A stretch of DNA of 64,000 nucleotides from Nitrosopumilaceae archaeon (GTDB lineage: Archaea; Thermoproteota; Nitrososphaeria; Nitrososphaerales; Nitrosopumilaceae), in NCBI GenBank assembly GCA_965200155.1, contig CBDATR010000034.1, forward strand, positions 1-64,000, in the 5' to 3' direction. Each line of letters begins with the position of its first letter. Positions within the stretch are counted from its first letter, which is position 1. The notes below the pieces were generated by a model, which had not been told where the DNA came from, ran no database searches, and worked only from the letters and a program-made list of their open reading frames with translations. The position numbers were made by a program, and so were the translations under genes. Of this stretch, positions 1 through 64,000 are shown piece by piece.

Positions 1-2395
1 AAAGATATACCGCGCGTATGATGCACACATAGAAGAGAATGATTTGTACGACTTTGATGTTATGGTAACCAAGGCCGTACAGTTACTGGGGAATAATAGA
101 GTGATACGCGAGGCATATCAGAAAAGGTATCGCTACATAATGGTGGATGAGTTCCAGGACATTAACCATGCACAGTTTCAGCTGATCAAGCTACTAGCCG
201 GGCACGGCAATGTAATGGTTGTGGGAGATGTTGATCAGGCCATAATGGGTTTTCAAGGAGCGCTAGCTAACGTATTTGGCAGGTTCGAGGAGGCGTTTCC
301 GGCATGTATCTGCATGTCACTGACGGAAAATCATCGCTGTGACGTAAACATACCCCATGTCGCCTCGGCCATAGTGCGCCCCGATGATGGTATAATCCCG
401 ATCAAGAAAGATCAGAGTGTCATAATGGCGCCCGCTACAGACGAGAAGTCCGAGCGTGAGTTCGTTGCGGAAATGATATCCAAGATGGATTACTCTAATG
501 ACAGAACGGCGGTTCTATGCCGTTCCAACAGGAGTTGCCAGGCATTCGCGCAAACTCTCTCGGCGCACCGCATCCACGTTACTATAGTGGACGCAGGCAA
601 TATCATGCGCAATCCGCTAATAGCCGAGGTCAGGCACCTGTTATCCATCGCGGCGTCGCCGGAAACAGCTAGCACATCCATAACATACATACTCAGTCGG
701 CGAGGCATACGGGATTACAACATAAAGGCCATAGACAGGATGGCCGATAGGGCTAGGAGGGCGGAAAGAGACAAGAATGAGGCGTCGCTGAATGACTGTA
801 TATTCTCAACACTGAAACAGTATTCTGGGCCGGATCAGCATGATGAGATTGTAGAAATAACACAGCAGCTGGAGAGGCTTATCGAGGAGGGCAGAAATAA
901 TGATCTCCTTGGGATATTGCGAAATATAATGATGAAGTATACGGATGTGTACAAAAAGAACGCCGGTGCCCGCAATGATGAGGAAATAAGAAACATAGCG
1001 GTCCTGAACAGGCTATACGAGATAGCGGAAGAGTATGAGAATCACTATCCCGACAGGATACTTTCTGATTTTGTGGAGTATTTGGGTATAGCTGCTAATA
1101 ATGACACGGGGAAACACAAAGAGCCGGAAACCGTTCATGGTGATACCGTGGATATAATGACCATTCACAACAGTAAGGGAAAGGAGTTTCATACCGTATT
1201 TGTGACCGGCATTCATGACATGTTACATAAATTCAGAAAGGGAACGACGTACATTCCTGCCGAAATGTTGGACGAGGAATCAGACTATGAACTAGAGGCG
1301 CGCAAACTGCTATTCGTGGCAATGACCCGGGCAAGAAAGCAGGTATACCTGACGTATCATGATGACATGGATGCCAAAAAGGGGCAGGACAAGTTTTTGC
1401 ACGAGTTAAAGAGGAATTCCGGCATCCCGGTGCTAGATGAATACCGGGCTACCAATATTGCCCATTTCAGTGAGAGTGTTATTGAGAATGAAAAGACACA
1501 GATACAGGAGGATGCGTGTAAGGCGGTACGGGAGTCCCGTCCGGTGGCCGCCATCAATCATATCATGAAACTGGCAAGGATGATGGGAGTAGATATATCG
1601 AATCTTGATGTGCCCGGGAATGTCGAGGTCGATACGAAACCGAAAACCCTTGTCATAAAAAAGAGTGATTTGAGGCTCTCGGCTACCAAAATAGAGACTT
1701 ATCAAAAGTGCCCATTGCAATACAAGTACAAGAATATACTTGAAATTCCGGAAGGAGAGGGTCTTGCACTAAGGAAAGGCAGTGTCATTCATAATGCATT
1801 GGAACGGCTTGGGAATGAGAGCAAGGATGGTCGTGTCCCGGATATAAAAAAAGCGATACAAGATGCAATTAATGAGCTAAAGGTATACAGGAATAATTAT
1901 GAGAACAGGGATTATGCAAGGGAAGAATCAACGTTACCGAACATTATGTATAATTATGAAAAATGGGAGAAACAGTCTGATAACATACCAGTAGACATGG
2001 AGGTCAGATTTGAGGTTTACATAGACGGGATAAAGTATACAGGAAGGGTAGACAGGATAGAAAAAAATCCTGATGGCAAGTATGAGGTTATTGATTACAA
2101 GACCGGGAAAACAGTCATCTCCAAGAAGGAGGTTATGCAAGCGCCACAGGTTATTATTTACGCGTATGCCGTAAGGGAAAAGTACGGCTCTCTGCCTGCC
2201 AAGGTATCATTGCTGTATGTGGGAAAGAATAACAACAAAAGGGAGTGTGAAATGAGTGAGGAAGTATTGGAGAACGGTTTGAATATAATAAAGACTTGTG
2301 GTAATGATATTATTGCGGGAAAGTTTGATGCCACGCCCGGCAAGCACTGTGAATGGTGTTCGTATAATATGATTTGTCCGGAATATTTGGAATAA
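1..2395 (+). CDS. UvrD/PcrA-family SF1 helicase fused to a C-terminal PD-(D/E)xK (RecB/Cas4-like) nuclease; 5' end lies upstream of the window
   Basis: Helicase motifs VDEFQD, VVGDVDQAI, NHR, MTIHNSKGKEF and VAMTRAR. Nuclease motifs GRVDRI..VIDYKTG. Four cysteines (CPLQY...CEWC...C) fit an Fe-S cluster. Walker A is not in the window. Confidence 0.9.
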   Translation, partial: KIYRAYDAHIEENDLYDFDVMVTKAVQLLGNNRVIREAYQKRYRYIMVDEFQDINHAQFQLIKLLAGHGNVMVVGDVDQAIMGFQGALANVFGRFEEAFPACICMSLTENHRCDVNIPHVASAIVRPDDGIIPIKKDQSVIMAPATDEKSEREFVAEMISKMDYSNDRTAVLCRSNRSCQAFAQTLSAHRIHVTIVDAGNIMRNPLIAEVRHLLSIAASPETASTSITYILSRRGIRDYNIKAIDRMADRARRAERDKNEASLNDCIFSTLKQYSGPDQHDEIVEITQQLERLIEEGRNNDLLGILRNIMMKYTDVYKKNAGARNDEEIRNIAVLNRLYEIAEEYENHYPDRILSDFVEYLGIAANNDTGKHKEPETVHGDTVDIMTIHNSKGKEFHTVFVTGIHDMLHKFRKGTTYIPAEMLDEESDYELEARKLLFVAMTRARKQVYLTYHDDMDAKKGQDKFLHELKRNSGIPVLDEYRATNIAHFSESVIENEKTQIQEDACKAVRESRPVAAINHIMKLARMMGVDISNLDVPGNVEVDTKPKTLVIKKSDLRLSATKIETYQKCPLQYKYKNILEIPEGEGLALRKGSVIHNALERLGNESKDGRVPDIKKAIQDAINELKVYRNNYENRDYAREESTLPNIMYNYEKWEKQSDNIPVDMEVRFEVYIDGIKYTGRVDRIEKNPDGKYEVIDYKTGKTVISKKEVMQAPQVIIYAYAVREKYGSLPAKVSLLYVGKNNNKRECEMSEEVLENGLNIIKTCGNDIIAGKFDATPGKHCEWCSYNMICPEYLE

Positions 2396-2398
2396 TAT

Positions 2399-3831
2399 TA
2401 GACCTTATGCGCATGATTGACAGTAATTGTTTAGGTCGCTTCAAATTGAGGTATATTTTATGACACAATCCGGTAAACATGAACAAACAAGGGACTGTTA
2501 CGTAACAGTCCAACCAGAGGACTATTGGAATGATGGTCCTGACCAGTGGAAATGGTACCCAACAGCCCCAGCGTGTGTTACAAGTCCTGCTGTGATTGCT
2601 TGAGCGGCATAAATGATTACCATAAAACTTATTCGTATTATAGAAGCCTATGGACATATATTTTTTAGAAATTTCTTGTATCTGGTTTGCATAATGTGCA
2701 GGTTATGCAATCCGGATACTACAATTAGATCTTCCCGGAATTCATCACGACTACCATCATATACCTGACTTAATCTACGGTACACCTTTAGCATGCGGAT
2801 GACATGCTCGATTAATATGCGCGGACATATTGGTTGTATTTCTTTTCAGTGCTAGTGAGTGATTCCCTGCCCTTGTTTGGAATTATGACCCTTGCGCCGG
2901 TTAACAATCCCTGGTATCCTGCATCCGCAACTACTATCAGATGGCGGTGTGGTTGATTCTGTTAGGGATTTACCCCACTTGCCGCCAAGGGGAATATCAT
3001 TTTTAAATATGTTATAATCGTGTGTTTTCCCTTCATATACTCACTGACATGAATTATCAGTCTTTTTTTGTTCGATGTTATCTGCACGTTGTATTGCCAG
3101 AGTACATTGCTCCCTGATTTTTTTCGGGACGCTGAACATGTGTCCCGTCAGTCTTTATCTCCCCACCAGCCCGGCCTGGAAAAAAGTCAGATGTAGACTT
3201 GATCCGCGATAGTGCATCCGCAATGGTATCTGCTGCTGGATCATACCCCGCTTTGTAAATTGGATATATCTGCATACGTTTGGGTATCTTGAGTATTGCT
3301 GGTAACATCTCCTGTTTCGTATTGCAGCGCAGGTGTATCAGTGTAACTAAGAGTAGATGCCGAATGGTAACATGTCCACGATCATTTGTAAGCTCTGGGA
3401 ATCGTCGTGCATCATCACCTTCCAGAGATTCTACGTATTCCTTGAATCTGGTCAGTATCCAAGTAAACTCTTCCGGAGAGCATCCGGTCAGTGAATGCAG
3501 CTGATCCTTGCGTTCTATGACAACATCAAGATTTGAAACAAGGGAATTGTGTGCTTCAAGTTTGGCGTGCAGGCTGTCATTTTTTCCACACAAGCTGTCA
3601 ACTTTTCCACACAGGTTTGTTACTTCGGCCTCAGACTCGGTGCGTAGAGGGTTGTACTCTGCTATTAACTGCTCCTTGGTGAGTTCTTCTACTTTTAGCA
3701 TACTGGATACCACAAGATTAGACCTTAACTTTTCTGTTTCACACACGTGTTTGTGTTAGGCCAATCATTTGCACCTATAAACTTGGTTTAAACGTGTAAT
3801 GTTGGGCAAGTGATTCTGCGCATAAAGTCTA
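2399..3831 (-). mobile_element. IS5-family (ISL2/DDE_Tnp_4-like) element with degraded transposase
   Basis: Terminal IR TAGACCTTATGCGCA / TGCGCATAAAGTCTA. Minus-strand frames give LTGCSPEEF, DGTHVQRP, YSG, GKTHD, DAGYQG and IEHVI, broken by stops and frameshifts. Confidence 0.8.
2423..2620. mobile_element. GTAACC-family MITE nested in the ISL2-like element
   Basis: Ends GTAATTGTTTAGGTCGC...GCATAAATGATTAC. Interior aligns with 61227-61419. Repeated at 7470-7666. Confidence 0.7.
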
Positions 3832-3832
3832 A

Positions 3833-3952
3833 TGAAGTGATGGGGAGCCGTGTGACCCAAGACAGACGAGGCGGTTCAAAAAGTGCAGGCGGTGTGAAAC
3901 GCATCAGCCCTGCCAGCACAAGGGGCCAAACCCGGCTACCCCTCATCATTTC
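3833..3952. other. ~120-nt structured element with a long imperfect terminal inverted repeat
   Basis: TGAAGTGATGGGGAGCCG pairs with CGGCTACCCCTCATCATTTCA. Internal GCAGG/CCTGC stem and a GAAA-loop hairpin. Confidence 0.45.
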
Positions 3953-4036
3953 ACGCCACTAAGTTTTGTGCGTGATTATTTTGCAGACCTATTTGCACAC
4001 GTATGTAGTCATGACCAGACGCCAAACTCATCATGA

Positions 4037-4128
4037 GTATGAGTTCACCTGTGTCTAAATTTACGCATAACTGATCGCGACAGTTAATGCAATTTGTGCA
4101 TAAGATTCCGAAAGACGTGAACTCATAC
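4037..4128 (+). mobile_element. IS66-related MITE, 92-bp variant A
   Basis: 12-bp TIR GTATGAGTTCAC, identical to the ends of the IS66 at 55136-56801. Confidence 0.9.
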
Positions 4129-4250
4129 CGTGTGAGAGTATTGGAAGCATACATGTCACGCACCATAGAAGAAATACGAAATCACATACAAGATTTCCAA
4201 ATTATTAGAAAATATGTAAATGAATTGGAAGAGACATTAGAAGAAAAACA
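4129..4250 (+). pseudogene. Fragment of the IS66 transposase N-terminus between two MITEs
   Basis: RVRVLEAYMSRTIEEIRN... matches the ORF at 8677. Confidence 0.85.
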
Positions 4251-4451
4251 GTATGAGTTTACCTGTGTCTAAATTTACGCATAACTGAGTGTGAGTTCAC
4301 CTGTGTCTAAATTTACGCATAACTGATGGAACAGGTTGTTCTAGTTAATGTGATTTGTGCATAAGATTCCGGAAGACGTGAACTCATACATAACTGATCG
4401 CGACCGTTAATGTGATTTGTGCATAAGATTCCGGAAGACGTGAACTCATAC
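4251..4451 (+). mobile_element. MITE variant B (4289-4389) inserted into MITE variant A
   Basis: The inner copy is flanked by the 8-bp TSD ATAACTGA. Confidence 0.9.
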
Positions 4452-4494
4452 CTTATTTTTCGTAGATTATAATAACAAACTAGAACACATTTTG

Positions 4495-4586
4495 GTATGA
4501 GTTTACCTGTGTCTAAATTTACGCATAACTGATCGCGACCGTTAATGTGATTTGTGCATAAGATTCCGGAAGACGTGAACTCATAC
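4495..4586 (+). mobile_element. IS66-related MITE variant A
   Basis: Same 92-bp sequence; no TSD. Confidence 0.9.
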
Positions 4587-4855
4587 CATCATGAAGCATT
4601 TCATGTCCTGTATGGTACATCTGCTGATTTAGCCTGTCCGCCATCCTTGTTGTGACATTTCATGGAAAATCACCGCCAAGACTTATGGTGACTGCTATAG
4701 TATCGGATTCATGGGCACCCTGGAACCATGGTGGTATCTGTCTACGTTTCTGAAGTGATAAATTGCATGAGTTCATCTATGTCTAGTATCTGTCTAGATT
4801 TTTGAAGTGAAATTCAGCATATATTCACGGATGTAGTGGTAGAAATCTATATCCC

Positions 4856-5220
4856 TCATCCTACACGTCTCCCGTAGAATTTCCAGTCTGGAATAGTCTT
4901 GTGACCCTCTAGTGATTTACTACCGCCGGATATCTTGCGCTTGCCCACCAGTTTCCTTATGGCACGCTCTGCCGTATTATTATGCCATGGTATTCCCAAG
5001 TCAATGAATGTAAGCAGCATGTTCTTCTCTCGATTTAATCGCTTGACGTAACGTATGCAGTCCTTGTCCGTATAATCCTTGGAGATCAATCACTTTATTC
5101 GCGCTTTCAGGTTACGGGGAACGGCACCATCATTGTGAGAGTCGTCGATTATTCTGTGCAGCGTACGCTCAAACTGTACAAACTCATCAGGCGGTAGATA
5201 ATACTCCATGACACAGGCCA
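4856..5220 (-). pseudogene. C-terminal fragment of a second, divergent IS66-family transposase
   Basis: GIPWHNNTAERAIRKLVGKRKISGGSKS, the IS66 NNxAERxxR motif. Confidence 0.8.
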
Positions 5221-5222
5221 TA

Positions 5223-6476
5223 TCACGTTTGTAGTGGAGGTGGCAATTTTGGTGTTATGAGCACTCTAATAACTTCATGTTCCAATTGAGAATTATATTC
5301 GAACGTAACAGAACTTGCAATAGCCCTTGGCTCCATTATCACTGTTAAATCACCAGCAAATGATATCATATAATCATGCAAACTGAATGATAGTACCGGA
5401 CCGCCCGAATGGATGGTTGCATAAGCTAATGAAGTCGGGACACCTCGTATCTGTAATTGTATCTTGGAGCTGTCTAGCAGTACTACATCCTGATTCATAA
5501 CTAGTATCAACTGTGGTATATGTGGGTTGTAGATTGCATATTCAATGGCTAGTTCAGACTCAGATGTAGGTGAGGCTTGTAGGTCTACACAAAGATGCGG
5601 CCGTGTCTCACAATTAATAGAATCACCCACCAATGGTATGATGGCCAATTCATTATATCTTCCTAAAATGAACAAAGCGTCTTCTACAACATCAGGTGGT
5701 ATAACAAAACACACATTGAATGTTCTTGGAATTCCTGGTTGTATATCCTCTATTAAACGCCGAGGACAATCATTGTCATCTACATCAATATCAAAATAGT
5801 AATACAAGTCAATATAGCCTATCTGGTAATAAGGTTCAACTACATCGTCGGTTAAATTTATTAATACTTCTTTTATTACATTCGCATTATTAGTCACAGT
5901 AAGTGTCATCATTATAAGATCATCATCTCCATAAGATATTCGGTCAAAATTTTCTATCTCAACATCAATATCTAAAAATTTGGTAGGTGGTAACCATACG
6001 GTTGTTACCTCCTTACCACTTCCAACGACTAAAAAAGATTCTTCTTCACCTGGTGGTACAATGTAGCACACATTGAATGTTATTGGAATTCCTGGTCGTA
6101 TATCCACTATACCATAACTGGGGCAATCATCGCTATCCACATCAATATCAAAATATAAATACAAATCAAAGGATACTATCGATGAATAAAAGTCCTCTAT
6201 GGTGAACAGAATTGCATTTATTGGTTTTGAAATATTGTCATTATTGGTTACAGTAAATGTTATCATTATAAGATCATCATCTCCATAAGATATTCGGTCA
6301 AAATTTTCTATCACAACATCTGCATCTAAAATTTCAAAATCACTCTGTGCAAAAGCTGCCATGGGCATTATGGCAAGCGCTATGATTACCGGTAGTATGA
6401 CATTGCATTTACGCCCCCCCCCGAGCCTAGTTAGAGCATGGTGCACTGTATGACTGCCAGGGGTATGACATTGCAC
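5223..6476 (-). CDS. Secreted protein with two tandem Ig-like (DUF4352-like) repeats; start uncertain
   Basis: Signal peptide CNVILPVIIALAIMPMAAFAQ. Internal repeat IENFDRISYGDDDLIM.T.TVTNN...DIDVD.DDCP...PGIP.TFNVC occurs twice. Confidence 0.7.
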   Translation of the reverse strand: MQCHTPGSHTVHHALTRLGGGRKCNVILPVIIALAIMPMAAFAQSDFEILDADVVIENFDRISYGDDDLIMITFTVTNNDNISKPINAILFTIEDFYSSIVSFDLYLYFDIDVDSDDCPSYGIVDIRPGIPITFNVCYIVPPGEEESFLVVGSGKEVTTVWLPPTKFLDIDVEIENFDRISYGDDDLIMMTLTVTNNANVIKEVLINLTDDVVEPYYQIGYIDLYYYFDIDVDDNDCPRRLIEDIQPGIPRTFNVCFVIPPDVVEDALFILGRYNELAIIPLVGDSINCETRPHLCVDLQASPTSESELAIEYAIYNPHIPQLILVMNQDVVLLDSSKIQLQIRGVPTSLAYATIHSGGPVLSFSLHDYMISFAGDLTVIMEPRAIASSVTFEYNSQLEHEVIRVLITPKLPPPLQT

Positions 6477-6656
6477 ATAATTGGTTACTTTTGGGCATTA
6501 TAATAACATACAGATGGCGGTAACCATTCAGGTTGCACAACAATATTGCAAGTTTGCTGTGATAACATAATACCGACCAGTTACGGTAGTCTAGGCATTG
6601 GCTACCCAGAACATATACCGGCATCACAAGTCTCTGGGTATACATTTGTCACACAA

Positions 6657-7445
6657 TAGACCTTATGCGTAGAATCACTTGTCCAGCATTATACGTTTAA
6701 ACCAAGTTTATGGATGCAAATGATTGGCCTAACACAAACACGTGTGTGAAACAGAAAAGGTCTAATCTTGTAGTGCTAAAAGTAGAAGAACTCACCAAGG
6801 AGCAGAATAGTACAACCGGCTACGCACCGAGCCTGAGGCCGAAGTAACAATTGCGTGGAAAAAATGACATCCTGCACGCCAAACTTGAAGCACACAATTC
6901 CCTTGTTTCAAATCTTGATGACGTCATAGAACGCAAGGATTCGCTGACCGGATGCTCTCCGGGATACTGACCAGATTCAAGGAATATGTAGAATCTCTGG
7001 AAGGTGATGATGTACGACGATTCCTAGAGCTTACAAATGGTATGAGTTCACGTCTTCCGGAATCTTATGCACAAATCACATTAACTGTCGCGATCAGTTA
7101 TGCGTAAATTTAGACACAGGTGAACTCATACTACAAATGATCGTGGACACGTTACCATTAGACACCTACTCCTAGTCACATTGATACACCTGCGCTGCAA
7201 TACAAAACAGGAGCTGCTTGCAGCAATACTCAAGATAAACCAATCAAACATATGCATATATATGCAGTTTACAAAGCGGGGTATGATCAAGATACTTCCA
7301 ACAGCAGATACAATTGCGTATGCGCTATCGCGGATCAAGTCAACATCTGACTTTAAGGAAATTGTTCCAGGCCGTGCTGGAGGGGAGATAAAGACTGACG
7401 GAACACATGTACGTGTACAGCGTCCCGAAAAAAATCAGGGAGCAA
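6657..7445 (+). mobile_element. Truncated second copy of the ISL2-like element
   Basis: Reverse-complement match to 3100-3831 with many small deletions; starts TAGACCTTATGCG. Confidence 0.85.
7040..7131 (-). mobile_element. IS66-related MITE variant A
   Basis: TIRs plus the 8-bp TSD TACAAATG. Confidence 0.95.
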
Positions 7446-7666
7446 TAGACCTTATGCGCATGATTGACAGTAATTGTTTAGGTTGCTTCAAATTGAGGTA
7501 TATTTTATGACACAATCCGGTAAACATGAACAAACAAGGGATTGTTACGTAACAGTCCAACCAGAGGACTATTGGAATAATGGTCCTGACCAGTGGAAAT
7601 GGTGCCCACCAGCCCCAGCGTGTGTTACAAATGTCCTGCTGTGATTGCTTGAGTGGCATAAATGAT

Positions 7667-8390
7667 GTATGAGTTCACGTGTTTTGATCATTCACTAAGA
7701 TATAGATCGGTATGGCAATATTTTACTTAAATACCAAATTTGGAATAAGAATCTAATGAGAAGACGCCGGTCCTATAAGGAATTGGAACTGGAAAATAAA
7801 CTTCTTCAGGATACCCTTGCGTCTACCAAGAAAGATCTTGCACATTACAAGGAACGTGTGAGAGTATTGGAAGCATATATGTCACACACCATAAAAGAAA
7901 TACGAAATCTCACACAAGATTTCCAAATTATTAGGAATTATGTAAATGAATTGAATGAGAAATTAAAAGAAAAACAGGGGAAAATTGCGGTACTCACAAC
8001 GCGACTTAAATATTATGAGAATGCTCACTCGCCACCATCCCTTCAATCCCTCCAGTACAAGAAGCGAAAACAGGGAGATAATAAGCAACAGACAGAAGCC
8101 AGTACGAAATCAGCCAAAAAGGCTGGCGCTCAAAAGGGACACAAGGGGGTTTCCCGTTCCCACAACCCCGGCAGAGTAGTGCATCACACCTTTGAGTACA
8201 CACCAATATGTGAGTGCGGCAATATAATGACAAAAATTGGTTGGAAACAACGACACATAACGGAATTAATACCAGCCAGAATAGAGGAGACCCTTCATGT
8301 GATAGAAATGGCTGCATGCAAGTGCGGCAAAAAACAACTGGCCCCAGCAGCGGGCGTCCCAAAGAGTGGTGATTTTGGAGTTCAATTATG
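7667..8390 (+). mobile_element. 5' half of IS66 (ORF from 7756), truncated by a MITE
   Basis: Left end GTATGAGTTCACGTGTTTTGATCA; near-identical to 8588 onward. Confidence 0.9.
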
Positions 8391-8482
8391 GTATGAGTTC
8401 ACGTCTTCCGGAATCTTGTGCACAAATCACATTAACTGTCGCGATCAGTTATGCGTAAATTTAGACACAGGTGAACTCATAC
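8391..8482 (-). mobile_element. IS66-related MITE variant A, followed by an inverted IS66 fragment (8483-8587)
   Basis: TIRs present, no TSD. Confidence 0.9.
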
Positions 8483-8587
8483 CCTGTTTTCGCTTCTGTT
8501 TCCGCTTCTTGTACTGGAGGGATTGAAGGGATGGTGGCGAGTGAGAATTCTGATAATATTTAAGTCGCGTTGTGATTACCGCAATTT

Positions 8588-10280
8588 GTATGAGTTCACG
8601 TGTTTTGATCATTCACTAAGATATAGATTGGTATGGCAATATTTTACTTAAATACCAAATTTGCAATAAGAATCTAATGAGAAGACGCCGGTCCTATAAG
8701 GAATTGGAACTGGAAAATAAACTTCTTCAGGATACCCTTGCGTCTATCAAGAAAGATATTGAGGATTACAAGAAAGATCTTGCACATTACAAGGAACGTG
8801 TGAGAGTATTGGAAGCATATGTGTCACACACCACAAAAGAAATACGAAATCTCACACAAGATTTCCAAATTATTAGGAATTATGTAAGTGAATTGAATGA
8901 GAAATTAGAAGAAAAAGACAGGAAAATTGCGGTACTCACAACGCGACTTAAATATTATGAAAATGCTCACTCGCCACCATCCCTTCAATCCCTCCAGTAC
9001 AAGAAGCGAAAACAGGAGGAACAGAAGCGAAAACAGGGAGATAATAAGCAACAGACAGAAGCCAGTACGAAATCAGCCAAAAAGGCTGGCGCTCAAAAGG
9101 GACACAAGGGGGTTTCCCGTTCCCACAACCCCGGCAGAGTAGTGCATCACACCTTTGAGTACACACCAATATGTGAGTGCGGCAATATGATGACAAAAAT
9201 TGGTTGGAAACAACGACACATAACGGAATTAATACCAGCCAAAATAGAGGAGACCCTTCATGTGATAGAAATGGCTGCGTGTGGGTGCGGCAAAAAACAA
9301 CTGGCCCCAGCAGCGGGCGTCCCAAAGAGTGGTAGTTTTGGGGTTCAATTATGCGGTGCCATCACTGCATTACGCGCAGAAAAGATTCCAATAAAACGCA
9401 TACCTGTAATTTCGAAGGATCTCTTCGGCCTGAATATATCTGTGGGTGCGGTAAACAACATAATTGCCAGGGCCGCCGATGCATGTGAATCATTTATGGA
9501 AACAATTCATGAAAATATAATAAAATCACCCAGCATTCATGTGGACGAAACTGGTATATCACTGGCGGGTAGGCGTGGCTGGGTATGGGGGATGCGAGCC
9601 GAAGAGTGGATGATGTCCATATATGACAAAAGTAGGAGTTCAAATGTAGTGAACAAATACCTGAACGGTTACCAGGGAGCGATAGTAACGGACAGGTACG
9701 TTGTGTACCGCCGGTTTGATGACGGTGGGAAGCACCAGTTGTGTTGGGCGCATTTATTGCGCGATACCCAGGCATTACATGCAGGATTCTATATTGATCC
9801 CGGTGCTCAGGACGCCCGGATCAAACTTGACAACGACCTGAAAGGATTGTTCCGGAGCGCACGGGAATCCCTGAATCACTGCGGGCCGTCCGCGCAATTA
9901 CGACACTCATTTGAGACAGGAGCAGATGCATCAGTACTGTGATGTTAATGATACTGAACTACAAAAGAAGGTAAAAGGATTGAATAAGGCCATACCATGC
10001 ATGTTCGTATTCTTAGAATATGACTGTGTAGAGCCCACCAACAATCCAGCGGAGCAGTGGAACCGGTTCTGATACGCAGTGGTATTCCGCAAGATTAGTG
10101 GCCAGATAAAAGGTGGTGAAAGGGCAATGCGCCGCATGTCTACATTCGTATCATGCGTTCAGACATGGAGGGCTCAGGGCCTTTCTGTAATGAACGAGGT
10201 TGCTGCCAGAATGCAGTTATAATTAAAAAAACTGGGATGCATTCTATCTTATTATGTGATCAAAACACGTGAACTCATAC
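8588..10280 (+). mobile_element. Full-length single-gene IS66-family element; transposase 8677-~10222 is split by a frameshift and a further lesion
   Basis: 24-bp TIR. Coiled coil, GAQKGHKG, CECG..CGCG zinc finger, HVDETG, VTDRY, QLCWAHLLRD, PTNNPAE. Confidence 0.92.
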
Positions 10281-10443
10281 CAATCATTTGCATCCATAAA
10301 CTTGGTTTAAACGTGTAATGTTGGACAAGTGATTCTGCGCATAAGGTCTATTAGTCATAATTCACAATAATTAAGCGCAGGTCTCTAAAATTCCACAAAA
10401 AGTTCAGAGTTCTCTTCCAGCATTGTATTGTTATCCAGATATT

Positions 10444-10535
10444 GTATGAGTTCACCTGTGTCTAAATTTACGCATAACTGATCGCGACAGTTAATGTGAT
10501 TTATGCATAAGATTCCGGAAGACGTGAACTCATAC
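10444..10535 (+). mobile_element. IS66-related MITE variant A
   Basis: TIRs and conserved core. Confidence 0.9.
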
Positions 10536-10817
10536 GACATTACGATAATCCTGTCATATTCCGCAAGATTAGCGGCCACATAAAGGGTGCTGAAAAAGCC
10601 ATGCGCCGTATGTCCGTATTCGTATCATGCATCCAGACATGGAGGGCCCAGAAACTCTCGATAATGGCAGAGGTTGCCGCTAGAACGCAGTTATAGTTTA
10701 ACTCACCATTGCTCCAGAATAATTACGATAATATCTAACTAAAAAAACTTGGATATCTCCTACCAAGCCAAAAACGCGGTTTCTATATTATCATATGATA
10801 AACACCTGAACTCATAC
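10536..10817 (+). mobile_element. Right-end fragment of a divergent IS66 relative
   Basis: Homologous to 10080-10220; ends CTGAACTCATAC. Confidence 0.75.
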
Positions 10818-11752
10818 TATTTCCTGGCCTTTTTGTCTACCATTTGTCTCATGGCCGTGGTATGCGCCGGCGTGGTACCACAACACCCGCCTACCATGCG
10901 TATCTTGTTGGAGATTTCTATGAACTTGTCCAATGACTGAGCCATAGAATCCGGCTTTAGCTTGTATGATGCCACGCCGTCCACATTAATGGGCATGCCT
11001 GCATTGGGTTCCACAAGAACGGGTACCTCGGAGTTCTCTGCAAGCCATCGCACACTCTGCTCCATCTCCTTGGGGCCCGTGGAACAGTTGATGCCAAATG
11101 CGTCAATATCCATACCGCTGGCTGTCACGTATGCTGCCTCGATGGATGTTCCTAGAAGCATGACGTTGCTACCAGCTAGTGTAACATTTACCAGTAGCGG
11201 TATGCTACCATCGGTTACATCAAGTATTCCCTCTATGGCAAGCTTCACTTCAAGTATGTCCTGAGATGTCTCTATCAGAATGGCATCAATACCTCCCTGT
11301 ACCAGGCCAATCGCCTGGGTTTTGTACGCCTCCACTATCTTATCCAGCGGAATCTGGCCTAAATCTGCATCATTGGTGCTGGGTAGGTAGCCGGTAGGTC
11401 CCACGCTGCCTATGGCATAAGCATCTCTTCCGCACTCATCGCACTCGCGCCTGGCAAGTCTTGCGGCAGTGGCATTTATCTCTATACACTGCTTGCCAAA
11501 CCCGTATTCATCAAGCTTTATCCGGTTAGAGCCAAAAGTGTTGGTCTGGACGCAGTCAGCTCCGGCCTTTAGGTAGGCGCGATGTATGGCAGCTATGGCG
11601 TCGGGGCGAGATACGGTCAGGCCGTCATTAAAGCCTGCTCGTCCGTCAGGAAAATCGGCAGCGGTCAGGCCAAGCTCCTGTATCTGGGTACCCATGGCTC
11701 CATCAAACACCAGAATCGGTCCATTATCCAGGTGGTCTGCAAAACTCAACAC
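10817..11752 (-). CDS. Homocysteine S-methyltransferase domain (stand-alone N-terminal module of split B12-dependent methionine synthase)
   Basis: DGAMGT, AGAD..TNTF, GINC and GGCCGT zinc-binding motifs. Confidence 0.92.
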   Translation of the reverse strand: MLSFADHLDNGPILVFDGAMGTQIQELGLTAADFPDGRAGFNDGLTVSRPDAIAAIHRAYLKAGADCVQTNTFGSNRIKLDEYGFGKQCIEINATAARLARRECDECGRDAYAIGSVGPTGYLPSTNDADLGQIPLDKIVEAYKTQAIGLVQGGIDAILIETSQDILEVKLAIEGILDVTDGSIPLLVNVTLAGSNVMLLGTSIEAAYVTASGMDIDAFGINCSTGPKEMEQSVRWLAENSEVPVLVEPNAGMPINVDGVASYKLKPDSMAQSLDKFIEISNKIRMVGGCCGTTPAHTTAMRQMVDKKARK

Positions 11753-11958
11753 TATGGTACATCTCCTATCATATTCATGCGAATAGTTGTTTTAAATATT
11801 ATTTTAAATGTTGGTAATTACACATCTGTCTAAACTTTAACCATAATAAATTAATCATTTTTAGTGAAATATTTCAAGCTTAAAATAATGTCTGGCATAG
11901 CATAGTAAAAATTATCCATGATGCGTCTTGTACTACAATTAAATCCACTGAGATGGGC

Positions 11959-12081
11959 ATAATCGTTTAGGTCACTCCCGATTATGGCCCGTCAGTAATT
12001 GAATACCGGTCCGTGTCACCACAATGACCTTTGCAAGCTCGCGCCCGAACTTGCAATCCTCTGTGCGATCTAAATGTTTAC
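11959..12081. mobile_element. Degenerate GTAACC-family MITE
   Basis: ATAATCGTTTAGGTCAC ... GCGATCTAAATGTTTAC. Confidence 0.6.
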
Positions 12082-12258
12082 AAGATGGATGTATTTGAAA
12101 ACAGGGAAATTTATGTAACGCAGAAAAATCGCGAAAATAATTTCATGTAATGACGGATGATCATTATTGATCATGCTACACTAGTACCGTTTGAGCACGT
12201 AATTATGAACCCCATAATTTGTTCACATTTGGACAATACACAATTAATTCTGGCCGGA

Positions 12259-12633
12259 TTACAATTTATGAAATACTGCCCATCGGTCTGCATCTTGTGT
12301 ACCCAAGGCGTATCCTATGTGGATGCAGTCATATCTTTCACATACAGTACAACGCAATCTATCGTCTTTTAATACCATGTCTACGGCGCGGTCTTGTTCC
12401 TTTTCTATAAGTATAGTGCGTCTATTGTCTGAGTATACGATCTTCATGGGAGTCTTGCCATTTACGTGCGCGTCAATCCTGTATACACAATCTTTTATTC
12501 TGTGTGATACGTATGCCGAAAAGCTACGTATCCCAATTCTTGCTAAATGTTCTTGATCACGTTTATACATGTACACAAACCTGTCGTATACAGTGGCTGC
12601 TACAGTTATACTGGAATATCCGGATTGTGGCAC
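12259..12633 (-). CDS. Small hypothetical protein, possibly a ribbon-helix-helix-like N-terminus plus a SWIM-like CxxC..CxH zinc finger
   Basis: GYSSITV..; CTVCERYDCIH. Confidence 0.6.
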   Translation of the reverse strand: MPQSGYSSITVAATVYDRFVYMYKRDQEHLARIGIRSFSAYVSHRIKDCVYRIDAHVNGKTPMKIVYSDNRRTILIEKEQDRAVDMVLKDDRLRCTVCERYDCIHIGYALGTQDADRWAVFHKL

Positions 12634-12690
12634 CTTATGTCGTTATATTGACCACTTTTTCCTTATAAATCGGTTACCTACTGATTCTAC

Positions 12691-12707
12691 GTAACCGTTT
12701 AGGTCGC
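12691..12707 (+). repeat. Isolated GTAACC-family terminal repeat
   Basis: GTAACCGTTTAGGTCGC; partner end not found. Confidence 0.65.
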
Positions 12708-12902
12708 TCCTGGCAGAGAAGTGATATTAGTGGTCACCGTTTTGGTCGGTCACAGTCCTTCCATTACCGTGTAGTCCATCAGGGCAGGGATCAGTGCTAT
12801 CACTGTGACAGAGCAGCGTAGCATCAGGTGATTGACGACTATTCTGGAACTCAAGCGCAGGGTCGGGGTGATTGTGCAGTAGAATCTGTCATTCCTTTTG
12901 TC

Positions 12903-14365
12903 TAGCGCCCACCATAAGTCTTTGCCAGGTATAGAACCGTACTTATATAGAACCACTACTGGAGTAGAATCGCCAGATGATGGATAACATAATTCGGACA
13001 GTCATTATACCGTTGAAAAATAATAGGGAATTCTCCCCGCGCGCCAAGATATTTGGTCACACCTCCGATTACGTGTGTAACAGGGCGGTGTCCGAGATCA
13101 CGTTGGGCGGTTACTACATACCCGGAACCACTCTTGAATTGAAGCATGATCCGGCCAAGGTCAAGAATAAGAACGAGTCCGCCAAGTCACCATATGACCT
13201 AAAGAAGGGTGATTCATTATACGTGAATCAGCTACCGCGTTCTAGAACGGCTATCAGGGGACGGTTTACCCGTCCAACAAGAATGGTTTGTTCCTGGAAT
13301 TGACAAGTGGCGCCGTGATATTAAATGGGTGCGCGAGTTACTCTCTAACTATGGCCGGGGCGCCATACTACAGGCGTCTATCGCGTGCAGGCGGGCGTAC
13401 GAGGATCATTCTAATTACATACTACACCGGCGTGACAATGACAGAATCATACTATCATGTGTAGGGCCACCAATCCGTCGTGGTGAGTTCGAGTTGGGCC
13501 TGTGCGGTTTTGGTGTGGTGAGAACAACCAAACCAATCGATCGTTCCTTGGACATGCGCTCATTCAAGATAGTGGAACGAGTTGACAAGAGCAGGGAACG
13601 TCAATTTGAGATTCACATCAATATACGGGAGAAGCCACCTACCGACCGGCGTTGTTTGCGGCGTGGATGTCGGCAGGAAACATCTAGCTGTAACAGCTTA
13701 CACGAATGGCAGAACGATGATCCATGACATGAGACATCGTTCCATATTGCGGGAGATTAGCGCACTCCAGAGTATTAGAACGCGAAAGGGTAAGCGCAGG
13801 AAGCGAAAGATTGAGAAACAAATCACTCGACTACGACAAACATAGCGAACGACTCCATGAATAGAGTAGTCCACGCGGTCACCAAAGGTGTGGACAAGGT
13901 AGTACTAGAGGATTTATCGCCGATATCAATGACCAGTCATGGCGGGAACATGAAACGTGGAATAAATAGAACGATGCGCGAGAACCGGGTAGGCGAGTTC
14001 CGCCGGAAAGTAGTACAAAAGTGCGATGCACTGGGGATTGAATTGGTGGCTGTGCCAGCGAGATACACGAGGGGGCGATTTACCCGCCCAACGAGCCAGA
14101 CCTATCACGTGTGTGGACACGTTGACAACAAATCACGATCAACTAGGGACACATTCAATATGTAACCAGGAATTTCACGCCGATATCAACGCGGCGTTTA
14201 GTAACCGGTTTCCCTGTATGGGGCGGCAGAGCGTGTCGTCCGGGGGGTGGGGAACCATTTCCCGCTCAACCGGAGGCGTCAGGGCGGGAATAATGGTGAC
14301 AAGCCAAAGCTATGCACTGTCCAGGAACGAGGTGCCATGTTCTCAAAGACTTATGGTGATCGCTA
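12903..14365 (+). mobile_element. TIR-bounded element containing TnpB
   Basis: 22-bp IR with 2 mismatches: TAGCGCCCACCATAAGTCTTTG / CAAAGACTTATGGTGATCGCTA. Confidence 0.75.
12977..14200 (+). pseudogene. tnpB: TnpB (IS200/IS605/IS607 OrfB-like RNA-guided nuclease), multiply frameshifted
   Basis: RuvC-I VCGVDVGRKHLAV, RuvC-II VVLEDL, PARYT..SQT.HVCG zinc-finger remnant and RuvC-III HADINAA, spread across 4-5 frames. Confidence 0.88.
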
Positions 14366-14639
14366 TATGTGCATCAATCGGGGTAACTTGAACAACTGGA
14401 ATTATGGTTCGGAAGTGGTATGACTGGTGTCCATCCCAAAGCCGTTATCCTGTCATTTCACCATACACATTTACCGGAAAGTGGCTACCGCGATCCTCGT
14501 CCATCCATACCCACGCGAGGTCGTGAAGGCACAGTGATGCCTGTACCGGGTACGGGAAATTATCCCTGAGAATCCGGGGGGCCTGCAGTCTACGTACAAG
14601 CTAACAAACTATAAACAACACGCACAAAAAAGCCATGAC

Positions 14640-15749
14640 ATGTCAGAGCGTATTCGCGTAGGCTTGGTGGGCATAGGAAACTGTTTTGCCGGCCTCATAC
14701 AGGGCATGGAGTACTATCGTCGCAACCCGGATCAAAAAATCATTGGCATAATACATGACACGCTGGCCGGATATGGCATTCATGACATAGACTTTGTCTG
14801 CGGCTTTGATGTAGGCGAGAACAAGGTGGGCCGCACCATAAACGAGGCCATCTACTCTTACCCGAACATGGTGTCCTGGATACCCCCGGAATCAATGCCG
14901 CACACCGCTGCATTGGTCCATGAGAGCCCGGCCCTGGACGGTGTGGGCATATGGGTGGAGAACCGCATAAAGCCCATAAACAGCACAAAGACGCCGGAAC
15001 AGCTGCGAGAGGACATCATTACTACCATTAAGGAGACCGATACTCAGGTAATAGTCTCATACCTGCCTGTGGGCTCCGAGAAGGCTACCCGGTTCTGGGC
15101 CCAGATGTGCCTTGATACCTCTACGGCCTTTGTCAACTGTATTCCCTCCTTTATTGCCTCGGACCCTGGATGGGCCTCCAAGTTCAAGGAAAAGGGCATC
15201 CCAATCATAGGTGATGACATAAAGGGCCAGGTGGGGGCCACTATCGTTCATCGTACGCTGGCACGGCTCTGCAATGATAGGGGCACCAAGATAACCCGTA
15301 CATACCAGATTAACGTTGGCGGCAATACCGATTTTCTGAACATGAAGGAGCAGGACCGATTGGTATCCAAGAAGATATCAAAGACCCAGAGCGTCCAGAG
15401 CCAGCTGGACTCCCCACTGCATGATGACGACATATACGTGGGTCCCTCGGACTTTATACCCTTCCTTGGCAACACAAAGCTAATGTTCATGCGTATCGAG
15501 GGCAGGCAGTGGGCCAACATACCATACAACATGGAGGTACGATTAGAGGTGGACGACAAGGCCAACTCTGCGGGAATAGTGATTGACGCTATACGGTTGG
15601 CCAAGATAGCACTGGACCGGGGACAGGGTGGACCCATAATATCTGCCTCGGCCTATCTCATGAAGCATCCCATAAAACAAATGTCGGATACGGAGGCACG
15701 GGACGCGTGCAACCAATTCGTGCAGGACTGCCCCGTACAAGAATCCTAA
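14640..15749 (+). CDS. ino1: myo-inositol-1-phosphate synthase
   Basis: GIGNC, SYLPVGS, GDDIKGQVGAT, GGNTDFLN, KKISKT. Confidence 0.96.
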   Translation: MSERIRVGLVGIGNCFAGLIQGMEYYRRNPDQKIIGIIHDTLAGYGIHDIDFVCGFDVGENKVGRTINEAIYSYPNMVSWIPPESMPHTAALVHESPALDGVGIWVENRIKPINSTKTPEQLREDIITTIKETDTQVIVSYLPVGSEKATRFWAQMCLDTSTAFVNCIPSFIASDPGWASKFKEKGIPIIGDDIKGQVGATIVHRTLARLCNDRGTKITRTYQINVGGNTDFLNMKEQDRLVSKKISKTQSVQSQLDSPLHDDDIYVGPSDFIPFLGNTKLMFMRIEGRQWANIPYNMEVRLEVDDKANSAGIVIDAIRLAKIALDRGQGGPIISASAYLMKHPIKQMSDTEARDACNQFVQDCPVQES

Positions 15750-15785
15750 TTTATAACACTTTATAGTAAATATAGTGGGGATAAG

Positions 15786-18700
15786 ATGGTTCATATAGAT
15801 AGGGTGGACATATACGGCTTCAAGTCCTTTGATTTCCGGAATACGGCAATAAGGATGGAGCCGGGCCTTGTGTCCATATCCGGCCCCAACGGTTCCGGCA
15901 AGAGTAGTGTACTGGATGCCATCATATTCGCCCTGGGCGAGAAGAGTCCCCGTATACTGCGGGTGGACAAGATACGCTCTGTAATCCATGATATAGACAA
16001 ATATGATACTGACCGCTCCCCCCAAGCTAGGGTTACCGTTCGTATAAGCAACAGGGAGCGCATAATTCCCGTGGACGCGGACAAGATAACAGTAACCAGA
16101 ACGGTAGACCGGAATAATGAGAGCTCGTACTTTTTGAACCAAAAGAAAGTTACGCGCTCCCGCATCCATGACGTTCTAGAGATGGGCAACTCAGGAATAA
16201 GCCAACTCAATATAGTTCAGCAGGGAACAATAACCCGCATATCGGAGTTCACCCCTGACGAGAGGCGGCAGTCCATCGAGGAGTTGCTGGGGCTCTCATA
16301 TTTTGATGAAAAAAAGGCGCAGGCCAACGGGCAGCTGGAGGCCGCGGATCGCCGCCTGGAGATAGCGGTGGCGCGTCTAGACGAAGTACTGAGCCGCATA
16401 GCTACCCTGGAGGGGGAGCGAAATTACATGATGCGGCATTACTCATTACAGCGGGAGCTGGACCGCTACGTAACAATTCAAAAAATGCAAAAACTGGAAC
16501 GGGAGGCGAGCCGCATACATGACATGGAAAAACTACTACGGGACCTGGATCGTGAAATAAAAAGCCGAAATGCCACTCTGGGAACCATACAAAATGACAT
16601 ATCAGACATTGAATCAGCAAAGATACAGCACGACACCATGATAACTGAGAGTAACAGGGCTGCCATGTCGCTGCGAGATGAGCTTGATCGTTCCCAGGCT
16701 CAATACCATGCCGCGGAAAGCGATCTTAAAGTGGCAAAACGGGACAAAACATTAAACGAGAATCGTCTTGGTGACATACGGAAGCGACTACAAGCCATAT
16801 ATGGTGAGCGTCTGAATATACGTCCTGAGCGGGAACGGTTACGCTCTGACATGGCGGCCGCAGAGTTCCGGCGCAACGATGTGGCTGTACAATTCCGTGA
16901 CGTGACACAAAGATACAATGACGCCATGGCCCAGCATAATGAGGTGGAGGCAGCCAGGGCGGACCGTGAGAGGCAGCTGGCCATCCTGAATGACGAAATT
17001 CTGGAACACCGGAATGGTCAATATCGCCTGGATACCGATATCCGGCACATTCGCCAAACCATAACGAAAGGGGAGGACAAACTTTCCCAACTACACGATT
17101 TAATGATTTCCGGCCAGAAAAACCGGGACACTCTTGAAGAATGGCTGGAGCGACATAATGACTCCATGCAATCCCAGAGTACCAAAATTAATGAATTACA
17201 GAAAAAGATAGACTCGCTGGACACGCGAATATCGCAGATAGACTCACTGTGCGACACGGTTGGCCAGGCGCTGTCCAGGTACAACACCAAGCTGGAAATG
17301 GTAAAAAAAGTAATGCACGAGGATTATGCCATAGGGCGGCTGAGACTGGATGCTCCGAATCTGGGCGTTCTGGGACTGGCATCTGAGCTGCTCCACTGGG
17401 AGCCGGAGTATGAGCGTGCGGTAATGGCATCGGCCTCGGATCATTTGCGGGCGCTAGTGGTCCAGGATTCAGAGACAATGGAAGCCATATATCAGGCTGC
17501 CCGCTCCCTGGAACTGCCACGCATAAGAGTGATTCCGATGGATGCCCTTGCTGGTTCTGTGAGTACTGGTAATACACTGGCGGCTCATGTATCCTGCGAG
17601 GAAAGATTCTATCCGCTCCGGTCATTGCTGTTCGGTGGTGTCATGATGGCAAAGTCCAGTCATGACGCCATGACTCTTGCGCAGAATGGGATGCGCGCCG
17701 TCACCATGGATGGTCACTGTATCGGGACCGGACTGCACATAATGGACTGGGGCTCTGATATATCTGATATCACGGGCATGATAGCGTCCCGCTCATATGC
17801 GGAGAGCCTGGAGTCCTCGGTGAAATCGTTACAAGTGATACGAAGGAGACTCCGCTCCAAAGTCATTATAATGCGCGCCAACCATGATGAAATGTCTGGT
17901 AACCTGTCCCGTCTGGGCAGCTCTGTTGCATCGGCCAATGATAATATGAAGCAGCTGAATGCCCGCCTGGAAGGGGCGCGACACCGCCACAACGACACAG
18001 AGTCGGAATTGCAAAAGAGCAGGCAGCGTCTCCCCGTAATACTGGCGGAGCTGGGTAAGACTAATGACATGATAGGGCAGATACAGGGCAAGATTGTTGC
18101 GCTAAAACATTCCATTCCTGCCAATCATGATAATACTATACTACAGAAGGTCTCTCAGGAGAGAGAGTCAGTGGAAAGGCGCCGCACCGAAATTATCTCC
18201 CATTACCAGAATGTGAAAGAGCGGTATAATCAGCATGACAGTAATTCCGTGGATCTAATGCATGAAGCCATGAAACTGGCCAGGGAGCAGCATAGAATAA
18301 TGCAGGAGAATCACGCCCTGTCAGAAAAGATACCGTCCCTGGCAGAGTCATTCCATTCCAGCCGTATAATGGTAGAGGATATCAGGCAAAAGCAGCAAGA
18401 GTCGATGCAGGAGTCCAACTCGTCCCGGGAATACATACAAAAGTGCGACAAGGAGTTGACACGCCTGCGTGCCAGGGAGCGGGAACAGCATAACATATTA
18501 TCCAAGCTGCAAATACGCCAGAATACCATGACTAGGGACATGTCCCAAGCCAGTCTCACTTGTGATAAACTGCAGGCAGATATAGACGCCAGTACTAGCG
18601 TTGTTACCGATGTGGACGTGAACCCGGAGCCCTTCATTGAGTCATTGCAGGCAGAGATTGAATCACTACCTCCATTGAACGGTGGCGCCATTACATCATA

Positions 18701-19292
18701 TAACGAGGTATCTGAGGGATACCGGAAATCGTCAGAGCGCCGGAACATTCTGGAACAGGAGCGCAACAGAATCGTATCACTAATAGATGATGTGGAGAAG
18801 GAGAAGCGCCAGAAATACCTGGACGCCTTTGATATAGTGAACCGCGAGATACAGGACATCTTTGGGCGCATGTCCGGGGCCAACGCATGGCTGGAACTGG
18901 AGAGCGAGGATGACATATTCGAGTCCGGAATCCGGTATATGGTACAGTTCCCCGACAAGCCTCGGCGGGTATCGGTCTCGCTTAGTGGCGGTGAAAAGAC
19001 CCTGGCTGCAGTGGTATTTGTCCTGGCACTGCAAAAGCTGAGGCCCTCTGCATTCTATTTGTTCGATGAGGTGGACGCGCACCTGGACGCGCTTAACTCC
19101 CAGAGACTGGCAAACATACTGCATGAACGCGCCCGTACCGGCCAGTTCATCATTGTATCACTAAAAGAGTTCGTGGTACAAAAGGCCAATCTGGTGTGCG
19201 GCATATACCACAAGAAGGGCGTCTCCAAGGTGGTCTCTTATGATAAGGCCGCCATCGGGAATGACAACATGGAGCTGCCAACACTGCGGTAG
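15786..19292 (+). CDS. smc: Chromosome partition protein SMC
   Basis: GFKSF, GPNGSGKSS, long coiled coils with a hinge, LSGGE, FYLFDEVDAHLD. Confidence 0.96.
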   Translation: MVHIDRVDIYGFKSFDFRNTAIRMEPGLVSISGPNGSGKSSVLDAIIFALGEKSPRILRVDKIRSVIHDIDKYDTDRSPQARVTVRISNRERIIPVDADKITVTRTVDRNNESSYFLNQKKVTRSRIHDVLEMGNSGISQLNIVQQGTITRISEFTPDERRQSIEELLGLSYFDEKKAQANGQLEAADRRLEIAVARLDEVLSRIATLEGERNYMMRHYSLQRELDRYVTIQKMQKLEREASRIHDMEKLLRDLDREIKSRNATLGTIQNDISDIESAKIQHDTMITESNRAAMSLRDELDRSQAQYHAAESDLKVAKRDKTLNENRLGDIRKRLQAIYGERLNIRPERERLRSDMAAAEFRRNDVAVQFRDVTQRYNDAMAQHNEVEAARADRERQLAILNDEILEHRNGQYRLDTDIRHIRQTITKGEDKLSQLHDLMISGQKNRDTLEEWLERHNDSMQSQSTKINELQKKIDSLDTRISQIDSLCDTVGQALSRYNTKLEMVKKVMHEDYAIGRLRLDAPNLGVLGLASELLHWEPEYERAVMASASDHLRALVVQDSETMEAIYQAARSLELPRIRVIPMDALAGSVSTGNTLAAHVSCEERFYPLRSLLFGGVMMAKSSHDAMTLAQNGMRAVTMDGHCIGTGLHIMDWGSDISDITGMIASRSYAESLESSVKSLQVIRRRLRSKVIIMRANHDEMSGNLSRLGSSVASANDNMKQLNARLEGARHRHNDTESELQKSRQRLPVILAELGKTNDMIGQIQGKIVALKHSIPANHDNTILQKVSQERESVERRRTEIISHYQNVKERYNQHDSNSVDLMHEAMKLAREQHRIMQENHALSEKIPSLAESFHSSRIMVEDIRQKQQESMQESNSSREYIQKCDKELTRLRAREREQHNILSKLQIRQNTMTRDMSQASLTCDKLQADIDASTSVVTDVDVNPEPFIESLQAEIESLPPLNGGAITSYNEVSEGYRKSSERRNILEQERNRIVSLIDDVEKEKRQKYLDAFDIVNREIQDIFGRMSGANAWLELESEDDIFESGIRYMVQFPDKPRRVSVSLSGGEKTLAAVVFVLALQKLRPSAFYLFDEVDAHLDALNSQRLANILHERARTGQFIIVSLKEFVVQKANLVCGIYHKKGVSKVVSYDKAAIGNDNMELPTLR

Positions 19293-19365
19293 CTAGAGGG
19301 TAACTGGCCGATTATGATTTTTCATGAAATGCCGGAATAAATTACCGGACTCTTGCCGAATTATA

Positions 19366-20404
19366 TGTCAGTCAATAGTACAAAAAGTAAGTCCGCTTAG
19401 GATCCGGCGTACAGTAGCTGACTATTTCATTGCACAAGCCAGATGGTAAAGAGAATAACAGAGAAATCAAGACAAAAGAGGCGTTGCCACAACCAACATA
19501 GCTCAAGACCTGAAACAAGGCACGTACGAAGATTGTGAACCAGAGAACGGGAACGACTCAAGATGGGCAGGCCCATGATACCAATCACCGCCACCCAGAT
19601 ACGAATGGTAACTGAAGCATACAGCAAGGATCCCGCCGGAGTAGTACGTATTGCAAAGAGGCTTAGACAGAATTACAATATATCGCGCAGTATATCGCAT
19701 AATGAAAAAGAACGGTACGGCAGGATCATCACCTGCAAAGTCAGAGTGGGTACGCTATGAGCGTAAATATTCCAATGCAATGTGGCACTGGCATGTCATG
19801 AAAAGATGAGCGCTTCAAGGGACTGAATCTCATAGATGATGCATCTCTTTACAGGAGAACAGATCCGAGCCATGGTAGAACGGCGCTTCAAGGGACTGAA
19901 TCTCATAGATGATGCATCTAGGTGCATCGTCGGGGCGGCACTATTTGAGCATGCAACCTCAGAGAATGTCGCTCTATTACTGAGACTGGCAATGAAACGA
20001 TTCGGCGCCCCTGCATCTTGGATAACGGCGCGTGTTTCGTAGGACAATAAAAGGGCAAAAAGAACTGGAAACCCACTATTCTAGGAAGAACTGCTGGATC
20101 AAGACATCATACTAATCAATTCCAGGCCATACCACCCGCAGACAAATGTCAAACTGGAGCGCTTCTACAGAACGATTGAGGACGAGGGGACTCTTATTTA
20201 AGAGTCCAACGAGATATGGCATTATGACAGTCTCCGGGATTATGTTGACTACTACAATGAGAGAAGGTTGCACTTCTCACTGGATAGATAACGGCGAAAC
20301 GCCGCTTCAGGAATAAAAAGGCGACCCAAACAATTAGGGCAAATGATGCAAAATGGATGGAGCGAGATACCAATTACTAGCGGACCGACTTTTCATACAT
20401 TACA
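19366..20404 (+). mobile_element. IS481-family element type A, degenerate transposase
   Basis: TGT...ACA ends with ~30-bp imperfect TIR (..GAAAAGT..GTCCGCT). WVRYERKYSNAMWH, DDASR, PYHPQTNVKLERF. Confidence 0.85.
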
Positions 20405-20420
20405 GATAACCCAACCATAC

Positions 20421-20521
20421 GTATGAGTTCACGTCTTTCGGAATCTTGTGCACAAATCACATTAACTAGAACAACCTGTTCCATCAGTTATGCGTAAATT
20501 TAGACACAGGTGAACTCATAC
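20421..20521 (-). mobile_element. IS66-related MITE variant B (101 bp)
   Basis: TIRs; core TAGAACAACCTGTTCC; no TSD. Confidence 0.9.
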
Positions 20522-20522
20522 C

Positions 20523-20852
20523 GAACGCCAGCTTGGGTATGTACCAAAAAATCGCGAACCAGAGAAGGTAGGGTATGACATAGAGAGCCATAATCCCAAG
20601 ATAGGAGAGACACGCTACATTGAGGTCAAGTGCAGGAAAGAGGGAGCACAATACATTACGGTCACCAGGAACGTGATAGAGACATTAGTGAATGAAAGAG
20701 CGAACTCCATTTTGGCCATTGTTGAGTTAAAAAATAATGATAGCCGTGTACGATACATAAGGGAGCCATTCAGCTGGGAGCCGGATCCCGAGGCAATTAG
20801 TGTTGATTATGACATGAAAAAGCTGCTAAAGAGATCTCAGGAGCCCTCATAG
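20523..20852 (+). pseudogene. C-terminal DUF3883/NO VEIN-like nuclease domain, 5' part deleted at the MITE (absent from the ORF track)
   Basis: My translation: ERQLGYVP..GYDIESH..RYIEVK..ITVTRN..RYIREPF..*. Confidence 0.75.
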
Positions 20853-20890
20853 TGTTTGGGCACAATACTTGGAAGAGCTACGGTTATACA

Positions 20891-21799
20891 TCATTTAGTT
20901 TTTTGAACTTTCATGAGGCTGTTTATTCGTGCCTGTGCCACTTCACAATACTCTTTTGATGTGTCTATGTGAATAAATTTCCGGCCGGTCTTGTGCGCCA
21001 CAAGTGCCGTAGTACCAGTACCTCCGAACATATCGAGCACCACATTATCCTTGTACGTATAGTACTTGATTAATCGGTATATCAGTTCCTCCGGGAATGG
21101 TGCCGGGTGCCCCTTTCTTTTGCCCTCAGGGTGTATATGCCAGAATCCATCGGAATATTGCTTAAACTCGCTATCAGTGATATCGGCCTTGTCAAGGTTT
21201 CCATCAAGTTTCATTGTACCCTTTGAGTATACAAGAACATACTCCCAGGACGGCATGATATGCGGGTTGGACGGGCTCTTCCAGGAACCCCAGGCAGTTC
21301 TTTTCCGTATATTCTGCTTGTACCAGAGAATTTCCGTTCTTGGAATAAATCCGATATCCCGTAGTCTCTCCGATATGTCATGATGGGTCAGGGTGAAATC
21401 AGATATTCCTGTGGGCGCGATATTAAGCGCAAAGCGACCACCATTCACCAATACTCTGTATAATTCCCGGAATACAGTTTCCAGCCAGCCCAGATACCCA
21501 TCATATGTCATGCTGTCATTATGTTTTGTGTATGGTAATCCTACATTATATGGCGGAGATGTGATTGTCATGTGTATGCTATTGCCGGGCATGTCACGCA
21601 TTGTTTGCAGTGCATCGGCATTGAGTATACAGTTGGTTTTTAGTTCGGTAGCCGTATCTGTTTTGGTATAATTAGTGGCAAGCTCCCGTAGCCTGTTTCT
21701 CTGGTACGCTATCTTTGATCTTGCAGAATGCTGCTCTGCTTGCTGCCTATCCGCACATGATACGTCCTCCTGAGTATCCATAGTTGTATCAGTCCCCAA
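20891..21799 (-). CDS. Site-specific DNA methyltransferase, N4-C/N6-A beta class
   Basis: TSPPY precedes HPAPFP and VLDMFGGTGTT. Confidence 0.93.
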   Translation of the reverse strand: MGTDTTMDTQEDVSCADRQQAEQHSARSKIAYQRNRLRELATNYTKTDTATELKTNCILNADALQTMRDMPGNSIHMTITSPPYNVGLPYTKHNDSMTYDGYLGWLETVFRELYRVLVNGGRFALNIAPTGISDFTLTHHDISERLRDIGFIPRTEILWYKQNIRKRTAWGSWKSPSNPHIMPSWEYVLVYSKGTMKLDGNLDKADITDSEFKQYSDGFWHIHPEGKRKGHPAPFPEELIYRLIKYYTYKDNVVLDMFGGTGTTALVAHKTGRKFIHIDTSKEYCEVAQARINSLMKVQKTK

Positions 21800-21879
21800 T
21801 GCGGCATATTTGGCGCTCGATGATTTTCATTACTCGCACGGATTAGATTCACTGCTGTATATATCATCTCAAGAGGTTA

Positions 21880-22385
21880 CACTGATCAAGTTTATCAAAA
21901 TTAGGTCGCACTAAGATTAAGTCACTAGTGTGGAGGTGCCTAACAAAGTTCAAAAACGACTAACAGAGACTCTACAAATCAAAGAAAAACATGGCCAAGC
22001 ACCTGGATGAAAAATTCCTCCGATACGTCATAACATCATGCAGTAAGGGAAAGAGTACCTCATTCATATCCGGAGAAGTGGGCGTCTCTCAAAGGCACAT
22101 TCAGCGAATATACGCCGAATTCCGCAGGACCGGCAGGTGTCCCGTTCCCGGCCAAGCTGGCAGCCCACTATAAAACTCACGCTGGCAGAGATACGGTAGG
22201 TTCTGGAGACTCACTAAAAGGAACCAGTCTGGGTATTGCGCACAGCTGCCAATCTACGAGGAAAGAGCAGCTACAGGCGCATATATGGCATAATAAAGGA
22301 CAACCTGGTGACTGCATCCCCCTCAAAATCCAAAGAACGTAAGCAGGTGGGTTATGGAACCAACGCCTTATGGTATGTTGACTGG
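21880..22385 (+). pseudogene. 5' fragment of an IS481-family (type B-like) element
   Basis: AAAATTAGGTCGCACTA matches the end near 46110. HTH VSQRHIQRIYAEFRRTG and NALWYVDW. Cut by a MITE. Confidence 0.7.
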
Positions 22386-22526
22386 GTAACCGTTTAGGTC
22401 GAGTTAATGATTATACATCTAGACGGCGAATTCATGGAAATTGTGGAATAGCATGATAGAAAAAACAAGAACGGACATGTTCGCGTATATTTCAGACTGT
22501 TGCTCAGGCGTGACATAAACGATTAC
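22386..22526. mobile_element. GTAACC-family MITE
   Basis: GTAACCGTTTAGGTCG...GTGACATAAACGATTAC; homologous to 57050-57170 and 62412-62645. Confidence 0.8.
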
Positions 22527-22654
22527 AAGTTAGATTAAAGTTAGGTAAATAACAAACACAAAAAGACCACGCATGCAGTTATGACAAGAATACTAACGAC
22601 TGGCGAATCTGCCTATCAAATAACACATATTGGCACCCATATAATGATGCAATC

Positions 22655-23470
22655 GTGGAAGCCGTACTGCAAGTCAAGGACGTGACAAAGACCTTTGTAC
22701 GCAAGCGCCTTTTTGGCGCCGCATCATATACCAAGGCCATAGACGGTGTCACTTTTGATCTGAACAGGGGTGAGGTACTGGTACTAGCTGGCGAGTCCGG
22801 ATCAGGAAAATCCACTATAGCCAGAATGATACTGGGAACCATAAGTGCAGACTCCGGTACTATCCTGTTCGATGGGAAACCCATCCAGAAATCGTACACC
22901 GTGATTCGCAAGGCCTGCCAGATGGTACACCAGGACCCCTATGACTCTATTAATCCCCGCATGAAAGTGCGCGACATAGTAGCAGAAGCCCTGAACATAC
23001 ACCATATTGGCAACAGCCAGTCCAGGCTGGACAGGGTAAGACAGGTTATTGATGAAGTAAGGATGGATCCGAACCAGGTCATGTCCAAGTACCCCCACAT
23101 GTTATCCGGCGGTCAGAGGCAGAGAGTGGTACTGGCGCGCGCACTAGCGGTAAAGCCCAGAATAATAATTGCCGATGAACCCGTATCCATGCTGGACGTA
23201 TCCATACGCGCAGAGATGCTGGAACTGATGCGGGATTTGCAGAGAAAGTATGACATGTCGTTTCTTTACATAACGCACGACTTGGCTACAGCCCGCTACT
23301 TTGGTCAAAGAATAATCATATTGAACAGGGGCCGCATAATGGAGGAGGGGTTAATAGATAATGTGCTGGACAATCCCTCACACCCATATACGAAAGCCCT
23401 CATTGGTGCAGTATCGGATCCGGACCCCGCCAACCGGCTGCGCATACGTGACATACTGGAGTGGGAATAG
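22655..23470 (+). CDS. Oligopeptide/dipeptide ABC transporter ATP-binding subunit (OppF/DppF-like)
   Basis: GESGSGKST, LSGGQRQR, IIADEP, HPYTKAL. Confidence 0.93.
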   Translation: MEAVLQVKDVTKTFVRKRLFGAASYTKAIDGVTFDLNRGEVLVLAGESGSGKSTIARMILGTISADSGTILFDGKPIQKSYTVIRKACQMVHQDPYDSINPRMKVRDIVAEALNIHHIGNSQSRLDRVRQVIDEVRMDPNQVMSKYPHMLSGGQRQRVVLARALAVKPRIIIADEPVSMLDVSIRAEMLELMRDLQRKYDMSFLYITHDLATARYFGQRIIILNRGRIMEEGLIDNVLDNPSHPYTKALIGAVSDPDPANRLRIRDILEWE

Positions 23471-23675
23471 AACCATTCTGGGAAGGAATGGTGCATAATG
23501 CAATCAAGTGTAACAGCAACGCGGCCCAGTATGCCATAACCTGTAGACTCTGGCGCTGTGAATCACACCAGAGATTATACACAAGACGCGCGGGATGAAT
23601 AGTCCTGGTTTTTGCAACCACTGACAGGGAACAAGGGATGAATTATACTTTGTAAAAAAAACTGGACATTGACTA

Positions 23676-24376
23676 TTACGAATAGTAACCGGAACAGAAC
23701 AGATAGCCGTCATACATTACCAGCCAAGAAATCTTTGTAGATACCTCATGTGTTACCGGATCTACGAATGAGTACTCAGCCCAAATGCCCTCGTCCTCGT
23801 CGAGGCTACGGAACTCCTCAAGAGTCACTGCGGATTCATATAATAGAACGGCGGCAACTTCTGGATCACCTACAAAGGATGGATCCGAGCCCTTGGCTAC
23901 CGAAGCCAACGTATCCAGATCAATCACAAACGGATGGTGGAGATCATAGGACATGAACGAGTTTATGATATCAAAGGCGCCATCGGAATTCAGCTGGTAC
24001 AGTCGAATCATCTCATCAATCACACTCTGTACCCTTACATCATCGGTAACAGTATAGTGGGAGCCAAAGATGTAGTTATCATACTGCTTAAACCAGCCGC
24101 GCTCATGGACAATTATGTTACCGGACTGATCCGGAAACGGATATCTAAGCCAGGCACCATCATATTCTGCAACTATTTGCTTAAACACATCCAACGATAA
24201 GAACCCATTACCAAGTACAGGTGCAATATCAAGCCCCACATATTCTGGCAATGTTGTGTGAGCTACAACCCTATTGGTGTCCGCATCTATAACATACCCT
24301 GCTATACCTGGCTCTAATACCATTGCATTAATGATATCCAGTGCACCATTACCATTTCCCACATACAAGACAATAG
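23676..24376 (-). pseudogene. 3' part of a tandem Cache-domain (sCache_2-like) protein, truncated by a MITE
   Basis: Two repeats of F/YVID...G.W..Y.F.D....W...YD.Y.F.S.Y; the frame runs into the MITE at 24377. Confidence 0.75.
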
Positions 24377-24477
24377 GTATGAGTTCACCTGTGTCTAAAT
24401 TTACGCATAACTGATGGAACAGGTTGTTCTAGTTAATGTGATTTGTGCATAAGATTCCGGAAGACGTGAACTCATAC
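24377..24477 (+). mobile_element. IS66-related MITE variant B
   Basis: TIRs; no TSD. Confidence 0.9.
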
Positions 24478-25086
24478 TATCCCCCACCTACTCGCCGGTA
24501 ACCGTAAATGCATATGCTCACCCAGTCCGCGAGCACTGATGAATCCGCGCCTCTTTTTCCATTTGGTCCTAATCCACTCTCCACGACTGCACTTTTAAAG
24601 GCCGGTCGAGTCAACAATCATGGTTCTAGTCAGCTTTTTGTCCGTGCCGACAATCAGTATGAGTTCACGTCTTCCGGAATCTTATACACAAATCACATTA
24701 ACTAGAACAACCTGTTCCATCAGTTATGCGTAAATTTAGACACAGGTGAACTCATACTCTAGTAGTCCTGCAAGGAATCCGGATACCTGCCTGTATCTCA
24801 TACCTAATGCCGTTCTCAGTGTCATGTAACATGCCCATGGCATACTGGTAGGGAGCACCCTCCTTGTTATGGTTGGCCTTTTCAATCCCATGCATGGTTA
24901 AAGCCAAATAGCCTTCCGCTGGACGTACTTGGCATTGTCGGTGAATGCCATCAAGTTTGTTTAAAAAATCTCAGATATTAATGCTTGGATCCAAGTTAGT
25001 AATCACTGACAGAATGAACGAAAATACTCAAACCGTTTTTACATACATTTTTGATCTAACTTGTTTGGAGTTATGCAACAAACTCC
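24478..25086 (-). mobile_element. Fragment of the IS903-like element, interrupted by MITE variant B at 24657-24757
   Basis: Matches 44626-45196; end GTTATGCAACAAACTCC. Confidence 0.85.
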
Positions 25087-25129
25087 ATAACTCCGAAAGA
25101 TTAAATTTGAAATAATAATCTAGTAATCC

Positions 25130-25522
25130 TTGGTGCTTGACACAAACAGTGTTCTGGCCGCACTGGCTGGGCAGGATGTACAGTACACTCTCCAGTCTGA
25201 TGCCGGGACTTGTGACATAAATGATGTGACCATACAGGAGACAGAAACTCCCGTACGGGGGTCCATGGCCAGGGGAAATGTCTACGTAGAGGAGTCCCGG
25301 TCGTACCGCATATCAGGCAACGTACATGCGGGTATTGCCTTGTCTCTCTCTGATACCATGTTAGGCCCCAACCCTACCTTTGGCGGACTGACTATATTGG
25401 CCCGTCACAAATCAGGTACAACTAGAATATCCGGCAGCCTGCTGTCCATGGCTCGCACTGGCGATACTGCCCGCCTGTCCATAGCTGTTATATCTGTAAT
25501 GTATGAAAAGTCGGTCCGCTAG
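25130..25522 (+). CDS. Hypothetical protein; last codons and stop supplied by an IS481 end
   Basis: 130-aa ORF with host-like codon usage, reading into the TIR at 25495. Confidence 0.65.
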   Translation: MVLDTNSVLAALAGQDVQYTLQSDAGTCDINDVTIQETETPVRGSMARGNVYVEESRSYRISGNVHAGIALSLSDTMLGPNPTFGGLTILARHKSGTTRISGSLLSMARTGDTARLSIAVISVMYEKSVR

Positions 25523-26461
25523 TCATTGGCATCCCGCTCCGTCCATTTTGCATCATTTGCCCTAATTGTCTGGGTCGCTTTTTTATTCCTGAAGCGGCGT
25601 TTCGCCGTTATCTATCCAGTGAGAAGTGCAACCTTCTCTCATTGTAGTAGTCTAAATAATCCCGGAGACTGTCATAATGCCATATCTCATTGGACTCTTA
25701 AATAAGAGTCCCCTCGTCCTCAATCGTTCTATGGAAGCGCTCCAGTTTGCTATTTGTCTGCGGGTGGTATGGTCTGGAATTGATTAGTATGATGTCTTGA
25801 TCCAGCAGTTCTTCCTTGAATAGTGTTGGTTTCCAGCTTTTCTTGCCCTTTTATTGTCCTACGAAACACGCGCCGTTATCCGAGATGCAGGGGCGCCGAA
25901 TCGTTCTATCGCCAATCTCAGTAATAGAGTGGCGTTCTCTGAGGTTGCATGCTAGAATAGTGCCGCTCCGACTATACACCTGGATGCATCATCTATGAGA
26001 TTCAGTCCCCTGAAGCGCTCATCTTTTCATGACATGCCAGTGCCACATTGCATTGGAATATTTACGCTCATAGCGTACCCACTCTGACTTTGCAGGTGAT
26101 GAGACTGTCGTGCCGTTCTTTTTCATTATGCGATATACTACGCGATATATTGTAATTCTGTCTAAGCCTCTTTGCAATACGTACTACTCCGGCGGGATCC
26201 TTGTGATATGCTTCAGTTACCATTCGTATCTGGGTAGCGGTGATTGGTATCATAGGCCTGCCCATCTTTACTCGAGTCGTTCCCGTTCTCTGGTTCACAA
26301 TCTTCGTACGTGTCTTGTTTCGGGTCTTGAGCTATTTTGGTTGTGGCAACGCCTCTTTTGTCTTGATTCCTCTGTTGTTCTCTTTACCATCTGGCTTGTG
26401 CAATGAAATAGTCAGCTACTGTACGCCGGATCCTAAGCGGACTTACTTTTCGTACTATTGA
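25495..26461 (-). mobile_element. IS481-family type A, degenerate copy 2
   Basis: Reverse-complement match to 19366-20404. Confidence 0.85.
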
Positions 26462-26539
26462 TGCGATGCTACAGGACTAGAACAGGGTTGCCTCATGGTT
26501 ATTGGTACATACAACTTTTTCATGTTGTTCATATAGAAA

Positions 26540-26739
26540 TATGGTGGATATCCTAAGTCTTGGGTAATAAATTCGGCATTTGTTTCACACAATCCCTGGT
26601 ATGAGTTCACGTCTTCCGGAATCTTATGCACAAAAGAACCGGTTCTTTAACTGTCGCGATCAGTTATGCGTAAATTTAGACACAGGTGAACTCACACAAT
26701 CCCTGTCTTACATGTCGCGGACTTATGGAACGCGCTATA
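26540..26739. mobile_element. CCATAAGTC-family MITE interrupted by IS66-MITE variant C (26599-26697)
   Basis: The inner MITE has TSD AATCCCTG; the outer halves align with 34887-34980. Confidence 0.8.
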
Positions 26740-26794
26740 GTACAAACAAGCTATTGCATAGCTTTTTAATCATAACAACACACATACGATTCAA

Positions 26795-27799
26795 TTGGCA
26801 TCCCTTGATGATACCGAAAAGGACATTCTTAACGAGATACAGTGGAGCTTTCCACTGGTACCCCGTCCCTACCACGAACTGGCCGCCCGCATGAACACGG
26901 ATGTACAAACCATAATGGAAAAAATACAACGGCTCAAGGATTTGGGTATAATTCGGCAGCTCAGTGCCATATTTGATACTCGTCGACTGGGCTACAAGAG
27001 CTCACTAGTAGCAATGCGCGTTACACCAAACCGTCTGCTGGATGTGGCCAACGAGATAAGCCGCCACCCCGGCGTTAGCCACAACTATGAACGAAACCAC
27101 GATTTCAACTTGTGGTTCACCATTGCGGTACCGCCTGGCTCCAGCATACAAGATGAGGTAACACGATTCTCCAAGCTCTCCGGCGTACAAGCTACAAGAA
27201 TGCTTCCCACTTTACGCATGTTCAAGATAGGGGTAAAACTGGACATGAACGAGAAAAAGAAGCGGGACATTACTCCCAGCGAGAAGAAAAAGAGCATCCG
27301 GGATGTTCCCTTTGCGGGAACCAAGCGCGACAGGCAATTCGTACGGGAACTACAAAAGGACCTGCAAGTTTCAGAGAGACCATTTTTGGATATGGCTACA
27401 CGTCTGGGCATTACCGAGGAGGAATTATTCAGCCAGGCAAGGACCTACGAGGAAACAGGCATCATGCGAAGATATGCAGCCATACTGCGGCACCGGGATG
27501 CCGGATTCATAGCCAATGGCATGATAGTCTGGAAGGTACCGGACGACCAAATACCCTCAATAGGCGAGAAACTGGGATCATTCCCGCAGGTCAGCCACTG
27601 CTACCAGAGACCCGCATATCCGGACTGGCCTTACACTGTCTTCTCAATGATACACTGCCGCACTAGAGAGGAGGCCGGTGATGTGGCAAAAACCATACAA
27701 TCACATATCAATATACCGGAATACCGCATACTATTCAGCGAGCGTGAGTTCAAAAAGAGCCGCGTGGAATACTTTATGGAATCGGCTATTCCGGCCTAG
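26795..27799 (+). CDS. Fused siroheme decarboxylase AhbA/AhbB (NirDL/GH-like, Lrp/AsnC fold)
   Basis: Two halves with HPGVSHNYER and VSHCYQRP; FKIGV. Lies next to a coproheme decarboxylase-family gene. Confidence 0.88.
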   Translation: MASLDDTEKDILNEIQWSFPLVPRPYHELAARMNTDVQTIMEKIQRLKDLGIIRQLSAIFDTRRLGYKSSLVAMRVTPNRLLDVANEISRHPGVSHNYERNHDFNLWFTIAVPPGSSIQDEVTRFSKLSGVQATRMLPTLRMFKIGVKLDMNEKKKRDITPSEKKKSIRDVPFAGTKRDRQFVRELQKDLQVSERPFLDMATRLGITEEELFSQARTYEETGIMRRYAAILRHRDAGFIANGMIVWKVPDDQIPSIGEKLGSFPQVSHCYQRPAYPDWPYTVFSMIHCRTREEAGDVAKTIQSHINIPEYRILFSEREFKKSRVEYFMESAIPA

Positions 27800-28788
27800 C
27801 ACACAGAGGCCTTTAGTTTGTACTCAGGCCACGATGAGTATATCCTGTCTATCTCATCCATGTCCGCGCGCGATAAATAATTCCCATCAGACATGGCGGC
27901 AAACTCCTCTATCTCCTGAATACTGGTAACTGTTGGCAGTACTGATCCCACCCCCTCCTTGGAGAGAATGAACTTTATGGCCATCTCGGTGATGCTCAGG
28001 TCGTTCCTAACCGCTATGTGCCTTAACTGCTCCACCTTATCTAGTGCTTCCCGGCGCCACTCCATCTTGCGGTCCCGGCGGTGATCATTCTTTGGTATCT
28101 TTGTATCCGCTGTAATCTTGCCCGTCAATATACCAGATGCATCAGGAACCCGTACCAGTACGCTACAGTCGTTATCATGCGCCCCGTCCATGAGATGGTT
28201 TCCCGGTATCTGCTCTAATATGTTATAGACTGTCTGTATGGCGCATACATTATCCCGGGCCATTCCCTCCATTCCCTCCTGAAGCCATCCTATTGCCGGT
28301 CCCAAGGCGACCTGCAGGGCGCCCACCATTCCCTTCTCCACCAAACCATCCAGGAATGCGAATGACTCATCATCACGAATGTGGTCTATCTTTGGGTTAT
28401 GCAGTCCGTACATGTCAATGTAGTCAGTCCCAATCCTCTCCAGCGAGGCATCCAGCGCTCTCTGCGTGAATTCCGGATCAAAGTGTTGCGGCAGCTCCGC
28501 ATGCCCTATCTGCTCTACACTACTAAAGTCGTACCCGTACTTTGTAGATATCACGACATCATTGCGAATCTCGCCCAAGGCCTCGCCTATTATTCTCTCG
28601 CTCTTTCCCTTGCCGTACATGTCCGCGGTCTCGATAAAGTTTATGCCGCAGTCATGGGCTTTTCTGATCATGCTCCTTGCCTCCTCCTCGCCAATCTTTT
28701 TGCCCCACCAGTCCAGCGCTATGGTCCACGCGCCAAAACCTATCTCTGATACCTTGGGGCCATTCCGGCCAAGCCTGCGATACTTCAT
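27796..28788 (-). CDS. Aldo/keto reductase
   Basis: VSEIGFG, ETADMYGKGKSE, ISTKYG, SLERIGTDYID. Confidence 0.92.
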   Translation of the reverse strand: MKYRRLGRNGPKVSEIGFGAWTIALDWWGKKIGEEEARSMIRKAHDCGINFIETADMYGKGKSERIIGEALGEIRNDVVISTKYGYDFSSVEQIGHAELPQHFDPEFTQRALDASLERIGTDYIDMYGLHNPKIDHIRDDESFAFLDGLVEKGMVGALQVALGPAIGWLQEGMEGMARDNVCAIQTVYNILEQIPGNHLMDGAHDNDCSVLVRVPDASGILTGKITADTKIPKNDHRRDRKMEWRREALDKVEQLRHIAVRNDLSITEMAIKFILSKEGVGSVLPTVTSIQEIEEFAAMSDGNYLSRADMDEIDRIYSSWPEYKLKASVC

Positions 28789-29309
28789 GACACTATTCCC
28801 CTGAACTTCTCCAACCCTTTCTGTACTATCTCATTATCTAGGACTGGCGTCCCGCCAGCTATCTCCATATCAGTATCCAGCCAGGACTTGCAGCCTGCAT
28901 ACTCCTTTGTTGATACCGACTCCATCTCAAATACCTGTACGTAAATGGCCTTTAGGGGCCTCTGGGGCTGCCATTGTCTGCGAGACTCCACATATGACTT
29001 GCTCCATATGTGGAACGGCTCCAGATCATTCACCACATCCTCTGATATCACATCTGCCTGCTCTAGTACTGTTGCATATGATTTTACGCTATTTGTGCCC
29101 GGCGAGGGGTGGGGCCTCTCCAAATGATACCTGAACGGCTCCCGTATGCTCTCTGCGTCCTGGTGCTCCCATGTGGGATACAGGATGAACTTTTCTGCCT
29201 GTAGAACGAATCCTGAGGCCGCCTCCATTATGCCACCCTTTCTAAGCAGAACGGACTGCTCTCCGGCCTCTAGAGCCCCAACTACCGTAGACCACTCCTT
29301 GAGCATCAT
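28785..29309 (-). CDS. DUF1802-family protein
   Basis: LKEW..V.AL..GEQ..LLRKGGI.E; YAGCKSW. Confidence 0.85.
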   Translation of the reverse strand: MMLKEWSTVVGALEAGEQSVLLRKGGIMEAASGFVLQAEKFILYPTWEHQDAESIREPFRYHLERPHPSPGTNSVKSYATVLEQADVISEDVVNDLEPFHIWSKSYVESRRQWQPQRPLKAIYVQVFEMESVSTKEYAGCKSWLDTDMEIAGGTPVLDNEIVQKGLEKFRGIVS

Positions 29310-29311
29310 TG

Positions 29312-29977
29312 CTATCCCATACTGGCTATAATGGGAATAATATCCTTTTTTACGCACACAATCATGGGGGTGTCTAACTTTACGTATCGGGAGACCTTGG
29401 TAGCACGGAGCTCCATTATCAAGTCCTGAAAGTCCCCCAAGTCATCCGTATCAAAGGCCAGCATGAAATCATTGTCGTCCAGGCCAAAAGAGTATGTGGT
29501 ATTCAGTGTTATGCCAGGATGCTTCCTGCTAACGGCTATGTGTTCGTTCATCATTTCCTGCCTCTCCTCCCGCGATAACAGATACCACTCCCTGGTCTTT
29601 GTGAAAGGGTACACTACAGAATACTTTTTCTCCTCGTCCTTGAAGAACGCGGTCTCCTTGTTCTCGGTAGCGTATACGGAGGATCTGGTACACGATATAT
29701 AGTTCAGGACGGGCGTGATATACTTACCAAATATGGTGGTATACAATTTTGACATGACTCTCTGTATATCCTCAATGTTGGTGGACCCGGTCCATATCAT
29801 GAAATCACACTCGGCTCTTGTTCCCAGCGTAGAGTATGTGCGATACCTGATGCCGGTACTATTCAGTACCTGTTTTACCTCCATAGCCGACTCGCGCTTG
29901 CCCATATCTGCCAGCCATCTCCATTTGGGATCAACCCGAAAGAAGGTAAACCCAAAGTATTGTCTGGACTCTTCCAT
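29312..29977 (-). CDS. Chlorite dismutase/coproheme decarboxylase (ChdC/HemQ) family protein
   Basis: VYPFTKTREWYLL..EERQ.MM.EH, YSFGLDD.DF. Confidence 0.9.
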   Translation of the reverse strand: MEESRQYFGFTFFRVDPKWRWLADMGKRESAMEVKQVLNSTGIRYRTYSTLGTRAECDFMIWTGSTNIEDIQRVMSKLYTTIFGKYITPVLNYISCTRSSVYATENKETAFFKDEEKKYSVVYPFTKTREWYLLSREERQEMMNEHIAVSRKHPGITLNTTYSFGLDDNDFMLAFDTDDLGDFQDLIMELRATKVSRYVKLDTPMIVCVKKDIIPIIASMG

Positions 29978-30193
29978 GACTGTAATTTCATGAAATGGCA
30001 TATTTAACAGAAACCCGGTGTCCGCTGGCATGATCACTAACAGAGATCAATCTTGTTGCAGGTGGCAGATTACTAATACTCAACTGCGTGGTGTGTCAGG
30101 ACCGCGTGCTCCACAATATGCCCAGCATAGGTAAACATGTCCCTACAAAGTAGATAGATTAACTTAAATATCCTGCATCAACCACAATAAGAC

Positions 30194-30298
30194 ATGGCTA
30201 GTGTAACCGATGGTTGGCCCGTGTGGATTCCTCTTATAGTGGGTTTGGCGCCAGGCTTTGTGTACTGGTTGGCGATCACCGCTCGCAGATCAAAGTAA
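30194..30298 (+). CDS. 34-aa single-helix membrane peptide (below the ORF-track cutoff)
   Basis: MASVTDGWPVWIPLIVGLAPGFVYWLAITARRSK*; TATA-like CTTAAATA lies ~25 nt upstream. Confidence 0.65.
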   Translation: MASVTDGWPVWIPLIVGLAPGFVYWLAITARRSK

Positions 30299-30408
30299 TC
30301 AGGTGTAGCTTTTTCTTATTTTGCGTGTGACTGTGGGGGTCCCATTCGCCCCAAAATCGTGCCAGCGAACTTATCGAATTATAAAGAAGTACTATCATTG
30401 ATACCATT

Positions 30409-30696
30409 ATGCCACTAAAACGAGCAAGCCGGGGCCGGACCAAGGGCGGCAAGGGATCAACCGGTGTAGTCCAGTGCACAAACTGCGGCCAGACAGTCCC
30501 AAAAGACAAGGCCAAGAAGGTTACCTCCAGACTAAACCTAGTGGAGCACACGCTAGCCAAGGAGCTGCGCTCGCAGGGTGCCTATATTGCAACGCCTACC
30601 GTTCTAAAATGGTACTGCATATCCTGCGCCATCCACTTCAAGATACTCAAGATACGCTCCGCGGATAACCGCCGCAAGCGCGGCCGCCTGCGTTAA
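30409..30696 (+). CDS. rps26e: 30S ribosomal protein S26e
   Basis: MPLKRASRGR, CTNCG..VPKDKA, YCISCAIH. Confidence 0.96.
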   Translation: MPLKRASRGRTKGGKGSTGVVQCTNCGQTVPKDKAKKVTSRLNLVEHTLAKELRSQGAYIATPTVLKWYCISCAIHFKILKIRSADNRRKRGRLR

Positions 30697-31274
30697 GTCT
30701 GTCCTATGGCCCTGTAGATGAACCGGATTCGCTGTGCCAGCGTTATGCCAGCTATAACGGCTACTATAATTCCGGCCATTCCCATAATGCCCGGTATCAT
30801 GCCCAGTATGGCAATTACGAGTAGCCGCTCTGCACGCTCGCCAATTCCAAGTCCCTGAACCTGTATATTCAGGGCATCCGCCTTTGCGCGCGCATAGCTC
30901 ACCAGCAATGACATGCCCAGCGCCAGCGCGGCTATCTCGGGGGGCATCAATCCTGCTGATCCCAGCCCCACAAATATGGCAACCTCGGCTATCTTGTCTG
31001 ATATTGAATCAAGAAAGGCGCCACGTTTTGATGAGCTCCCGGTAATCCTGGCAACCTGCCCGTCCACTACATCAAAGAATCCTGATGCCAGTAACAGTAT
31101 GCCGCCCCACACAAAGGAGTACTCCATTCCGCTACCATACATTACTGCGGCGCCCAGCGCCAATGCCAATCCAAGACCCGTCCAAAAGTTTGCCGACAGC
31201 CCAGTTCTAGCAAATACTTTCCCCACTCCCTGTAGTACGGGCGCCAGGCTGCCCCGCGTCTTATTGAGTACCAT
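30693..31274 (-). CDS. CDP-alcohol phosphatidyltransferase (archaetidylinositol-phosphate synthase-like)
   Basis: DVVDGQVAR...GAFLDSISD. Confidence 0.92.
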   Translation of the reverse strand: MVLNKTRGSLAPVLQGVGKVFARTGLSANFWTGLGLALALGAAVMYGSGMEYSFVWGGILLLASGFFDVVDGQVARITGSSSKRGAFLDSISDKIAEVAIFVGLGSAGLMPPEIAALALGMSLLVSYARAKADALNIQVQGLGIGERAERLLVIAILGMIPGIMGMAGIIVAVIAGITLAQRIRFIYRAIGQT

Positions 31275-32145
31275 GAGTTCCCCGGGCCGACAGGTGTTTT
31301 GCCATTATGGTTGATATAATCTTGGCCGCCATTGCCCCCCCTGCCCCCGTGTCATAAGTGGGGTTGAGCTCCACTATATCACATCCTGCTATGCGTGATC
31401 CTGGTATGGCGTTCACTATTTCCATTACCTGCGTTGACGTCAGTCCGCAGGCCTCCGGATTTCCCACCCCGGGACAGTAGGCGGGATCCAGCACGTCCAT
31501 GTCAATACTGACGTATACAGAGTCATGATTATTACAGAACTCTTGCAGTCTTGTCACCCCCATTCCCTGGCGTATCTGCGAATCGGTCACCACATTCACG
31601 TCATTCTCCATTACATAAGCCAGCTCCTCGGCCACAAAGGCGCGGCCTCCCAGGTGAATCACGTCATCACTTTTCCCTTTTCTCTCTATTATCCTCCGAA
31701 GGAATGACGCGTGACTGAGACTTGCCCCGGCGTAGCTGTCCCTCAAGTCATAGTGCGCGTCTAAAATGATCAGGGCGGTATTTTCCGGATACGCCATGTA
31801 CGAACCCAGCGTTATCAGGTGCTCGCCTCCCAGCAGTATGAGGGGCCAGTCCCTGGTCATTAACTCGGCTGTGACCTTCTCTGTCATGTATAACATGCGC
31901 TGGGCGTCTACCGTATGAGCCAGGTTGCCCATGTCCGATATACTATATTGCTCCAAATCTATGCCCAAGTCCGGATGAAAGACCTCTATGTTATTGAGCA
32001 TCTCCCTGATGTAGTCGGGCGCAAACCGGCAGCCTGGCCTGTATGAATGAGTGGAGTCAAAGGGCACTCCTATAATGGTGGCTATATTATCGCCCTCGCC
32101 TGACAAAATTCCCGGAGGGTTTGCGTATAGCCTGGTGTGACTCAT
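31261..32145 (-). CDS. speB: Agmatinase
   Basis: GGEH, DAHYD, SIDMDVLDP, DIVELNP. Confidence 0.92.
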   Translation of the reverse strand: MSHTRLYANPPGILSGEGDNIATIIGVPFDSTHSYRPGCRFAPDYIREMLNNIEVFHPDLGIDLEQYSISDMGNLAHTVDAQRMLYMTEKVTAELMTRDWPLILLGGEHLITLGSYMAYPENTALIILDAHYDLRDSYAGASLSHASFLRRIIERKGKSDDVIHLGGRAFVAEELAYVMENDVNVVTDSQIRQGMGVTRLQEFCNNHDSVYVSIDMDVLDPAYCPGVGNPEACGLTSTQVMEIVNAIPGSRIAGCDIVELNPTYDTGAGGAMAAKIISTIMAKHLSARGTHGTQ

Positions 32146-33995
32146 ACCATAATCTGTGGCCGTCGGGAGAGCAGTCTTGGCTGGTTCAGCATGGCATATG
32201 GTTTGCCCTTGGTCTGCCCCTTTATCATGTGGATCAAGTCCGGTATAGTCATGCCTGTGGTCTTTCCACTCTTTCTGCCCCGTATGGGTATGGTTCCCTC
32301 TGGCCCTTTTTGCACCTCATTAGCCCCTATCACGGCCACGTATGGTACCCACTCCCTCTCTGCCTCCCGTACACGCTTGCCCAGGCTCTCGTTGCGCTCA
32401 TCTATATCCACCCGTATGGACTTTCCCGATAGGGTGTCGGCTATCTCCGTCGCGTAGCCGTTGGCATCCTCGTGTACCGGTATTATTCGTATCTGGGTGG
32501 GGGCAAGCCACAGGGGGAGTATGGCCTTGAGGCCGTGTTTCATGTCCCGGGCGGCGCCCTCCAGTAACGCGTACATGATACGCTCTATGGCGCCGCTGGG
32601 TGAGTTGTGCAGTATGATGGGATTTCTAAGATTATTTGAGCTGTCCACGAACTGTATGCCGTAATGGTTGCCGTTCTCCACGTCTATCTGATCCGTGGAG
32701 AGCGCCGAGGCCTTGCCCGCGGTATCTATGTAATTGAATTCCCACTTTAGTACAAAGTAAAAGAATCTCTCCTTCCACATCTCCACTAATACCGGCTTGT
32801 TGTGGTGGTGAACCAGGTCTATCACGTCCTGGCGGTTATTTTTGTAAAAGTCCTGCGTAATACGTATGGCCATCTCATAGTCCTTTACGCCCAGTTCCCT
32901 TAGTACATCCCTTGAGAGATCAAAGCGCAGGTCTAACTCCCTTATGGCCTGTTCCATGTCGGCGCAGAACGCGTGGCAGTCCGGCATGGTAAAGGCGCGC
33001 AGTCGCCGCAGTCCCACCAACTCCCCGGACTGCTCCCGGCGGAAGCTGTATCTTGTAAGCTCGTATAACCGGTACGGCAGGTTGCGATAGGACATTTGAA
33101 AGTCATTTGCCATGAGGAATTGCCCGAAACACGCGGCAAATCTCAGGAATAACTGTTTGCCTTCCGAGTCTATACTGTACTGCCGGGCGGGGAACCGGTT
33201 GAAATATTTGGTCATGCTGGGATGATCCGAGTCATACATTATTGGCGTCTCCACTTCATATCCGCCATACTCCCGGACACGTTTTGTCACATATCTCTCT
33301 ATGAGGGATTTTATGAGGCGGCCGTTGGGGTAGTATCTCATGTTGCCCTGATCCGATGCTGGCTCGTAATCGGCTATGGCAAGCCTCTTCATGAGTCCAA
33401 CGTGGGGTGGCGGCTTGTCCTCGCTCCGCTTCTTTGCCGCCTCGTATCGTGCCAGTACCTCCAAGTCCCTGTGATTGGAGAAGTCAAAGTCGCTTACGGG
33501 TGTCATGGTGCCGTCCGGCACCATAATATACCACTGCGAGGCAATCTTGGACTCTGCCTGGACGGCCTTGGACTCGGAGCCATCCTGGCCCTTGCTGCGT
33601 ATTATTTTGAGACCCTCTGCCAGGGGGTGGCTCTTTACCTTTATGGAGTATGACTTTGTCCAGCCAAAGGCAGATTTGTACACCTCGGTGCCTTCAGCGT
33701 GATCATACATGTCATTTATAACATTCATGGCAAGGCGTGCCGGGGCCAAATCGGCGCTGAGATGCGCGTACGGGTATATGAGAAGCCTGGTACAGCCCAG
33801 CCTCTCCATAACGGCGGTTACCTGAGATATGGCTTTTGATGCGGTGGAAATGTCGTCGCCCTTCTCCACTGCCACAAAGGCTACCAGCACCTCTTCCAGA
33901 CGCACCGTCTCCGGCACTATATCTTCGGCTGCGGGTATCTCCCTCTTGGTGGGGGTGTACTCTATATGATCGCAGTGTAGGTGCAAGATGCGCAT
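32142..33995 (-). CDS. thrS: Threonyl-tRNA synthetase (archaeal type)
   Basis: MRILHLHCD editing domain, YPYAHLS, FRREQSGE..GLRRLRAFTMPDCH, LPLWLAP. Confidence 0.97.
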   Translation of the reverse strand: MRILHLHCDHIEYTPTKREIPAAEDIVPETVRLEEVLVAFVAVEKGDDISTASKAISQVTAVMERLGCTRLLIYPYAHLSADLAPARLAMNVINDMYDHAEGTEVYKSAFGWTKSYSIKVKSHPLAEGLKIIRSKGQDGSESKAVQAESKIASQWYIMVPDGTMTPVSDFDFSNHRDLEVLARYEAAKKRSEDKPPPHVGLMKRLAIADYEPASDQGNMRYYPNGRLIKSLIERYVTKRVREYGGYEVETPIMYDSDHPSMTKYFNRFPARQYSIDSEGKQLFLRFAACFGQFLMANDFQMSYRNLPYRLYELTRYSFRREQSGELVGLRRLRAFTMPDCHAFCADMEQAIRELDLRFDLSRDVLRELGVKDYEMAIRITQDFYKNNRQDVIDLVHHHNKPVLVEMWKERFFYFVLKWEFNYIDTAGKASALSTDQIDVENGNHYGIQFVDSSNNLRNPIILHNSPSGAIERIMYALLEGAARDMKHGLKAILPLWLAPTQIRIIPVHEDANGYATEIADTLSGKSIRVDIDERNESLGKRVREAEREWVPYVAVIGANEVQKGPEGTIPIRGRKSGKTTGMTIPDLIHMIKGQTKGKPYAMLNQPRLLSRRPQIMV

Positions 33996-34140
33996 AAGGT
34001 AGCGGAATGGTGTAATCGAATTAAATCTTTTGAAAGTACCCGTGTAATACCTGACATCTCTTCGGGATGTGGGTGTATTATCGATGTCGTGGAGCGCCAT
34101 ATTACTGCGTGTGTAACAGGATTGCAGTATATTTATGGCA

Positions 34141-34617
34141 CTATACATCATGTATATGCTCTTGTAGGGCGAGCTGCGCCCTAGTTACAAGCGCGGAGAC
34201 ACCCAGCATATTGGTAAGAAGCGATGCTACATCCTGCAAGGTCTCATTGTGAATGTATCCGTGCTGGTATGTCATCTCTATGCCGTGCTTTTCTGTACGA
34301 ATGTACGCTGTAATGAGAGGCTTATTCCCTGCAGTACTCGCGTATTCCCGGATCTCCACTAATGTAATACAGCTACCCTGTATCATATAGGAGCCTTTCA
34401 TTATGGTGATGGAGCGATCCGGGGACTGCCGGGGTCTTGGTGCCTCGCATATCTCCATGTTCGTATACGAATGGGAAGTATTAGTAAACTCTGTGATTAT
34501 TGTAACATGTGGCTTGCACCCCGTGGGTAATATTTCCAGATGAAAAATGCGTGTATCCTGCTGACGTCGCTTAGTGGTTGCCATAGTCCCTTGGGTAACA
34601 AATTTCATACCTGTCAT
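34141..34617 (-). CDS. Hypothetical protein; 5' end overlaps a repeat
   Basis: 158-aa ORF with no recognised motif. Confidence 0.35.
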   Translation of the reverse strand: MTGMKFVTQGTMATTKRRQQDTRIFHLEILPTGCKPHVTIITEFTNTSHSYTNMEICEAPRPRQSPDRSITIMKGSYMIQGSCITLVEIREYASTAGNKPLITAYIRTEKHGIEMTYQHGYIHNETLQDVASLLTNMLGVSALVTRAQLALQEHIHDV

Positions 34618-34655
34618 ACGATACCCGTCTTGTTACAGACTTGTGGAATGTATTA
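34571..34655. mobile_element. CCATAAGTC-family MITE (degenerate)
   Basis: CCATAGTCCCTTGGGTAACAAAT...CAGACTTGTGG. Confidence 0.65.
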
Positions 34656-34733
34656 TGATTCTTTTTTTTTTGCATACCCGTATTATGTTTCCATGTCTGT
34701 GAGTTTCTTTGAAATCCGCGTAGCAGAAAATAA

Positions 34734-34832
34734 GTATGAGTTCACCTGTGTCTAAATTTACGCATAACTGATCGCGACAGTTAAAGAACCGGTTCTTTTG
34801 TGCATAAGATTCCGGAAGACGTGAACTCATAC
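34734..34832 (+). mobile_element. IS66-related MITE variant C (99 bp)
   Basis: TSD GAAAATAA. Confidence 0.95.
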
Positions 34833-34886
34833 GAAAATAATCCTTTGTGAGTATCTTCAAATTAATGTGACCTGATTTTTGTATTG

Positions 34887-34980
34887 TATAGCGGCCACCA
34901 TAAGTCTCTGGGTAACAAATCCCACATTTCTCACATACAATCCCCGTCGTGTATGCCAAAGAATTATGGCGTTCGTTATA
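34887..34980. mobile_element. CCATAAGTC-family MITE (~94 bp)
   Basis: TATAGCGGCCACCATAAGTC...GAATTATGGCGTTCGTTATA. Confidence 0.8.
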
Positions 34981-35127
34981 CAAATTCCAAACCTCACAAA
35001 GTTATATCTGAATATTCTAAATTTACGCGTGAAAAGTATTCCAACACTAGAAAGCGTATGTCTTTTTGACTATGAGTGGTGTTCTTACGTATTAATTATC
35101 CCATGTGCTTAAATAAAAAAAACGGAA

Positions 35128-36891
35128 ATGCTTGCAATGGAAAAAAAGACGACATTCGTACTCATGCTGTCGCTCGTAGCGGCAGCTGGAATTACAGTAT
35201 CTGACGTATACGCACAGACAAACACCGAGAGACTGGAGAGTATAGATGACCGAACCCAGGAAATATCCGATACCATTGGTAACTCATCTGATGAAACCGG
35301 ACTATTTGGCGCGCTTGCAAACGTGGCTTCTGATATGGCCGATGCACTTACCGCCATAGCTGGTGTACAAACATCTGTTGACTCAGTCGATGCCAAGATA
35401 GACTCCATGATGTCCAACTTTGATAGTATAGCAACCATAAGCTCAAACATAAACACCATGAGAGGTACCCTGAACTCAGTAAGTAGCACCGTATCCTCAA
35501 TAGACTCGAGCATATCATTGATAGACAGCACAATCACTGCTAACAGTGATGCAGTAAATTCAATGAGATCTGATGTATCCTCATTAACAACTAGCACCAT
35601 GATGTTGACCGATGCTGTTTCAGACAATGCTGCCTCACTGCAAGACATACAAAATGATCTTGCACTACTCAACAAGAGAATAATGGGAGTGGAAGACACC
35701 ATCTCACAGCAACAGCTGGGCGCAACCGGTGATGTGGCAGTCAGCGTCGCCGCGAGCAATGCACGACTGGACGCCCTGGACACTGTACTGAAGCAGATAC
35801 AGGATAATCTTATAACATTGCGTGCCGATGTCTCGGTATTATCTTCACAAATAACCAACCCTGATGATCCGACCACAATTATCGATGCTACCACCAGTGC
35901 CCTTGTAACTGCATATGATTACAAGACGTACGACAAGAATGGAACCACAATCAACGGTAACACGTTCCACGAGCTGGAACTGAGATTCTCCTGTAACCAG
36001 GATGCATTCATAGATCAGGTTAGATTCATTGCGGCCTCCCATGAGGACGCTCTTGATTATGTAAGAGGGAATAATCTTGAGAAATTCGATATAGAAGAGT
36101 CTACTCCGAACAACTTTGTAAGAGTGGATGGCATAGACCTGTTCAACAACAAGGTTCTCGTAAACCAATCTACAGATCAGTATGTGAAGATTGAGCGAGC
36201 CCATAATTACAACAACAAACCATTGCTAGCTGGCAGTACCTTGCCATTCACATCCCAAATACACGAGGGCCTCTTTGTTTTAAGAGAAAACGGAGAACTG
36301 GGGCCATTAATACAGTCAGGTAGTAAGCAACCTTACGTCTCTGTTGCTTCTAACACTACCATGATAGCAGACTCTGAACGAAACACCCGTGACAATGACA
36401 AGCTGGAAAGAGACCTATACTACATTGAGGTCGACTGGATCACATACTATACCGGCACCAGCTGTACGGTAGGTGTTGGAACTAGCGGCTCCTTGCCTAA
36501 CGCGGACGCCGCGGGCACACTCCAGTATAGCGTAAATGTCACTAATGATGGCAAAGTAATAAACGAGTATTCCAATGTTATGGACTGTGGTGGTAACCCG
36601 GTAGAGATAACCGGTGTCAGTACCGCCATTGCCGGATCATGGGAAGATGGACTGGACAAGTTTGCCACCATGAACATGGAGGTTCTGGATAACCGCAACG
36701 ACGACATACCTGATGTAATATTCCAGCTAATGCAGAATGATGAGGCGACAATAAAAGACGGTGAATACCCGATATATGCTAATGCAGATCTTCAGATAAG
36801 CGGCAGCTTCCCGATAGTTGATAACCTGCTTGTAGAGATAGAGTACCTAAGTGTTCCTAACGCAGGATGTACGATTGTAGACTCCCAATAA
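35128..36891 (+). CDS. Secreted/surface protein: signal peptide, long S/T/D-rich coiled coil, beta-rich C-terminal domains (copy 1)
   Basis: KKTTFVLMLSLVAAAGI..VYAQ; heptad pattern over roughly aa 30-245. Confidence 0.85.
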   Translation: MLAMEKKTTFVLMLSLVAAAGITVSDVYAQTNTERLESIDDRTQEISDTIGNSSDETGLFGALANVASDMADALTAIAGVQTSVDSVDAKIDSMMSNFDSIATISSNINTMRGTLNSVSSTVSSIDSSISLIDSTITANSDAVNSMRSDVSSLTTSTMMLTDAVSDNAASLQDIQNDLALLNKRIMGVEDTISQQQLGATGDVAVSVAASNARLDALDTVLKQIQDNLITLRADVSVLSSQITNPDDPTTIIDATTSALVTAYDYKTYDKNGTTINGNTFHELELRFSCNQDAFIDQVRFIAASHEDALDYVRGNNLEKFDIEESTPNNFVRVDGIDLFNNKVLVNQSTDQYVKIERAHNYNNKPLLAGSTLPFTSQIHEGLFVLRENGELGPLIQSGSKQPYVSVASNTTMIADSERNTRDNDKLERDLYYIEVDWITYYTGTSCTVGVGTSGSLPNADAAGTLQYSVNVTNDGKVINEYSNVMDCGGNPVEITGVSTAIAGSWEDGLDKFATMNMEVLDNRNDDIPDVIFQLMQNDEATIKDGEYPIYANADLQISGSFPIVDNLLVEIEYLSVPNAGCTIVDSQ

Positions 36892-36958
36892 CTAGATAAT
36901 TTTTACATATATTTTAGAAAATTATGACTATGTCCAATGTGTTTTGATCATTTCTTGA

Positions 36959-37004
36959 GTATGAGTTCACGTTCCCTCTGATCAAATAACTAATCGGTGG
37001 CATT
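36959..37004 (+). mobile_element. IS66-type end fragment; a MITE right end lies at 38045-38072
   Basis: GTATGAGTTCACG; ...CCGGAAGACGTGAACTCATAC. Confidence 0.7.
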
Positions 37005-38044
37005 TGTAATGTATGAAAAGTCGGTCCGCTAGTCATTGGCATCCCGCTCCATCCATTTTGCATCATTTGCCCTAATTGTCTGGGTCGCCTTTTTATTCCT
37101 GGAGTGGTGTTTCGCCGTTATCTATATCCAGTGAGAAGTGCAATCTTCTCTCATTGTAGTAGTCCACATAATCCCGGAGACTGTCATAATACCATATCTC
37201 ATTGGACTCTTAAATAAGAGTCCCCTCGTCCTCAATCATTCCATGGAAGCGCTCCAGTTTGCCATTTGTCTGCGGGTGGTATGGTCTGGAATTGATTAGT
37301 ATGATGTCTTGATCCAGCAGTTCTTCCTAGAATAGTGGGTTTCCAGTTCTTTTTGCCCTTTTATTGTCCTACGAAACACGCGCCGTTATCCGAGATGCAG
37401 GGGCGCCGAATCGTTTCATTGCCAGTCTCAGTAATAGAACCCGGTATTTCCATGATTGCGTATGGCCAGCAGATTATCTGGCGCCGAATCGTTTCATTGC
37501 CAGTCTCAGTAATAGAACGGCGTTCTCAGGTTGCATGCTCAAATAGTGCCGCTCCGACTATACACCTGGATGCATCATCTATGAGATTCAGTCCCTTGAA
37601 GCGCTCATCTTTCATGACATGCCAGTGCCACATTGCATTGGAATATTTACGCTCATAGCGTACCCACTCTGACTTTGCAGGTGATGATCCTGCAGTACCG
37701 TTCTTTTTCATTATGTGATATACTGCGCGATATGTATTATGTCTAAGCCTCTTTGCAATACGTACTACTCCGGCGGGATCCTTGCTGTATGCTTCAGTTA
37801 CCATTCGTATCTGGGTAGCGGTGATTGGTATCATGGGCCTGCCCATCTTTACTCGAGTCGTTCCCGTTCTCTGGTTTACAATATTCGTACGTGTCTTGTT
37901 TCAGGTCTTGAGCTATTTTGGTGGCAGCAACGCCTCTTTTGCCTTGATTCCTCTGTTATTCTCTTTACCATCCGGCTTGTGCAATGAAATAGTCAGCTAC
38001 TGTACGCCGGATCCTAAGCGGACTTACTTTTCGTACTATTGACA
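37005..38044 (-). mobile_element. IS481-family type A, degenerate copy 3
   Basis: TGTAATGTATGAAAAG...CGTACTATTGACA. Confidence 0.85.
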
Positions 38045-38266
38045 TAATATTCCGGAAGACGTGAACTCATACTCAAAATATGCCTAACTCGCACAAGTAA
38101 GTTTTTGGCATGTATTCCACTGTGCACACATTTACACATGGCCGAATACCAACGATTGACATAATTTATGCACGGGATCGATAAATACGTTAGCTTACCG
38201 TTTTTGACAGGTATGGGGATGGTATGAAATATACAGGTTTATAGAAACCATGAAGGGTGAATCTAC

Positions 38267-39325
38267 ATGAATTCCCACAATTTTACCGGACACGATATTC
38301 CGCACATACAACTGGATCCTGACATGACCATATCGGATTTAGTTGACATATACGCGGCATCAGGGTTCAACGGGCGAAGCTTGGGCGAAGCTGCCCGAAT
38401 ATATTCAGACATGATAAAAACAGGCGCCACCATTTGTCTTACCGTTTCTGGGGCGCTCACACCGGTGGGTTTTGGCGGAATAATAAAGTCGCTCATAGAG
38501 CGCGGCTTTGTAGATTGGATAATAACTACAGGCGCCAACGTGTATCATGAGGATCACTTTGCTTGGGGCCTCCCTGTAAAACAGGGCCATCATAATGTGG
38601 ATGACTCCATATTATACAAGAACGAGATCGTCCGTATCCGGGATGTGTATATCAAGTTCTATGAAACACTGGAGGCACAAGATCAGGTCATACAAAGATA
38701 CTTTGATGATTTCCAGGATACACCCTTTACCACTGCGGAATTCTGTAACCGGATGGGTAAAATGAGTCTGGAGAACGCAGAGTATCCTGATAGAAGCTTT
38801 CTATGCAGCGCATATAAGTATGGTGTTCCGGTATACATATCCACCCTGAAGGATTCATCACTGGCGCTGAACTTGGCCATGCACCGCTTGGCAGGGCAGT
38901 CTTATAATTTGGATATTGCTCGGGAGATACTGGAACAAGCTGCAATAGTGTACAACTCCGAATCATCGGGTATAGTGGAGCTGGGGGGCGGTGTGCCAAA
39001 GAATACTGCTCAGCAAACAGGGCCATTGCTGGATCAGATACTGCGGCGACAAGACGGTGGACAAGATTACATTATACAAATAACTGATGCGCGACCGGAT
39101 ACCGGGGGACTCTCTGGAGCCACACTGCAAGAAGGAAAGAGCTGGGGCAAGATTCAGGATCCCCGACATGGTATTGCTACAGTCTATGCTGATGCCACCA
39201 TAGCATTTCCAATTCTTGCACTATACGTATTGAGTAATAACACTCCGCGTAAGTCTAGGAGGTTACACGACCAACTAGGCCAGTTCTATCGGCGTCTAGC
39301 CGATGATTGCAAAACTGTTACCTAG
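38267..39325 (+). CDS. Deoxyhypusine synthase / homospermidine synthase-like protein
   Basis: SGALTP.G, TTGAN, GGGVPKN, GGLSGAT..E..SWGK. Confidence 0.9.
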   Translation: MNSHNFTGHDIPHIQLDPDMTISDLVDIYAASGFNGRSLGEAARIYSDMIKTGATICLTVSGALTPVGFGGIIKSLIERGFVDWIITTGANVYHEDHFAWGLPVKQGHHNVDDSILYKNEIVRIRDVYIKFYETLEAQDQVIQRYFDDFQDTPFTTAEFCNRMGKMSLENAEYPDRSFLCSAYKYGVPVYISTLKDSSLALNLAMHRLAGQSYNLDIAREILEQAAIVYNSESSGIVELGGGVPKNTAQQTGPLLDQILRRQDGGQDYIIQITDARPDTGGLSGATLQEGKSWGKIQDPRHGIATVYADATIAFPILALYVLSNNTPRKSRRLHDQLGQFYRRLADDCKTVT

Positions 39326-39527
39326 ACCACCGTGCGCGCTCCAACTCTCTGTCCTCTTTGGTCTCCTTTTTGTACTCCTTGTAGTGTTCCCTGCACAGTA
39401 TAGATTTTTTGTTTCGTACGGACAATCGAAGTCCTGCCTCTTCTATCTTGGTCGTGTTTATCGAGCGCACTCCTTTTTCTTGACAGTCTTCCACATTACA
39501 GGTTGCTCCCTTTGAAACTACTCCCAT
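39318..39527 (-). CDS. Small putative zinc-binding hypothetical protein
   Basis: MGVVSKGATCNVEDC...LCREHYKEYKK. Confidence 0.75.
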   Translation of the reverse strand: MGVVSKGATCNVEDCQEKGVRSINTTKIEEAGLRLSVRNKKSILCREHYKEYKKETKEDRELERARWSR

Positions 39528-39562
39528 ACCCGTTTTGCCGTTAGCCGTACCATATAAACACC

Positions 39563-40756
39563 ATGCCTGTATGGGCGGACTTGAGCCATTTATTTTTAAA
39601 TTATATATCAATACAGAATACGTTGGCCGTAAATGAATCCGAAAAGGACAGGGATGAGTCAGATGAGATTCCGCCCCGTCTTGCTCTGGGACTGTTCAAC
39701 ATAGCCGACACGATAAAGTCCCTGGCCAACTTGGGTGTGGCAAAGACCAAGGTAAATCCCGCGCAGGGTATTCTTATGGGTTGGCAGGCCACCGGCTATC
39801 TTGCATTTGCGGCGTTCTTGGCATGGATGATAATGTTCATGGTAACTGATGATATCTCCGAGGGACTGGGACGATTCCTGGCATTTGCGGTATTCGGGGT
39901 CTCGGCCTTGGTATTGGTAATATTGTACGGATCCAATCTTGTAACCGGTGACTACATGACCGGCGGTATAGCCATGATGACTCGCCGCTCCCGGTGGCGT
40001 GAAGTTCTCTGGGAGTGGTCCATAACCCACTCGGGACACTGGATTGCCGGCTTTACCGTTGGGTGGATGATCGTGATTGGTGCGAGCCAGGCCGGATCCA
40101 CGGGCTCCACTATGCTGGGCATACTGGCAGACATAGGCAACTACAAGGTAGGCCAAGAATGGGATCAGCTCTTTTATCGGGGAATACTCGCGAACTGGTT
40201 GGTCGCCATGGGTGTATGGGGGGCATATCGCACCAAGGATATGGTGGGCAAGATACTATTGATTGGCATCCCTGTCTCAATATTCTTTGCCATAGGCTTT
40301 GAGCACAGCGTAGTGAATCACTTTGCGTTATCTGCCGGAATATGGGCCGGTGGCGACTACACTTGGGGTGAGGCATGGATGAATAACCTGGTCCCGGTGA
40401 CCTTGGGCAATATTATAGGCGCCATGATATTTCAGGGAATGATATACTGGTATATTGCGGGCATGCCGGTATGGCTGGGCCCTAACACATGGAAAAAGCC
40501 CCATGGAACCTACAGGGATTTGGCGCATGCCCTGCGGGATACCATAACACTAATGCTATTCTTTGTGGGAATGGCCCCATTAATGGTGGGTATGGTCTTT
40601 GTATATGTAGTGGAGCCTGCCTTGGGGGTGGTTCCGGAGACTAACAATCCCAACTGGGTGGAACCAATTGGTATAACCATATATCTGGTAGCTACCGCCT
40701 TGGTGGTAAAGTGGGCTCTATTGCCCCGGGTATGGCATCGTATACCGGAATCCTGA
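39563..40756 (+). CDS. Formate/nitrite transporter (FNT) family channel with a C-terminal membrane extension; true start probably later
   Basis: LVTGD, GILANWLV, GFEHSVVN, VTLGNIIG. Confidence 0.9.
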   Translation: MPVWADLSHLFLNYISIQNTLAVNESEKDRDESDEIPPRLALGLFNIADTIKSLANLGVAKTKVNPAQGILMGWQATGYLAFAAFLAWMIMFMVTDDISEGLGRFLAFAVFGVSALVLVILYGSNLVTGDYMTGGIAMMTRRSRWREVLWEWSITHSGHWIAGFTVGWMIVIGASQAGSTGSTMLGILADIGNYKVGQEWDQLFYRGILANWLVAMGVWGAYRTKDMVGKILLIGIPVSIFFAIGFEHSVVNHFALSAGIWAGGDYTWGEAWMNNLVPVTLGNIIGAMIFQGMIYWYIAGMPVWLGPNTWKKPHGTYRDLAHALRDTITLMLFFVGMAPLMVGMVFVYVVEPALGVVPETNNPNWVEPIGITIYLVATALVVKWALLPRVWHRIPES

Positions 40757-40757
40757 C

Positions 40758-41762
40758 TTAGGTCATATTTGCCTGCTCGTATACCGGTTCCTTCAAGTGT
40801 TTGGCGGTATTCATCGCTTCGTGGAACTGGTTGCTGGTGAATATGCCCCTTCTCTCATAAATGCTACGGAATTTGCGCCCATCATCAGCAAATATGCCCA
40901 CTACCATACCTTTCTTGATGGGGTATTTCTTCATACAGGCATAGACTGCGGCGGCAGAGGGACTTGTGAGGAGTGAGTCTTTCTTGTACACAGTCTGTAC
41001 AACGTCAAATGCCTCCTTGTCCGTAACGTCAACCCAATCATCTACTACATTCTCCCGTCGCAGAAATAGGTCCGGCTTGGCGGACTCCTCAAAATTCCGC
41101 CACCCTTGTATGTTGTGATTCCTCTGGGGTCTACATCCTATTATCCTGATTTGTGGATTCTGCTCCTTGAGATAGGCGCCTACGCCGGTAATGGTGCCAC
41201 CAGTACCCACTCCTGCAAAGAAGTGGGTTATCCTGCCACCTGTCTGTTCCCATATCTCCGGACCTGTGGTAGTATAGTGACCATGAAAGTTAGCCTCATT
41301 CCCATACTGGTTTAGGGTGTGGTAGATATCCGGCCGTGAGGCTGCGATGGATGTAGCCAGGGCTATACTTTGCTCGGTACCGGCTCCCACCTTTGGACAG
41401 AGATCGTCAGTGGTCTCGTACATTTTGGCTCCCATCTTTTGCAGTATCTGCTTTGTCTCGTCACTGGCCTTCTCGGGTATGACTATCTCAGTACCAAATC
41501 CCAGTATGCGGGCTATGCCTACCAGGGCAATACCGGTATTGCCCGAGGTGGGCTCTACTATGATACTCTTGCCCTTCAGGATTCCTCTCTCCTGAGCGTC
41601 ATGAATCATCCAGTATGCGGCGCGATCCTTTACCGAGCCAAAGGGATTGTTACCTTCCAGTTTTGCCCAGTATGTTGTACTGTGAGACGAAAGCGACTCT
41701 AGTGATACCAGCGGTGTCTTGCCTATGCGGGACAGTGTGTCTGCTTGGGTCACTGTAGCCAA
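40758..41762 (-). CDS. PLP-dependent cysteine synthase family protein
   Basis: IGKTPLV, NPFGSVKDR, PTSGNTG, GVGTGGT. Confidence 0.93.
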   Translation of the reverse strand: MATVTQADTLSRIGKTPLVSLESLSSHSTTYWAKLEGNNPFGSVKDRAAYWMIHDAQERGILKGKSIIVEPTSGNTGIALVGIARILGFGTEIVIPEKASDETKQILQKMGAKMYETTDDLCPKVGAGTEQSIALATSIAASRPDIYHTLNQYGNEANFHGHYTTTGPEIWEQTGGRITHFFAGVGTGGTITGVGAYLKEQNPQIRIIGCRPQRNHNIQGWRNFEESAKPDLFLRRENVVDDWVDVTDKEAFDVVQTVYKKDSLLTSPSAAAVYACMKKYPIKKGMVVGIFADDGRKFRSIYERRGIFTSNQFHEAMNTAKHLKEPVYEQANMT

Positions 41763-41765
41763 GGC

Positions 41766-41993
41766 TTACTTTACCTTCTTTATGAGAAATGTTAGCGTGT
41801 TGCCGTCTCTACTAATCTCCACCAACTGGTGCCCGCTACGGTTGACCCAGCGAGATATGTCATCCTCGGCCGCGGGATCATCCGCGCTCACCGTGATTGT
41901 CTGTCCCGCCTGCATTCTTTCTATCGCTATTTTAGTGCGGAAGACAGGCTCAGGACAAAAGAGTCCCGTGGCATCTAGGGTTACATCAGACAT
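41766..41993 (-). CDS. tusA: TusA-family sulfur carrier
   Basis: LDATGLFCPEP, DDP. Confidence 0.9.
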   Translation of the reverse strand: MSDVTLDATGLFCPEPVFRTKIAIERMQAGQTITVSADDPAAEDDISRWVNRSGHQLVEISRDGNTLTFLIKKVK

Positions 41994-42043
41994 GACATTT
42001 GTGGAATGTGTTTACATATTAAAATCTACGCGGTCATCTAATG

Positions 42044-42192
42044 GTAACCGTTTAAGCCACTTCGTGGTTCTGTTCTGGATGGCTGGGGTCAACATATTTT
42101 GATATTGTCAGTCTCCTATTCTTGTATATATTCGTGGCTAGTTTATTATATAATTTCTGGATTTGCCATTGTTCTCTTGCTTAAACGGCTAC
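42044..42192. mobile_element. Degenerate GTAACC-family MITE
   Basis: GTAACCGTTTAAG...CTTAAACGGCTAC. Confidence 0.65.
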
Positions 42193-42198
42193 CGCTCT

Positions 42199-43113
42199 CT
42201 AAAGTGCCATTCTCATCATTGTAGATAGGTCTCGCTGTTTCATAAAGGCAGGATCCATGTTGTTTACGTTTATTTTTTGAGATACGCGATTCATCAAGCA
42301 GACGCCAAGTTTGTAGGAAATGGTCCACAGAATACTGTCGGGTTTGGCATTGTATGTATGTAGAAGAAAGCGCAACAACCATGCGGCTTGGGGATAATTA
42401 TTGTTGATATACTTCTCTAGGTACTCGGTAGAGTTTCGTATCTTGTATCGTAGATGCTCCAGTGTCTCCTGTGGGCTAGCATACTCGGACTTGTCTATTG
42501 TAATACGACCCTGCTTCATGGAAAGTAGCACGTCATCTAGGTTGTTGTTTGCGTCAATGGAATTGATACAACGACCCACTGTGGATAATACATGGGAGTC
42601 ACTCCCTGCAACTCCTGTCATGCCGTGAGATCTCGCAAACTCCGCGGCGCGCATATTCGATATTACATCCACATTGTTGCTGTTAAACACTTCAATGATA
42701 TCGCAGTGTTTGGCATCATCGCGTAGGGCATCTAACACACTAAATGGATGCGGCGCTGATGATACTGCATCCTGATCCCGGATCATATCTAGTACCACAT
42801 GTAGTGGCAAGTTGGCCGGTATCTCTTGGTATATGCCATATGCTAGCACATGGGCTCCAGCATCTGTGGTTACCTCTTCTGCAGGGTAAACCTGTATTTT
42901 GTGAAACTTTGGATGATCGTCTCTATATTGCAATATGTGTCTGTATCCTGATAATGTATTGTGATTGGTTACAAATATTGCATCCAGACCCCTGATGCGG
43001 GCCTGTTCTAGCTGAGAACGCACAGATATCCCACAGTCATATGGCGGCTCCTCTGCCCCAACATGAAAATTGGAATATACATTATGGCAATGAAGCTCGG
43101 TCCTTATACTCAA
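42199..43113 (-). CDS. PHP-domain metal-dependent phosphoesterase
   Basis: LHCH, TNHN, HPF, GSDSH. Confidence 0.88.
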   Translation of the reverse strand: MSIRTELHCHNVYSNFHVGAEEPPYDCGISVRSQLEQARIRGLDAIFVTNHNTLSGYRHILQYRDDHPKFHKIQVYPAEEVTTDAGAHVLAYGIYQEIPANLPLHVVLDMIRDQDAVSSAPHPFSVLDALRDDAKHCDIIEVFNSNNVDVISNMRAAEFARSHGMTGVAGSDSHVLSTVGRCINSIDANNNLDDVLLSMKQGRITIDKSEYASPQETLEHLRYKIRNSTEYLEKYINNNYPQAAWLLRFLLHTYNAKPDSILWTISYKLGVCLMNRVSQKINVNNMDPAFMKQRDLSTMMRMAL

Positions 43114-43240
43114 TATCGGTTCATTGCGCGTATTCGTTATAATACTATGTTGGTGTAACAGTTTTGACTTGAAACGTCATTACAAAATCTGGGCGTTATG
43201 GCATCATACTCTATAGTATTTCCATTCACATATGTAATGC

Positions 43241-43804
43241 TCACTCATTCTGCTTTATGATTACATCATTCTGCTTGGTGTGGTGACTTGCATAGCCTAT
43301 GATGGTGTCATTTTGTTTAAGTATGATCTGGCCCTGCTTATCGATAGCGCTATTCTGCTTGGTGTGATGGTTTGCACAGTCTATGAGTATGTGATTCTGC
43401 TTGATCATAGTCTCCCCTTGGTCTATTATTGTACTTGTGTTCCTGGCAATTGTCTTTACATCCTTTGCCATGTCCATCATTACTGCTGTACTGACTCTCA
43501 TCATACTGAGTATCTCTAGTTGAACATCTTCGGGTACTATCTCAAATGTAGAATATTCACCGGTGGCATAGGTATATTCAATTTCTATGCCACTTAATTC
43601 CATGATGCCTTCTAGGTTGCGTATATGGCCCATGAGCAATTCTATATCCTGACGCTCACCCTCGCATATGATATTCACAGAACCATTATCGTATTTTTTC
43701 ATTATACCGGTTACGCCAATGTGATTTGATGCCTGTTTTATCAAATGCTGGAACCCTACGTCTTGGACTTTGCCACAAACTCGTATGATTCCCCTTTCTT
43801 TCAT
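43241..43804 (-). CDS. Acylphosphatase-domain protein with a repetitive coiled-coil tail
   Basis: GKVQDVGF..G.V.IICEG; tail (HHT)KQN heptads. Confidence 0.8.
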   Translation of the reverse strand: MKERGIIRVCGKVQDVGFQHLIKQASNHIGVTGIMKKYDNGSVNIICEGERQDIELLMGHIRNLEGIMELSGIEIEYTYATGEYSTFEIVPEDVQLEILSMMRVSTAVMMDMAKDVKTIARNTSTIIDQGETMIKQNHILIDCANHHTKQNSAIDKQGQIILKQNDTIIGYASHHTKQNDVIIKQNE

Positions 43805-43851
43805 GATGGTATGATTGGTGCCTTGACTGTTTTAAAAATTATGTATGCCCG

Positions 43852-43935
43852 CATAGCAATTACCAAAAGTCTTTGGTAACAAATTCTACATTTGCATATT
43901 TGGCCCGTCTTGTATATTGCAGGCTTTTTGGAGTA
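43852..43935. mobile_element. CCATAAGTC-family MITE, right end hit by IS481 type B
   Basis: CCAAAAGTCTTTGGTAACAAAT...GGCTTTTTGG. Confidence 0.65.
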
Positions 43936-46134
43936 TGTATTATACGAAAATCATGTCGCTTAGTCATTGGCACCACGCTCCATCCATTTTGGGTCACTCT
44001 TCCTGATTGACTGGGAGTTTGTTGCATAACTGACTTTGACAGAATACGGATTCCCCCATGTCGTAATCTACGTTACTGCCGCGTCCGCCCACTCGTTGCA
44101 CTCGTATGTTATCCCATTTCCGCGCCATTAATCCGTGCCCGAATAATCGTTTGAACGGGAACCGGCTCTATGATTATCTCGATTATCCATCGCCTGTTGT
44201 ACCCTTTTGCCGCCTTCCAGTACTGCTTGTTTTCGGCCTTTTCCTCATCAGAAAGGCGGAAAATGGGCAATTCCGGGCTTCCTCCAAGACTGCAAGTCCC
44301 CATGAGTCGCCTTTCCTTTGGTGGAATTTAGCTGAAGTGGAATGGTTGTCCGGATTCGATTATTACTGCACAATTTCATGTTATCCCTGGACGCGTATGC
44401 GCCATCTGCAAGCAACTCGAGGTTGCATGCGCGCTTGTCATCATTATTCGGCAAGGGGGACACACCGTTAGTCAGCGCCTTTCCGGGTTGTGGCTTATCT
44501 GTTGGTCCTGCCAGAGATGGCAACTGTTGCAATGGGTCCGGAACTTTCCAATTCCAGGGTGTGCTCCCTGTCCAGTTGTGGCTCTTCTGCATACGAGTCC
44601 AGTACTGCATTGTTTAACATGTGTGTATCCCCAACCCACTAGCCGGTAACCGTAAATGCATATGCTCTCCCAGTCCGCGAGCATTGATGAATCCGCGCCT
44701 CTTTTTCCATTTGGCCCTAATCCACTCACCGCGATTCAAGGCCGGGCGAGTCCACAATCATGGTTCTAGTCAGCTTTTTGTCTGTGCCGACAATCACGCC
44801 ATTCCCCTTGTCCATGCCAATCTCTTCTGCGTCTGTATATTGTGGAGTAGTGCGGGGTTTGGTGTCCTTCCAGTAGTCCTGCAAGGAATTCGGATACCTG
44901 CCTGTATCTCATACCTAATGCCGTTCTCAGTGTCATGTAACATGCCCACGGCATACTGGTAGGGAGCACCCTCCTTGTTATGGTTAGCCTTTTCAATCCC
45001 ATGCATGGTTAAAGCCAAATAGCCTTACGCTGGACGTACTTGGCATTGTCGGTGAATACCATCAAGTTTGTTTAAAAAATCTGATATTAATGCTTGGATC
45101 CAAGTTAGTAATCACTATGACAGAATAAACGAAAATACTCAAACCGTTTCTCACATACATTTTTAATCTAACTTGTTTGGAGTTATGCAGCAAACTATTG
45201 ACTGTGTATCTCTTTTGTTGTGAAACGCCTTGAGCGGAGTCTCCAGGTTATCAATGTCAAGGGACCAGTACAGTCTGCGCTCATTACAATACTCGATGTA
45301 CTTGGACATGCCACCATAGTATTCCATACCTTCCTCAAGACTCCTGAAGAACCGCTCCAGCTTACCATTAGTCTGTGGTATTGAGTTTATCATGGGGATT
45401 CCAAGATCAATGAGAGCCGCCTCAAAGACTGTAGGCTTCCAGGTACCTTTTCGGTTTCTCTCTTTTACGTGTCATTGGGCCTACAAAGCATGAACCGTTA
45501 TCGGATAGTATGGTGGCAGGGTGACCAAACATACTGATTGCATCATGCAGAGCCAGGACCGAGTTCTGAGGTGACATGCTAGAATAGTCTGGCCGTAACA
45601 ACGCATCGTGAGGCGTCATCCAGGTATACTACAAGGTTTCATTCCTGCCCATTTTTTGCTCTTCATGATGTGCAAGTCCACGTGCCACATGGCGTTTGAG
45701 CACATTCTCTCAAAACTAACCCATTTGCGCCGTCCCTTCCGTGTCGGCGGTGCCATTAAATCATGGTCTTTCATGATTTTGTACACTGTATTGTATTTGG
45801 GTGATGCGGAGTACCTTTGCTGTTTGTAACACTCCTACTGGATCATTCTTGCACTGGCGCAGTACCACATCAATTGTATCTGAGTCGGGTTTTGGATTGG
45901 ACGGCCTGGTTCTGATTGTGCGTGTATATTGTACCGGCATTACGATACTCTGCATACAGGCGCTGAATATGTCTCTGTGAGACCTTCGTACTTGCTGTAA
46001 TGTTCCTGCTTGACTCTCCTTTCTTGCAGAGCCGTTACTCATCTGTAAGTTTCCTTGAAACTCGCGTTGAATGATGAATCATAATCCTTTGCAAGGACCT
46101 TAAAATTAGTGCGACCTAATTTTTGTATAATACA
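43936..46134 (-). mobile_element. IS481-family type B element (degenerate) with a 16-bp TSD
   Basis: TIR TGTATTATACRAAAAT. Flanks CAGGCTTTTTGGAGTA / CAGACTTTTTGGAGTA. ILSDNGSCF, PQTNGKLERFF. Confidence 0.85.
44014..45196 (-). mobile_element. IS5-family IS903-like element (degenerate) nested in IS481 type B
   Basis: TIR GGAGTTTGTTGCATAACT; TSD ATTGACTG. PHYSTIYRR, ADGAY, GYNRRW. Confidence 0.85.
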
Positions 46135-46291
46135 CAGACTTTTTGGAGTATGTCATATGCTTGCACTTAGGCACAACAGAATCGCGACGATTGGCACAAT
46201 TCGTGTATGGATCTGAAATATGTGTGGACTGAGTGCTAAATGTGCCTCAATTATGCGTGTTAATTATATACGCATGTGGCATACATATGAC

Positions 46292-47308
46292 ATGTGGATT
46301 TTACTGGCGGTAATAGCATGCATGGGATTGCTGGTTCCTACTTATGCAATGGCACAAACGTATGACACCCCGTCATCACTGGTTGTGGTTTTGCCTAACC
46401 CCTCATACCTATATGTGGACTCTGATGGATATGCCACCGTAACTGGCATTGTAGAGAACAACTCGGATCACTCATACATCGGAAACGTACAGGTGCTTAC
46501 TCGATTTTATGATAACGCCAATGAGGAGCCACTAGCCGTCAATGTATCTTCCATCAGCTTGGATGTACTGCCACCCAAGTCATCATCCCCCTTTGTAATA
46601 AAATCGCCCTCCCCTGACTTTAGTTATGTTTGGGCTATCTCATCACTACAATTCTTTGATTCCACAAACCCCAAACTGACCGGTCTGGAGATGAATCACA
46701 TACAGTATGATAATGGTATCATAACACTCAACGTGACCGACAGTATTGAGGCCCCGCACACAAATGTTCGTATGTATGTTGCATATCATGATACATTTGA
46801 TCCCCCACGCATACTCTCAGTGAGTGAGCATAATCTGGGTGATCTGGAGGCGGGCCATACACTAAGCGTAGACATACAAGATGCCATTCCATATGGGACT
46901 GGTGGGTTTATGATATTTGCCGAGTCTGATTTTTTCAGTAGCAATATGAAGAGTGACCGAATACCGACATCCACAACCCTTCTGGAACCTCTTTTGCCGC
47001 CCCACATTGCTAATATTTGGGTGGGAAATGTTACCCATCCTGTAACCGTACTGACGGCGGACCAGGAGGCTAGCATCAACGCAGATGTCCGGCCCGGGAG
47101 AGGGGAATATCATCTAAATTTCCAAGTAACCCGTGAGGGGGGTGGAATTGTATTTTTGGGCGGCGCGAACATAACAAGTACTACCGGTATAGTATCTGCT
47201 AATTATACACCAATCGAGTCTGGACAGTATGTTGTGGAGTCGTTTGTTTGGGGAGGACCAAGTCCGGTAGCCAGGCCGGGGCCGACCATGTTATTTACGG
47301 TGGAGTAA
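46292..47308 (+). CDS. Secreted protein with an FxLYD-like domain
   Basis: Signal peptide; VTGIVENNS...TRFYD. Confidence 0.7.
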   Translation: MWILLAVIACMGLLVPTYAMAQTYDTPSSLVVVLPNPSYLYVDSDGYATVTGIVENNSDHSYIGNVQVLTRFYDNANEEPLAVNVSSISLDVLPPKSSSPFVIKSPSPDFSYVWAISSLQFFDSTNPKLTGLEMNHIQYDNGIITLNVTDSIEAPHTNVRMYVAYHDTFDPPRILSVSEHNLGDLEAGHTLSVDIQDAIPYGTGGFMIFAESDFFSSNMKSDRIPTSTTLLEPLLPPHIANIWVGNVTHPVTVLTADQEASINADVRPGRGEYHLNFQVTREGGGIVFLGGANITSTTGIVSANYTPIESGQYVVESFVWGGPSPVARPGPTMLFTVE

Positions 47309-47767
47309 TTGGGTACAATTGCTGCCACCGGTGGCACTTTTGACATACTACATCGTGGTCATCATGCTTTGCTGGCCGCGGCACTTGAGAAGTATGATCA
47401 TACCATAATAGGATTGGTCACAGACGATTTTGCTATACAATTGGGGAAAAAACCGCTTTACAAATACAAACAACGACTAATCTCCATGCACCGTCTACTA
47501 CAACATGAATTTCCAGGTAGAAGCTACGAGATTACACCACTGAAAAGCGAATTTGGACCTGCTGTCTTGCGCGGTGACATTGATGCGCTGGTGGCGAGTG
47601 ATGAGACCTACAAAAGTGGAGACACCCTGAACAAGATGAGGGCGCGTCGTGGATTAAAACCGGTAGATGTAGTGGTGGTGCATATGGTGCCCGGGTGTGA
47701 CGGCATTCCTATCTCAACGACGCGTATACGCAATGATATCATAGACCGAGAAGGCAATACACTATGA
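47309..47767 (+). CDS. coaD: Phosphopantetheine adenylyltransferase (archaeal)
   Basis: GGTFDILHRGH, FGP, SDET, ISTTRIR. Confidence 0.92.
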   Translation: MGTIAATGGTFDILHRGHHALLAAALEKYDHTIIGLVTDDFAIQLGKKPLYKYKQRLISMHRLLQHEFPGRSYEITPLKSEFGPAVLRGDIDALVASDETYKSGDTLNKMRARRGLKPVDVVVVHMVPGCDGIPISTTRIRNDIIDREGNTL

Positions 47768-47822
47768 ATTCATACAACTATTGTTGGAATCAACACTGTG
47801 TGCTTAAATAAAAAAAACGGAA

Positions 47823-49586
47823 ATGCTTGCAATGGAAAAAAAGACGACATTCGTACTCATGCTGTCGCTCGTAGCGGCAGCTGGAATTACAGTATCTGAC
47901 GTATACGCACAGACAAACACCGAGAGACTGGAGAGTATAGATGACCGAACCCAGGAAATATCCGATACCATTGGTAACTCATCTGATGAAACCGGACTAT
48001 TTGGCGCGCTTGCAAACGTGGCTTCTGATATAGCCGATGCACTTACCGCCATAGCTGGTGTACAAACATCTGTTGACTCAGTCGATGCCAAGATAGACTC
48101 CATGATGTCCAACTTTGATAGTATAGCAACCATAAGCTCAAACATAAACACCATGAGAGGTACCCTGAACTCAGTAAGTAGCACCGTATCCTCAATAGAC
48201 TCGAGCATATCATTGATAGACAGCACAATCACTGCTAACAGTGATGCAGTAAATTCAATGAGATCTGATGTATCCTCATTAACAACTAGCACCATGATGT
48301 TGACCGATGCTGTTTCAGACAATGCTGCCTCACTGCAAGACATACAAAATGATCTTGCACTACTCAACAAGAGAATAATGGGAGTGGAAGACACCATCTC
48401 ACAGCAACAGCTGGGCGCAACCGGTGATGTGGCAGTCAGCGTCGCCGCGAGCAATGCACGACTGGACGCCCTGGACACTGTACTGAAGCAGATACAGGAT
48501 AATCTTATAACATTGCGTGCCGATGTCTCGGTATTATCTTCACAAATAACCAACCCTGATGATCCGACCACAATTATCGATGCTACCACCAGTGCCCTTG
48601 TAACTGCATATGATTACAAGACGTACGACAAGAATGGAACCACAATCAACGGTAACACGTTCCACGAGCTGGAACTGAGATTCTCCTGTAACCAGGATGC
48701 ATTCATAGATCAGGTTAGATTCATTGCGGCCTCCCATGAGGACGCTCTTGATTATGTAAGAGGGAATAATCTTGAGAAATTCGATATAGAAGAGTCTACT
48801 CCGAACAACTTTGTAAGAGTGGATGGCATAGACCTGTTCAACAACAAGGTTCTCGTAAACCAATCTACAGATCAGTATGTGAAGATTGAGCGAGCCCATA
48901 ATTACAACAACAAACCATTGCTAGCTGGCAGTACCTTGCCATTCACATCCCAAATACACGAGGGCCTCTTTGTTTTAAGAGAAAACGGAGAACTGGGGCC
49001 ATTAATACAGTCAGGTAGTAAGCAACCTTACGTCTCTGTTGCTTCTAACACTACCATGATAGCAGACTCTGAACGAAACACCCGTGACAATGACAAGCTG
49101 GAAAGAGACCTATACTACATTGAGGTCGACTGGATCACATACTATACCGGCACCAGCTGTACGGTAGGTGTTGGAACTAGCGGCTCCTTGCCTAACGCGG
49201 ACGCCGCGGGCACACTCCAGTATAGCGTAAATGTCACTAATGATGGCAAAGTAATAAACGAGTATTCCAATGTTATGGACTGTGGTGGTAACCCGGTAGA
49301 GATAACCGGTGTCAGTACCGCCATTGCCGGATCATGGGAAGATGGACTGGACAAGTTTGCCACCATGAACATGGAGGTTCTGGATAACCGCAACGACGAC
49401 ATACCTGATGTAATATTCCAGCTAATGCAGAATGATGAGGCGACAATAAAAGACGGTGAATACCCGATATATGCTAATGCAGATCTTCAGATAAGCGGCA
49501 GCTTCCCGATAGTTGATAACCTGCTTGTAGAGATAGAGTACCTAAGTGTTCCTAACGCAGGATGTACGATTGTAGACTCCCAATAA
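47823..49586 (+). CDS. Secreted coiled-coil protein, copy 2
   Basis: Protein identical to 35128-36891 except one M/I change. Confidence 0.85.
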   Translation: MLAMEKKTTFVLMLSLVAAAGITVSDVYAQTNTERLESIDDRTQEISDTIGNSSDETGLFGALANVASDIADALTAIAGVQTSVDSVDAKIDSMMSNFDSIATISSNINTMRGTLNSVSSTVSSIDSSISLIDSTITANSDAVNSMRSDVSSLTTSTMMLTDAVSDNAASLQDIQNDLALLNKRIMGVEDTISQQQLGATGDVAVSVAASNARLDALDTVLKQIQDNLITLRADVSVLSSQITNPDDPTTIIDATTSALVTAYDYKTYDKNGTTINGNTFHELELRFSCNQDAFIDQVRFIAASHEDALDYVRGNNLEKFDIEESTPNNFVRVDGIDLFNNKVLVNQSTDQYVKIERAHNYNNKPLLAGSTLPFTSQIHEGLFVLRENGELGPLIQSGSKQPYVSVASNTTMIADSERNTRDNDKLERDLYYIEVDWITYYTGTSCTVGVGTSGSLPNADAAGTLQYSVNVTNDGKVINEYSNVMDCGGNPVEITGVSTAIAGSWEDGLDKFATMNMEVLDNRNDDIPDVIFQLMQNDEATIKDGEYPIYANADLQISGSFPIVDNLLVEIEYLSVPNAGCTIVDSQ

Positions 49587-49691
49587 CTAGATAATTTTTA
49601 CATATATTTTACATTTCATCATTGACCGCCTGTATATTGATCCCTGCAATACAGCAAAGTGGTTATAACATTTTTCTGAGTACTTCGTATC

Positions 49692-50009
49692 ATGGGAATG
49701 CTGGATGTGATAAATGAGCGCGTACTCCGACTACAGGAGGGCATACAGCCAGCATCATTACTGTACTGGCATAACCGTGTAGTGCGGGACGCCCAGGAAC
49801 TGGCACCGCCCTGGCTGGAAGGACTGATAAAGGTGAGACAGGATGAGCATCTGCCCATGAAGTTTAACCTGGATATATCGAGGCGCGCCACCAAATATTA
49901 CATGATGGCCATAGACAAGAACATGCCATTCATGCCACACTCTACCAGGCTATACTTTCTGAGAGTCTGCGAGGTCCTGACCGAGAGCATGGATAGTTCA
50001 TTGGTCTAG
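49692..50009 (+). CDS. Hypothetical protein
   Basis: 105-aa ORF with host-like codon usage, TATA-like upstream. Confidence 0.7.
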   Translation: MGMLDVINERVLRLQEGIQPASLLYWHNRVVRDAQELAPPWLEGLIKVRQDEHLPMKFNLDISRRATKYYMMAIDKNMPFMPHSTRLYFLRVCEVLTESMDSSLV

Positions 50010-50011
50010 TC

Positions 50012-50302
50012 TCATGCCTTACTGATATACACAACATCTTGCTCTATAATGTCCGCTTGGGTAATCCTCTTGTCACCTTCCAGTACATCCTGCAGGTACC
50101 CCGCCAGGGCTTCTGCCTCGCTCCCGTCATGTAATACCAGGCTGTGCGCAGACTTGTCCTGCAGCATCACTATCATCTCGTTGTCAATTATATCCAGCAC
50201 TGATGTAATATACGTCTGGAGGCTCTTTTTGATCAGTATCATGCTGGCCAGCTTCTGGGCCTCGTACTTATCGGCGCAGCGCACCCTTATGCTCGCTCTC
50301 AT
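50012..50302 (-). CDS. Hypothetical protein overlapping the trpS 3' end
   Basis: 96-aa ORF, operon-like position. Confidence 0.7.
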   Translation of the reverse strand: MRASIRVRCADKYEAQKLASMILIKKSLQTYITSVLDIIDNEMIVMLQDKSAHSLVLHDGSEAEALAGYLQDVLEGDKRITQADIIEQDVVYISKA

Positions 50303-51401
50303 TGTATAGAAACTCCCCCAAATTTACGGCATCCCGGCGGCGCTGATGCTCCTCCATGTATGATGTGGCCTTCTCTATGAGTATCTGTTTTAGCTCTCCA
50401 CTTAGCATGGAACCGGATTCGTACTGCTCCTTTATGCGGGAAAGCCGGGTATCGTCCGGCTCAAAGAATATGCGCAGATACTGGAACGGGACATCCACAC
50501 TTGTGTTGCCGCCCATCCTGCGATGCTGATCCGCATCGGCCTGCCCACCGGAGTATGCATAACGGTTTATCTTCTTTTTTATCTGGGCAGGTGTATCTGT
50601 TGTGTATATGGCAGAGTTGGGATCGGACGCGGACATTTTGCCACCGGGACCACGAAGCCCCGGCGTCATTATATTATGTAATATAGCCGGTTTGGGTCGC
50701 TCGATTATGGGTGCCACATCCCTGGTCAGCCTAAAGTGCGGGTCCTGGTCTATCCCCATGGGTATGAGTACAGGTTTCTCTTCTAGAAAGCACGGTGCAG
50801 ACTGCATGGCTGTATAAAATATCATTCCAATATTGGTAGAGTCATCGAATCCGAAGGTGGCCTTGGCGCTAGAATACGTTATATGTCCCGCTACCTGGGC
50901 GGCCAGCGGGTACAGTGTTCCTATGTGTTTTGTATCTATTATGATGTGTGTCTTGGCGGGATCAAAGCCCAATGCGGCAAAGTCCCGAGCATTCTCATAT
51001 GCAAGACTCCTTGTCTTTTCCAGGGACAGATTACCCCTGGAGTGATAGAATTTCTCATCATCTGTAAGCTGAAAGTACATGGTGACATTGAATCTCTCCT
51101 GAAGCCACCTTGCAAAGACCCAGGGGACAAGATGCCCAATGTGCGTACTTCCGGAGGGACCCCGTCCCGTATACAAAAAGAAGCCCCGTCCCTGCCGCTG
51201 TGACTCTAATATTACATCCAAATCCCGGTGGGAGAAGAATATTCCCCGGCGAATCATATGGTGGTCCTGGCCCGCCATGTTAATGAACCGCTTTAGCAGT
51301 TCATCATCCAGTAATTTGGTCCCGAACATGCTACTAAGTCTTTCATAGTCTATATCACCACGGGACTCCCAGGGGGTAACCACAAAATCCTCGTCCACCA
51401 T
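50268..51401 (-). CDS. trpS: Tryptophanyl-tRNA synthetase
   Basis: VTPW, YTGRGPS..HIGH, DQDPHFR, KMSAS. Confidence 0.97.
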   Translation of the reverse strand: MVDEDFVVTPWESRGDIDYERLSSMFGTKLLDDELLKRFINMAGQDHHMIRRGIFFSHRDLDVILESQRQGRGFFLYTGRGPSGSTHIGHLVPWVFARWLQERFNVTMYFQLTDDEKFYHSRGNLSLEKTRSLAYENARDFAALGFDPAKTHIIIDTKHIGTLYPLAAQVAGHITYSSAKATFGFDDSTNIGMIFYTAMQSAPCFLEEKPVLIPMGIDQDPHFRLTRDVAPIIERPKPAILHNIMTPGLRGPGGKMSASDPNSAIYTTDTPAQIKKKINRYAYSGGQADADQHRRMGGNTSVDVPFQYLRIFFEPDDTRLSRIKEQYESGSMLSGELKQILIEKATSYMEEHQRRRDAVNLGEFLYNESEHKGALRR

Positions 51402-51454
51402 AAAGCAAACCCTCCGCCAAGCTTTAAAAAAAGTATTCGCGATATTACACAGTA

Positions 51455-52798
51455 TTGTCCCGGGCCTTACACTGGATTGAGGACAGGATAGCAAGATCAA
51501 TGAAAAATGCCCAACCCGCGGATATCCACTCCATATCTAAAATGAGCGGCCTCACTATTGATCAGACCCGCCGGGGCATCGAATGGCTTCTTGGCAAGAA
51601 TATTCTGATAATGGATGGGGAACCCCGCAAGGTGGGGCGCTTGGGGCCCGCGGGCCTGGAAGCCGCGCGCCACGGACTGCCGGAGCGGCGATTCCTGGAC
51701 ATGCTTAAGGTTGGTACACCGGTACCAAAAATAAAAGAGGCGCTGGGCAGCGATTATGGCGCCGCCCTTGGCATTTGCGCAAAGAATCGCTGGATAAGCG
51801 TAAAATCCGGAATACCGAATATTCTGTCATACCCTGATACGATACCGGGCGAGGACGAGATTCAAACTGGCATGATAAGTGGTGATACCATACTGCAAAA
51901 GCGGCCTGGCTATGTAACATGGCATACCACTGCTGCCACATATTCGTTATCATCCTCATATGATACAATGACAATACGTACCGGCCTTGATGTGGAGGCG
52001 CCGGTCTCGGCTGTAACCATATCCCGGACGCACCCCCTGAATGATGTCATATCTAAGATACGGGAGGCCTTTGTTACGCTGGGATTCACCGAGATTCACG
52101 GCGACATGGTGCAATCGGGATTCTGGAATTTTGACGCACTATTCACGCCGCAGGATCATCCTGCCAGGGAGATGCAGGATACATTTTACCTGATTAATGA
52201 CATGGATATGGATGCCACGCATAAACAGGTGAAAAGTGTTGAAGATATGCATCGTACCGGCTGGAACTATGAATGGGATGAGGCACCAGCCCGGAAGGCC
52301 GTACTGCGTACTCATACTACGTGTGTTACCATACGACACCTGGCAAAGAATCATGATGGTGGCGACTCACGAGTATTCTCGGTGGGCCGGGTATTCCGGA
52401 ATGAAAAACCCAGCTACAAGCACTTGGTGGAGTTTAACCAGATAGAGGGGGTGGTTGCAGGATCCCGGGTCTCGTTGCGGGATCTCATGGGGATACAGAA
52501 ACGGTTCTATTCCATGATGGGAATCAAGAGAATAAAGTTCTGGCCCACGTTCTTTCCGTATACGGAGCCCTCATTGCAGTCCATGGTGTATAACGAGACC
52601 CTGGGCAAGTGGGTGGAGTTATTCGGCATGGGGATGTTCCGTCCAGAAGTGACACGACCCCTGGGGATACGTACACCGGTTCTGGCCTGGGGTGGGGGGA
52701 TAGAGCGCATGGCCATGTTACTATACATGATGGATGATGTGCGGGAGTTCTATGAGAATAGTATGGAATGGTTGAGGAGCCAGAAGAGATGCCGGTAG
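51455..52798 (+). CDS. pheS: Phenylalanyl-tRNA synthetase alpha subunit
   Basis: FWNFDALF.PQDHPAREMQDTF, LRTHTT, FPYTEPS. Confidence 0.97.
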   Translation: MSRALHWIEDRIARSMKNAQPADIHSISKMSGLTIDQTRRGIEWLLGKNILIMDGEPRKVGRLGPAGLEAARHGLPERRFLDMLKVGTPVPKIKEALGSDYGAALGICAKNRWISVKSGIPNILSYPDTIPGEDEIQTGMISGDTILQKRPGYVTWHTTAATYSLSSSYDTMTIRTGLDVEAPVSAVTISRTHPLNDVISKIREAFVTLGFTEIHGDMVQSGFWNFDALFTPQDHPAREMQDTFYLINDMDMDATHKQVKSVEDMHRTGWNYEWDEAPARKAVLRTHTTCVTIRHLAKNHDGGDSRVFSVGRVFRNEKPSYKHLVEFNQIEGVVAGSRVSLRDLMGIQKRFYSMMGIKRIKFWPTFFPYTEPSLQSMVYNETLGKWVELFGMGMFRPEVTRPLGIRTPVLAWGGGIERMAMLLYMMDDVREFYENSMEWLRSQKRCR

Positions 52799-54441
52799 TT
52801 ACCTTATCTTATGATAGATTATCAAGTATGGTTGGCGCCCCCGTGCAGAAAATTCGTGACTTTTTGCCATATCTGGGACTGGATATAGAATATGAGGATA
52901 ATGACACGGTAAGGATAGAGTACAGCCCCAACCGTCCGGACTATTCTACCGAGTTTGGGGTATCCATAGGACTGCAGGGCATATTGGGTATTACAACAGG
53001 ACTGTACCGGATTAACGTACATGACTCGGACAGGCATTTGGTGGCGCACGATTCTGTAAGTGCGGTAAGGTCGTGCATAACGGGGATAGCCGCGATGGGG
53101 GGCGTCCTGGATGATCATTCCATACGGCAGATAATATCCATGCAGGAGGACTTGCACCAGGGGCTGGGCCGCCGGAGGGCCAAGCTGGCCATAGGACTGC
53201 ATGACATGGATGCGCTGCAGTTTCCCCTCACGTATACGGTGAAGAATAGGGAGTTTGAGTTTGTGCCCTTGGGTCATGATGAGTCCATGTCTATTAATGA
53301 CATACTGAGTAATACCGAGCAGGGTCGCGCATATGGGGCATTACTGCCGCCGGGGCCGGTCCCCATAATACATGATGAAAGAGGAACAGTGGCGTCCATG
53401 CCTCCGGTAATAAATTCCGGTCATACCACTGTCACAGCGGGCACGAGGAATATTCTGGTGGATATAACCGGTAATGACAGGACGCATATTGAGAATGCCC
53501 TGTCCGTTGTATGTGTTACACTGCAGGCCGCCGGGTTCACAATACAACGGCTGAATATATCCGGGGCGGGGAACAGTACTCCTCCACTTAATGATAGAGT
53601 CATTGACATGGATGTGAATATGTCGAATAGCGTACTGGGGCTGGACATGAATGAGCAATCTGTGATAGACTGTATTAGAAAGTCGCGCCTTGATGGTTAT
53701 GCTGATTCCGGTATCATAAAGTGCACCATTCCGCCGTACCGCTTTGATATACTGGGCGAGATGGATTTGGTAGAAGAGGTAGCCCTAGGGTATGGCATAT
53801 ATAATATGGAACCGGCGCTGCCCCCGTCACCGGTACCGGGGCAGGCAAGCATGCAATCCAGGAATATACGATACGTAAATGATATCATGACCGGGCTTGG
53901 GTACATGGAGGTGATGAACTCCAGCCTAGTGGGTGAGCAAATACAACGGAATTGTGGCCGTAGCGGTAGTGACATGATGGTATCTAATCCCAAGAGCCAG
54001 AGTCATACTATGCTGCGAGACATTTTGTTGCCGGGACTTTTGGGTAATTTATCTAGCAATATACACGAGCCATATCCTCACAAGTTATACGAGATTGGTA
54101 CCATATTCATTCCAAGAGATGAGAGGTTACACTTGGGGTGTATCGTGGCGCACAAGGACGCATCGTACTCGGAGATAAAATCCATATTGTCGGGTATGTG
54201 CCGGGACTTGGGTGTGGATGTACAGACACCATCCGGTGATGAAGGAATGTTCCTGAAAGAGATGTTCCAGGTAGGGTGTGCCGCACATGTGTGTGTGGGG
54301 GAGTGTGTAGTTGGCTCGATAGGTGAGGTATACGGTGCGGTGCGGGATGCATTTAAGATACGGGAGGGAATATCCGTTGCGGCCTTTGAGGTTGATCTTG
54401 GATTAATATTTGAGTTGTGCGGTTTCAAATCTGCCCCATAG
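52789..54441 (+). CDS. pheT: Phenylalanyl-tRNA synthetase beta subunit
   Basis: PNRPD, QEDLH..LGRRR, PPVINS, R.DI....DLVEE. Confidence 0.96.
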   Translation: MPVVTLSYDRLSSMVGAPVQKIRDFLPYLGLDIEYEDNDTVRIEYSPNRPDYSTEFGVSIGLQGILGITTGLYRINVHDSDRHLVAHDSVSAVRSCITGIAAMGGVLDDHSIRQIISMQEDLHQGLGRRRAKLAIGLHDMDALQFPLTYTVKNREFEFVPLGHDESMSINDILSNTEQGRAYGALLPPGPVPIIHDERGTVASMPPVINSGHTTVTAGTRNILVDITGNDRTHIENALSVVCVTLQAAGFTIQRLNISGAGNSTPPLNDRVIDMDVNMSNSVLGLDMNEQSVIDCIRKSRLDGYADSGIIKCTIPPYRFDILGEMDLVEEVALGYGIYNMEPALPPSPVPGQASMQSRNIRYVNDIMTGLGYMEVMNSSLVGEQIQRNCGRSGSDMMVSNPKSQSHTMLRDILLPGLLGNLSSNIHEPYPHKLYEIGTIFIPRDERLHLGCIVAHKDASYSEIKSILSGMCRDLGVDVQTPSGDEGMFLKEMFQVGCAAHVCVGECVVGSIGEVYGAVRDAFKIREGISVAAFEVDLGLIFELCGFKSAP

Positions 54442-54656
54442 AGCAGGCACGCAGACGGATCGTGATGAGTAGATCGTGCAGATCGCGTTGATCCACGATT
54501 CACCCAGGTGTGCTACAGGGGGCAAACCCCGGTTAGAGAGTTCGGCGAGGATAATGGCTATACCCTGTGAAACCGGAAGAGTCAGTGCCGGGGAACATTG
54601 TTATAATGAAATACTGTTATCTAGTATACCTGCATGTGCGACCGGTACTGCATGGG
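54442..54656. other. Possible structured non-coding element
   Basis: Several stems (GATCGTG/CACGATT, ACAGGG/CCCTGT, CCGGTT/AACCGG, AGTGCCGG/CCGGTACT); shares motifs with 3833-3952. Confidence 0.3.
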
Positions 54657-54821
54657 TGGTGGTATGATTTCAAGAATGACGGATAGTTGTAATTAGCATG
54701 ATTTTAGCGCGTGGTAGAAGTGGATTGATACATGTGTTCTTCTACAATGACTGTGTCCTGATGTGTGGTCATGCCCGGATTTTCAAAAATAATATAGCGG
54801 GGAATCATATCAAATACAGTC

Positions 54822-55136
54822 ATGAATATGTTGGTACCTGTAGTAGCTGTGGCAGTGATTGCGGCCGGTTGGGGAGGCGGCTTTTGGGCAGATGCCACGT
54901 TTCACCAGGATGTGGTAATGTTCGGGGAAGACTGCCAACTTAGACTGGATAATCGCGTGAATATCACCGGTATAGCTTACTCATCGTATGATGAGGGGCA
55001 CCTCTTAGTATGTCGTGATTCTATATCTGATGGCTGGGAGTTCCGGGACCAGTACGAATATTGTATTGTTACAGTAGCTGCCGATGACACGCGCGCATCC
55101 GGTTCACTTCGATGCTGGAACAATGAACAGGAGTAG
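54822..55136 (+). CDS. Small secreted Cys-containing protein, C-terminus cut by IS66
   Basis: Hydrophobic N-terminus; the stop TAG uses the first IS base. Confidence 0.6.
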   Translation: MNMLVPVVAVAVIAAGWGGGFWADATFHQDVVMFGEDCQLRLDNRVNITGIAYSSYDEGHLLVCRDSISDGWEFRDQYEYCIVTVAADDTRASGSLRCWNNEQE

Positions 55137-56801
55137 TATGAGTTCACGTGTTTTGATCACATAATAAGATAGAATACATCCCAGTTTTTTTAATTATAAC
55201 TGCATTCTGGCAGCAACCTCGTTCATTACAGAAAGGCCTTGAGCCCTCCATGTCTGAACGCATGATACGAATGTAGACATGCGGCGCATTGCCCTTTCGC
55301 CACCCTTTATCTGGCCACTAATCTTGCGGAATACCACTGCGTATCGCAAAGCCTGCTCCGCTGGATTGTTGGTGGGCTCTACACTGTCATATTCTAAGAA
55401 TACGAACATGCCTGGTATGGCCTTATTCAATCCTTTTACCTTCTTTTGTAGTTCAGTATCATCAACATCACAGTACTGATGCATCTGCTCCTGTCTCAAA
55501 TGAGTGTCGTAATTGCGCGGACGGCCCGCAGCGATTCAGGGATTCCCGTGCGCTCCGGAACAATCCTTTCAGGTCGTTGTCAAGTTTGATCCGGGTGTCC
55601 TGAGCACCGGGATCGATATAGAATCCTGCATGTAATGCCTGGGTATCGCGCAATAAATGCGCCCAACACAACTGGTGCTTCCCACCGTCATCAAACCGGC
55701 GATACACAACGTACCTGTCTGTGACTATCGCACCATGGTAACCGTTCAGGTATTTGTTCACTACATTTGAACTCCTACTTTTGTCATATATGGACATCAT
55801 CCACTCTTCGGCTCGCATCCCCCATACCCAGCCACGCCTACCCGCCAGTGATATACCAGTTTCGTCCACATGAATGCTGGGTGATTTTATTATATTCTCA
55901 TGAATTGTTTCCATAAATGATTCACATGCATCGGCGGCCCTGGCAATTATGTTGTTTACTGCACCCACCGATATATTTAGGCCGAAGAGATCCCTCGAAA
56001 TTACAGGTATGCGTTTTATTGGAATCTTTTCCGCACGCAATGCAGTGATGGCACCGCATAATTTAACCCCAAAACTACCACTCTTTGGGACGCCCGCTGC
56101 TGGGGCCAGTTGTTTTTTGCCGCACTTGCATGCAGCCATTTCTATCATATGGTGGGTCTCCTCTATTTTGGCTGGTATTAATTCCGTTATGTGTCGTTGT
56201 TTCCAACCAATTTTTGTCATCATATTGCCGCACTCACATAGTGGAGTATGCTCAAAGGTGTGATGCACTATTCTGCCGGGGTTGTGGGAACGGGAAACCC
56301 CCTTGTGTCCCTTTTGAGCGCCAGCCTTTTTGGCTGATTTAGTACTGGCTTCTTTCTGTTTCTTATTATCTCCCTGTTTTCGCTTCTGCTCCTCCTGTTT
56401 TCGCTTCTTGTACTGGAGGGATTGAAGGGATGGTGGCGAGTGAGCATTCTCATAATATTTAAGTCGCGTTGTGAGTACCGCAATTTTCCCCTGTTTTTCT
56501 TCTAATTTCTCATTCAATTCATTTACATAATTCCTAATAATTTGGAAATCTTGTGTGAGATTTCGTATTTCTTTTGTGGTGCGGGACACATATGCTTCCA
56601 ATACTCTCACACGTTCCTTGTAATGTGCAAGATCTTTCTCGGTAGACGCAAGGGTATCCTGAAGAAGTTTATTTTCCAGTTCCAATTCCTTATAGGACCG
56701 GCGTCTTCTCATTAGATTCTTATTGCAAATTTGGTATTTAAGTAAAATATTGCCATACCAATCTATATCTTAGTGAATGATCAAAACACGTGAACTCATA
56801 C
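55136..56801 (-). mobile_element. Full-length IS66-family element; transposase in two frames (56712-55468 and 55499-55194)
   Basis: 24-bp TIR and perfect 8-bp TSD CAGGAGTA; PTNNPAEQALR. Confidence 0.95.
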
Positions 56802-56830
56802 CAGGAGTATGCTATCCATTGGGTCATATT

Positions 56831-57040
56831 GTAACCGATTAGGTCACTCAAGTAATTTTTCCTATATTGATACCAAGGCAGTGGCTAAATCCTGTTATTT
56901 CACTACATTTGCGTAAAGGTATCTAGCATACTTTAGTGGCAGTGAGGACCATTCCCCTACCAATTCGGGATGCTTTGCTTGCGCTTATCGGATTTTGTAC
57001 CATGAAAACACTCTCAATTCGGAGCGACCTGGATGGTTAC
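56831..57040. mobile_element. GTAACC-family MITE (~200-bp subtype)
   Basis: Reverse-complement homolog of 61227-61419. Confidence 0.8.
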
Positions 57041-57049
57041 TGCTCCAAA

Positions 57050-57170
57050 GTAACCGCTTAGGTCACACCCTGACAACCGTCTAAAATACATCACGAACAT
57101 GTTTGTCTATCCTGATATCTCATATGTCCATGCATAGATGTATGATCTTTAACGCGACCTAAACGGTCAC
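57050..57170. mobile_element. GTAACC-family MITE (~120-bp subtype)
   Basis: TIRs and the 8-bp TSD GCTCCAAA. Confidence 0.88.
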
Positions 57171-57221
57171 GCTCCAAATAGTGCAAGAGTTATAAGGATT
57201 TTCAATCCCACTTTATATCAC

Positions 57222-57295
57222 GCTTCGATAGCTCAGCCTGGTAGAGCGTTACCTTGGTAAGGTAAAGGTCGCGGGTCCGGATCCCGCTCGAAGCT
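57222..57295 (+). tRNA. tRNA-Thr(GGT)
   Basis: Acceptor stem GCTTCGA/TCGAAGC, D arm GCTC..GAGC, anticodon arm TTACC-TTGGTAA-GGTAA, T arm GCGGG/CCCGC. Confidence 0.93.
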
Positions 57296-57334
57296 TTCAA
57301 CTATAAAAAGCCTAATTGTTAACCATATACTCGC

Positions 57335-58150
57335 ATGAAACTGGAAAGGGTGGTTATAGGCGCCAAGTTTGGCTCGGTAGCGGCCGAGAAGGCAGCCAGG
57401 GACGCTGCCCAGCGATTCTTAGGGTGCGGTTGCGAGGTCCGGGTGGTGTCACCTGTATCTACAGGTGGCGCCATCACGGTGGAAACGCTGGAGGACATGG
57501 CCGGATTCAGGCCGGACTTGGCCGTAACCCTGGGTGGAGATGGTACAACTCTGCGCACACTGCGGCATCTTGCAGATGAGACGCCCGTACTTACCATAAA
57601 TGTCGGCGGGAACCGCGGCATATTATCGGAGATTACCATGGCACAACTGGATCAGGCAATAAAACAGATGTTATCTGATGATATCATACTTGAAAAGCGC
57701 ATAAGGGTGGTGGCATCATATAATGGCGAGGAGTTTCCCCCTGCTCTCAACGAGATTTACATAACGCGCTCCAATCTTACTCGCACCGCAAATATGATGA
57801 TAAAATTCCAGAATGATACTATAAAACAAAAGATGGATGGAGTAATGGTATCGACGCCCAGCGGCTCTACGGGACACTCGTTCTCGCTGGGTGGTCCCAT
57901 AATGCACGAGAGCCTTAATGTCCTTATCATTACGCCGGTAGCGCCCGTATACCGGCTGGCTTCCATAGTGGTACCTGACGATATGATAGAGATTATTCCC
58001 TCGCATAACTGCAGTATAGTGGTAGATGCGCAGGTAGTAACATCAGCCGGATACGGGGAGACTATTACCATCAAGAAATACCGTCACAGGGCGGTCTTTG
58101 TAAGGCTAAAGAAGCGGGGACTCCGGCAGATGACCAAGATGGGGTTCTAA
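57335..58150 (+). CDS. nadK: NAD(+) kinase
   Basis: GGDGT, ALNE, DG..VSTP.GSTG.S.SLGGP. Confidence 0.94.
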   Translation: MKLERVVIGAKFGSVAAEKAARDAAQRFLGCGCEVRVVSPVSTGGAITVETLEDMAGFRPDLAVTLGGDGTTLRTLRHLADETPVLTINVGGNRGILSEITMAQLDQAIKQMLSDDIILEKRIRVVASYNGEEFPPALNEIYITRSNLTRTANMMIKFQNDTIKQKMDGVMVSTPSGSTGHSFSLGGPIMHESLNVLIITPVAPVYRLASIVVPDDMIEIIPSHNCSIVVDAQVVTSAGYGETITIKKYRHRAVFVRLKKRGLRQMTKMGF

Positions 58151-58176
58151 TATAATTCCCATATTATGAACAACCA

Positions 58177-58659
58177 CTAAATGGGGCGCATGCGTCTGCG
58201 CAATGGTGTCCCGCAAATCGTGCATGTCTTGGCCGGTCTGCTGGTGATTTTACATGCAGGACACGTATAAGACCATACTACTGTTGCGCGTATTCCCCTA
58301 GTCATTACGGGGTGCACTACTATGCCGATATGCTTTGCGACATTGGATAGGGCATAGTCATCTGTCACTATTTCGTTCCCGGTCTGTATGGCAAGAGCCA
58401 GTATGGATACGTCCTGGGCCGAGAGCTCAGTAATATCCCCTGTCTTTTGGGCGGCGCCGGTGGCCGCGTTCACGGACTCTTTGTCCGGTGATAGTACAAG
58501 TAATCTTCCGGCATCTTTGAGCGCCTGTATTGCCTTTTGTCTGCCCTTTATGTGCTGAATCTCGAGGTATACTTCTGGTGTAGTGCAGTATGGGGTAGTT
58601 GATCCAAAGGGTACTCCCGCATAGAATCCGCTGGCATCCAGTATGTGCATAGGAATCAT
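58177..58659 (-). CDS. nob1: Nob1-family PIN endonuclease with zinc ribbon
   Basis: ILDASGF, LS..D, TDDY, CPAC..CTICG. Confidence 0.88.
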   Translation of the reverse strand: MIPMHILDASGFYAGVPFGSTTPYCTTPEVYLEIQHIKGRQKAIQALKDAGRLLVLSPDKESVNAATGAAQKTGDITELSAQDVSILALAIQTGNEIVTDDYALSNVAKHIGIVVHPVMTRGIRATVVWSYTCPACKITSRPAKTCTICGTPLRRRMRPI

Positions 58660-58690
58660 GTATTGTCTTGTTTAATCTATAATTTGTGTA

Positions 58691-59212
58691 TCATTCCAGC
58701 GGGGCTGCCCAGCCACCGCCGGTAAAGCGGTATCTCCGGTTCTCTGCATGCGCCTCATACAGGCGCCACCTGGTAGTCTTGGCGTCAAATGTATAGATTA
58801 CGCCGGTACAGCCTGCGGGCAGCTTCTCTATGTGGTATGGGAGCAACTCCAGTACAAAGTCTATCTTTTCTATGGAGTTGTCAAACCACTGCCTGTCTCC
58901 GGCATCTATGACAAAGGTGATGTTTGGCGTGCCCCGAAATACTATCCGTATCTTTACCGCGTTACCCGAGCCCCGGCGCCGCTTCATCTCCTTGAAGAGA
59001 CTCTTTACCTTCTCCCATCTTCTGTAATCAAACCACTCAAAGAATTCGTCGCTAAAATCCACGGGTACGTATATGTCCAGCCTACTTACAAATTCCGGTT
59101 CCTCCTGTTCGATCTCGCTCTGCTGTATGTTGAATCTGGATCTAAAGTATCCATACAGAACTTCTATCTCCCAGGGCGATATGCCGTAGTAGCGGAAGAG
59201 TACCTGAGCCAT
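58691..59212 (-). CDS. Hypothetical protein
   Basis: Likely start MAQVLFRYYG; the upstream extension is the shadow of the divergent gene. Confidence 0.7.
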   Translation of the reverse strand: MAQVLFRYYGISPWEIEVLYGYFRSRFNIQQSEIEQEEPEFVSRLDIYVPVDFSDEFFEWFDYRRWEKVKSLFKEMKRRRGSGNAVKIRIVFRGTPNITFVIDAGDRQWFDNSIEKIDFVLELLPYHIEKLPAGCTGVIYTFDAKTTRWRLYEAHAENRRYRFTGGGWAAPLE

Positions 59213-59264
59213 TATACAATATCTGTATGGCAAATATATATGGCTCATCATAATATTTTGTGTC

Positions 59265-59582
59265 GTGAAGAAAGAGTATGTTGTAAAGAGCATAGATGCA
59301 GCTCCTGACGGGGCTCCATACGTTGTAGTGTCACTCTCATCACTGAAAGATGTGGGGGAGGGTAACGTGGCACCCTCATCGCCATTTGGCCAGCCAAAGA
59401 TGATGGGATTTACCAATATGGGTGATATGATGAAGGACCTGAATCGTATGCTGGGCGGTATGGGCAATAACACCGGTATCACACAGCTCAAAATGGACAT
59501 GCGTGAGTACAAGGACATGAATCTCTCCGTGGGCGACAGGGTATATCTGGAGCTTACTAGGGCCGAGTCTCTGGGAATTTAA
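59265..59582 (+). CDS. Small hypothetical protein (OB-fold-like)
   Basis: 105-aa ORF; EYKDMNLSVGD. Confidence 0.7.
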   Translation: MKKEYVVKSIDAAPDGAPYVVVSLSSLKDVGEGNVAPSSPFGQPKMMGFTNMGDMMKDLNRMLGGMGNNTGITQLKMDMREYKDMNLSVGDRVYLELTRAESLGI

Positions 59583-60145
59583 ACGGTGTTGATGTACTTC
59601 CACAGATAAAGGGATCCCACCGTACCAATGACAAAGAGCATGGGCTTCCATGCCAGAACCGGTATACTGGGCGTTGACAGCTTCACCTTGTAGTCGTTGT
59701 AAATATCCCGTACGTACCGTTTTAACCCGTCATTCCATATTCTGCACTCTATGTGGTATTTGTTCAGTATATCCTGTATCTCGTATATTACCGGTGTTCG
59801 CTGGCTGAACAGGTGTTGTATGTAGTCCCTAGACACTTCCACTTCTGCATGTATTCCGATGAGGCCCTCCTTGAGATCTACCATTCGCACGTGCATCTCC
59901 CATGGTTTTTTCAGCTTGAGGTTGTAGCCGCGCCCTATCTGGTTGGGCTGCTTGTGTTCAAACTTTACCCTGGTAAAGCCCTCCCGGACCAGTATGTTGG
60001 ATATCTCATCAATGCTGTTCCGAACCACCACGTGTAATTGCTCCAGGCCCTCCCGGGCGTCTATGTGTGTTATTCGTCTTATGCCGTCTGCCAGAGAGAC
60101 GGTCTTTGGGTATCGGGTCCTGTATTCCATGCCGCTAAATTTCAC
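59579..60145 (-). CDS. Hypothetical protein with a C-terminal TM anchor
   Basis: PWEMHVR..EVEVSRDY; hydrophobic tail. Confidence 0.7.
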   Translation of the reverse strand: MKFSGMEYRTRYPKTVSLADGIRRITHIDAREGLEQLHVVVRNSIDEISNILVREGFTRVKFEHKQPNQIGRGYNLKLKKPWEMHVRMVDLKEGLIGIHAEVEVSRDYIQHLFSQRTPVIYEIQDILNKYHIECRIWNDGLKRYVRDIYNDYKVKLSTPSIPVLAWKPMLFVIGTVGSLYLWKYINTV

Positions 60146-60181
60146 GAGTATTATTTAAACGGAATTATGAGCGTGAATAAT

Positions 60182-60338
60182 GTAACAGTTTAGGTCACCT
60201 GCATACTTTCTGTTCCAGATAGTCAGTGTCTATGACATGATCAGCAATAGACTGAATGCATTTTGAAACTGTTCAGTCTTCTGCTGTCACTGGCAAGATC
60301 GTACCCGAGCTTGTAAATCTTGTTCAACCTACGGTTAC
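60182..60338. mobile_element. Degenerate GTAACC-family MITE
   Basis: GTAACAGTTTAGGTCAC...ACCTACGGTTAC. Confidence 0.65.
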
Positions 60339-60409
60339 CATTCAGTGCTTTTGGTTTAAATTTGGTACATCGAACCAAACCATGTCATGGCACCAAGAGG
60401 AAATATACA

Positions 60410-61201
60410 ATGAGTGTCATAACACAGGGGTCCCCTGTACTATTCCAGTATAACCAGACAAAAAAGTGGCTTACTACCATCTCCGGGGATCAGTCGCTGC
60501 ATACGCACATCGGGGTGATACGCCATGCCGATGCCCTGGGCAAGCCATATGGTTCCCGTATTCTTACAAACAAGGAAAAATACGTCTACCTGCTGAAACC
60601 TACCACGTATGACTATATCATGAAGATACAGCATGGCACACAGATTGTGTACCCCAAGGATATAGGATACATACTTGCCCGGTCGGGCTTGCAGGGCGGC
60701 CAGACCGTGCTGGAGATTGGAACAGGAAGCGGCGCCCTGACAACGGCGCTGGCCGGTGTAGTGAGGCCCCGGGGCCGGGTCCATACGTATGATGTGGATG
60801 AAAAGTTCATCAAAATTGCAGAGAAGAACATAAGCCGCGCCGGACTCTCAAAGTATGTGGTGCAGGAGAACCTGGATATTAGAACGCTGGAGGATGTACC
60901 CGCGCTTGACGCGGACTTGGCCATAATAGATTTGGGTGACCCCTGGAGCGTATTGCCACAGGTAAGAAAGATGCTTACCGATAGCGGGATACTGTTCGCC
61001 ATATGCCCTACCATGAACCAGCTGGAGAAACTTGGAGCCGCACTTGTGGAGAACCAGTTCACCGACATTGAGTGCTCTGAGCGTATACTGCGTACCATAG
61101 AGGCACGGGAAGGCAAGACCCGTCACTCATTCCAGGGAATAGGGCATACTGCGTACCTGTGTCATGCGCGCAAGGTATACTTTGGAACAGGCTCTGAATG
61201 A
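60410..61201 (+). CDS. trmI: tRNA (adenine-N1)-methyltransferase
   Basis: TQIVYPKD, LEIGTGSGALT, DLGDPW, GHTAYL. Confidence 0.93.
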   Translation: MSVITQGSPVLFQYNQTKKWLTTISGDQSLHTHIGVIRHADALGKPYGSRILTNKEKYVYLLKPTTYDYIMKIQHGTQIVYPKDIGYILARSGLQGGQTVLEIGTGSGALTTALAGVVRPRGRVHTYDVDEKFIKIAEKNISRAGLSKYVVQENLDIRTLEDVPALDADLAIIDLGDPWSVLPQVRKMLTDSGILFAICPTMNQLEKLGAALVENQFTDIECSERILRTIEAREGKTRHSFQGIGHTAYLCHARKVYFGTGSE

Positions 61202-61820
61202 ATAAAATGCCCTGTCATAATATGATGTAACCGTTTGTGTCGCTCCGAATTGCTTTCATGACACAAAATTCGGTAACCACAAGCTCGAAGCGGTAGGTGA
61301 TAAACCCCACCAGCCCTAACGTATGCTGTGATTGTAAATGTCGCGCAGTGGGATAACAGGATTTAGTCACTACCTTGGTGGCACATTAGGAAAAATACTT
61401 GGGTGACCTAAACGATTACCAGTATGATTAAACCAGTGGTTGTTCTTGGAGTCGATCCCGATCTTTTTGAGCAAGTATGTCATCGTTCTGCTCAATTAGC
61501 GTGTCGTTCTGCTTTGAGTGATGCTTTGCATAGTCAATTAGCGTATTTAGCCGAGAAGCGCTGGTATTCAATGCGTTGAGCATTTCTAATTGCATGTCTC
61601 CCAAGATTATCTTGAATATGGTGAATTCTCCAGTGGCAGCAGTATATTTCACTTGCATATCATCTATTTGTACAGGTTCTTCCAATTTGTTTATGGCAGC
61701 AATGAGTGACTCTATGTACTGTCTTTCACCCTCGCATATGATTAATACGGATTCGTCCTCAAGGTTCTTCACACTACCTTTCAGCCCAATTTCTTTCGCC
61801 ACATTTTTAACACTATTGCG

Positions 61821-61912
61821 GTATGAGTTCACGTCTTCCGGAATCTTATGCACAAATCACATTAACTGTAGCGATCAGTTATGCGTAAATTTAGACACAG
61901 GTGAACTCATAC
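61821..61912 (-). mobile_element. IS66-related MITE variant A
   Basis: TSD CTATTGCG. Confidence 0.95.
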
Positions 61913-61971
61913 CTATTGCGGAGTCCCACCCCCTGAACCTTTCCGGAGACTTGGATTGTGGCTCTTTCTTG

Positions 61972-62070
61972 GTATGAGTTCACGTCTTCCGGAATCTTGT
62001 GCACAAAAGAACCGGTTCTTTAACTGTCGCGATCAGTTGTGCGTAAATTTAGACACAGGTGAACTCATAC
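61972..62070 (-). mobile_element. IS66-related MITE variant C
   Basis: TSD CTTTCTTG. Confidence 0.95.
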
Positions 62071-62262
62071 CTTTCTTGTGTCATCGTGTTATGATTCTCG
62101 CTCATTCAATTTAAGCTAAGAGGAGGGAGCAGGAACCATTCATGTCACTTCAAGCAGAGACAGTCGACGCTTGGCGCATTTGGTTCATACTTTTCTTCAT
62201 GTCACTTGATGTGCCATAATTCTATCGCAGTCTGCACAATATGGAGACGTACTTTGAGGATC

Positions 62263-62411
62263 GTAACCGTTTAGGTTGCCCCAAGCTAAGAAAAGTGCGT
62301 TGCTTCGATTGTTCTTGTGATAGCCGTCTACCTTGCCCCCGGTATGGATAGCATCTGTGTTGAGTCCGCGCTTTCTCCACACCATATCATACAGGTAGTT
62401 ACATTCTAGAT
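62263..62411 (-). mobile_element. Probable right-end remnant of the IS66 that parents the GTAACC MITEs
   Basis: GTAACCGTTTAGGTTGC end next to TCM..VWRKRGLN, which resembles an IS66 transposase C-terminus. Confidence 0.55.
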
Positions 62412-62497
62412 GTAACCGTTTAGATCACCTCTGTGCAACCGCTTAAAATACAGCGCTAACATACCCATTTCTGTCTTTTCAATCATGATACCTCACA

Positions 62498-62590
62498 TAT
62501 GGTGGCCACCATAAGTCCTTGTGCAACAAATCTACATTTGTCATATACAACCCCTGTCTTACATGTCAAAGAATTGTGGTGTTCGCTGTA
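62498..62590. mobile_element. CCATAAGTC-family MITE nested in a GTAACC MITE
   Basis: Absent from the homologous copies at 22386 and 57050. Confidence 0.8.
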
Positions 62591-62693
62591 TGCCCATGAA
62601 TTCACCGTCTAGATGTGTGATCTTTAACGTGACCTAAACGGTTACAATATGATTAGAGAATGGTTTATTACTATAGTGGGTTAGCCACTGCTG

Positions 62694-64000
62694 TTGAAAG
62701 CCCTGCTTAGCTTACCGCTGCTGGCCGTTCTGGTATTAGTTGCAGGTATAAGCCCCGCCTTGGGAGCGCAGCTTGATGTTACAATTGACCCCGAATCTGA
62801 GTCATCGCCATTCAAGATGACATACCAGAGAACAGTACAGCTGTACTATGAGGAGAATGGTAACATTGCAGAACGGTTGCAGGGTCTGGACTCCATACTG
62901 GAAGGACAGACAGAGGTTGGGGATCCTTCCATGTTGCAGCTGGCCGAATCCATAAACTCCAAGATACGGGCCGATGGTAGCGCCGCATCCGTGGAAGATT
63001 TGACGGTAGACTACAAGTTCCAGCTTACCGGCAGGGATAACCGTGTGGATGTGGATCTTACCGTTATACTACAGGGTCACGTAGCAGAATATGTAATTAT
63101 TGAGGACCAGCTAAGAAAACTGGTGGAGCTGGGTTGGCGTGCAGTAGGCACAAGCGACCCGGTGCCTGTGGGCGATACTGACATTAACATACTTCTGAAC
63201 CTAATGGAGGTCCATCATCCTGACATTTACCACTTGGTGCAGGGCACTGCCGCGGAGGATATATTTTCAATGCCCTTGATAAACGCGGACTTTATACTAG
63301 AGCAACCAATGACTAATTGGCACTTTCTGTTTGATCCCACCGGCATCAGCTCTGATGCAGGACTCTTTGGCATGAGTGATGAACTTGCAGGCAAGGTGCT
63401 CTCCTCATGGACCATGGGTGAGAGTAGCATTCGTGAAGGTATCCAGGAGGTACTGGACTGGGATGCCGCCGTTACCGGACATACACATCCTACCATACCC
63501 GGCGATATCAGCTTCGAGGTACGGGCCCGCCAGGCACCGGATCAGGGCAATTTGAATATTATAGGATTTGGAGCGCTTGACCAATTGGATGGTATAGAGA
63601 TTGCCGGTGTGACTCCGTCTGCCCCGGACTCGGCCAATACGGCAACGGGAGACTTTCCGGTATTCATAATATATGGCATGGCAGGACTGGCAGCAGTAGG
63701 TGGCTTACTCTTCTTCTTTGTGAGTAACAGGGCACTAAAGAACGAAAAGCAGGGTCAGCAGGGCATAGACCCCCATGACTTGGTGGGTTACCAGACCAGT
63801 ACTGCTTCTGGCGGTTACCAGACCAATCGGGGTGAGGCCCAGCTCAAAAGTAACGATGACTACCAGCAGACTAGAAGCTACTATGAGCAGACCGAGTCCA
63901 CGGCTGAAACAACAGCGCCGGTACCAGATACCACTGATGAAATTACATGCTCATGTGCCGCGTCCGAGTTGATGAGCTCCGAGTGTGATTGCCAAATGCA
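62694..64000 (+). CDS. Exported membrane-anchored hypothetical protein, runs off the window (absent from the ORF track)
   Basis: My translation: TTG start, LKALLSLPLLAVLVLVAGISPALGA signal, open frame, TM helix near 63655-63725, Cys-rich tail. Confidence 0.8.
   Translation, partial: MKALLSLPLLAVLVLVAGISPALGAQLDVTIDPESESSPFKMTYQRTVQLYYEENGNIAERLQGLDSILEGQTEVGDPSMLQLAESINSKIRADGSAASVEDLTVDYKFQLTGRDNRVDVDLTVILQGHVAEYVIIEDQLRKLVELGWRAVGTSDPVPVGDTDINILLNLMEVHHPDIYHLVQGTAAEDIFSMPLINADFILEQPMTNWHFLFDPTGISSDAGLFGMSDELAGKVLSSWTMGESSIREGIQEVLDWDAAVTGHTHPTIPGDISFEVRARQAPDQGNLNIIGFGALDQLDGIEIAGVTPSAPDSANTATGDFPVFIIYGMAGLAAVGGLLFFFVSNRALKNEKQGQQGIDPHDLVGYQTSTASGGYQTNRGEAQLKSNDDYQQTRSYYEQTESTAETTAPVPDTTDEITCSCAASELMSSECDCQM

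Follow-up and report, generated by a model that had tools for sequence, protein, structure and literature searches.

Hairpin elements described elsewhere and the archaeal units

Judged by their behaviour, the described systems that appear closest to the archaeal units reported here are bacterial REPs and the GC clusters of yeast mitochondria, whose mode of movement has, to our knowledge, been an open question for decades. REPs are palindromes of 20-40 nt with a conserved end tag, present in high copy number and in several families per genome, some of them within genes and some head-to-tail; as far as its available part goes, the main text of the paper that describes them so does not contain the word 'duplication' (PMC3733652). 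Their tag is GTAG or CGTC, and they are mostly extragenic, often arranged in alternating pairs (BIMEs) and linked to a RAYT gene. GC clusters, such as GC42, are hairpin units flanked by direct repeats of 2-3 nt, and the available sections of PMC4478555 report their presence or absence between genomes, the merger and shuffling of units and the formation of tandem arrays, citing Weiller et al. 1989 for target sites and arrays.

The units described here belong to the genome of a sponge-associated archaeon of the ammonia-oxidiser type, whose assembly is 87.6% complete, and were recognised in a contig stretch of 64 kb, the window. They are 20-27 nt long (mode 21) and are composed of one to three G, a perfect stem-loop with the base GGRC...GYCC and a 3' AAC, at times AAT, which reads GTTG or ATTG on the opposite strand. 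The hairpins span 13-28 nt and the AAC tail lies unpaired outside the stem. Immediately upstream of the unit stands (A/T)CNAG, and a second (C)NAG follows directly 3' of it. With REPs they share the short, high-copy palindrome: a loose unit pattern matches 149 times in the genome against 18, 17 and 14 times in shuffled genomes, so the recurrence that the sequence-only reading had noticed in the window holds genome-wide. They differ in that the AAC tag is on the 3' side, repeats flank the unit, Y1 transposases give no match, most units are intragenic and the host is an archaeon. With GC clusters, to the extent covered by the available text on these, they have in common the hairpin, short flanking repeats, tandem arrays and the shuffling of units, although GC clusters are organellar, 30-50 nt long and located in AT-rich spacers, whereas the archaeal units are chromosomal, 20-27 nt long, bound to an (A/T)CNAG target, provided with a fixed 3' AAC and mostly found inside IS genes. 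This likeness would be one of behaviour and does not imply common descent.

Other systems resemble the units in part. MITEs are 70-300 bp long and have ends in common with an autonomous IS. Inverted-repeat arms, lack of coding capacity, many copies and the need for a transposase in trans are features that they share with the archaeal units, and the target duplication, which in MITEs is of fixed length, has an apparent parallel in flanking repeats that vary in length here. The archaeal units are nevertheless shorter, have variable arms and lack a partner IS with the same ends; the IS66-type MITE of this same genome (~92 bp) does match the ends of an autonomous IS, as MITEs do. PATEs, the miniatures of IS200/IS605, are likewise hairpin-based, strand-specific and found in TnpB-rich genomes. 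They have two different subterminal hairpins, a fixed target tetranucleotide, no duplication and a length of hundreds of bp, as opposed to the single hairpin, the variable target N, the repeat that follows the target and the absence of a Y1 match seen here. The attC sites of integrons are recognised as folded single strands and carry the inverse core RYYYAAC, with the complement GTTRRRY. By eye, the unit 3' end G(C/T)CCAAC fits the former and its complement the latter, but attC sites are 55 nt or more in length and pair their AAC with GTT inside the stem, whereas here the AAC is unpaired outside it and neither IntI nor tyrosine recombinases give a match. Translational bypass elements (T4 gene 60, mitochondrial byps) interrupt intact, expressed frames between a take-off and a landing codon that match, while the IS genes that host the units are already broken, and archaeal bulge-helix-bulge introns, which are removed from RNA, require two 3-nt bulges around a 4-bp helix with the exon, a pairing that the unit flanks, judged by inspection, cannot form.

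Units in the window and their empty counterparts

Three units are borne by one TnpB-only (IS1341-like) insertion sequence with several broken frames, at 12904..14367 on the plus strand. Joints and loose ends, which lie at 12903-12906 and at 14367, mark its two limits, and a paralog matches OrfB_IS605 and Cas12f1-like_TNB. At site A, the upstream target copy ACGAG (14067..14071, plus strand) is followed by the unit at 14072..14095, also plus, made of GGGG, the hairpin GGGCG/CGCCC, AA and the repeated CGAG, so that the site reads ACGAG (14067-71), GGGGCGATTTACCCGCCCAA (14072-91), CGAG (14092-95). With respect to empty copies this adds 24 nt and the residues TRGRFTRP inside Y|TSQT. The unit at site B (13258..13281, plus strand; 13253-13281 with its upstream flank) consists of GG, a GGACGG/CCGTCC hairpin, AA and CAAG and adds ~23 nt, which is not a multiple of 3. 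At site C, CCGG (14240-43) precedes 26 nt and a second CCGG (14270-73); this decayed unit, 14244..14273 on the plus strand, reads GGGGTGGGGAACCATTTCCCGCTCAA followed by CCGG and is a ninth one, absent from the earlier list, whose eight units all read as described there.

A further host is an IS481-like (rve) pseudogene copy at 19372..20404 on the plus strand, in which the unit at 20187..20213 (20182-20213 with its flank), also plus, comprises GGG, a hairpin with a 9-bp stem, AA and CGAG, adds 27 nt and places an in-frame TAA in the loop. Two more copies of this unit lie on the minus strand at 25686..25712 (flank to 25717) and 37198..37224 (flank to 37229), both with the tail AAT, which accounts for the ATTG instead of GTTG noted earlier for two IS481 copies. 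The remaining pair belongs to a four-copy repeat on the plus strand: GGACTGTTAC G TAACAGTCC followed by AACCAG at 2491..2517 (2487-2517 with its flank), and a second copy with one stem mismatch at 7538..7564 (7534-7564 with its flank). None of the four copies of this repeat is empty and the flanks differ (CAAG/CCAG), so these two are candidate insertions only.

Empty paralogous sites are present at five independent places, namely the IS481-like site, TnpB sites A, B and C and a Type ISP methylase gene. The IS481-like site GACGAG|ATATGG is empty in 43 of 88 copies and filled in 45, with a doubled unit in two further copies. At TnpB site A, three of 24 paralogous copies are empty; at site B, two of 26 rows, with CAAG on both sides of the unit in some of the filled copies; and at site C, 28 copies divide into five empty, 22 filled and one array. 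Site C alone holds at least two unit types. Among the Type ISP methylase paralogs, four are empty and one is filled. The TnpB homologs of four congeners (49-58% identical, with frames open over 450-490 codons) lack exactly eight residues at Y|TSQTC, where the window has TRGRFTRP, and are thus the empty sites in homologs that the sequence-only reading had suggested looking for; PDB chains of TnpB type show a gap of 6-7 residues in that region at weak E-values of 0.03-0.05. Because the congener homologs are gapped there, the empty copies of site A are unlikely to be deletions of filled ones. As read from these alignments, the comparison of empty and filled copies shows that the units entered pre-existing sequence directly 3' of (A/T)CNAG, and in this the earlier proposal of a ~20-nt unit inserted into existing archaeal sequence is upheld.

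Copying, target and distribution

The features common to the units are the hairpin, its GGRC/GYCC base, the AAC tail and the CNAG target, while the inner stem sequence is not shared. The earlier proposal that they have structure and flanks in common rather than stem sequence therefore agrees with what is found; its description of the stems as unrelated stands insofar as the architecture recurs with different stems, but these fall into related families that have their GGRC/GYCC bases in common. A pattern that requires a stem yields ~67 distinct cores, nearly all of them with flawless stems. A count of stem covariation was discarded as circular, given that the units had been pre-selected as hairpins, and inversion of the loop between two states (flip/flop) has one candidate pair among the 67 cores. 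Folded as single strands of DNA, the units have energies of -5.7 to -9.0 kcal/mol. None of 200 shuffles folds at least as well for either the IS481 or the 2487 unit, as opposed to seven of 200 for the unit at 14067, ten of 200 for that at 13253 and 71 of 200 for the decayed one at 14240.

The same unit occurs at several sites: GGGCGGTTTACCCGCCC at TnpB sites A and C as well as in arrays on contigs C5 and C43, GGACTGTTATTCAAACAGTCC at three places and GGGCGACCATTCCCGCCC at four or more. Such identity indicates copying of the unit and speaks against a scar freshly written at each site, the other possibility that had been raised. We regard a family of non-autonomous DNA micro-transposons, in which the hairpins are copies, as the probable nature of these sequences. 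Different units also form mixed head-to-tail arrays with one common spacer, although the array family at C5:64384 and on C9 has TAAAG upstream instead of its spacer AATGAG.

The flanking repeat tracks the target, as one and the same unit has CGAG flanks when it lies at site A but CCGG flanks at site C, and at two sites the repeat, of 6 nt, lacks a final AG (AACAAA, AACCAT). Across 25 curated sites, the upstream sequence agrees with the tail at -1 in 24, at -2 in 22 and at -3 in 14 (30% is expected at -3 from mismatched pairs), and C is found upstream at -4 in 20. The repeat is 4-6 nt long at 14 of these sites, 2 nt at eight and 0-1 nt at three. The duplicated part is 2-4 nt, not the 5 bp claimed at first; the apparent duplication of 5-6 nt arises because the AAC tail of the unit mimics the target. 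A clean staggered-cut duplication does not predict the mismatches in the flanks, which differ at -3 in 11 of the 25 sites, and in the IS481 units the tail is AAT in 25 of 45 while the upstream copy always has C. The N of the target is variable, and CCGG, CAAA and CCAT also occur. With ~35,000 WCNAG sites genome-wide, the target motif alone cannot explain repeated insertion at the same sites.

Beyond the loose pattern, CCAAC is preceded by a hairpin at 241 of 3869 sites, against 129 of 4207 in one block-shuffled genome, and a hairpin with a flanking 5-nt repeat is found 177 times, against 46, 42 and 49 in shuffles. Stricter unit patterns have no match in 40 relatives, nor does the tandem pattern in 400 genomes of the class; nine congeners are free of units. 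The exact unit strings have no match in public metagenome, genome or viral contigs, collections that may not include this genome's own records. Rfam gives no match in positions 1-40000 of the window, and the literature searched contains no description of such units in archaea. The units do occur in the contigs of four public runs from two studies and are thus not an assembly artefact; between the two studies, no insertion polymorphism is seen in the stretch compared, where short contigs break at repeats.

Candidate movers and rival explanations

The recombinase and HUH families searched for as possible movers have no match in this genome. Tyrosine recombinases (PF00589) give none, with positive controls in 14 of 14 genomes, and integron integrases (TIGR02249) and serine recombinases give none either. 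The REP/RAYT-type or IS91-type enzyme that had been suggested at the outset finds no backing: Y1_Tnp (PF01797) has no match in the 87.6% complete genome, where the control matched in six of 14 genomes, Y2_Tnp has none either in a search for which the control genomes were equally silent and which is thus uninformative, and no gene has such hairpins on its flanks. The sole Cas1 is a Cas4-Cas1 fusion within a CRISPR module, and one reverse transcriptase is broken. According to the available text of PMC8464041, oligonucleotides as short as 7 nt can be integrated by family 1 casposase, which however produces a duplication of 13 bp. Resident elements were rejected as drivers on account of their ends and targets. 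The DDE_Tnp_4 IS (52 ORF copies; 3-bp ANT duplication in 17 of 24 listed pairs) has the TIR AGACCGTATGCGC, the IS481-like element the ends TCAATAGTAC...ACATTACA and the IS66-type MITE the TIR GTATGAGTTCAC, all unlike the units, and the TnpB IS has ends without significant hairpins (z +0.78 and +1.30). The units are not footprints of a longer IS, since arm sequences are found almost only inside units, and a longer element bounded by the arms was set aside as well, with 3 of 173 long-range arm pairs having a matching 4-nt repeat, approximately as by chance. The mover is quite possibly an enzyme of a family not recognised here or one that was not assembled; it is unlikely to be a Y1 HUH TnpA, since lost or missing from the assembly, that once mobilised the ~40 TnpB elements, equally unlikely to be one of the resident DDE transposases, and capture of a repair type in place of a dedicated mover is rather improbable.

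A trans-acting enzyme would recognise the base of the hairpin together with the AAC tail, cut the target at C-N-A-G with a short stagger of 2-4 nt and join the unit in one orientation relative to the asymmetric target. AAC and the duplicated NAG would then restore the motif AACNAG, and each insertion would create a new preferred target; such rebuilding would lead to head-to-tail arrays and repeated hits. Once inserted, the unit would be inert and decay through one-sided stem mutations, be carried along as its host IS multiplies, be exchanged among IS copies through gene conversion over short tracts, and disappear or become doubled when slippage occurs at the flanking repeats. A bolder version, which we hold only tentatively and consider unlikely as a whole, is a structure-guided 'nano-transposon' of about one hairpin, with a mover outside the HUH, tyrosine, serine and TIR-matched DDE groups and a second arm possibly re-synthesised from the first at each move. 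Re-synthesis of the arm would explain why stems are flawless in nearly all of the ~67 cores and decay on one side in copies inherited with an IS.

The combination of a hairpin and a short asymmetric tag in fixed orientation to an asymmetric target also suits single-strand HUH Y1 transposition of the IS200/IS605 or RAYT kind, in which folded ssDNA is excised and inserted on the 3' side of a short sequence that the enzyme recognises. In that case the CNAG on the right would be part of the unit and no true duplication, and the enzyme would be lost or lie in the unassembled 12%. The ~40 TnpB-only elements must once have had a TnpA, and the mismatches at -3 and the AAT tails facing an upstream C fit a unit-borne tail. 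We nonetheless consider this reading unlikely, given the missing Y1_Tnp match, the unit whose repeat matches the local target both at site A (CGAG) and at site C (CCGG), the two 6-nt repeats not ending in AG and the ends of the TnpB IS, devoid of comparable hairpins. Nor do the units have the GTAG/CGTC tag or the alternating pairs of REPs, for which the available text of PMC3733652 mentions no duplications. Repair scars would arise if a nuclease, for instance one among the many enzymes of restriction type, cut W^CNRG to leave a 4-nt overhang and the ends were filled in with capture of a hairpin oligonucleotide. Site C is TCCGGA, the BsaWI site (W^CCGGW), with a duplication of exactly CCGG; at ~100 nt from one of the unit arrays there is an endonuclease domain of the BsaWI type, and the genome has many Type ISP paralogs. 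However, filler would not repeat the same 20 nt, orientation, G-run and AAC tail at many sites, most targets (CAAG, CGAG, CCAG) are not palindromic restriction-type sites, and we know of no source of free hairpin oligonucleotides, all of which makes this origin improbable.

Similarly low is the probability that there were few real insertions, one per site, of an element perhaps long dead, which then spread through IS multiplication, gene conversion and slippage. This reading is consistent with the mosaicism of the IS481 copies, in which only 7% of 351 common flanking-marker pairs are associated at p<0.01, with the two doubled units and with the lack of polymorphism between the two studies in the stretch compared. 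On the IS481 copy tree, unit presence requires 27 changes against 29.6 in shuffles, which is no signal either way, and gain and loss counting is uninformative there because the copies are mosaics. Such spreading would account for the distribution within a single IS family, but it leaves the 25 or more separate sites, the different units at one site and the mixed arrays unexplained, and it sits poorly with the IS481 units, whose divergence is far below that of their flanks: over the first 22 nt of the unit there are two differences in 968 nt, whereas the flanks have 262 in 5280 nt, and an unconstrained listing agrees. By far the least probable explanation is a device at the RNA level, a mini-intron or translational bypass element that preserves host gene function. 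The IS481 unit does lie between matching codons (GAG...GAG), with an in-frame TAA and a hairpin, and the orientation is sense in five of six host genes, but host IS genes are broken elsewhere anyway, the added lengths of 23, 24, 26, 27 and 30 nt are not uniformly multiples of 3, and the flanks, by inspection of their sequence, cannot form a bulge-helix-bulge. Contigs from two RNA libraries, which can hold DNA, keep the units; one such contig, covering 13112-13306 and with it unit B, does not differ from the genome, and among the joints and left-out stretches listed for contigs of four runs, a list that falls short of the total by two joints and seven indels, none matches a unit.

As a family of micro-transposons, if active, the units would rank with the smallest transposable elements on record and provide archaea with a clean counterpart of the REPs of bacteria and the GC clusters of mitochondria. 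One genome offers dozens of exact empty/filled pairs, a defined (A/T)CNAG target and a ~21-nt unit and lacks the usual suspects, so a biochemical hunt for the enzyme is well posed. Most units lie inside IS481-like, TnpB, IS1595-like, DDE_Tnp_4 and Type ISP genes, in groups head-to-tail. Their orientation is sense in five host genes (IS481-like, TnpB, Type ISP, an fn3-type ORF and an IS1595-like gene, the last a weak match below Pfam's cut-off) and antisense in one (DDE_Tnp_4), numbers too small for an orientation bias to be claimed. By lengthening a gene product by 7-9 residues or by introducing stops or frameshifts, such units confuse gene calling in repeat-rich symbiont genomes. No open frame in the 59 IS481 copies examined exceeds 81 codons before the site and 58 after it, and in the filled Type ISP paralog the unit adds GAAKPPNK within an open frame of 811 codons.

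The hairpin family and its empty sites

The small hairpins of this window are members of a genuine family of tiny insertions that is specific to its lineage, in a genome of 2.38 Mb (51 contigs, 46.6% G+C; contig C34, positions 1-64000, for the window), which is contained in public runs labelled as sponge metagenome. A re-reading of the sequence returned every unit named in the sequence-only reading, with coordinates and sequence as described. At site A of the window's TnpB pseudogene, ACGAG (14067-71) is followed by GGGGCGATTTACCCGCCCAA (14072-91) and CGAG (14092-95), and the same pseudogene holds a ninth unit that had been missed (site C), in which CCGG (14240-43) and CCGG (14270-73) enclose 26 nt of decayed hairpin. 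Across 25 curated separate sites, units are 20-27 nt long (mode 21) and consist of one to three G (sometimes A), a hairpin with the base GGRC...GYCC and the tail AAC, which is AAT in two of the 25. The stems, previously described as unrelated, fall into families with a common base and often a common loop, and their decay in inherited IS copies takes the form of one-sided changes (e.g. GGGCGGTTTACCCACCC). Folding energies of the units as single-stranded DNA are -5.7 to -9.0 kcal/mol; the unit of the IS481-like copies and the one at 2487 fold better than all 200 shuffles, seven and ten of 200 shuffles fold as well as the units at 14067 and 13253, respectively, and the folding of the decayed unit at 14240 is unremarkable (equalled by 71 of 200).

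The evidence from empty sites is better than for most repeat families, and the abundance of IS in this genome supplies natural controls. Among 88 copies of the IS481-like site (filled in the window at 20182-20213, 25686-25717 and 37198-37229), 43 read ...GAGGACGAG|ATATGG... and 45 carry exactly 27 additional bases at the same point, the unit being doubled in two further copies. TnpB site A is empty in three of 24 copies (ACACGAG|CCAGACC or ACACAAG|CCAGACC), while the other 21 have 24 additional bases (23 in three of them); site B (13253-13281) is empty in two of 26 rows, and site C is empty in five of 28, filled in 22 and occupied by an array in one. Four TnpB homologs from congeners (49-58% identical) have an exact eight-residue gap opposite the window's TRGRFTRP, between Y and TSQTC, and the corresponding gap in two solved TnpB-type chains spans six to seven residues, in alignments with weak E-values (0.03-0.05). 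At site A, therefore, the refutation named in the sequence-only reading (homologs in which the hairpins prove ancestral) does not apply. In the Type ISP restriction-modification paralog at C22:28213, 24 additional bases that are missing from four paralogs add GAAKPPNK within an open frame of 811 codons. The copies at 2487-2517 and 7534-7564, which lie in a repeat filled in four of four copies and have differing flanking repeats, are putative insertions. Congeners are rich in TnpB homologs whose open frames span 450-490 codons. Four congener genomes (G005, G006, G001 and G009; e.g. loci L035, L036, L038 and L039) contain 12-32 matches to the TnpB fragment, with intact frames and no hairpin units, in contrast to the TnpB family of the present genome, which is broken and full of units.

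The units also exceed chance, as pattern searches of the kind suggested by the sequence-only reading make clear. A hairpin precedes CCAAC in 241 of 3869 cases in the genome and in 129 of 4207 in one block-shuffled genome; a hairpin followed by A and bracketed by a 5-nt repeat (at most one mismatch) occurs 177 times, against 46, 42 and 49 in shuffled controls, and a loose unit pattern 149 times, against 18, 17 and 14. The pattern AGGGGAC-N6-16-GTCCAACNAG has 36 matches and a GC-type pattern 11, both with none in an identical set of 40 relatives (nine of the same genus), and a two-unit tandem pattern has two, with none in 400 further genomes of this class. The AGGGGAC pattern read in reverse has no match in the genome. 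Exact unit strings are absent from metagenome, genome and viral contig collections from which the genome's own records are possibly excluded. The presence of units in contigs from four runs and two studies excludes an assembly artefact.

Target motif, flanking repeat and re-use of sites

A hairpin unit of about 21 nt is copied and inserted at the DNA level 3' of (A/T)CNAG, with a short target repeat and in an orientation that is fixed relative to this asymmetric motif. Over the 25 sites, target position -1 is G in 22, -2 is A in 20, -3 is any base, -4 is C in 20 and -5 is A or T in 20, and the first base past the whole insertion (+1) is A in 13 and G in nine.

The flanking repeat comes from the target and not from the unit, because one and the same unit is flanked by CGAG at site A and by CCGG at site C, and because the 6-nt repeats at two sites lack the terminal AG. 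Its length, first read as a 5-bp duplication, is 2-4 nt at the curated sites: upstream sequence and unit tail are identical at -1 in 24 of 25, at -2 in 22 and at -3 in 14, for which mismatched pairs predict 30%, and the contiguous repeat measures 4-6 nt at 14 sites, 2 nt at eight and 0-1 nt at three, one of which owes to a unit boundary placed one base off. The duplication seems longer because the AAC tail of the unit looks like the (A/T)C with which the target motif starts. Some repeats misfit a clean duplication: IS481 units have the tail AAT in 25 of 45 and C in the upstream copy in all 45, and in one array family the preceding sequence is TAAAG rather than the family's own spacer AATGAG. 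Given such imperfect repeats, a portion of the right-hand repeat may instead travel with the unit, either by recombination in a 2-nt AG core or by a single-strand HUH-type reaction.

Sites are re-targeted, which gives rise to arrays. Unrelated sites hold identical hairpins, with GGGCGGTTTACCCGCCC shared by TnpB sites A and C and also present in arrays of contigs C5 and C43, GGACTGTTATTCAAACAGTCC in three places and GGGCGACCATTCCCGCCC in at least four. At least two unit types occur at site C, and one copy of site A has two different units in tandem. Arrays of differing units have a common spacer (AATGAG three times on C5, AACCAG three times on C43), as expected if AAC and the duplicated NAG restore the target, in which case new units would land next to older ones. 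There are about 35,000 WCNAG sites in the genome, so the motif alone cannot account for repeated hits at the same sites. The filling of sites A, B and C is not nested: all three are filled in the majority of TnpB copies, only B is filled in two (C34:~175.8-176.8 kb and C5:~95.8-96.9 kb), and A and C are filled and B is empty in one (C10:~271.2-272.2 kb).

History in the IS481-like family

The IS481-like family comprises about 90 copies, all broken (e.g. 19372-20404, 25491-26461 and 37002-38043 in the window). In 59 copies examined, the open frame never exceeds 81 codons ahead of the unit site or 58 beyond it, and none is open across the catalytic region, and the in-frame TAA of the unit consequently harms no gene. 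On a tree of 88 copies, unit presence has no phylogenetic signal (27 changes vs 29.6 in shuffles), and strongly supported branches require four changes or more; the C/T state of the unit tail has no signal either (16 vs 15.0). Linkage between flanking markers does not reach beyond a few bases (7% of 351 pairs associated at p<0.01), a sign of intense short-tract gene conversion, and in copies that are such mosaics repeated insertion or excision is inseparable from it. The unit shows two differences in 968 nt vs 262 in 5280 nt of its flanks, a count in which the search pattern fixed about half of the unit positions and for which an unconstrained listing gives the same picture; being far less diverged than its surroundings, the unit spread through already diverged copies. 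Inside the copy at 19372-20404, a stretch of about 75 bp is directly duplicated at 19797-19910, with CGCTTCAAGGGACTGAATCTCATAGATGATGCATCT present twice, across which one RNA-library contig joins, skipping 73 bases, with 36 bases that fit either side.

Candidate enzymes, known systems and resident elements

A trans-acting enzyme may recognise the folded or cruciform hairpin base and the AAC tail and would make a staggered cut of 2-4 nt, while later spread could proceed via IS multiplication, conversion and slippage; we lean towards regarding the units as a non-autonomous mobile element moved by such a mechanism. The Y1 HUH/RAYT gene to which the sequence-only reading had directed attention did not appear. 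At E<=0.001, the assembly (87.6% complete) has no match to Y1 transposases, to tyrosine recombinases (PF00589; positive in 14 of 14 control genomes) or to serine recombinases (PF00239), and neither an integron integrase nor a Xer-type recombinase is visible in it; the Y2 profile has no match in this genome or in the control genomes.

Among known systems, the yeast mitochondrial GC clusters are nearest in behaviour, with AG/ACT flanking repeats, merger, shuffling, tandem arrays and an unknown enzyme (PMC4478555). Sponge mitochondrial hairpin elements, whose mechanism is likewise given as unknown, are a further organellar analogue (PMC2800124). REPs have size and tagged-hairpin design in common with the units and differ in tag, arrangement and RAYT link (PMC3733652). 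MITEs, PATEs, attC sites, bypass elements and BHB introns were each rejected, as each has a defining feature that the units lack. Literature listings gave no description of archaeal units of this kind. The family is a new variant, in an archaeon, of the 'small mobile palindrome'.

Resident elements include an IS66-type IS (83 ORF copies) with its own MITE, a DDE_Tnp_4 IS (52 copies, TIR AGACCGTATGCGC, with 17 of the 24 listed pairs showing a 3-bp ANT duplication), an IS1595-type IS, the defunct IS481-like family, about 40 TnpB-only elements, which without a detected Y1 transposase have no visible TnpA, a broken reverse transcriptase and a Cas4-Cas1 fusion of 549 codons (C9:69442-70278; locus L011:829-2478), which implies a CRISPR adaptation module. 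In none of them do ends or target resemble those of the units, and no longer element with the hairpin arms as boundaries was found. The IS66-type MITE (about 92-105 bp, TIR GTATGAGTTCAC) has its ends in common with the 83-copy IS, some 220-290 BLAST hits genome-wide and 8-bp duplications, e.g. GCCCAACG at C34:101410, where it landed within a hairpin unit; its copies in the window are at 4037-4128, 4289-4389, 4495-4586, 7040-7131, 8391-8482, 10444-10535, 20417-20522, 24377-24477, 24657-24757, 26599-26694 and 34734-34832. Type ISP methylase/specificity modules form a multi-copy restriction-modification family (ORF cluster of 19; C22:25089, C22:28213, C43:96495, C24:486469, C10:136802 and others), one copy of which has the in-frame unit, and about 100 nt separate a BsaWI-type endonuclease domain from one of the unit arrays, on C22 (locus L023). 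Among the listed multi-copy ORFs are also long perfect tandem repeats at C7:~13665, C7:~20580 and C10:~192369, which form open frames of 370-460 codons (units e.g. GTNIAEQTSRNKHR, RRGTQA).

Follow-up and report, generated by a model that had tools for sequence, protein, structure and literature searches.

How did a 37-bp sequence come to stand twice around a 36-nt insert, within an insertion sequence (IS) whose nearby copies carry it once and uninterrupted? The locus lies in the first 64 kb of contig C34 (the whole stretch analyzed, here called the window), part of a 2.38-Mb bin of 51 contigs that is 87.6% complete. Since the small-subunit rRNA gene scores 1437.6 bits against the archaeal model and 1093 bits against the bacterial one, the genome encodes an archaeal AmoA, and sponge-metagenome runs contain the stretch, we consider the organism to be a sponge-associated ammonia-oxidizing archaeon. 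A prior sequence-only reading of the window had noted that the arrangement has the geometry of CRISPR integration, and attributed it either to off-target spacer acquisition by Cas1-Cas2 or to an undescribed integrase. Analysis of the entire bin leads us to regard the unit, with high confidence, as an ectopic spacer integration that would have been catalyzed by the type I-G adaptation module of the organism itself, a Cas4/Cas1 fusion together with Cas2.

The unit and the IS copies that bear on it are as follows; the target of the unit is called site A, and a second target in the same element is called site B.

19373 to 20405, plus strand: degenerate IS481-like copy carrying the unit, which accounts for 73 of its 1033 bp.
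19810 to 19846: target copy 1, an exact 37-bp copy, which shortens to 36 bp when its final T is assigned to the insert.
19847 to 19882: 36-nt insert the size of a spacer; its source is a Type ISP restriction-modification gene present in several copies in this genome.
19883 to 19919: target copy 2, exact duplicate.
25495 to 26460, minus strand: sister IS copy in which both sites are empty, with site A once at 25982-26018.
37005 to 38041, minus strand: sister IS copy in which site A is empty (37568-37604), carrying a second ectopic unit elsewhere.

The two 37-mers at 19810-19846 and 19883-19919 are exact copies on the plus strand, and both sister elements read straight through the site with the 37-mer once and the filler absent, much as the initial reading described; the single copies, on the minus strand, differ by two mismatches (25982-26018) and one mismatch (37568-37604), and from 100 shuffles no such occurrence is expected. 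The claim of a 37-bp target duplication holds insofar as the copies are exact over 37 bp, but the sequence is just as compatible with 36 bp duplicated around 37 inserted nt, because the base preceding the donor sequence is also a T and leaves the border ambiguous by one base. Cut in this alternative way, the unit combines the repeat length of the native CRISPR array with its commonest spacer length. The three IS sites in the window are copies of one degenerate element of about 960 bp. The carrier at 19373-20405 has only short open reading frames (ORFs) and a weak rve match, and no long reading frame is retained in any IS copy examined; a 223-aa fragment of a sister copy has its best match to IS481 family model NF033577, at 55.6 bits, below the curated cut-off. 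We rejected the idea that the unit is a functional CRISPR array: it consists of only two copies of local IS sequence, dissimilar to the native repeat, and no leader was identified at it.

The filler had been described as unrelated, foreign sequence. It is unique within the window but not foreign to the genome, as it matches a multi-copy gene on other contigs, with 35/36 bases identical at each of two donor places (C24:11206-11241 and C24:487856-487891) and further partial matches at three places on C22 and C9. All of these places fall within a Type ISP restriction-modification gene that is broken and present in several copies; the donor ORF has the Pfam domain Type_ISP_C.

A repeat search of the window recovered a second unit of like geometry that the sequence-only reading had not reported, at a different site in the third IS copy.

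37402 to 37440: target copy 1 of the second event (hot-spot site B), 39-bp exact duplication.
37441 to 37479: insert of the second event, 39 nt, 100% identical to C10:243524-243562.
37480 to 37518: target copy 2 of the second event, 39-bp exact duplication.

Its donor is within a gene for a DegT/DnrJ aminotransferase and is adjoined by TTC. The duplication, at 38-39 bp, is longer than the 36-nt native repeat.

To place these two units in context, all contigs were scanned for short-spaced direct repeats, with the native array, satellites, and protein repeats set aside. Allowing mismatches, the census comprises 70 units, corresponding to 65 distinct site/filler events at 48 distinct target sites, counts that depend on the thresholds chosen and on the removal of paralogous copies. 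Duplications range from 34 to 40 bp, and 55/70 are either 36 bp (n = 23) or 37 bp (n = 32), so that 37 bp is slightly commoner than the native repeat length of 36 bp; fillers measure 32-39 nt in 70/70 units, and the two target copies are identical in 49/70. Isolated exact pairs at most 300 bp apart numbered 14 at a length of 36 and 15 at a length of 37. No length between 29 and 35 had more than 2 pairs (0-2 each), and lengths of 38-40 had 1-2. The periods of the 65 ectopic events are 71 (4 events), 72 (28), 73 (18), 74 (8), 75 (6), and 78 (1). Lengths of repeat and spacing are therefore tight genome-wide, as the hypothesis of off-target acquisition had anticipated, and match the native repeat and spacer lengths. 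At six more loci, outside the count of 70, the repeat-plus-filler block has itself been duplicated two to four times. No ectopic event was found on the small low-GC contigs (170 kb). The 10 kb upstream of the native array, on its leader side, hold five events, where 0.27 would be expected (Poisson P = 1e-5), and the 10 kb downstream hold none.

The sole CRISPR array of the genome (C9:71011-92014) comprises 288 copies of a 36-nt repeat; 287 are identical, and the last is degenerate, which places the leader at the opposite end. Native spacers are 35-39 nt long in 279/287 cases, and the array has periods of 71 (16), 72 (84), 73 (101), 74 (63), 75 (15), and 76 (4), with one each at 70, 78, 80, and 93. 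The search for cas1 and cas2 that the sequence-only reading had recommended returned one Cas1 and one Cas2 match genome-wide, both adjoining this array on C9. The genes cas4/1 and cas2 are directly upstream of the leader and are open, without internal stops, encoding a Cas4/Cas1 fusion of 549 aa (Cas4 at residues 14-194, Cas1 at 225-503) and a Cas2 of 91 aa. On the far side of the array are a Cas3-extension protein, Cas3g, Csb2, and Csb1, the type I-G set; TIGR04113 (Cas8g/Csx17) has no match in this genome, a negative that carries no weight because the model matches none of the control genomes either. Outside the genus of this archaeon, matches to Cas4/1 in genome contigs came from seven distant loci in unrelated phyla, at 38-51% identity.

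The native array looks canonical, with its 36-nt repeats and no self spacers, and 0/287 native spacers match a donor locus when compared with the genome. The only match outside the array pairs spacer N58 with an ectopic filler on C25 over 26-28 nt, as if the two had come from overlapping pieces of one foreign source. Exact scans of viral contigs gave 0 matches for the filler core common to N58 and for two fillers that have no donor in the genome. The adaptation locus has itself been a target: in the short stretch separating cas4/1 from cas2 there is a neo-array with two spacers, whose repeats are copies of a 37-bp segment running across the stop codon of cas4/1. The orthologous junction in the related genome G006 has this segment as a single copy and a gap of 10 nt.

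Fillers were compared with the genome by BLAST, excluding other copies of the units themselves. In this search, which the initial reading had suggested, 31/65 events have a near-full-length donor elsewhere in the genome, and 22 of these donors are 100% identical to the filler. Only five donors are on the same contig as the event, the nearest 36 kb away, and for 34/65 fillers there is no donor within the 87.6%-complete assembly. Single-copy donors are concentrated on one contig, which makes up 23% of the genome and supplies 15/25 of them (p = 7e-5). Insertion of a transposon or of a miniature inverted-repeat element (MITE) was rejected as a source of the units, given 65 distinct site/filler combinations and 31 fillers that are copies of ordinary genomic loci.

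The expectation of a protospacer adjacent motif (PAM) shared among donors was borne out in part. TTN, or NAA on the other side, is present at 9/25 single-copy donors, an enrichment (TT at -3/-2 or mirror AA; background 12.4%, binomial p = 0.002), and is absent at 16/25; it is also absent beside the donor of the filler at 19847-19882. The TTN signal is thus real but partial. The orientation defined by the PAM coincides with the orientation more like the native leader-repeat in only 4/9 cases, and one neo-array has two spacers with the PAM motif on opposite sides. In 12/26 cases, homology to the donor continues past a given border of the filler and covers 1-5 bases of the neighboring repeat. Chance matches at the border would produce such short extensions, and these are the reason why some duplications appear longer than 36 bp.

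Targets resemble the native leader-plus-repeat only slightly, with a mean of 16.25 matches in 46 positions versus 15.19 in random windows (Mann-Whitney p = 1.2e-4). A target motif derived by orientation-EM carries a total information of 5.55, compared with 4.30 +/- 0.17 in random windows, with no single position above 0.3 bits and no border base that stands out. Among 4- to 6-mers, none is enriched at targets after correction for multiple testing (best p = 2e-4 among 512 5-mers). No strong target motif was found that would account for certain IS sites being reused exactly.

This reuse is nonetheless plain in the IS copies. Site A occurs once in 75/77 IS loci genome-wide and is filled in two, the copy at 19373-20405 and another at C24:245716; the latter was caught by the repeat scan and not by the pattern search because its two site copies have diverged. 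Site B is filled in 5/85 copies of the IS481-like element, with five different fillers. One border is constant among these events, and the other is 35-36 bp off in four and 38-39 bp off in the event within the window. A second IS family, with 66 loci, has its own site, which is single in 39 copies and occurs two, three, or four times around spacer-sized fillers in most of the others; in a subfamily of about a dozen loci, the doubled site is an internal 21-bp tandem duplication without filler. Two old fillers in this family have been copied with the IS to many loci, and four unique fillers occur in single copies. Where lineages with the oldest filler have gained more, the additions are on one same side of it in both cases. 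Thus, some IS sites have been hit repeatedly, and some grew into mini-arrays of three to four repeats, which then spread with the IS.

Periods divisible by three account for 35/65 events versus 100/287 in the native array (p = 0.002), an excess that may reflect selection for an intact reading frame and may equally reflect a one-base difference in the trimming of ectopic inserts. Counting long ORFs broken by units had given an impression of broad gene damage, which we consider overstated, as 11 units fall in ORFs that, once reconstructed, have 200 aa or more, and most of these units are within 50 codons of an ORF end. For example, an amidohydrolase with conserved counterparts in 9/9 genus relatives has had no more than its final 5 residues replaced by the unit at C10:229607, and a 590-aa protein that belongs to no known family has been lengthened in frame by 24 residues through another unit. 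The survivors are mostly found where harm would be small: in dead IS copies, at gene ends, and in frame.

Four relatives within the genus have Cas4/1 at 59-66% identity, and a fifth (G009) has gene fragments only. Arrays were read in four of these five relatives and have periods of 70-74. In the three whose arrays were read in the transcribed sense or as its complement, ATTTCCG and CATTGAAG form the borders of the 36-nt repeat, as they do in the native repeat here, and the array of G009 has the same CATTGAAG repeat end. We sampled G006, G005, and G009 by the same procedure (20 × 20 kb each, covering 15-18% of each genome). G006 yielded one candidate per 400 kb, a clear unit with a 34-bp duplication and a period of 72. 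This genome is complete on one contig, and the filler has a second copy 490 kb away within it. G005 also yielded one candidate per 400 kb, which is doubtful, and G009, with its broken cas4/1, yielded three, which are doubtful and have periods of 66-70. Five random samples of the present genome gave 7, 7, 10, 14, and 14 candidates per 400 kb. From these counts, the process apparently occurs in the genus and is about ten times more visible here. The high density could reflect greater off-target activity, perhaps tied to the neo-array that separates cas4/1 from cas2; it could equally reflect weak selection in the IS-laden genome of a symbiont.

We propose that Cas4/1-Cas2 would load a fragment of about 36-37 nt of the cell's own DNA, often chromosomal and in this instance from the Type ISP gene, and would carry out two strand transfers about 36 bp apart, on opposite strands, with an IS481-like copy as the target instead of the leader-repeat junction. 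The DNA attacked would be only faintly like that junction, and such off-target attack would be occasional. Repair of the two single-stranded gaps would then duplicate the 36-37 bp between the attacks, leaving repeat, filler, and repeat, and the same process would have taken place at least 65 times in this genome. Self-derived spacers that entered the true array would be expected to direct interference against the chromosome, an autoimmune outcome, and so to be lost. Ectopic ones are tolerated, likely because the duplicates that flank them differ from the native repeat, so that no guide RNA should arise from them.

The tight, native-like lengths, the one intact cas4/1-cas2 pair, the distant donors, and the partial TTN signal argue strongly for off-target spacer acquisition by Cas4/1-Cas2, and the undescribed integrase offered as an alternative by the sequence-only reading is not needed for the data. 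An integrase other than Cas4/1-Cas2, casposase-like or undescribed, that duplicates about 36 bp of target would fit the weak compliance with the PAM (9/25 donors) and the orientation-blind insertion, both atypical of canonical adaptation, and with the assembly 87.6% complete, a second enzyme could be unassembled. We nevertheless judge it very improbable, as the assembly has a single Cas1-family match, the lengths of duplication and insert copy those of the native array, one filler overlaps the source of a native spacer by 26-28 nt, and events cluster just upstream of the array. Much the same low probability attaches to templated insertion in the course of DNA repair, whether through template switching or through microhomology-mediated replication. 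Such repair would account for fillers that are copies of genomic DNA and for donor homology that runs 1-5 bases into the adjacent repeat in 12/26 cases; however, these short extensions are what chance border matches produce, no donor on the same contig is nearer than 36 kb and the rest are on other contigs, TTN is enriched beside them, and 34/65 fillers have no donor in the assembly. Neither the broad length distributions nor the nearby donors with microhomology that would speak for repair were found; lengths are tight, and each insert is flanked by a repeat-length duplication.

We give a still smaller chance to an artifact of assembly or binning. The 51 contigs were binned from a metagenome assembly, and Logan contigs from four runs of four studies break inside the very repetitive IS, so that none bridges the 37-bp repeat. 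A 40-nt junction word had 0 exact matches in metagenome contigs, a set that may omit records near the genome of the window, and the depth of public contigs over the filler at 19847-19882 is accounted for by its multi-copy donor. Yet an assembler has no means to make 70 precise duplications of 36-37 bp around pieces from other contigs, and the junctions share no words. A 5072-nt contig, from runs of two studies, covers the unique left flank into the IS and is identical to the window, and the complete, one-contig G006 has a like unit, with a second copy of its filler elsewhere. Ectopic integration by the type I-G module thus remains the reading that we favor, and the unit has what characterizes a neo-CRISPR unit: a repeat-length duplication, an insert within the native range, open cas1 and cas2 genes, and versions of the site that are unoccupied.

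Related activity is known from other systems. In Escherichia coli over-producing Cas1-Cas2, off-target integration seeds neo-CRISPR loci (Nivala, Shipman & Church 2018, as related in the citing papers PMC7054753, PMC11788318, PMC6698737, PMC9456107, and bioRxiv 10.1101/148544), and natural evidence of such integration in two other species is termed “circumstantial” in a citing preprint. As far as these accounts describe it, the E. coli case resembles ours in that spacer-sized DNA enters outside the array, with duplication of a repeat-length target, and seeds new repeat-spacer-repeat units. It differs in being a laboratory type I-E system under forced expression, whereas the events here are natural, in an archaeal type I-G setting, and number at least 65 in one genome, with many inserts self-derived and some borne on IS elements. 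In vitro, Pyrococcus furiosus Cas1-Cas2 integrates at repeat-like non-CRISPR sites of plasmids, as reported in PMC6698737, with paired attacks one repeat length apart, partial likeness of targets to the repeat, and no strict orientation or order of attack, all of which have parallels here. The repeats in that system are 30 bp and border bases are clearly preferred (PMC6698737), in contrast to the weak repeat likeness and the lack of a preferred border base in the present targets.

The Cas4/Cas1 fusion of Geobacter sulfurreducens type I-U (now I-G) selects the TTN PAM efficiently, as reported in PMC6547450. The adaptation gene here is the same fusion and the PAM the same TTN; unlike in that account, ectopic units have TTN at only 9/25 donors, and the donors are chromosomal. 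The “ectopic spacer acquisition” of Streptococcus thermophilus, as reported in PMC7999890, takes place away from the leader-proximal repeat, at an internal repeat of the array. The integrations here are likewise away from the leader-proximal repeat, at targets that, unlike those in that account, are not CRISPR repeats. No report of large-scale natural ectopic integration was found in the literature searched, which lay outside subscription journals and supplements. The mechanism is known from the laboratory, and the natural scale here is unusual; as far as our searches show, the archaeal type I-G setting, the natural number of events, the self-derived inserts, and the growing mini-arrays borne on IS elements are apparently undescribed.

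We lean, by a narrow balance, toward a broader view in which the type I-G module is a permanent source of insertional mutations across the genome, with a visibility some ten times that in the sampled relatives, and has placed pieces of the organism's own genes at no fewer than 48 sites, made in-frame additions of 24 residues, and seeded neo-arrays in IS elements that have been transposed and are still acquiring spacers. If true, this would be natural, ongoing birth of CRISPR arrays on mobile DNA. The genome offers several dozen naturally occurring events, with donors, empty sites, and hot spots identified, a data set for how the integrase recognizes targets without a leader, for the cost of adaptation to the host genome, for why self spacers vanish from real arrays, and for how new arrays start. 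In this archaeon, CRISPR adaptation can reshape coding sequences and ride on insertion sequences.

Ectopic units (34- to 40-bp target duplications around 32 to 39 nt of filler, outside the array) can lie side by side, as at positions 352098-352298 of contig C24 of the window's own genome (G000), where two adjacent units have duplicated targets that overlap by 16 bp. The second integration therefore took place at a staggered site beside the first, and the borders of the first were not reused. In the insertion sequence family that carries the reused target site C, a subfamily of about a dozen loci has a 21-bp internal tandem duplication that spans this site. No filler is present in the 21-bp tandem duplication of this subfamily, and the duplication is an event of a kind distinct from spacer insertions. 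The window itself contains a place of this family and, separately, copies of a palindrome-ended MITE of ∼92 to 109 bp that is dispersed across the genome in many copies, at times in tandem or with rearranged halves.

8737-8794, member place of the site C insertion sequence family
4250-4462, MITE
20413-20521, MITE
61820-62000, MITE

Within the native array (C9, 71011-92014), spacers 160 and 161 are identical in sequence, spacers 61 (57 nt long) and 62 have their first 20 nt in common, and several further spacer pairs overlap by 14 to 30 nt, as if the members of each overlapping pair derived from a common source. The cas genes of the same contig adjoin, past an IS5 fragment, genes of anti-phage-associated types (DUF1156 and DUF499), all matches to which fall well under the curated cutoffs; a pair of open reading frames makes up the split DUF499 gene.

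C9, 100.7-105.8 kb (locus L002, 11753-16803), DUF1156 and DUF499 genes

Contigs of <12 kb (e.g., C2, C4, C6, C26, C32, and C40), which total ∼170 kb, have a GC content of 35 to 42%, versus 45 to 51% in the large contigs, and carry microsatellites and satellite repeats. None of the ectopic units in the genome-wide set lies on these small contigs, which resemble DNA from the host or another foreign source that was placed in the archaeon's bin.

Two distinct ectopic fillers originate ∼250 bp from each other in the Type ISP restriction-modification gene, which has approximately five copies in the genome; the one copy examined is broken into two open reading frames (708 and 239 amino acids).

C24, 9001-14000 (locus L042), Type ISP gene copy
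C22, C9, and C24 at 487 kb, other copies

Among the 25 single-copy filler donors, 15 lie between 28 and 479 kb on contig C10, which makes up 22.7% of the genome (P = 7e-5). These donors occur on both strands and are dispersed over the length of the contig, and ectopic target sites are not enriched there. Spacers may be captured preferentially from contig C10 as a hot region linked to replication.
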